Shown: one piece after another, positions 1-5,979 of the stretch | Numbering within the stretch: the first letter of the stretch is position 1 | Layout of the letters: every line of letters starts with the position of its first letter | Source of the DNA: Candidatus Fischerbacteria bacterium RBG_13_37_8 | GTDB taxonomy: Bacteria > Acidobacteriota > HRBIN11 > MFGW01 | DNA length: 5,979 bases | NCBI GenBank assembly: GCA_001780385.1 | Contig: MFGW01000148.1 | Location: 6,208-12,186, forward strand | Reading direction: 5' to 3' | Notes under the pieces: model-generated | The model's database searches: none | The model's input: only the letters and a program-made list of their open reading frames with translations | What the model was told of the DNA's origin: nothing | Made by a program: the position numbers and the translations under genes

Positions 1-2236
1 AGTTAACTTTTTTGTTTTCATCCCAATTAGGATCGGCGCTGGTAATAAAATATATATGTCCAAATCCATCAGGCGCATTGCTTGCTAATCTTATTCTAAT
101 GCTATTATAATTGGAGGCACTTACTCCACAAAGCGAAATTGTTATATAAGGATCAGAAGTTTGCGGATCTATATAGAAGAAGCCACCTCCAACTGAATAG
201 TTTTCAACATTGACCGCAACCCAACCTTCTGAATTTCCATCAGTGCTAAAATACCATTCTGTCGAAGATGAACAGGATGATTGATTCTTCTGAAGATAAC
301 AGCCCGCTGCCCATCCAGTTATTCCCAAACAGCTTCCGTTATTCCAGGTGATTTGCCACCAGATATAACCATCTGCTTCCTGGGGACCAGAAACAGCTAT
401 GCCAGAATCTCCAGTTGATACTTGACACAATTCATTACAACTAAGACTGGGACAAGACCTTACTTGAACGCCCGAATTATTTGCTTGAACACTATCATTT
501 ACCTGAAATAATCCCGTAATCTTTTTATAGCGTAAAGGTTCATAAAGAGTAAGATCACTAGCTTGATAAGAGCGCCAATTAACTTTCCAATCATTTGCAG
601 ATGCTTCATAAACAGTAAACAAGCCATTAGATTCCCTTTGCTTAAATAACATAACGTGCTCTCCAGGAATATCCAAAATATCCCCGGCTGCTAAATAATC
701 TTTTGTAACAAGGCTACATGAATAGTCAGTTTTTAAAGTTTGAGTGCTTGCCTTAGTGCTCAGATCCCATGTTCGTGATACAAAACCAGAACAGTCAACG
801 CCCACAGCACAAGAGCTTCCAAAGGTGATGCCACTACAGTCTGGATCCAAAGAAGTACATTTATCACCAGCATATTTTTCAGCTGCTAGTCCTTCATCAT
901 AACAATAACCTATATCATTTGTACAAGAAGTTACATTAGTAAGTCCGGAAAATCCTCCCCATTTGTATGGTATTCCGGTGTACGAACCTGGGGTACTAAT
1001 AGGTGTTTTTACAATCTTAATCTTATTACCACAATAAGTACCTCCAGAAGGAGTAATATTTGGGCTGTTTGCATAAAATGTATGAGTTCGATAAGCTTCG
1101 GCGCGACTCATTATTTCTTCTTGGCTAATCGAAGCTAAATAAGAAATATGTTCCTCCTCAATCCCTAATTGTTCGGTGCTAGCGTCACCTGGAACGATAT
1201 CTTCTTGAATAACAATCGAATGAAAAAAAAGTTGATCAATAGATTTATTTAAAAGCGCAGGATTTGAAACACCCAATGTCCAGATTATTACTTTAACGTG
1301 CTTTTTTAATGGTAAAATTTGATAGACTTTCCCATTGCTTGTTACTCTTAAATCCTTAAATATATATACATAGTTGCTGTAAGGTATCAAAGTTTCTGCG
1401 ACAATTATCCCTTTTAAGTCATATTTTCTGAGATATCGCTTTACCTCAAAAGAGGATGTGGTTTCCTCTACAACAAGATAGATATTATCCCTGTCCGCAC
1501 TAATTAAGCTGATAGTTTCAATATTCCCTTCCTTCTTTAGAATAGTTATTTCCTTTTTTATATTTCCTTCAATATCTGATATTTTAACAATGCCTTGTAA
1601 AGGCCCTTGTCTCTTTAAAAAGAAATAATCATTTTCCCTGCTTAATCCTAATATTTTTCTTTTCATTTGTGCTTCAAGCTTAACTTCAATCCCTTTTTCT
1701 ATCAAAGGGTAGGATGTCTGATCTGCTGTTTCGAAGAACAAACCATGCTTGCCATCAAAATGAATACCAACTATAGGCGATTTTGTATCAGCAATTGCAT
1801 AATCAGCAATAATGGAACCATTAGATCCATATTCAACTACTTTCATTTCTGCATTATAGAAAACGTATGCGTTTCCCCTATCTCCCAAGCATATGTCATA
1901 TGCACTCTCTGAGATGGCTATAGAGGAGAGAAAGTTACCACTTAAACTGTAAATCAATATTTTTTGGTTTGTTGAATCAAGAATATAGATCTTATCATTT
2001 TCTTCGTCTACTGCAAAGCTTTGTGGACCATAATTTCCACCCGGAATCTTTTGAACACCTACTTGACCATGAGCGTTACCCCATTCTATTTGAAATATTT
2101 CTATGGGAATGAACTGTTCAGAAAAAGCTTGAGCATTTAAATAACTTAAATAGAGCAGGCAGAACATTAATAGCATTATTTCCACCATTGCTACTCTAAT
2201 AAAGGATATTACAAATTCTATTGCTTTTATTTTCAT
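1..2236 (-). CDS. Secreted multidomain NlpC/P60-family cell-wall peptidase (5' end complete, 3' end truncated by window edge): signal peptide + beta-propeller-like domain + NlpC/P60 + SH3b-like + further C-terminal domain
   Basis: Not in the supplied ORF track. From ATG at complement(2234..2236) I checked every plus-strand triplet in this phase down to position 2 and found no tta/cta/tca, giving 745 sense codons. SD AAAGGTGG (complement of 2242..2249) lies 5 nt upstream of the ATG. An in-frame TGA at complement(2282..2284) closes the frame upstream. The N-terminus MKIKAIEFVISFIRVAMVEIMLLMFCLLYLSYLNAQA/FSEQ resembles a signal peptide with an AxA site. Residues ~40-380 show blade-like strands, e.g. 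the NHL-like SFAVDEENDKIYILDSTNQKILIYSLSGNFL. NlpC/P60 hallmarks are GIPYKWGG (W426), VGVDCSGFVSRTW (Cys482) and GDILDIPGEHVMLF (His527). An SH3b-like segment runs VQVRSCPS...GWAAGCYL. The last ~90 residues (TEWYFSTDGNSEGWVAV...) begin another beta-rich domain. Confidence 0.85.
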   Translation of the reverse strand, partial: MKIKAIEFVISFIRVAMVEIMLLMFCLLYLSYLNAQAFSEQFIPIEIFQIEWGNAHGQVGVQKIPGGNYGPQSFAVDEENDKIYILDSTNQKILIYSLSGNFLSSIAISESAYDICLGDRGNAYVFYNAEMKVVEYGSNGSIIADYAIADTKSPIVGIHFDGKHGLFFETADQTSYPLIEKGIEVKLEAQMKRKILGLSRENDYFFLKRQGPLQGIVKISDIEGNIKKEITILKKEGNIETISLISADRDNIYLVVEETTSSFEVKRYLRKYDLKGIIVAETLIPYSNYVYIFKDLRVTSNGKVYQILPLKKHVKVIIWTLGVSNPALLNKSIDQLFFHSIVIQEDIVPGDASTEQLGIEEEHISYLASISQEEIMSRAEAYRTHTFYANSPNITPSGGTYCGNKIKIVKTPISTPGSYTGIPYKWGGFSGLTNVTSCTNDIGYCYDEGLAAEKYAGDKCTSLDPDCSGITFGSSCAVGVDCSGFVSRTWDLSTKASTQTLKTDYSCSLVTKDYLAAGDILDIPGEHVMLFKQRESNGLFTVYEASANDWKVNWRSYQASDLTLYEPLRYKKITGLFQVNDSVQANNSGVQVRSCPSLSCNELCQVSTGDSGIAVSGPQEADGYIWWQITWNNGSCLGITGWAAGCYLQKNQSSCSSSTEWYFSTDGNSEGWVAVNVENYSVGGGFFYIDPQTSDPYITISLCGVSASNYNSIRIRLASNAPDGFGHIYFITSADPNWDENKKVN
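287..490 (-). other. SH3b-like (bacterial SH3) domain region of the peptidase
   Basis: Hand translation gives VQANNSGVQVRSCPSLSCNELCQVSTGDSGIAVSGPQEADGYIWWQITWNNGSCLGITGWAAGCYLQK. The pattern (V/LxVRSxPS ... G ... W ... GWxxxxYL) matches my recollection of SH3b cell-wall-binding domains. Boundaries are approximate. Confidence 0.6.
530..1105 (-). other. NlpC/P60 cysteine peptidase catalytic domain region
   Basis: Canonical motif order is present. YKWGG is at about 955..978. The catalytic Cys lies in DCSGFV (codon at 791..793). The catalytic His lies in GEHVMLF (codon at 656..658). The position where a third polar residue is expected reads TVYEAS. Boundaries are approximate. Confidence 0.75.
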
Positions 2237-2270
2237 AATAACCACCTTTTTTATTTTTCGTACATATTCG

Positions 2271-2285
2271 GTGAATCCTGTTCAC
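2271..2285. promoter_or_regulatory. 15-bp palindrome GTGAA-N5-TTCAC in the leader of the peptidase gene (candidate operator or 5'-UTR hairpin)
   Basis: Sequence gtgaatcctgttcac has perfect 5+5 inverted arms. It lies between the predicted promoter (2310..2338) and the SD (2242..2249). The same motif occurs twice upstream of the next gene (4716..4730 and 4747..4761). Confidence 0.55.
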
Positions 2286-2309
2286 GTATTTTCATCACTC
2301 TACTTCTAT

Positions 2310-2338
2310 ATTTTTGCATAGAAATTATTGGTAGTCAA
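2310..2338 (-). promoter_or_regulatory. Sigma-70-type promoter for the peptidase gene: TTGACT - 17 nt - TGC-AAAAAT (extended -10)
   Basis: Complement of 2333..2338 is TTGACT. The spacer is 17 nt. Complement of 2310..2318 is TGCAAAAAT. The same geometry and near-identical sequence occur at 4786..4814 upstream of the second gene. No transcript data. Confidence 0.5.
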
Positions 2339-2363
2339 GCAATAATTTTGTACTGTGGAATTT

Positions 2364-2379
2364 TGCCATAAGGCAAAGC
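2364..2379. other. Short inverted repeat TTTGCC-ATAA-GGCAAA
   Basis: tttgccataaggcaaa forms a 6-bp stem with a 4-nt loop, just upstream of the gene-1 promoter and downstream of gene 2. No U-tract follows on either strand, so it is not a canonical intrinsic terminator. The left arm is part of an 11-mer (ttttgccataa) that recurs at 4921..4931. Confidence 0.3.
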
Positions 2380-2624
2380 ATGAATTACGTTAGGTTATTT
2401 GAGCCACAACATTTTTTGAAACATAAAATTAATGATCTACTTGATCAATATTGCTGCTTTGGTTGATAATGTTGTAAATCATTAGCATATCAGTATTTTA
2501 GACTAGGATTTTTATTTTTCCAAACAAAAAATTGCATAGATGTCATATTGTTGATGTTTAGGGGGAAAATATGCAAAATTGGTAAATGAAAATCCTGAAT
2601 AAGTTATCATGCTTTTTACGAGCG

Positions 2625-2650
2625 AAGTATCGGAAAATGTGAAGATACTT
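2625..2650 (-). other. Inverted repeat AAGTATC-N12-GATACTT immediately 3' of the gene-2 stop codon
   Basis: aagtatc (2625..2631) pairs with gatactt (2644..2650). It starts 6 nt after the TAG stop (2656..2658) on the minus strand. No T-run follows, so terminator function is doubtful. Confidence 0.25.
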
Positions 2651-2655
2651 ATTTG

Positions 2656-4671
2656 CTACGGGCATATTTTGGTGTTGGCAATTGATGGCGCTGTGATTGT
2701 AAAAGCTGGTGCTGATCCGCTTAAAGCTGGTGCTGAACCTGACAAAGCTGGTGCAGTGGCGCTGATAGACGGTGCTGTTATTGTTAATGCTGGAGTGGTA
2801 AAATAGCTGCATGCCGGGATATTTCCAGTTGAATCTACTTTCAATGCTAGAAGCGGAGATGAAAATGAAGCGGTTTGTCCGGTTGCTACCCAATCACCGC
2901 TGGAAGTTTCTTTTGTTGTAAGGATATAATCGGCTGCGGCTCCACCAAAGCTGTTTATTCTTTGTGCAACTCCGGAAGAAGAAAGCTTTATCATTAATCC
3001 TTCAGCGGGGCCTGAGCCAAACGAAGCTGCATAACCGCCGATAAGATACCCGCCATCAGCAGTTTGTGTTATTGAATATGCGCCATCGTCGCCAGCAGTG
3101 CCGAATGTTCTTCGCCATTGAATATTGCCTGAGGAATCCAGTTTCATAACAAGAGCATCGTTATTCCCAGCTCCGAATGATTTGGTGGTTCCTGCGATAA
3201 TATAAGCGCCGTCAGATGTGCTGAGCACTGAATATGCTTTATCTTCATTTGGTCCGCCGTAGGTTCTTCTCCAGAGTATATTCCCGGAGGCATTTAATTT
3301 CATGATTAAGGCATCGATTGTACCGGAGCCGAATGAATCGGTGTATCCTGCAACCAGATAGCCCCCGTCCGATGTTTGTACAATGGAAGTAGCTGTTTCT
3401 GAGTAGACTCCGCCGTAGGTTCTTCTCCAGAGTATATTCCCGGATGAATTAAGCTTTATTAACAGCATATCGGCGCTTCCAGCACTGTATGAACTTGTTT
3501 CTCCTGCTGCAATATAACCGCCATCAGAAGTTTGAATTATTGAATTAATAATGTCTGCATTTGTTCCGCCATATGTTCTTCGCCAGATAATATTGCCTAC
3601 TGAATTTAGTTTAAGGATAAGTGCATCGGTATTCCCTGCGCCGTAGGAATTTGTGTATCCGGCAATAACAGATCCACCATCAGCAGTTTTTACTATTGAA
3701 TTAGCTACATCGTCATTCGTGCCACCGTATGTTCGTCTTGAGACTATATTACCGATTGCATCGACTTGCAGGAATGCGACATCTTTCATTCCCGCCCCAA
3801 AAGATGAGGTATATCCGGCTATAATAGCTGCATTATTTGATAATAAATCCATAGAATTGCCTTTATCGAATCCAAGCACATTAGCGAAGCCATAGCCGCT
3901 TGTGCATCCTCCTCCGCTACAATCCAAAAATACTTGATAGCCCATAGTAGAATTGACACCATTTTCCGTGACAAGAACCGAGTAAGTGCCATTTTGATCG
4001 AGTGTAGCATATACTCCCGCAGTTGCGCAAGCACAATTAGTAGTGCCGACTTGAGTGCCATCCGGACGATATAATGCTACGCATGGACATCCAGGGCTAC
4101 TTAAAGAAGTAGCTTGAGCAGTGATAACGTAACCAATAGTTCCTCCAAAATAGAAGAGATCAGCATCTGATTCAGGATTAATTTCATCAGTGATTGTTTG
4201 ACCATATTGAATTAATGAAGCGCCGTCTGAAGGCGGCGATACACGCTGAAGTGAAATTTCGTAATTAAAACCTCCACCAAATATATGTTGTTGTGCTGTA
4301 ATTGTATAGGTTCCTGTTTGATCAAGATAAGACTCTATGTAAGCATTCCATGTACCGGAACAATGCTGTACAGTTGTTGAATCAGGCTTAAATAATTTAA
4401 TACATGGATAGGAACCTTGAGAATGCATATGCAGCCAGATTGTTTCCCCTGCTTGCCCATAAAATCTAAAAGTATCTATATCTCCATCATCTAATGAGCA
4501 TGTTACGAGATAGCCGTAGGTAATATTCATATTAGTTGGTTCTGCATCACACGGAATGCCTTCCTCTGTCGCCTCAGCCACAACTGCAGAAGCAATAAAA
4601 AGAGCAAGCACCATTAAACATACCGTTACATTACAACATTTTTTTATGTATGAGATCACCGCTAGTCTCAT
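2656..4671 (-). CDS. Secreted repeat protein: signal peptide + two PPC-like (pre-peptidase C-terminal-like) beta-sandwich domains + ~7-bladed SBBP-like beta-propeller + C-terminal AP-rich heptad tail
   Basis: This is the track ORF 2656..4677. The TTG at 4677 abuts the SD directly, with GGAGG being the complement of 4678..4682. The ATG at complement(4669..4671) sits 6 nt after it (GGAGGTTGAAAATG), so I call the start at 4671 (671 aa). A hydrophobic N-terminus VTVCLMVLALFIASAVVAEA indicates a signal peptide. Two segments follow the PPC pattern: DGDIDTFRFYGQAGETIWLHM...TGTYTITAQ...YEISLQRV and ESDADLFYFGGTIGYVITAQ...LYRPDGTQV...NGTYSVLV...YQVFLDC. Then come 52-aa repeats with consensus WRRTYGGxxxDxAxSIxQTSDGGYxxAGxTxSFGxGxxDALxxKLxxSGNIx. 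Stop is TAG at 2656..2658. Confidence 0.9.
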   Translation of the reverse strand: MRLAVISYIKKCCNVTVCLMVLALFIASAVVAEATEEGIPCDAEPTNMNITYGYLVTCSLDDGDIDTFRFYGQAGETIWLHMHSQGSYPCIKLFKPDSTTVQHCSGTWNAYIESYLDQTGTYTITAQQHIFGGGFNYEISLQRVSPPSDGASLIQYGQTITDEINPESDADLFYFGGTIGYVITAQATSLSSPGCPCVALYRPDGTQVGTTNCACATAGVYATLDQNGTYSVLVTENGVNSTMGYQVFLDCSGGGCTSGYGFANVLGFDKGNSMDLLSNNAAIIAGYTSSFGAGMKDVAFLQVDAIGNIVSRRTYGGTNDDVANSIVKTADGGSVIAGYTNSYGAGNTDALILKLNSVGNIIWRRTYGGTNADIINSIIQTSDGGYIAAGETSSYSAGSADMLLIKLNSSGNILWRRTYGGVYSETATSIVQTSDGGYLVAGYTDSFGSGTIDALIMKLNASGNILWRRTYGGPNEDKAYSVLSTSDGAYIIAGTTKSFGAGNNDALVMKLDSSGNIQWRRTFGTAGDDGAYSITQTADGGYLIGGYAASFGSGPAEGLMIKLSSSGVAQRINSFGGAAADYILTTKETSSGDWVATGQTASFSSPLLALKVDSTGNIPACSYFTTPALTITAPSISATAPALSGSAPALSGSAPAFTITAPSIANTKICP
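2681..2785 (-). repeat. Five consecutive 21-bp (heptad-coding) units at the 3' end of gene 2
   Basis: Plus-strand units are attgatggcgctgtgattgta (2681..2701), aaagctggtgctgatccgctt (2702..2722), aaagctggtgctgaacctgac (2723..2743), aaagctggtgcagtggcgctg (2744..2764) and atagacggtgctgttattgtt (2765..2785). They encode TITAPSI / SATAPAL / SGSAPAL / SGSAPAF / TITAPSI. Confidence 0.85.
2962..3741 (-). repeat. Five full 156-bp in-frame tandem repeats (propeller blades), with degenerate flanking copies reaching about 2815 and 3894
   Basis: Protein repeats occupy residues 313-364, 365-416, 417-468, 469-520 and 521-572 (track numbering), each 52 aa. A 36-nt stretch tccgccgtaggttcttctccagagtatattcccgga is identical at 3253..3288 and 3409..3444, an offset of exactly 156. 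Confidence 0.9.
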
Positions 4672-4699
4672 TTTCAACCTCCATAAAATACAAATTTTC

Positions 4700-4761
4700 T
4701 TTTCATATATTATAAGTGAACAATATTCACTTTTCGTATATATTCAGTGAACCACGTTCAC
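4700..4761. promoter_or_regulatory. Tandem 2 x 31-bp direct repeat, each unit ending in a GTGAA-N5-TTCAC palindrome (4716..4730 and 4747..4761), in the leader of gene 2
   Basis: Unit 1 is ttttcatatattataagtgaacaatattcac (4700..4730). Unit 2 is ttttcgtatatattcagtgaaccacgttcac (4731..4761). A single homologous unit, ttttcgtacatattcggtgaatcctgttcac, lies at 2255..2285 upstream of gene 1. The first palindrome extends to 7+7 (aagtgaa caata ttcactt, 4714..4732). Confidence 0.6.
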
Positions 4762-4785
4762 ATTTTCTCATCAATCAACTTTTAC

Positions 4786-4814
4786 ATTTTGGCATAGAAT
4801 TAATTCATTGTCAA
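4786..4814 (-). promoter_or_regulatory. Sigma-70-type promoter for gene 2: TTGACA - 17 nt - TGC-CAAAAT (extended -10)
   Basis: Complement of 4809..4814 is TTGACA. The spacer is 17 nt. Complement of 4786..4794 is TGCCAAAAT. It is homologous in position and sequence to 2310..2338. Confidence 0.55.
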
Positions 4815-5005
4815 GGAGCTGTTCGTAACCACAGGAATTACGGGAGAACATAAGATTGAATCGTGGGAGAAGTGGGTGGAATTGCAAAATGAAAGATAAC
4901 CTATAGTGCGTATTTTGAGGTTTTGCCATAACTATTTTTCACTATTTCCAGAAAGAGGGAGCAAAAGAGCTGGACTTCCGCGCCGAGAAATACTATTATA
5001 CAGAT

Positions 5006-5884
5006 ATGATGACAAGTTATTCAAAATGTGGCAAGGTATTTAGCCAGCAAGAGATAGAAGAGATCACAACAATAGTAAAGGAGCATTATCAGGAAGGCAG
5101 GTGTGAGATATCACGAAAAGTGTGTAAGGCATTATCGTGGTATTCAGAGAATGGGAAAATGAAAGACTGGATATGTCGTGAATTTTTGTTGAAGCTCCAG
5201 AAGGATAATCTTATCATTCTTCCACCGCCGAAGGCTTGTTCATTCACGAGATTCAGGAAGAAGAAGCTTGATAAGGTAGTATTTGATGAGCCGGACAGAG
5301 TCTTTGAAGGTAATCTTGGCGACTTTAGCAGGCCGGTATTTAAAAGAGTAGGTTCTTCATCTGAGAATACCCTATGGGAGTATTTGGTATGGAAATATCA
5401 TTATTTGGGCTATAAAGGAGTAATGGGGAGATTTTTAAAATATCTTATTTATATGGAAGACATTCCGGTCGGATGCATAGGATTTACCGGAGCAGCCTTA
5501 CGTGTCAGTGATAGAGACAGTTGGATAGGTTGGGACGATGAGGTAAGGAGAAAAAATCTGAAGCATGTAGCCAACAATTTTCGTTTTGTACTATTTCCGT
5601 GGGTAAGGGTAAAATATTTGGCAAGTCATATTCTGAGCAAAGCAATTCCCTTATTAGCAGAGGATTGGCAGAGGCAGTATAATGTAGCGATATATTTAGT
5701 GGAGACATTTATAGAACAGGAGCGATTTCAGGGGACATGTTATAAAGCAAGCAACTGGAAGCATGTAGGACAAAGTAGAGGATATGCGAAGACGAAGAAG
5801 GCATACCGCTGTCATGGGATAATTAAAGATGTCTATGTGTATCCAACCATGAGTAATTCATTAGAGTTATTACAATGTCTGTAA
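5006..5884 (+). CDS. DUF4338 domain protein (DruA-like family), 292 aa
   Basis: Track ORF. The C-terminal two-thirds carries the motif series I recognise from DUF4338 (PF14236) proteins: KYHYLGY, FLKYLIY, PVGCIGF, RDSWIGW, RRKNLKHVANNFRFVLFPWVRVKYLASHIL, AEDWQRQY and LVETFIEQERFQGTCYKASNWKHVGQSRG. The N-terminal ~70 aa (FSQQEIEEITTIVKEH...ISRKVCKALSW...ICREFLLKLQKDNLIILPPP) resembles the small helical domain typical of the family. An in-frame TGA at 4916..4918 with no ATG/GTG/TTG before 5006 fixes the start at 5006 or 5009. No good SD is present. Confidence 0.85.
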   Translation: MMTSYSKCGKVFSQQEIEEITTIVKEHYQEGRCEISRKVCKALSWYSENGKMKDWICREFLLKLQKDNLIILPPPKACSFTRFRKKKLDKVVFDEPDRVFEGNLGDFSRPVFKRVGSSSENTLWEYLVWKYHYLGYKGVMGRFLKYLIYMEDIPVGCIGFTGAALRVSDRDSWIGWDDEVRRKNLKHVANNFRFVLFPWVRVKYLASHILSKAIPLLAEDWQRQYNVAIYLVETFIEQERFQGTCYKASNWKHVGQSRGYAKTKKAYRCHGIIKDVYVYPTMSNSLELLQCL

Positions 5885-5979
5885 TAGAGTTAGCATTAGT
5901 AAAGAGAGAAGATACCGTTGGGGATTGTCCCCAAGAGGAATCCTGTCAAAGAGTAGCGATGCTTCTGAAGCAGAAGGAT
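5875..5979 (+). CDS. Possible 5' end of a downstream gene overlapping the DUF4338 stop (hypothetical protein, partial)
   Basis: The ATG at 5875..5877 overlaps the TAA at 5882..5884 (ATGTCTGTAA). 35 sense codons run to the window end: MSVIELALVKREDTVGDCPQEESCQRVAMLLKQKD. Three caveats apply. The SD is weak. A second plus frame (phase of 5877) is also open to the window end. A stable hairpin (5918..5934) lies inside the ORF. Coding status is therefore unresolved. Confidence 0.35.
   Translation, partial: MSVIELALVKREDTVGDCPQEESCQRVAMLLKQKD
5918..5934 (+). other. Perfect 7-bp stem / 3-nt loop hairpin TTGGGGA-TTG-TCCCCAA, 34 nt after the DUF4338 stop
   Basis: ttgggga (5918..5924) pairs with tccccaa (5928..5934). 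An alternative pairing is ggatt (5922..5926) with aatcc (5939..5943). No T-run follows, so it is not a canonical intrinsic terminator. Confidence 0.4.

What the first reader, a model, noticed from the sequence alone, without database searches (positions are those of the whole stretch)
2255..2339. An 85-bp promoter-plus-leader module is shared by two adjacent, otherwise unrelated secreted-protein genes
2255..2339 (upstream of the peptidase gene) and 4731..4815 (upstream of the PPC/propeller gene) align without gaps over 85 nt, with 67 identical positions by my hand count (~79%). The coding regions they precede show no obvious similarity. The module contains TTGAC(T/A), a 17-nt spacer, TGC-(A/C)AAAAT, then ~20 nt downstream a GTGAA-N5-TTCAC palindrome, then TTTTCG. 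Conservation of this kind in AT-rich intergenic DNA argues for selection or recent duplication of a regulatory cassette. It also implies each gene has its own promoter but a common regulator, making them a dedicated exoprotein mini-regulon. No regulator is identifiable in the window. The divergently encoded DUF4338 protein, with its helical N-terminal domain, is one purely speculative candidate.
Basis: seen in the sequence. Interest (0 to 1): 0.7.

Follow-up and report, generated by a model that had tools for sequence, protein, structure and literature searches.

The report
Shared promoter-operator cassette before two genes
Two neighbouring, unrelated secreted-protein genes of an uncultured Fischerbacteria bacterium are each preceded by the same ~90-base promoter-plus-leader segment with a repressor-type palindrome; a third copy sits in an unrelated context on another metagenome contig, so it looks like a reused, regulated promoter cassette, which is useful to know but not a new kind of system.

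Summary
Positions 2255-2339 and 4731-4815 align without gaps at 67/85 identities, z = 23 against dinucleotide shuffles. The two downstream proteins are unrelated (BLASTP E = 1.7).

On the gene strand (-), each copy reads TTGAC(T/A), a 17-nt spacer ending in TGC, then (A/C)AAAAT. This is a sigma-70 extended -10 promoter look-alike. Twenty-four nt further on lies the dyad GTGAA-N5-TTCAC, at about +26 of the inferred transcript.

- A third dyad lies at 4716-4730.
- The dyad belongs to a 31-nt unit that is tandemly duplicated before gene 2 (TRF, 4699-4767).
- A true homologue of the module exists on a different metagenome contig, L003. It is 83% identical over 95 nt (E = 2e-22), in an unrelated context, and absent from the orthologous position in relatives.

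In all four dyads the half-sites are invariant while the centre varies. There is no Rfam hit, no significant RNA fold and no covariation.

Best reading: a reused ("mobile-promoter"-type) promoter carrying an operator for an unidentified dimeric repressor. The regulator, the transcription start and the size of the regulon are untested, because the source genome could not be retrieved. DUF4338 as the regulator is not supported.

The parts
2255..2339 (-). Module copy 1: promoter plus leader upstream of gene 1 (weak similarity continues to ~2225)
   Evidence: 67/85 identical to 4731-4815, z = 23; D3; 75% to L003 over 93 nt; gapped extension
2333..2338 (-). -35-like hexamer TTGACT of copy 1
   Evidence: Promoter scan; CTTGAC is invariant in all three module copies
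2310..2318 (-). Extended -10-like TGC-AAAAAT of copy 1, 17-nt spacer
   Evidence: TG before the second hexamer: yes; ATGC and AAAAT are invariant in three copies
2271..2285 (.). Dyad 1, GTGAA-CAGGA-TTCAC (read on the - strand), centred about +26 of the inferred transcript
2255..2285 (-). Single 31-nt unit (dyad + N-GAATAT-N-TACGAAAA) before gene 1
   Evidence: 26/31 identical to unit A of copy 2
2..2236 (-). Gene 1 (runs off the window): signal-peptide protein with an NHL/DUF5128 propeller, an NlpC/P60-like region and SH3_3. ATG at 2234-2236, Shine-Dalgarno AAGGTGG at 2242-2248
   Evidence: homologues named NlpC family hydrolase / PF00877
4731..4815 (-). Module copy 2 upstream of gene 2 (homology with L003 runs 4736-4829)
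4809..4814 (-). -35-like hexamer TTGACA of copy 2
4786..4794 (-). Extended -10-like TGC-CAAAAT of copy 2, 17-nt spacer
4747..4761 (.). Dyad 2, GTGAAC-GTG-GTTCAC, centred about +26
4716..4730 (.).
4699..4767 (-). Tandem repeat of the 31-nt dyad-containing unit (unit A 4731-4761, unit B 4700-4730)
   Evidence: TRF: period 31, 2.2 copies, 78% matches; units A/B 24/31 identical, 14/21 outside the half-sites against a background of 5.9 +/- 2.1
2656..4671 (-). Gene 2: signal-peptide protein with N-terminal beta-sandwich-like domains and a DUF5122/delta-60 propeller. Shine-Dalgarno GGAGG at 4678-4682
   Evidence: 100% identical to P0001, Candidatus Fischerbacteria bacterium RBG_13_37_8

Best explanation
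The module is a reused promoter-operator cassette about 90-100 nt long, spanning roughly -50 to +50.

Its 5' third is a housekeeping-type (sigma-70, extended -10) promoter that drives each secreted-protein gene separately. Its 3' half is transcribed leader DNA. That leader contains a 31-nt unit whose core is the 15-bp dyad GTGAA-N5-TTCAC, centred near +26.

An as yet unidentified dimeric helix-turn-helix repressor is inferred to bind the dyad and block promoter escape or early elongation. Before gene 2 the unit is duplicated in tandem. That gives two sites three helical turns apart on the same DNA face, which would allow cooperative and tighter repression.

The cassette has been copied in front of unrelated genes at least three times: gene 1, gene 2 and contig L003. 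Genes that acquire it are thereby placed under one control.

Shown: the homology, the motif layout, the invariant half-sites, the tandem unit, and the third copy in another context.
Inferred: promoter activity, the transcription start, protein binding and the direction of regulation.
For: 1. Homology far above chance: 67/85, z = 23.
2. A third homologue on L003: 83% over 95 nt to copy 2 (E = 2e-22) and 75% to copy 1. Nothing else is shared between L003 and the window. At positions not fixed by the search pattern, identity is still about 78%.
3. Promoter layout is kept in all three copies: CTTGAC, a 17-nt spacer, TGC and AAAAT are invariant. The cassette is co-oriented with a downstream gene start in 2/2 window cases, at plausible leader lengths.
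4. The half-sites GTGAA/TTCAC are invariant in 4/4 dyads while 4 of the 5 central columns vary. Across the 81-nt core 24 sites vary, none of them in the 10 half-site positions (hypergeometric p about 0.02, my arithmetic). Unit B also keeps 10/10 half-site bases but only 14/21 elsewhere.
5. The dyad is rare. There are 3 in 6 kb against 0.18 expected. None occurs in the loci fetched through proteins, L006-L024, about 256 kb including redundant copies of one locus.
6. The 31-nt tandem spacing is about 3 helical turns.
7. There is no support for an RNA element: no Rfam match at E <= 1, fold z-scores of -0.55 to -0.70 for the module on the gene strand, and only a 5-bp hairpin of -3.3 kcal/mol with no covariation.
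8. Homologous promoters in front of non-homologous genes are a documented class, the putative mobile promoters (PMC3575422).
Against: - There are no transcription data.
- The -10 hexamers (AAAAAT, CAAAAT) lack the usual first T and match only 4/6.
- Similar promoter-like hits are as common in shuffles of the window (24 found, 21 expected), so the promoter call rests on conservation and position.
- Only three copies are known, so the invariance statistics are weak and post hoc.
- The whole 81-nt core is about 70% invariant, not just the promoter and dyad. Blocks such as TGATGA and GAATAT-N-TAC are unexplained by this model.
- An operator at +26 is less common than one overlapping -35 to +1.
- No regulator gene is in the window.
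- In L003 the cassette is followed by what looks like a gene fragment, not a clean gene start.
- No published operator with this sequence was found.
Confidence: 0.5

Rival explanations
1. A reused (mobile) constitutive promoter with no dedicated regulator. The 90-nt segment was copied in front of different genes because it is a good promoter and leader. The dyad is a passenger, for example a small transcript-5' hairpin that stabilises the mRNA.
For: Three copies in three unrelated contexts. It fits the operational definition of putative mobile promoters: 80% over 50-70 nt for c1/c2 and non-paralogous genes. Conservation is spread over the whole segment rather than confined to the dyad.
Against: The half-sites are invariant in 4/4 dyads while the centre varies. 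The potential sixth base pair is not kept (C.A, C-G, U.C, U.G), leaving only a 5-bp, -3.3 kcal/mol hairpin. Tandem duplication of just the dyad unit at a 31-bp phase is easier to explain by protein binding.
Confidence: 0.2
2. A cis-acting leader RNA element. The conserved +1 to +50 region acts as RNA, for example as the target of an RNA-binding protein or sRNA, or as a short leader peptide, and controls translation or stability of the exoprotein mRNAs.
For: Conservation extends through the transcribed part (TGATGA, GAATAT-N-TAC, CGAAAA). A short ORF is present in all three copies (MKIREQDSPNMYEK / MRKCERGSLNIYEK / MKIRECASLNIY..., read). Some putative mobile promoters turned out to be riboswitches.
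Against: No Rfam hit. Folding is no better than shuffles for the module. There are no compensatory changes. Substitutions in the short ORF fall mostly on codon positions 1-2, it has no Shine-Dalgarno sequence, and in L003 it has no stop at the same place.
Confidence: 0.1
3. A neutral relic of a segmental duplication or gene conversion between the two adjacent upstream regions, with no function of its own.
For: The two copies are direct repeats only 2476 bp apart and flank gene 2. Weak gapped similarity continues about 30 nt beyond the module.
Against: The coding sequences next to it share nothing. The upstream boundary falls at, or within about 14 nt of, the -35 in all three copies. A copy on another contig is closer to copy 2 (68/81) than copy 1 is (62/81), and keeps the same 57 invariant positions. 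The family is therefore older than a local duplication and has been maintained.
Confidence: 0.08
4. A non-promoter repeat: either a miniature mobile element or a site for a site-specific recombinase. The dyad would be the core site, and the direct repeats would flank gene 2 as an excisable cassette.
For: Direct repeats bracket gene 2. In L003 the copy lies in a decayed, variable region, beside a truncated RelB-like antitoxin and a possible gene fragment. A related propeller/NHL gene pair in an Aminicenantes MAG lies next to an integrase and a transposase.
Against: No terminal inverted repeats or target-site duplications were found (inspection). There is no recombinase in the window. All copies are oriented towards a downstream gene. 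The 5' end coincides with a near-consensus -35.
Confidence: 0.07

Closest known systems
Putative mobile promoters / promoter reuse (Matus-Garcia, Nijveen & van Passel 2012; summarised in PMC3575422)
   Same: Highly similar 50-100-nt upstream sequences in front of non-paralogous genes within a genome, sometimes shared between taxa and not tied to a known mobile element. Here: 80% over 50-70 nt between the two window copies, and 83% over 95 nt to L003.
   Different: That survey was a sequence-similarity census without operator analysis. It used the -150 to -50 region and mostly found pairs about 92% identical. This module is more diverged (75-84%). It includes the -10 and about 50 nt of leader, and carries a dyad that is itself amplified in tandem.
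Classical repressor-controlled sigma-70 promoters with a downstream (roadblock-type) operator, e.g. lac O1 at +11 or CcpA/PurR/CodY roadblock sites (from general knowledge)
   Same: A promoter followed by a dyad-symmetric site with conserved half-sites and a variable centre. Duplicated sites lie in helical phase.
   Different: The operator is centred at about +26 and +57. The regulator is unknown and nothing has been tested experimentally.
Rex operator TTGTGAA-N4-TTCACAA and CRP-type TGTGA-N6-TCACA (consensus recalled from the literature, not retrieved here)
   Same: The same GTGAA / TTCAC (or GTGA / TCAC) half-site letters.
   Different: The spacing is N5 (equivalently GTGA-N7-TCAC), one base off both. 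The flanking TT/AA of Rex sites is absent. The target genes are secreted proteins, not redox or catabolic genes. Treated as a look-alike, not as a member.
TetR-type BioQ sites TGAAC-N3-GTTCA (recalled from the literature, not retrieved here)
   Same: Dyad 2 (GTGAAC-GTG-GTTCAC) contains TGAAC-N3-GTTCA exactly. The architecture is an odd-centred 13-15-bp dyad.
   Different: The other three dyads break the sixth position. There are no biotin genes and no TetR gene nearby. This is only a hint about the class of regulator.
Promoter-bearing miniature repeats (Correia elements, ERIC, REPIN)
   Same: Short dispersed intergenic repeats that can supply promoters.
   Different: No terminal inverted repeats, no extended hairpin and no target duplication. 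Only three copies are known.

Membership tests
Sigma-70 promoter, extended -10 class | -35 hexamer close to TTGACA | tested here: met
   TTGACT (5/6) and TTGACA (6/6); L003 has TTGACA; CTTGAC is invariant
Sigma-70 promoter, extended -10 class | 16-18-nt spacer with TG one base upstream of the -10 hexamer | tested here: met
   17-nt spacer, TGC before the hexamer in all three copies
Sigma-70 promoter, extended -10 class | -10 hexamer close to TATAAT | tested here: inconclusive
   AAAAAT / CAAAAT: 4/6, with A at position 2 and T at position 6 but no first T. Hits of this quality are as frequent in shuffles (24 against 21 +/- 4.6)
Sigma-70 promoter, extended -10 class | Transcription starts 5-9 nt downstream of the -10 | not testable with these tools
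   No transcript data; needs 5'-RACE or dRNA-seq
Putative mobile promoter (PMP) | >=80% identity over >=50 nt in the upstream regions | tested here: met
   80% over 50, 60 and 70 nt windows for copy 1 / copy 2; 83% over 95 nt for copy 2 / L003; definition from PMC3575422
Putative mobile promoter (PMP) | Downstream coding sequences are not paralogous | tested here: met
   BLASTP E = 1.7; tblastx of window against L003 finds only the module
Putative mobile promoter (PMP) | Lies between -150 and -50 of the start codon | tested here: inconclusive
   Copy 2 spans -144 to -60 and fits. Copy 1 spans -103 to -19 and only partly fits (coordinates)
Dimeric-repressor operator (generic) | Dyad symmetry with conserved half-sites and a variable spacer across instances | tested here: met
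   4/4 dyads keep GTGAA and TTCAC; 4 of the 5 central columns vary
Dimeric-repressor operator (generic) | A protein binds it and changes transcription | not testable with these tools
   Needs EMSA, DAP-seq or reporter assays
Rex operator | GTGAA and TTCAC half-sites separated by 4 nt (consensus recalled from the literature) | tested here: not met
   All four dyads have a 5-nt spacer
CRP/FNR-type site | TGTGA-N6-TCACA spacing (consensus recalled from the literature) | tested here: not met
   GTGA-N7-TCAC in all instances
Known structured RNA (Rfam 15) | Covariance-model match | tested here: not met
   0 matches at E <= 1 on both strands
Structured cis-regulatory RNA (generic) | Stable fold beyond shuffles, with compensatory changes | tested here: not met
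   z = -0.55 to -0.70 for the module on the gene strand; one 5-bp hairpin, 0 covarying pairs among 3 sequences. The power of this test is low
MITE / Correia-like repeat | Terminal inverted repeats and a target-site duplication | tested here: not met
   No inverted-repeat pair at the module ends; the flanks of the three copies share no duplication
Intrinsic terminator | GC-rich hairpin followed by a T-run on the transcribed strand | tested here: not met
   On the gene strand the dyad is followed by (C/T)GAATAT. A terminator-like call exists only on the antisense strand of copy 2
Druantia DruA (for the neighbouring gene proposed as regulator) | DUF4338/DruA domain | tested here: met
   PF14236, E = 1.9e-40; only E = 0.003 against the PADLOC DruA models
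Druantia DruA (for the neighbouring gene proposed as regulator) | Partner genes druB-E downstream | not testable with these tools
   The window ends 95 nt after the DUF4338 stop codon and the source contig could not be fetched

The most novel reading that the evidence does not exclude
The module is a self-contained, propagating 'plug-in' regulatory cassette: a promoter plus an operator unit that can be amplified in 31-nt steps. It spreads within and between genomes of Fischerbacteria/Aminicenantes-like bacteria and recruits newly acquired secreted-protein genes into one repressor-controlled regulon. This would be promoter mobility that carries its regulation with it, by a mechanism independent of known mobile elements.
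Probability: 0.25. Interest if true: 0.55.

Novelty: new member of a known kind. Interest (0 to 1): 0.35.

Why it matters
Nothing is known about transcription signals or regulation in Candidatus Fischerbacteria. A conserved promoter-operator segment gives a first concrete handle. It can serve as a profile to scan the genome for co-regulated, probably extracellular, proteins. It can also serve as bait to find its transcription factor. It adds a diverged, operator-carrying example to the little-studied phenomenon of promoter reuse in front of unrelated genes. It does not change any general concept.

Tried and rejected
1. Retrieving the source contig or genome failed. Exact-protein look-ups for gene 2 (both start codons), DUF4338, P0001 and P0109 were not on record.

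2. The genome-contig scan with GTGAA-N5-TTCAC-N-GAATAT-N-TACG did not even return the window. Its only hit was one 27-nt match at the end of a Planctomycetota contig (L001). About one hit is expected by chance for 20 fixed bases. Five of 7 unfixed positions also match copy 2 (p about 0.01), so its status is undecided.

3. The metagenome scan gave four hits. L002, L004 and L005 are chance matches: there is no similarity outside the fixed bases.

4. Two viral-contig scans found nothing.

5. Phylogenetic footprinting was uninformative.
   - Gene 1 homologues are only 40-47% identical.
   - Gene 2 relatives match only the propeller part.
   - The loci fetched through these homologues (L006, L013-L024) and through homologues of the L003 outer-membrane protein (L007-L012) lack both the module and the dyad.
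   - One contig could not be read.

6. Leader peptide: rejected on substitution pattern and absence of a Shine-Dalgarno sequence.

7. ECF-sigma reading (GAAC ... CGA): the spacer is 19 nt, 2-3 nt too long.

8. Sigma-54 reading of the upstream TGGCAA: no GC element at the right distance.

9. A + strand promoter or terminator function: no gene for it to serve.

10. Literature search for the dyad: no hit.

11. PDB sequence search for the DUF4338 protein: nothing significant.

Full report
**Source and gene layout**

The window comes from Candidatus Fischerbacteria bacterium RBG_13_37_8. Gene 2's product is 100% identical to a protein from that MAG, carried on a 37-kb contig (P0001; taxonomy).

Both genes that follow the repeat lie on the - strand.
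- Gene 1 starts at ATG 2236 and runs off the window. It has a signal-peptide-like N-terminus, an NHL/DUF5128 propeller and SH3_3. Its homologues are annotated as NlpC-family hydrolases.
- Gene 2 spans 2656-4671. It has a DUF5122/delta-60 propeller.
- A DUF4338 (DruA-family) gene lies divergently at 5006-5884.

**Observation**

Positions 2255-2339 and 4731-4815 are 67/85 identical without gaps. The repeat finder reports the same pair independently, 90 nt at 78%.

Against 300 dinucleotide-preserving shuffles of the two AT-rich intergenic regions, the best ungapped score is 40 versus 10.1 +/- 1.3, z = 23. The two proteins are unrelated (E = 1.7). A gapped alignment shows about 30 nt of weaker similarity continuing towards the genes.

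**Anatomy on the gene strand**

- -35-like hexamer: TTGACT (copy 1) and TTGACA (copy 2).
- A 17-nt spacer ending in TGC.
- -10-like hexamer: AAAAAT and CAAAAT.
- 24 nt further on, GTGAA-N5-TTCAC, followed by N-GAATAT-N-TACGAAAA.

If transcription starts about 7 nt after the -10, the dyad is centred near +26. The leaders would then be about 67 nt (gene 1) and 108 nt (gene 2).

It is not an isolated site. Tandem Repeats Finder reports a 31-nt period repeat at 4699-4767, 2.2 copies at 78%. The two units are 24/31 identical, and 14/21 outside the half-sites against a background of 5.9 +/- 2.1. Gene 2 therefore has two dyads 31 bp apart, about three helical turns, at about +26 and +57. Gene 1 has one.

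**Copies elsewhere**

The source genome is in neither large collection. A genome-contig scan with a pattern that both window copies satisfy did not return them. It gave only one 27-nt match at the end of a Planctomycetota contig (L001), roughly the number expected by chance.

A metagenome scan with the promoter-plus-dyad architecture returned four contigs. Three are chance matches. L003 (Ga0154622_1155, 5.1 kb) is a genuine homologue:
- 83% over 95 nt to copy 2 (E = 2e-22) and 75% over 93 nt to copy 1.
- Nothing else is shared with the window at DNA or translated level.
- In the 81-nt core, pairwise identities are c1-c2 62, c1-L003 61 and c2-L003 68, with 57 positions invariant in all three.

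So the two copies within the Fischerbacteria locus are more diverged from each other than copy 2 is from the L003 copy. The family is older than a local duplication and has been maintained.

**Context of the L003 copy**

The module is followed by a 73-codon ORF that looks like the C-terminal part of an Ig/Fn3-like domain. This is only a weak hit (E = 0.14), so it is an inference. About 360 nt downstream lies an outer-membrane beta-barrel-type gene.

Upstream, on the other strand, are a truncated RelB-like antitoxin gene and the 3' end of a Schlafen-type helicase gene.

Orthologues of the outer-membrane protein (87%, 64% and 60% identical; the last is named Aminicenantes) were fetched with their contigs. 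None carries the module. The closest one is collinear with L003 only for about 100 nt upstream of the gene. The L003 copy therefore sits in a variable, partly decayed region and not at a conserved position.

Homologues of gene 1 and gene 2 in other organisms also lack the module and the dyad (L006 and L013-L024). Two viral-contig scans were empty.

**What the conservation pattern says**

CTTGAC, the 17-nt spacing, ATGC and AAAAT are invariant. The ten half-site bases of the dyad are invariant in all four instances, while four of the five central columns vary. The potential sixth base pair is not maintained.

With 24 variable sites among 81, the chance that none falls in the ten half-site positions is about 0.02. 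This is my own arithmetic and it is post hoc. Unit B adds a similar, independent indication.

This pattern is the signature of a dimeric DNA-binding protein rather than of an RNA helix. The RNA reading finds no support:
- No Rfam match at E <= 1.
- Module folds on the gene strand no better than shuffles.
- An alignment fold of one 5-bp hairpin at -3.3 kcal/mol with no covariation. Three sequences give this test little power.

**Interpretation**

An 85-95-nt stretch of homology in front of non-homologous genes means the DNA segment itself was copied. It did not arise by three promoters converging on a binding site.

This matches the described class of putative mobile promoters (PMC3575422). The identity criterion (>=80% over >=50 nt) is met, and so is the non-paralogy criterion.

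I therefore read the module as a reused promoter cassette that carries its own operator. A sigma-70-type extended -10 promoter fires into a leader. An unidentified dimeric repressor bound at about +26 (and +57 for gene 2) blocks escape or elongation.

Caveats:
- The -10 is only 4/6 and lacks the first T.
- Consensus-level promoter hits are as common in shuffled sequence.
- Conservation also covers blocks with no assigned role (TGATGA; GAATAT-N-TAC).
- There is no expression or binding evidence of any kind.

**The 'mini-regulon' and DUF4338**

Co-regulation of the two genes is a reasonable consequence of the model. The size of the regulon and the regulator cannot be addressed without the genome.

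DUF4338 is a poor candidate for the regulator:
- It is described as a GNAT-like acetyltransferase domain (PMC10853773).
- It hits no transcription-factor family.
- It matches PADLOC DruA models only at E = 0.003.
- It has no solved relative.
- It is absent from the L003 contig.

**Comparison with known operators**

These comparisons are from memory and are leads only. Rex sites (GTGAA-N4-TTCAC) and CRP-type sites (GTGA-N6-TCAC) share the half-site letters but differ by one base in spacing, so membership is rejected. Dyad 2 contains the TetR-type BioQ motif TGAAC-N3-GTTCA, but the other dyads do not keep it. A full-text search for the dyad itself found nothing.

**Verdict**

The finding is real and a well-formed piece of regulatory DNA. 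It is best filed as a new member of a known kind: a reused promoter with an operator. Interest is moderate to low, because it is unsurprising to a specialist and its mechanism is untested here. It is useful as a handle on gene regulation in an uncultured phylum.

Noticed in passing
window 2702-2754 (- strand coding, C-terminus of gene 2): A 21-nt tandem repeat, 2.5 copies at 84%, encoding the heptad SAPALSG repeated at the extreme C-terminus (…APALSGSAPALSGSAPAF…). No recognised sorting signal follows it; the protein ends …NTKICP.
   Followed up: no
window 3100-3687: Four 156-nt (52-codon) repeats at 68-72% identity (D1). These are the blades of the DUF5122/delta-60 propeller of gene 2.
   Followed up: partly
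window 5006-5884 (+) and 5875-5979 (+): A DUF4338/DruA-family gene (Pfam E = 1.9e-40, but PADLOC DruA only 0.003). A further ORF starts at 5875, overlaps its stop codon by 10 nt and runs off the window. It could be a Druantia-like or other defence or mobile operon.
   Followed up: partly
window 2361-2369 and 4921-4929 (+ strand); L003 4506-4514 (- strand): The 9-mer TTTTGCCAT (ATGGCAAAA on the other strand) lies 25-120 nt upstream of the -35 in all three module copies, but at different distances, and in L003 in the opposite orientation relative to the module. In L003 it coincides with the start of a small ORF on the other strand. Probably chance.
   Followed up: partly
window 2362-2377: A perfect 6-bp hairpin/palindrome TTTGCC-ATAA-GGCAAA lies 23 nt upstream of the -35 of copy 1. 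No T-run follows on either strand, so it is not a canonical terminator for gene 2.
   Followed up: no
window 2340-2655: A 316-nt, 29% GC spacer between the gene 2 stop codon and module copy 1. It has no ORF and no terminator-like site on the gene strand, so read-through from gene 2 into gene 1 is possible.
   Followed up: no
window 2255-2297, 4731-4773 (- strand); L003 ~4319-4357: A short ORF starting at the conserved TGATGA block (MKIREQDSPNMYEK* / MRKCERGSLNIYEK*; in L003 it reads on for about 47 codons). There is no Shine-Dalgarno sequence and the differences are mostly non-synonymous. Judged non-coding.
   Followed up: yes
L001 3804-3830 (- strand), Planctomycetota MAG contig JAGYMJ010000598.1: GTGAACGGGGTTCACTGAATATTTACG lies at the very end of the contig, upstream of an ABC1/UbiB-type kinase gene. 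It matches 5 of 7 unfixed positions of copy 2. Either chance or a distant relative of the 31-nt unit; the contig end hides any promoter part.
   Followed up: partly
L014 10001-15700 (Aminicenantes MAG GCA_029882525.1): A DUF5122-propeller gene (49% identical to gene 2's propeller) is followed directly by an NHL/DUF5128 gene and a 660-aa gene. This is the same order as gene 2 then gene 1 in the window. It lies next to a phage-type integrase and a DDE transposase, and carries ordinary TTGACA-type promoters but no module.
   Followed up: partly
L003 4760-4830 and L007 ~140-200: Both contigs carry the short 'GTCATTG(C/T)GAG…GC…AA…' repeat that translates as VIAS…-type pseudo-ORFs. It is a dispersed intergenic repeat; in L003 it interrupts the RelB-like antitoxin gene.
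   Followed up: no

What the first reader, a model, noticed from the sequence alone, without database searches (positions are those of the whole stretch)
5006..5884. Stand-alone DUF4338 (DruA-like) gene at the edge of the window, possibly the start of a defence or mobile module
DUF4338 is the signature domain of DruA in type I Druantia anti-phage systems (Doron et al. 2018). The biochemical role of the domain is unknown to me. From memory, it also occurs widely outside Druantia, sometimes next to or fused with transposase-like genes. This copy is short (292 aa), has no convincing SD or promoter, and is divergent from the exoprotein genes. Its stop is overlapped by a further ORF heading off-window. 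Whatever partners it lie downstream of 5979. If they are not DruB-E or a known transposase, this would be an undescribed DUF4338-associated module. I cannot claim a system from this window alone.
Basis: partly seen in the sequence, partly recalled or inferred. Interest (0 to 1): 0.65.

Follow-up and report, generated by a model that had tools for sequence, protein, structure and literature searches.

The report
Insertion sequence carrying Mom-like acyltransferase gene
The DUF4338 gene is real, but it is the first gene of an IS66-family jumping element whose left end lies at 4736, not a Druantia defence gene; the same Mom-like enzyme domain also sits next to, or fused to, transposases of many unrelated insertion-sequence families, which I could not find described.

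Summary
ORF 5006-5884 (292 aa) hits Pfam PF14236 (DUF4338/DruA) at E=1.9e-40, is under purifying selection (dN/dS 0.15), and its stop is overlapped by an ORF starting at 5875.

The defence reading does not hold. PADLOC DruA models score only 14 bits.

The gene lies inside an insertion sequence. DNA homology to six independent relatives starts exactly at 4736, at a terminal inverted repeat (4736-4758), and each relative has a different flank. A 96%-identical relative (L101) continues the off-window ORF (33/35 residues identical) into an IS66-family DDE transposase. A full-length relative (L005) has both inverted repeats and an 8-bp target duplication. So 4736-5979 is the left 1.24 kb of an IS66-family IS of about 3.1 kb.

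The "missing SD" is explained by a conserved promoter placed to give a leaderless mRNA.

The protein has a small N-terminal helical domain plus a GNAT fold. Its best solved structural match is phage Mu Mom, a tRNA-dependent DNA adenine modifier, and Mom's key residues align with invariant family residues.

In about 50 of 65 assessable genome loci a homologue sits directly upstream of a transposase (IS66, IS1182-like, ISKra4-like, ISAs1-like, IS4, IS21). Many cluster representatives are full-length fusions to IS4-, IS66-, ISAs1- or IS630-type transposases.

The element is ordinary. The recurrent accessory module appears undescribed.

The parts
4736..4758 (+). Left terminal inverted repeat (IRL) of the insertion sequence, GTATATATTCAGTGAACCACGTT. 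It is the outer boundary of the element.
   Evidence: It matches the IRL of L005 at 21 of 23 positions; L005 has a matching IRR and an 8-bp target duplication. blastn homology between the window and L101, L102, L104, L140 (two copies) and L151 starts at 4736, and each has a different left flank.
4747..4761 (+). Hairpin GTGAAC-CAC-GTTCAC followed by a T-rich run, inside or just after the IRL. It is terminator-like and may block read-through from outside into the element.
   Evidence: This is the only terminator-like site in 4600-5100. It is a consensus match only; function is inferred.
4786..4815 (-). Remnant (last 10 codons, LDNELILCQN) of a small divergent gene that is intact in relatives. 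About 260 bp of its body is missing here.
   Evidence: The gene is intact at L100 1-291(-) (97 aa), L001 11-355(-) (114 aa) and L005 922-1326(-) (134 aa). The L001 and L005 products are 51% identical, E=5e-32. The window keeps only 8 of 10 identical C-terminal residues.
4969..4999 (+). Conserved promoter of the DUF4338 gene: GCTGGACT motif (-35 TGGACT 4971-4976), 17-nt spacer, -10 TATTAT 4994-4999, then 6 nt to the ATG. This geometry predicts a leaderless or near-leaderless mRNA.
   Evidence: Promoter scan. AAAAGCTGGACTTCC is invariant among six IS66-type relatives. CTGGACT lies 35-40 nt before the start codon in at least 13 loci whose transposases belong to different families, against a 6.6% background for the motif anywhere in a random 170-nt segment.
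5006..5884 (+). DUF4338 gene (292 aa). Residues 1-75 or so form a helical N-terminal domain. Residues 95-283 or so form a Mom-like GNAT domain with family-invariant H132, Y133, R193, S207, E233 and Y246, plus the GTCYKASNW motif.
   Evidence: Pfam hit. Alignment A1 gives the invariant residues. AlphaFold model has pLDDT 91.9. Foldseek top PDB hit is Mom 8bv8_B, E=3.2e-7. The viral library includes Mom at E=4.8e-8. 31 of 61 relatives hit Pfam Mom PF25680. dN/dS is 0.15.
5875..5979 (+). First 35 codons of the IS66-family DDE transposase gene. Its start overlaps the DUF4338 stop (ATGTCTGTAA), which suggests translational coupling. The rest is off-window.
   Evidence: 33 of 35 residues are identical to the N-terminus of the L101 ORF, which continues for 351 aa and hits PF03050 DDE_Tnp_IS66 at E=1e-17. 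It is 69% identical to L100, whose 93 residues match the N-terminal coiled coil of IS66 transposases in L001, L005 and L019 (E=1e-13 to 1e-15).

Best explanation
Window 4736-5979 is the left 1.24 kb of an IS66-family insertion sequence of about 3.1 kb. Its layout is: IRL, a decayed remnant of a small divergent gene, a leaderless-type promoter, the DUF4338 gene, then an overlap-coupled IS66 DDE transposase gene. The remainder and the IRR lie off-window.

Shown: the boundary at 4736, the IR/TSD architecture in relatives, the identity of the downstream gene by proxy, purifying selection, and the GNAT fold with Mom as closest solved structure.

Also shown: the DUF4338 subfamily is a recurrent element-internal partner of DDE transposases from many IS families. 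It is always 5' of the transposase on the same strand, and it is often fused to the transposase in one polypeptide.

Inferred: DUF4338 is an IS-encoded accessory protein that is made together with the transposase and acts with it. Its Mom-like active site (HY, Arg, Ser and Y-x-A-S-N motifs, no canonical CoA-binding glycine loop) transfers an acyl or aminoacyl group. The most likely acceptor is DNA, at or near the element's ends or target, as Mom does to adenine N6 using Gly-tRNA. The result would be to control or assist transposition.

My estimates: it is part of an IS66-family IS, 0.93. DUF4338 functions with the transposase rather than as cargo, about 0.65. The substrate is DNA, about 0.3. 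The overall confidence given here (0.75) refers to the structural identification together with the accessory-protein reading, not to the DNA substrate.
For: Boundary: homology to six independent copies begins exactly at 4736 with all-different flanks, and the IRL matches L005 at 21/23.

Architecture: L005 has IRL and IRR 3,160 bp apart with the 8-bp duplication CTGGGGGC. The L001-L004 copies are the same element with different flanks.

Transposase: L101 continues the window ORF (33/35 identical) into PF03050. The L001 and L005 transposases pass NCBIfam IS66 NF033517.

Mobility: identical P0109 pairs occur in at least 5 different contexts.

Census: a transposase lies directly downstream in about 50 of 65 assessable genome loci, across IS66, IS1182-like, ISKra4-like, ISAs1-like, IS4 and IS21. 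The ISKra4-like element has IRs that enclose both genes.

Fusions: full-length fusions to Tn5-like, DDE_Tnp_1, ISAs1-like, IS630-type and (in reverse order) IS66 transposases exist.

Fold and active site. Mom's mechanism and essential residues come from PMC13219725. The GNAT assignment of DUF4338 comes from PMC10853773.

Selection: dN/dS 0.15. Promoter.
Against: Only 35 codons of the transposase and no right end are in the window, and the parent contig could not be retrieved.

This copy has lost the small divergent gene, so it may be a defective derivative.

The window protein itself does not reach the Pfam Mom model. The single-sequence profile alignment to Mom is statistically weak (E=0.025), so the residue mapping is an inference.

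Mom's essential HTH-like insertion is absent. The N-terminal domain has no significant structural match, so DNA binding is unproven.

There are no experimental data for any DUF4338 protein. ISfinder could not be consulted, so prior curation of such elements cannot be excluded.
Confidence: 0.75

Rival explanations
1. The gene is DruA of a type I Druantia anti-phage system, or the start of another defence module, with DruB-E or other partners just off-window.
For: The Pfam family is named after DruA. There are weak PADLOC DruA hits at E=0.003.
Against: The PADLOC score is only 14 bits over about 50 residues. The protein is 292 aa, against DruA profiles of 407-675. The gene lies inside IS boundaries. 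In the 96%-identical relative the overlapping downstream ORF is an IS66 transposase. Every neighbourhood of a close homologue shows a transposase and none shows DruB-E.
Confidence: 0.02
2. DUF4338 is cargo. It would be a Mom-like DNA-modifying (anti-restriction) or otherwise host-beneficial gene that the IS carries, and it plays no part in transposition.
For: Mom protects phage DNA from restriction (PMC13219725). The fold and motifs resemble Mom. Phage proteins share this GNAT.
Against: Cargo genes do not normally keep one fixed position and orientation (5' of the transposase, overlap-coupled) across six or more unrelated IS families. They also do not repeatedly fuse in frame to full-length transposases in both orders. 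These elements are minimal, at 2.5-3.2 kb.
Confidence: 0.15
3. DUF4338 is a protein acetyltransferase. It would acylate the transposase or a host nucleoid or replication factor to tune transposition, with no nucleic-acid substrate.
For: Most GNATs acetylate proteins or small molecules, and generic GNATs (RimI, Naa60) follow Mom closely in the fold search. Fusion to transposases fits a substrate in cis.
Against: The canonical acetyl-CoA pyrophosphate-binding motif (Q/R-x-x-G-x-G/A) is absent between beta-4 and alpha-3, as in Mom (sequence). The conserved motifs are those shared with Mom. Half of the relatives hit the Mom HMM.
Confidence: 0.2
4. DUF4338 is a GNAT toxin of the AtaT/TacT type, acting on charged tRNA. 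It would stabilise the element as an addiction module, with the small divergent gene as antitoxin.
For: Mom uses aminoacyl-tRNA (PMC13219725). GNAT toxins acetylate aminoacyl-tRNA (established knowledge). Close relatives carry a small divergent gene.
Against: The window copy has lost the small gene yet keeps an intact, selected DUF4338. The small gene was seen only in the window's IS66-type relatives. The extra N-terminal domain and the transposase fusions are not features of toxin-antitoxin systems.
Confidence: 0.05

Closest known systems
IS66-family insertion sequences (ISBst12-like organisation, which lacks tnpA/tnpB)
   Same: The relatives have a DDE transposase that hits PF03050 and NF033517, terminal inverted repeats starting GTA(A/T), an 8-bp target duplication and a size of about 3.1 kb.
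   Different: Canonical IS66 carries tnpA and tnpB upstream of tnpC. Here those genes are absent, and a DUF4338 (Mom-like GNAT) gene occupies the upstream, overlap-coupled position. Relatives also carry a small divergent gene.
Phage Mu Mom (PF25680; PDB 8bv8), a Gly-tRNA-dependent DNA adenine N6 modifying GNAT
   Same: It is the best solved structural match. The H-Y motif, a Ser at the start of helix alpha-3, an acidic/Arg pair and the G-x-x-Y-[KQ]-A-S-N-[WF] motif are shared. Like Mom, the protein lacks the canonical CoA glycine loop. 31 of 61 relatives hit the Mom HMM.
   Different: It lacks Mom's essential HTH-like insertion (residues 175-209) and has a different N-terminal helical domain instead. 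It is encoded in insertion sequences, not phages. The window protein itself does not reach the Mom HMM. Its activity is untested.
DruA of type I Druantia (Doron et al. 2018)
   Same: Both belong to the same Pfam family, PF14236.
   Different: It scores only 14 bits against the PADLOC DruA models. It is shorter, has no DruB-E partners, and lies within an IS.
Upstream accessory or regulatory ORFs of insertion sequences (IS3/IS1 OrfA; IS66 TnpA/TnpB), and Dam-methylation control of IS10/IS50
   Same: It is a small upstream gene co-expressed with the transposase. It has occasional fused forms, as OrfAB does. A DNA mark that controls transposition is established for IS10 and IS50 (established knowledge).
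   Different: The accessory protein here is an enzyme-fold protein (GNAT), not a plain HTH protein. If a mark is made, the element itself would encode the marking enzyme. None of this has been tested.

Membership tests
Pfam PF14236 (DUF4338 / DruA domain family) | Match to the family HMM above the gathering score | tested here: met
   139.3 bits against a cut-off of 27, E=1.9e-40. All 61 aligned relatives also match.
Type I Druantia DruA | Match to the DruA models used by defence finders (PADLOC PDLC00001/2) | tested here: not met
   14.1 and 14.4 bits, E about 0.003, over about 50 residues of profiles 407-675 positions long.
Type I Druantia DruA | Co-location with DruB, DruC, DruD and the DruE helicase | tested here: not met
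   The window ends at 5979. The overlapping downstream ORF is 33/35 identical to the start of an IS66 transposase in L101. All close-homologue neighbourhoods show transposases.
IS66 family insertion sequence | IS66-type DDE transposase (PF03050 / NF033517) | tested here: met
   This is met by proxy. Only 35 codons are in the window, but L101 (93.6% DNA identity over 4736-5979) continues into PF03050 at E=1e-17. L001 and L005 pass NF033517 with 256 and 252 bits against a cut-off of 180.
IS66 family insertion sequence | Terminal inverted repeats of about 20-30 bp that start GTAA | tested here: met
   The IRL lies at 4736-4758; it begins GTAT in this sub-lineage and GTAA in L001 and L005. IRL/IRR pairs are present in L001 and L005, and an IRR of the window's sub-lineage is present in L103. 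The window's own IRR is off-window.
IS66 family insertion sequence | 8-bp target-site duplication | tested here: met
   L005 has CTGGGGGC on both sides. This cannot be tested for the window copy; the predicted duplication is CACTTTTC.
IS66 family insertion sequence (canonical IS66 group) | tnpA and tnpB accessory genes upstream of tnpC | tested here: not met
   Neither gene is present between the IRL and the transposase in the window or in L001-L007. DUF4338 takes that position.
Mom family (PF25680) | Match to the Mom HMM | tested here: inconclusive
   The window protein has no hit at E<=0.01. 31 of 61 relatives hit it, with a best E of 2.9e-8, and some exceed the gathering score.
Mom family (PF25680) | GNAT fold closest to Mom | tested here: met
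   8bv8_B is the top PDB hit at E=3.2e-7, TM 0.62 normalised to the target. A phage Mom is among the top viral hits.
Mom family (PF25680) | Essential residues R111, S124 and R151, plus H58, Y59, D149 and Y159 (PMC13219725) | tested here: inconclusive
   H132/Y133, S207, E237, R240 and Y246 align to these residues in two or three alignment methods, and R193 is an invariant candidate for R111. The alignment statistics are weak.
Mom family (PF25680) | HTH-like insertion (residues 175-209) required for activity | tested here: not met
   The model shows only short beta-hairpins after the Y-x-A-S-N motif. A separate N-terminal helical domain is present instead.
Mom family (PF25680) | Gly-tRNA-dependent modification of adenine in dsDNA | not testable with these tools
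   This needs biochemistry or nucleoside mass spectrometry.

The most novel reading that the evidence does not exclude
DUF4338 is a transposon-encoded, Mom-like enzyme that puts an acyl or aminoacyl mark on DNA at transposon ends or targets. That would give insertion sequences a self-encoded epigenetic control of transposition, analogous to Dam control of IS10/IS50. DDE elements of at least six to eight IS families have captured the module independently, and it is often fused to the transposase. Druantia DruA would then be a domesticated relative, which would give DruA its first testable biochemical function.
Probability: 0.15. Interest if true: 0.85.

Novelty: new variant of a known kind. Interest (0 to 1): 0.55.

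Why it matters
For the window, it removes a false defence-system lead. It also annotates an IS boundary at 4736, 59 bp upstream of an exoprotein gene.

More generally, DUF4338 is known only as the signature of DruA, which has no assigned activity. Three results point to a nucleic-acid-directed role tied to transposition. The domain has a Mom-like active site. It sits inside insertion sequences of many families. It is repeatedly fused to transposases.

This makes the function of both the IS accessory protein and DruA directly testable, through catalytic mutants, nucleoside mass spectrometry and transposition assays. It also flags a class of two-gene IS elements that annotation pipelines currently split into 'DUF4338 protein' plus 'transposase'.

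Tried and rejected
1. Parent contig. Exact-protein look-ups for the window protein and P0001 found nothing. An exact-DNA scan of metagenome contigs found nothing. The genome collection held no copy closer than 64%.

2. First census. My first tally counted L008-type transposases as IS66-like. NCBIfam shows they are IS1182-like, and the census was redone.

3. Thiodictyon fusion. The plasmid 'ISAs1 family transposase' fusion is a decayed copy, truncated at both ends, so I did not use it as fusion evidence.

4. Long overlaps. The apparent long ORF overlaps in L022, L023 and L027 come from the first-start-codon rule used to call ORFs. They are not fusions.

5. N-terminal domain. The fold search gave no hit at E<=0.001, so the winged-helix or HTH idea stays a hint.

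6. Sequence search of PDB. The family profile gave only spurious IsdB hits.

7. Small divergent gene. It has no significant Pfam family.

8. RNA genes. There are no Rfam or tRNA features in the window.

9. Literature. Searches for DUF4338, PF14236 or DruA together with transposons found nothing relevant.

10. Toxin-antitoxin reading. I considered it and ranked it low, because the window copy lacks the small gene.

Full report
1. THE OBSERVATION

The ORF is present at exactly 5006..5884 on the + strand and encodes 292 aa. It hits Pfam PF14236 (DruA/DUF4338) at E=1.9e-40, 139 bits, over residues 92-262. NCBIfam has no model for it.

PADLOC's two DruA models score only 14 bits over about 50 residues. 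The domain family is therefore right, but the protein is not a Druantia-type DruA.

A second ORF starts at ATG 5875 and overlaps the TAA at 5882-5884 (ATGTCTGTAA). It runs off the window.

The gene is under purifying selection: dN/dS is 0.148 at dS 0.64 against the 83%-identical L100 copy.

2. WHAT SURROUNDS THE HOMOLOGUES

There are 1,530 homologues at E<=1e-5. Nearly all sit on contigs of 1-5 kb, and some occur on tens of contigs. That is how repeated mobile DNA typically assembles.

In every close-homologue neighbourhood (67-68% identity), the gene is followed directly, or with a small overlap, by a 567-589 aa protein that hits PF03050 DDE_Tnp_IS66. Those proteins pass NCBIfam's IS66 equivalog model.

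One identical DUF4338/transposase pair (P0109) lies in at least five unrelated flanking contexts.

3. THE ELEMENT'S ENDS

L005 has terminal inverted repeats 3,160 bp apart. IRL reads GTAAATATTCAGTGAACCCCGTT, and IRR reads AACGGTCTTCACTGAGGATTTAC on the + strand. A perfect 8-bp duplication, CTGGGGGC, flanks them.

L001-L004 are one 3,112-bp element with equivalent repeats and a different flank at each site.

The window carries GTATATATTCAGTGAACCACGTT at 4736-4758, which matches L005's IRL at 21 of 23 positions.

Metagenome relatives at 86-96% protein identity confirm this boundary. They are L101, L102, L104, L140 (two copies) and L151. Each aligns to the window by blastn starting at 4736, and each has a different left flank.

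L103 supplies an IRR for this sub-lineage.

4. THE OFF-WINDOW GENE

The window's 35-codon fragment is 33/35 identical to the start of the L101 ORF. That ORF continues for 351 aa and hits PF03050 at E=1e-17.

The fragment is also 69% identical to L100. L100's 93 residues match the N-terminal coiled coil of the IS66 transposases of L001, L005 and L019, with E between 1e-13 and 1e-15.

So 4736-5979 is the left 1.24 kb of an IS66-family IS. It lacks the canonical tnpA/tnpB genes and has DUF4338 in their place.

5. OTHER ANATOMY

Small divergent gene. Relatives carry a small gene of 97-134 aa between the IRL and DUF4338, on the opposite strand. The L001 and L005 products are 51% identical, E=5e-32. 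The gene has no known family. In the window only its last 10 codons survive, at 4786-4815, and about 260 bp of the body is missing. The window copy is therefore a deletion variant.

Promoter. A 15-nt motif, AAAAGCTGGACTTCC, is invariant upstream of DUF4338 in six IS66-type relatives. The same CTGGACT core sits 35-40 nt before the start codon in at least 13 loci whose transposases belong to different families. With a 17-nt spacer, a TAnnnT box and only 4-9 nt (mostly 6-8) to the ATG, it reads as a promoter for a leaderless or near-leaderless mRNA. In the window the -35 is at 4971-4976, the -10 at 4994-4999 and the ATG at 5006. This explains the missing Shine-Dalgarno sequence. The transcription start itself is inferred.

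6. THE PROTEIN

AlphaFold with a 61-sequence alignment gives pLDDT 91.9 and pTM 0.83. The model has a helical N-terminal domain (about residues 1-75), a linker and a GNAT fold.

The best PDB match is phage Mu Mom (8bv8_B, E=3.2e-7), followed by generic GNATs. In the viral library a phage Mom scores E=4.8e-8. Several phage 'homing endonuclease-like' proteins of 500-560 aa also carry this GNAT.

31 of the 61 relatives independently hit Pfam's Mom model PF25680. Aravind's group had already called DUF4338 a GNAT (PMC10853773).

Mom transfers glycine from Gly-tRNA(Gly) to N6 of adenine in dsDNA. R111, S124 and R151 are essential for this, and H58, Y59, D149 and Y159 are important (PMC13219725).

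The residues that are invariant in 61 family sequences align to these Mom residues. H132-Y133 aligns to H58-Y59, S207 to S124, E237 to D149, R240 to R151 and Y246 to Y159. GTCYKASNW aligns to GVVYQASNF.

The alignment statistics are weak because only one Mom sequence was used. I treat the mapping as an inference.

The N-terminal domain alone (pLDDT 85) has no significant structural match.

7. THE WIDER PATTERN

At least 598 hits were confirmed among species-representative genomes, across many bacterial phyla. Some single chromosomes hold several copies.

Of the 80 loci kept, 65 have enough downstream sequence to assess. About 50 of those have a transposase directly downstream on the same strand:
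- IS66 or IS66-like: 24
- IS1182-like: 9
- ISKra4-like: 9
- Tn5-like IS4: 3
- ISAs1-like: 3
- IS4_1: 1
- IS21: 1

In the ISKra4-like element the terminal repeats enclose both genes, and copies within one chromosome are 99.8% identical.

On a crude NJ tree, DUF4338 clades track the partner family at the tips (48 of 56 nearest neighbours). Each partner family is nevertheless scattered over several DUF4338 clades, which suggests repeated exchange of the cassette.

A profile search of 1.84 billion cluster representatives finds 12,915 members at E<=1e-3. Of the top 150, 21 are longer than 700 aa.

Pfam and BLAST show these long proteins to be full-length fusions of the whole DUF4338 protein to a transposase. 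The fused partners are Tn5-like IS4, DDE_Tnp_1, ISAs1-like and IS630-type transposases. With IS66 the order is reversed, transposase first.

The fused transposase parts are only 35-44% identical to each other. These architectures are therefore old and maintained, not assembly artefacts.

Repeated independent fusion is classic evidence that two proteins act together.

8. INTERPRETATION

The window feature is an ordinary insertion sequence, and the defence hypothesis fails.

The accessory gene is the interesting part. Its fixed position, its coupling to the transposase, the shared promoter, the purifying selection and the fusions all argue that it works with the transposase rather than being cargo. 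I put that at about 0.65.

The Mom-like active site, the absence of the canonical CoA glycine loop and the phage endonuclease fusions make a nucleic-acid substrate the most attractive option, at about 0.3. One testable model is self-marking of the element's ends or target, analogous to Dam control of IS10/IS50.

Protein acetylation, anti-restriction cargo and a toxin role remain open alternatives.

I found no paper that links DUF4338 or DruA to insertion sequences, and none that assigns DruA an activity. ISfinder could not be consulted.

9. LIMITS

The window holds no right end and only 35 transposase codons. The parent contig could not be retrieved. This copy has lost the small gene and may be defective. 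No biochemical claim has been tested.

Noticed in passing
L001:11-355(-), L005:922-1326(-), L100:1-291(-); window remnant at 4786-4815(-): The window's IS66-type relatives carry a third, small gene (97-134 aa) that reads away from DUF4338. The L001 and L005 products are 51% identical, E=5e-32. It has no known family, only faint SH3-like or small beta-barrel hints. The window copy has lost all but the last 10 codons.
   Followed up: partly
window 4705-4735 versus 4738-4767: The 31 nt just outside the IRL resemble the inner part of the IRL itself (24 matching positions with 2 gaps). Only 10 of 2,000 shuffles reach that score. This could be a decayed earlier end, a preferred target, or chance in AT-rich DNA.
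   Followed up: partly
window 4677-4736 and 4786-4814(-): The IS end lies 59 bp upstream of the start codon (4677) of the minus-strand DUF5122 beta-propeller exoprotein gene (2656..4677). A promoter-like site inside the IS (TTGACA, 17 nt, CAAAAT, with an upstream TG) faces outward toward that gene. The insertion may therefore have replaced or supplied its promoter.
   Followed up: no
window 4747-4761: A hairpin, GTGAAC-CAC-GTTCAC, followed by a T-run lies within or just after the IRL. It is terminator-like, is conserved in the closest relatives' IRLs (GTGAACCCTGTTCAC), and could insulate the element from outside transcription.
   Followed up: no
L103:1-1517; L140:3938-4277 and 7938-8086: These are decayed derivatives of the same element. 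In L103 the IRR lies only 568 bp after the DUF4338 stop, so the transposase is lost. L140 has an internal deletion and two IRLs with the same left flank 4 kb apart. The window protein's 90% cluster also holds fragments of 86-146 aa.
   Followed up: partly
P0143 (883 aa), P0165 (810 aa): In these proteins the IS66 transposase is fused N-terminal to a complete DUF4338. That is the opposite order to the two-gene elements and to the IS4-type fusions.
   Followed up: partly
BFVD hits I7KLM9, A0A8S5PXW9, G4KKB0 and others: Phage proteins of 500-560 aa annotated as homing endonuclease or endonuclease-like contain a GNAT domain that matches this model at E about 1e-6. This is another link between this GNAT subgroup and DNA-acting enzymes.
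   Followed up: no
L017 (Thiodictyon plasmid NZ_CP020372, locus 4342-10327): A DUF2235 gene is split by an insertion of about 4.9 kb. The insertion carries DUF4338, an integrase plus IS91 transposase, and an IS4 transposase. It looks like a DUF4338/IS4 element that was itself hit by an IS91.
   Followed up: no
window 2-2281(-): A 760-codon open frame on the minus strand runs off the left edge of the window. It is a second large gene upstream of the DUF5122 exoprotein gene, separated from it by a low-GC spacer (28-36% GC at about 2200-2650).
   Followed up: no
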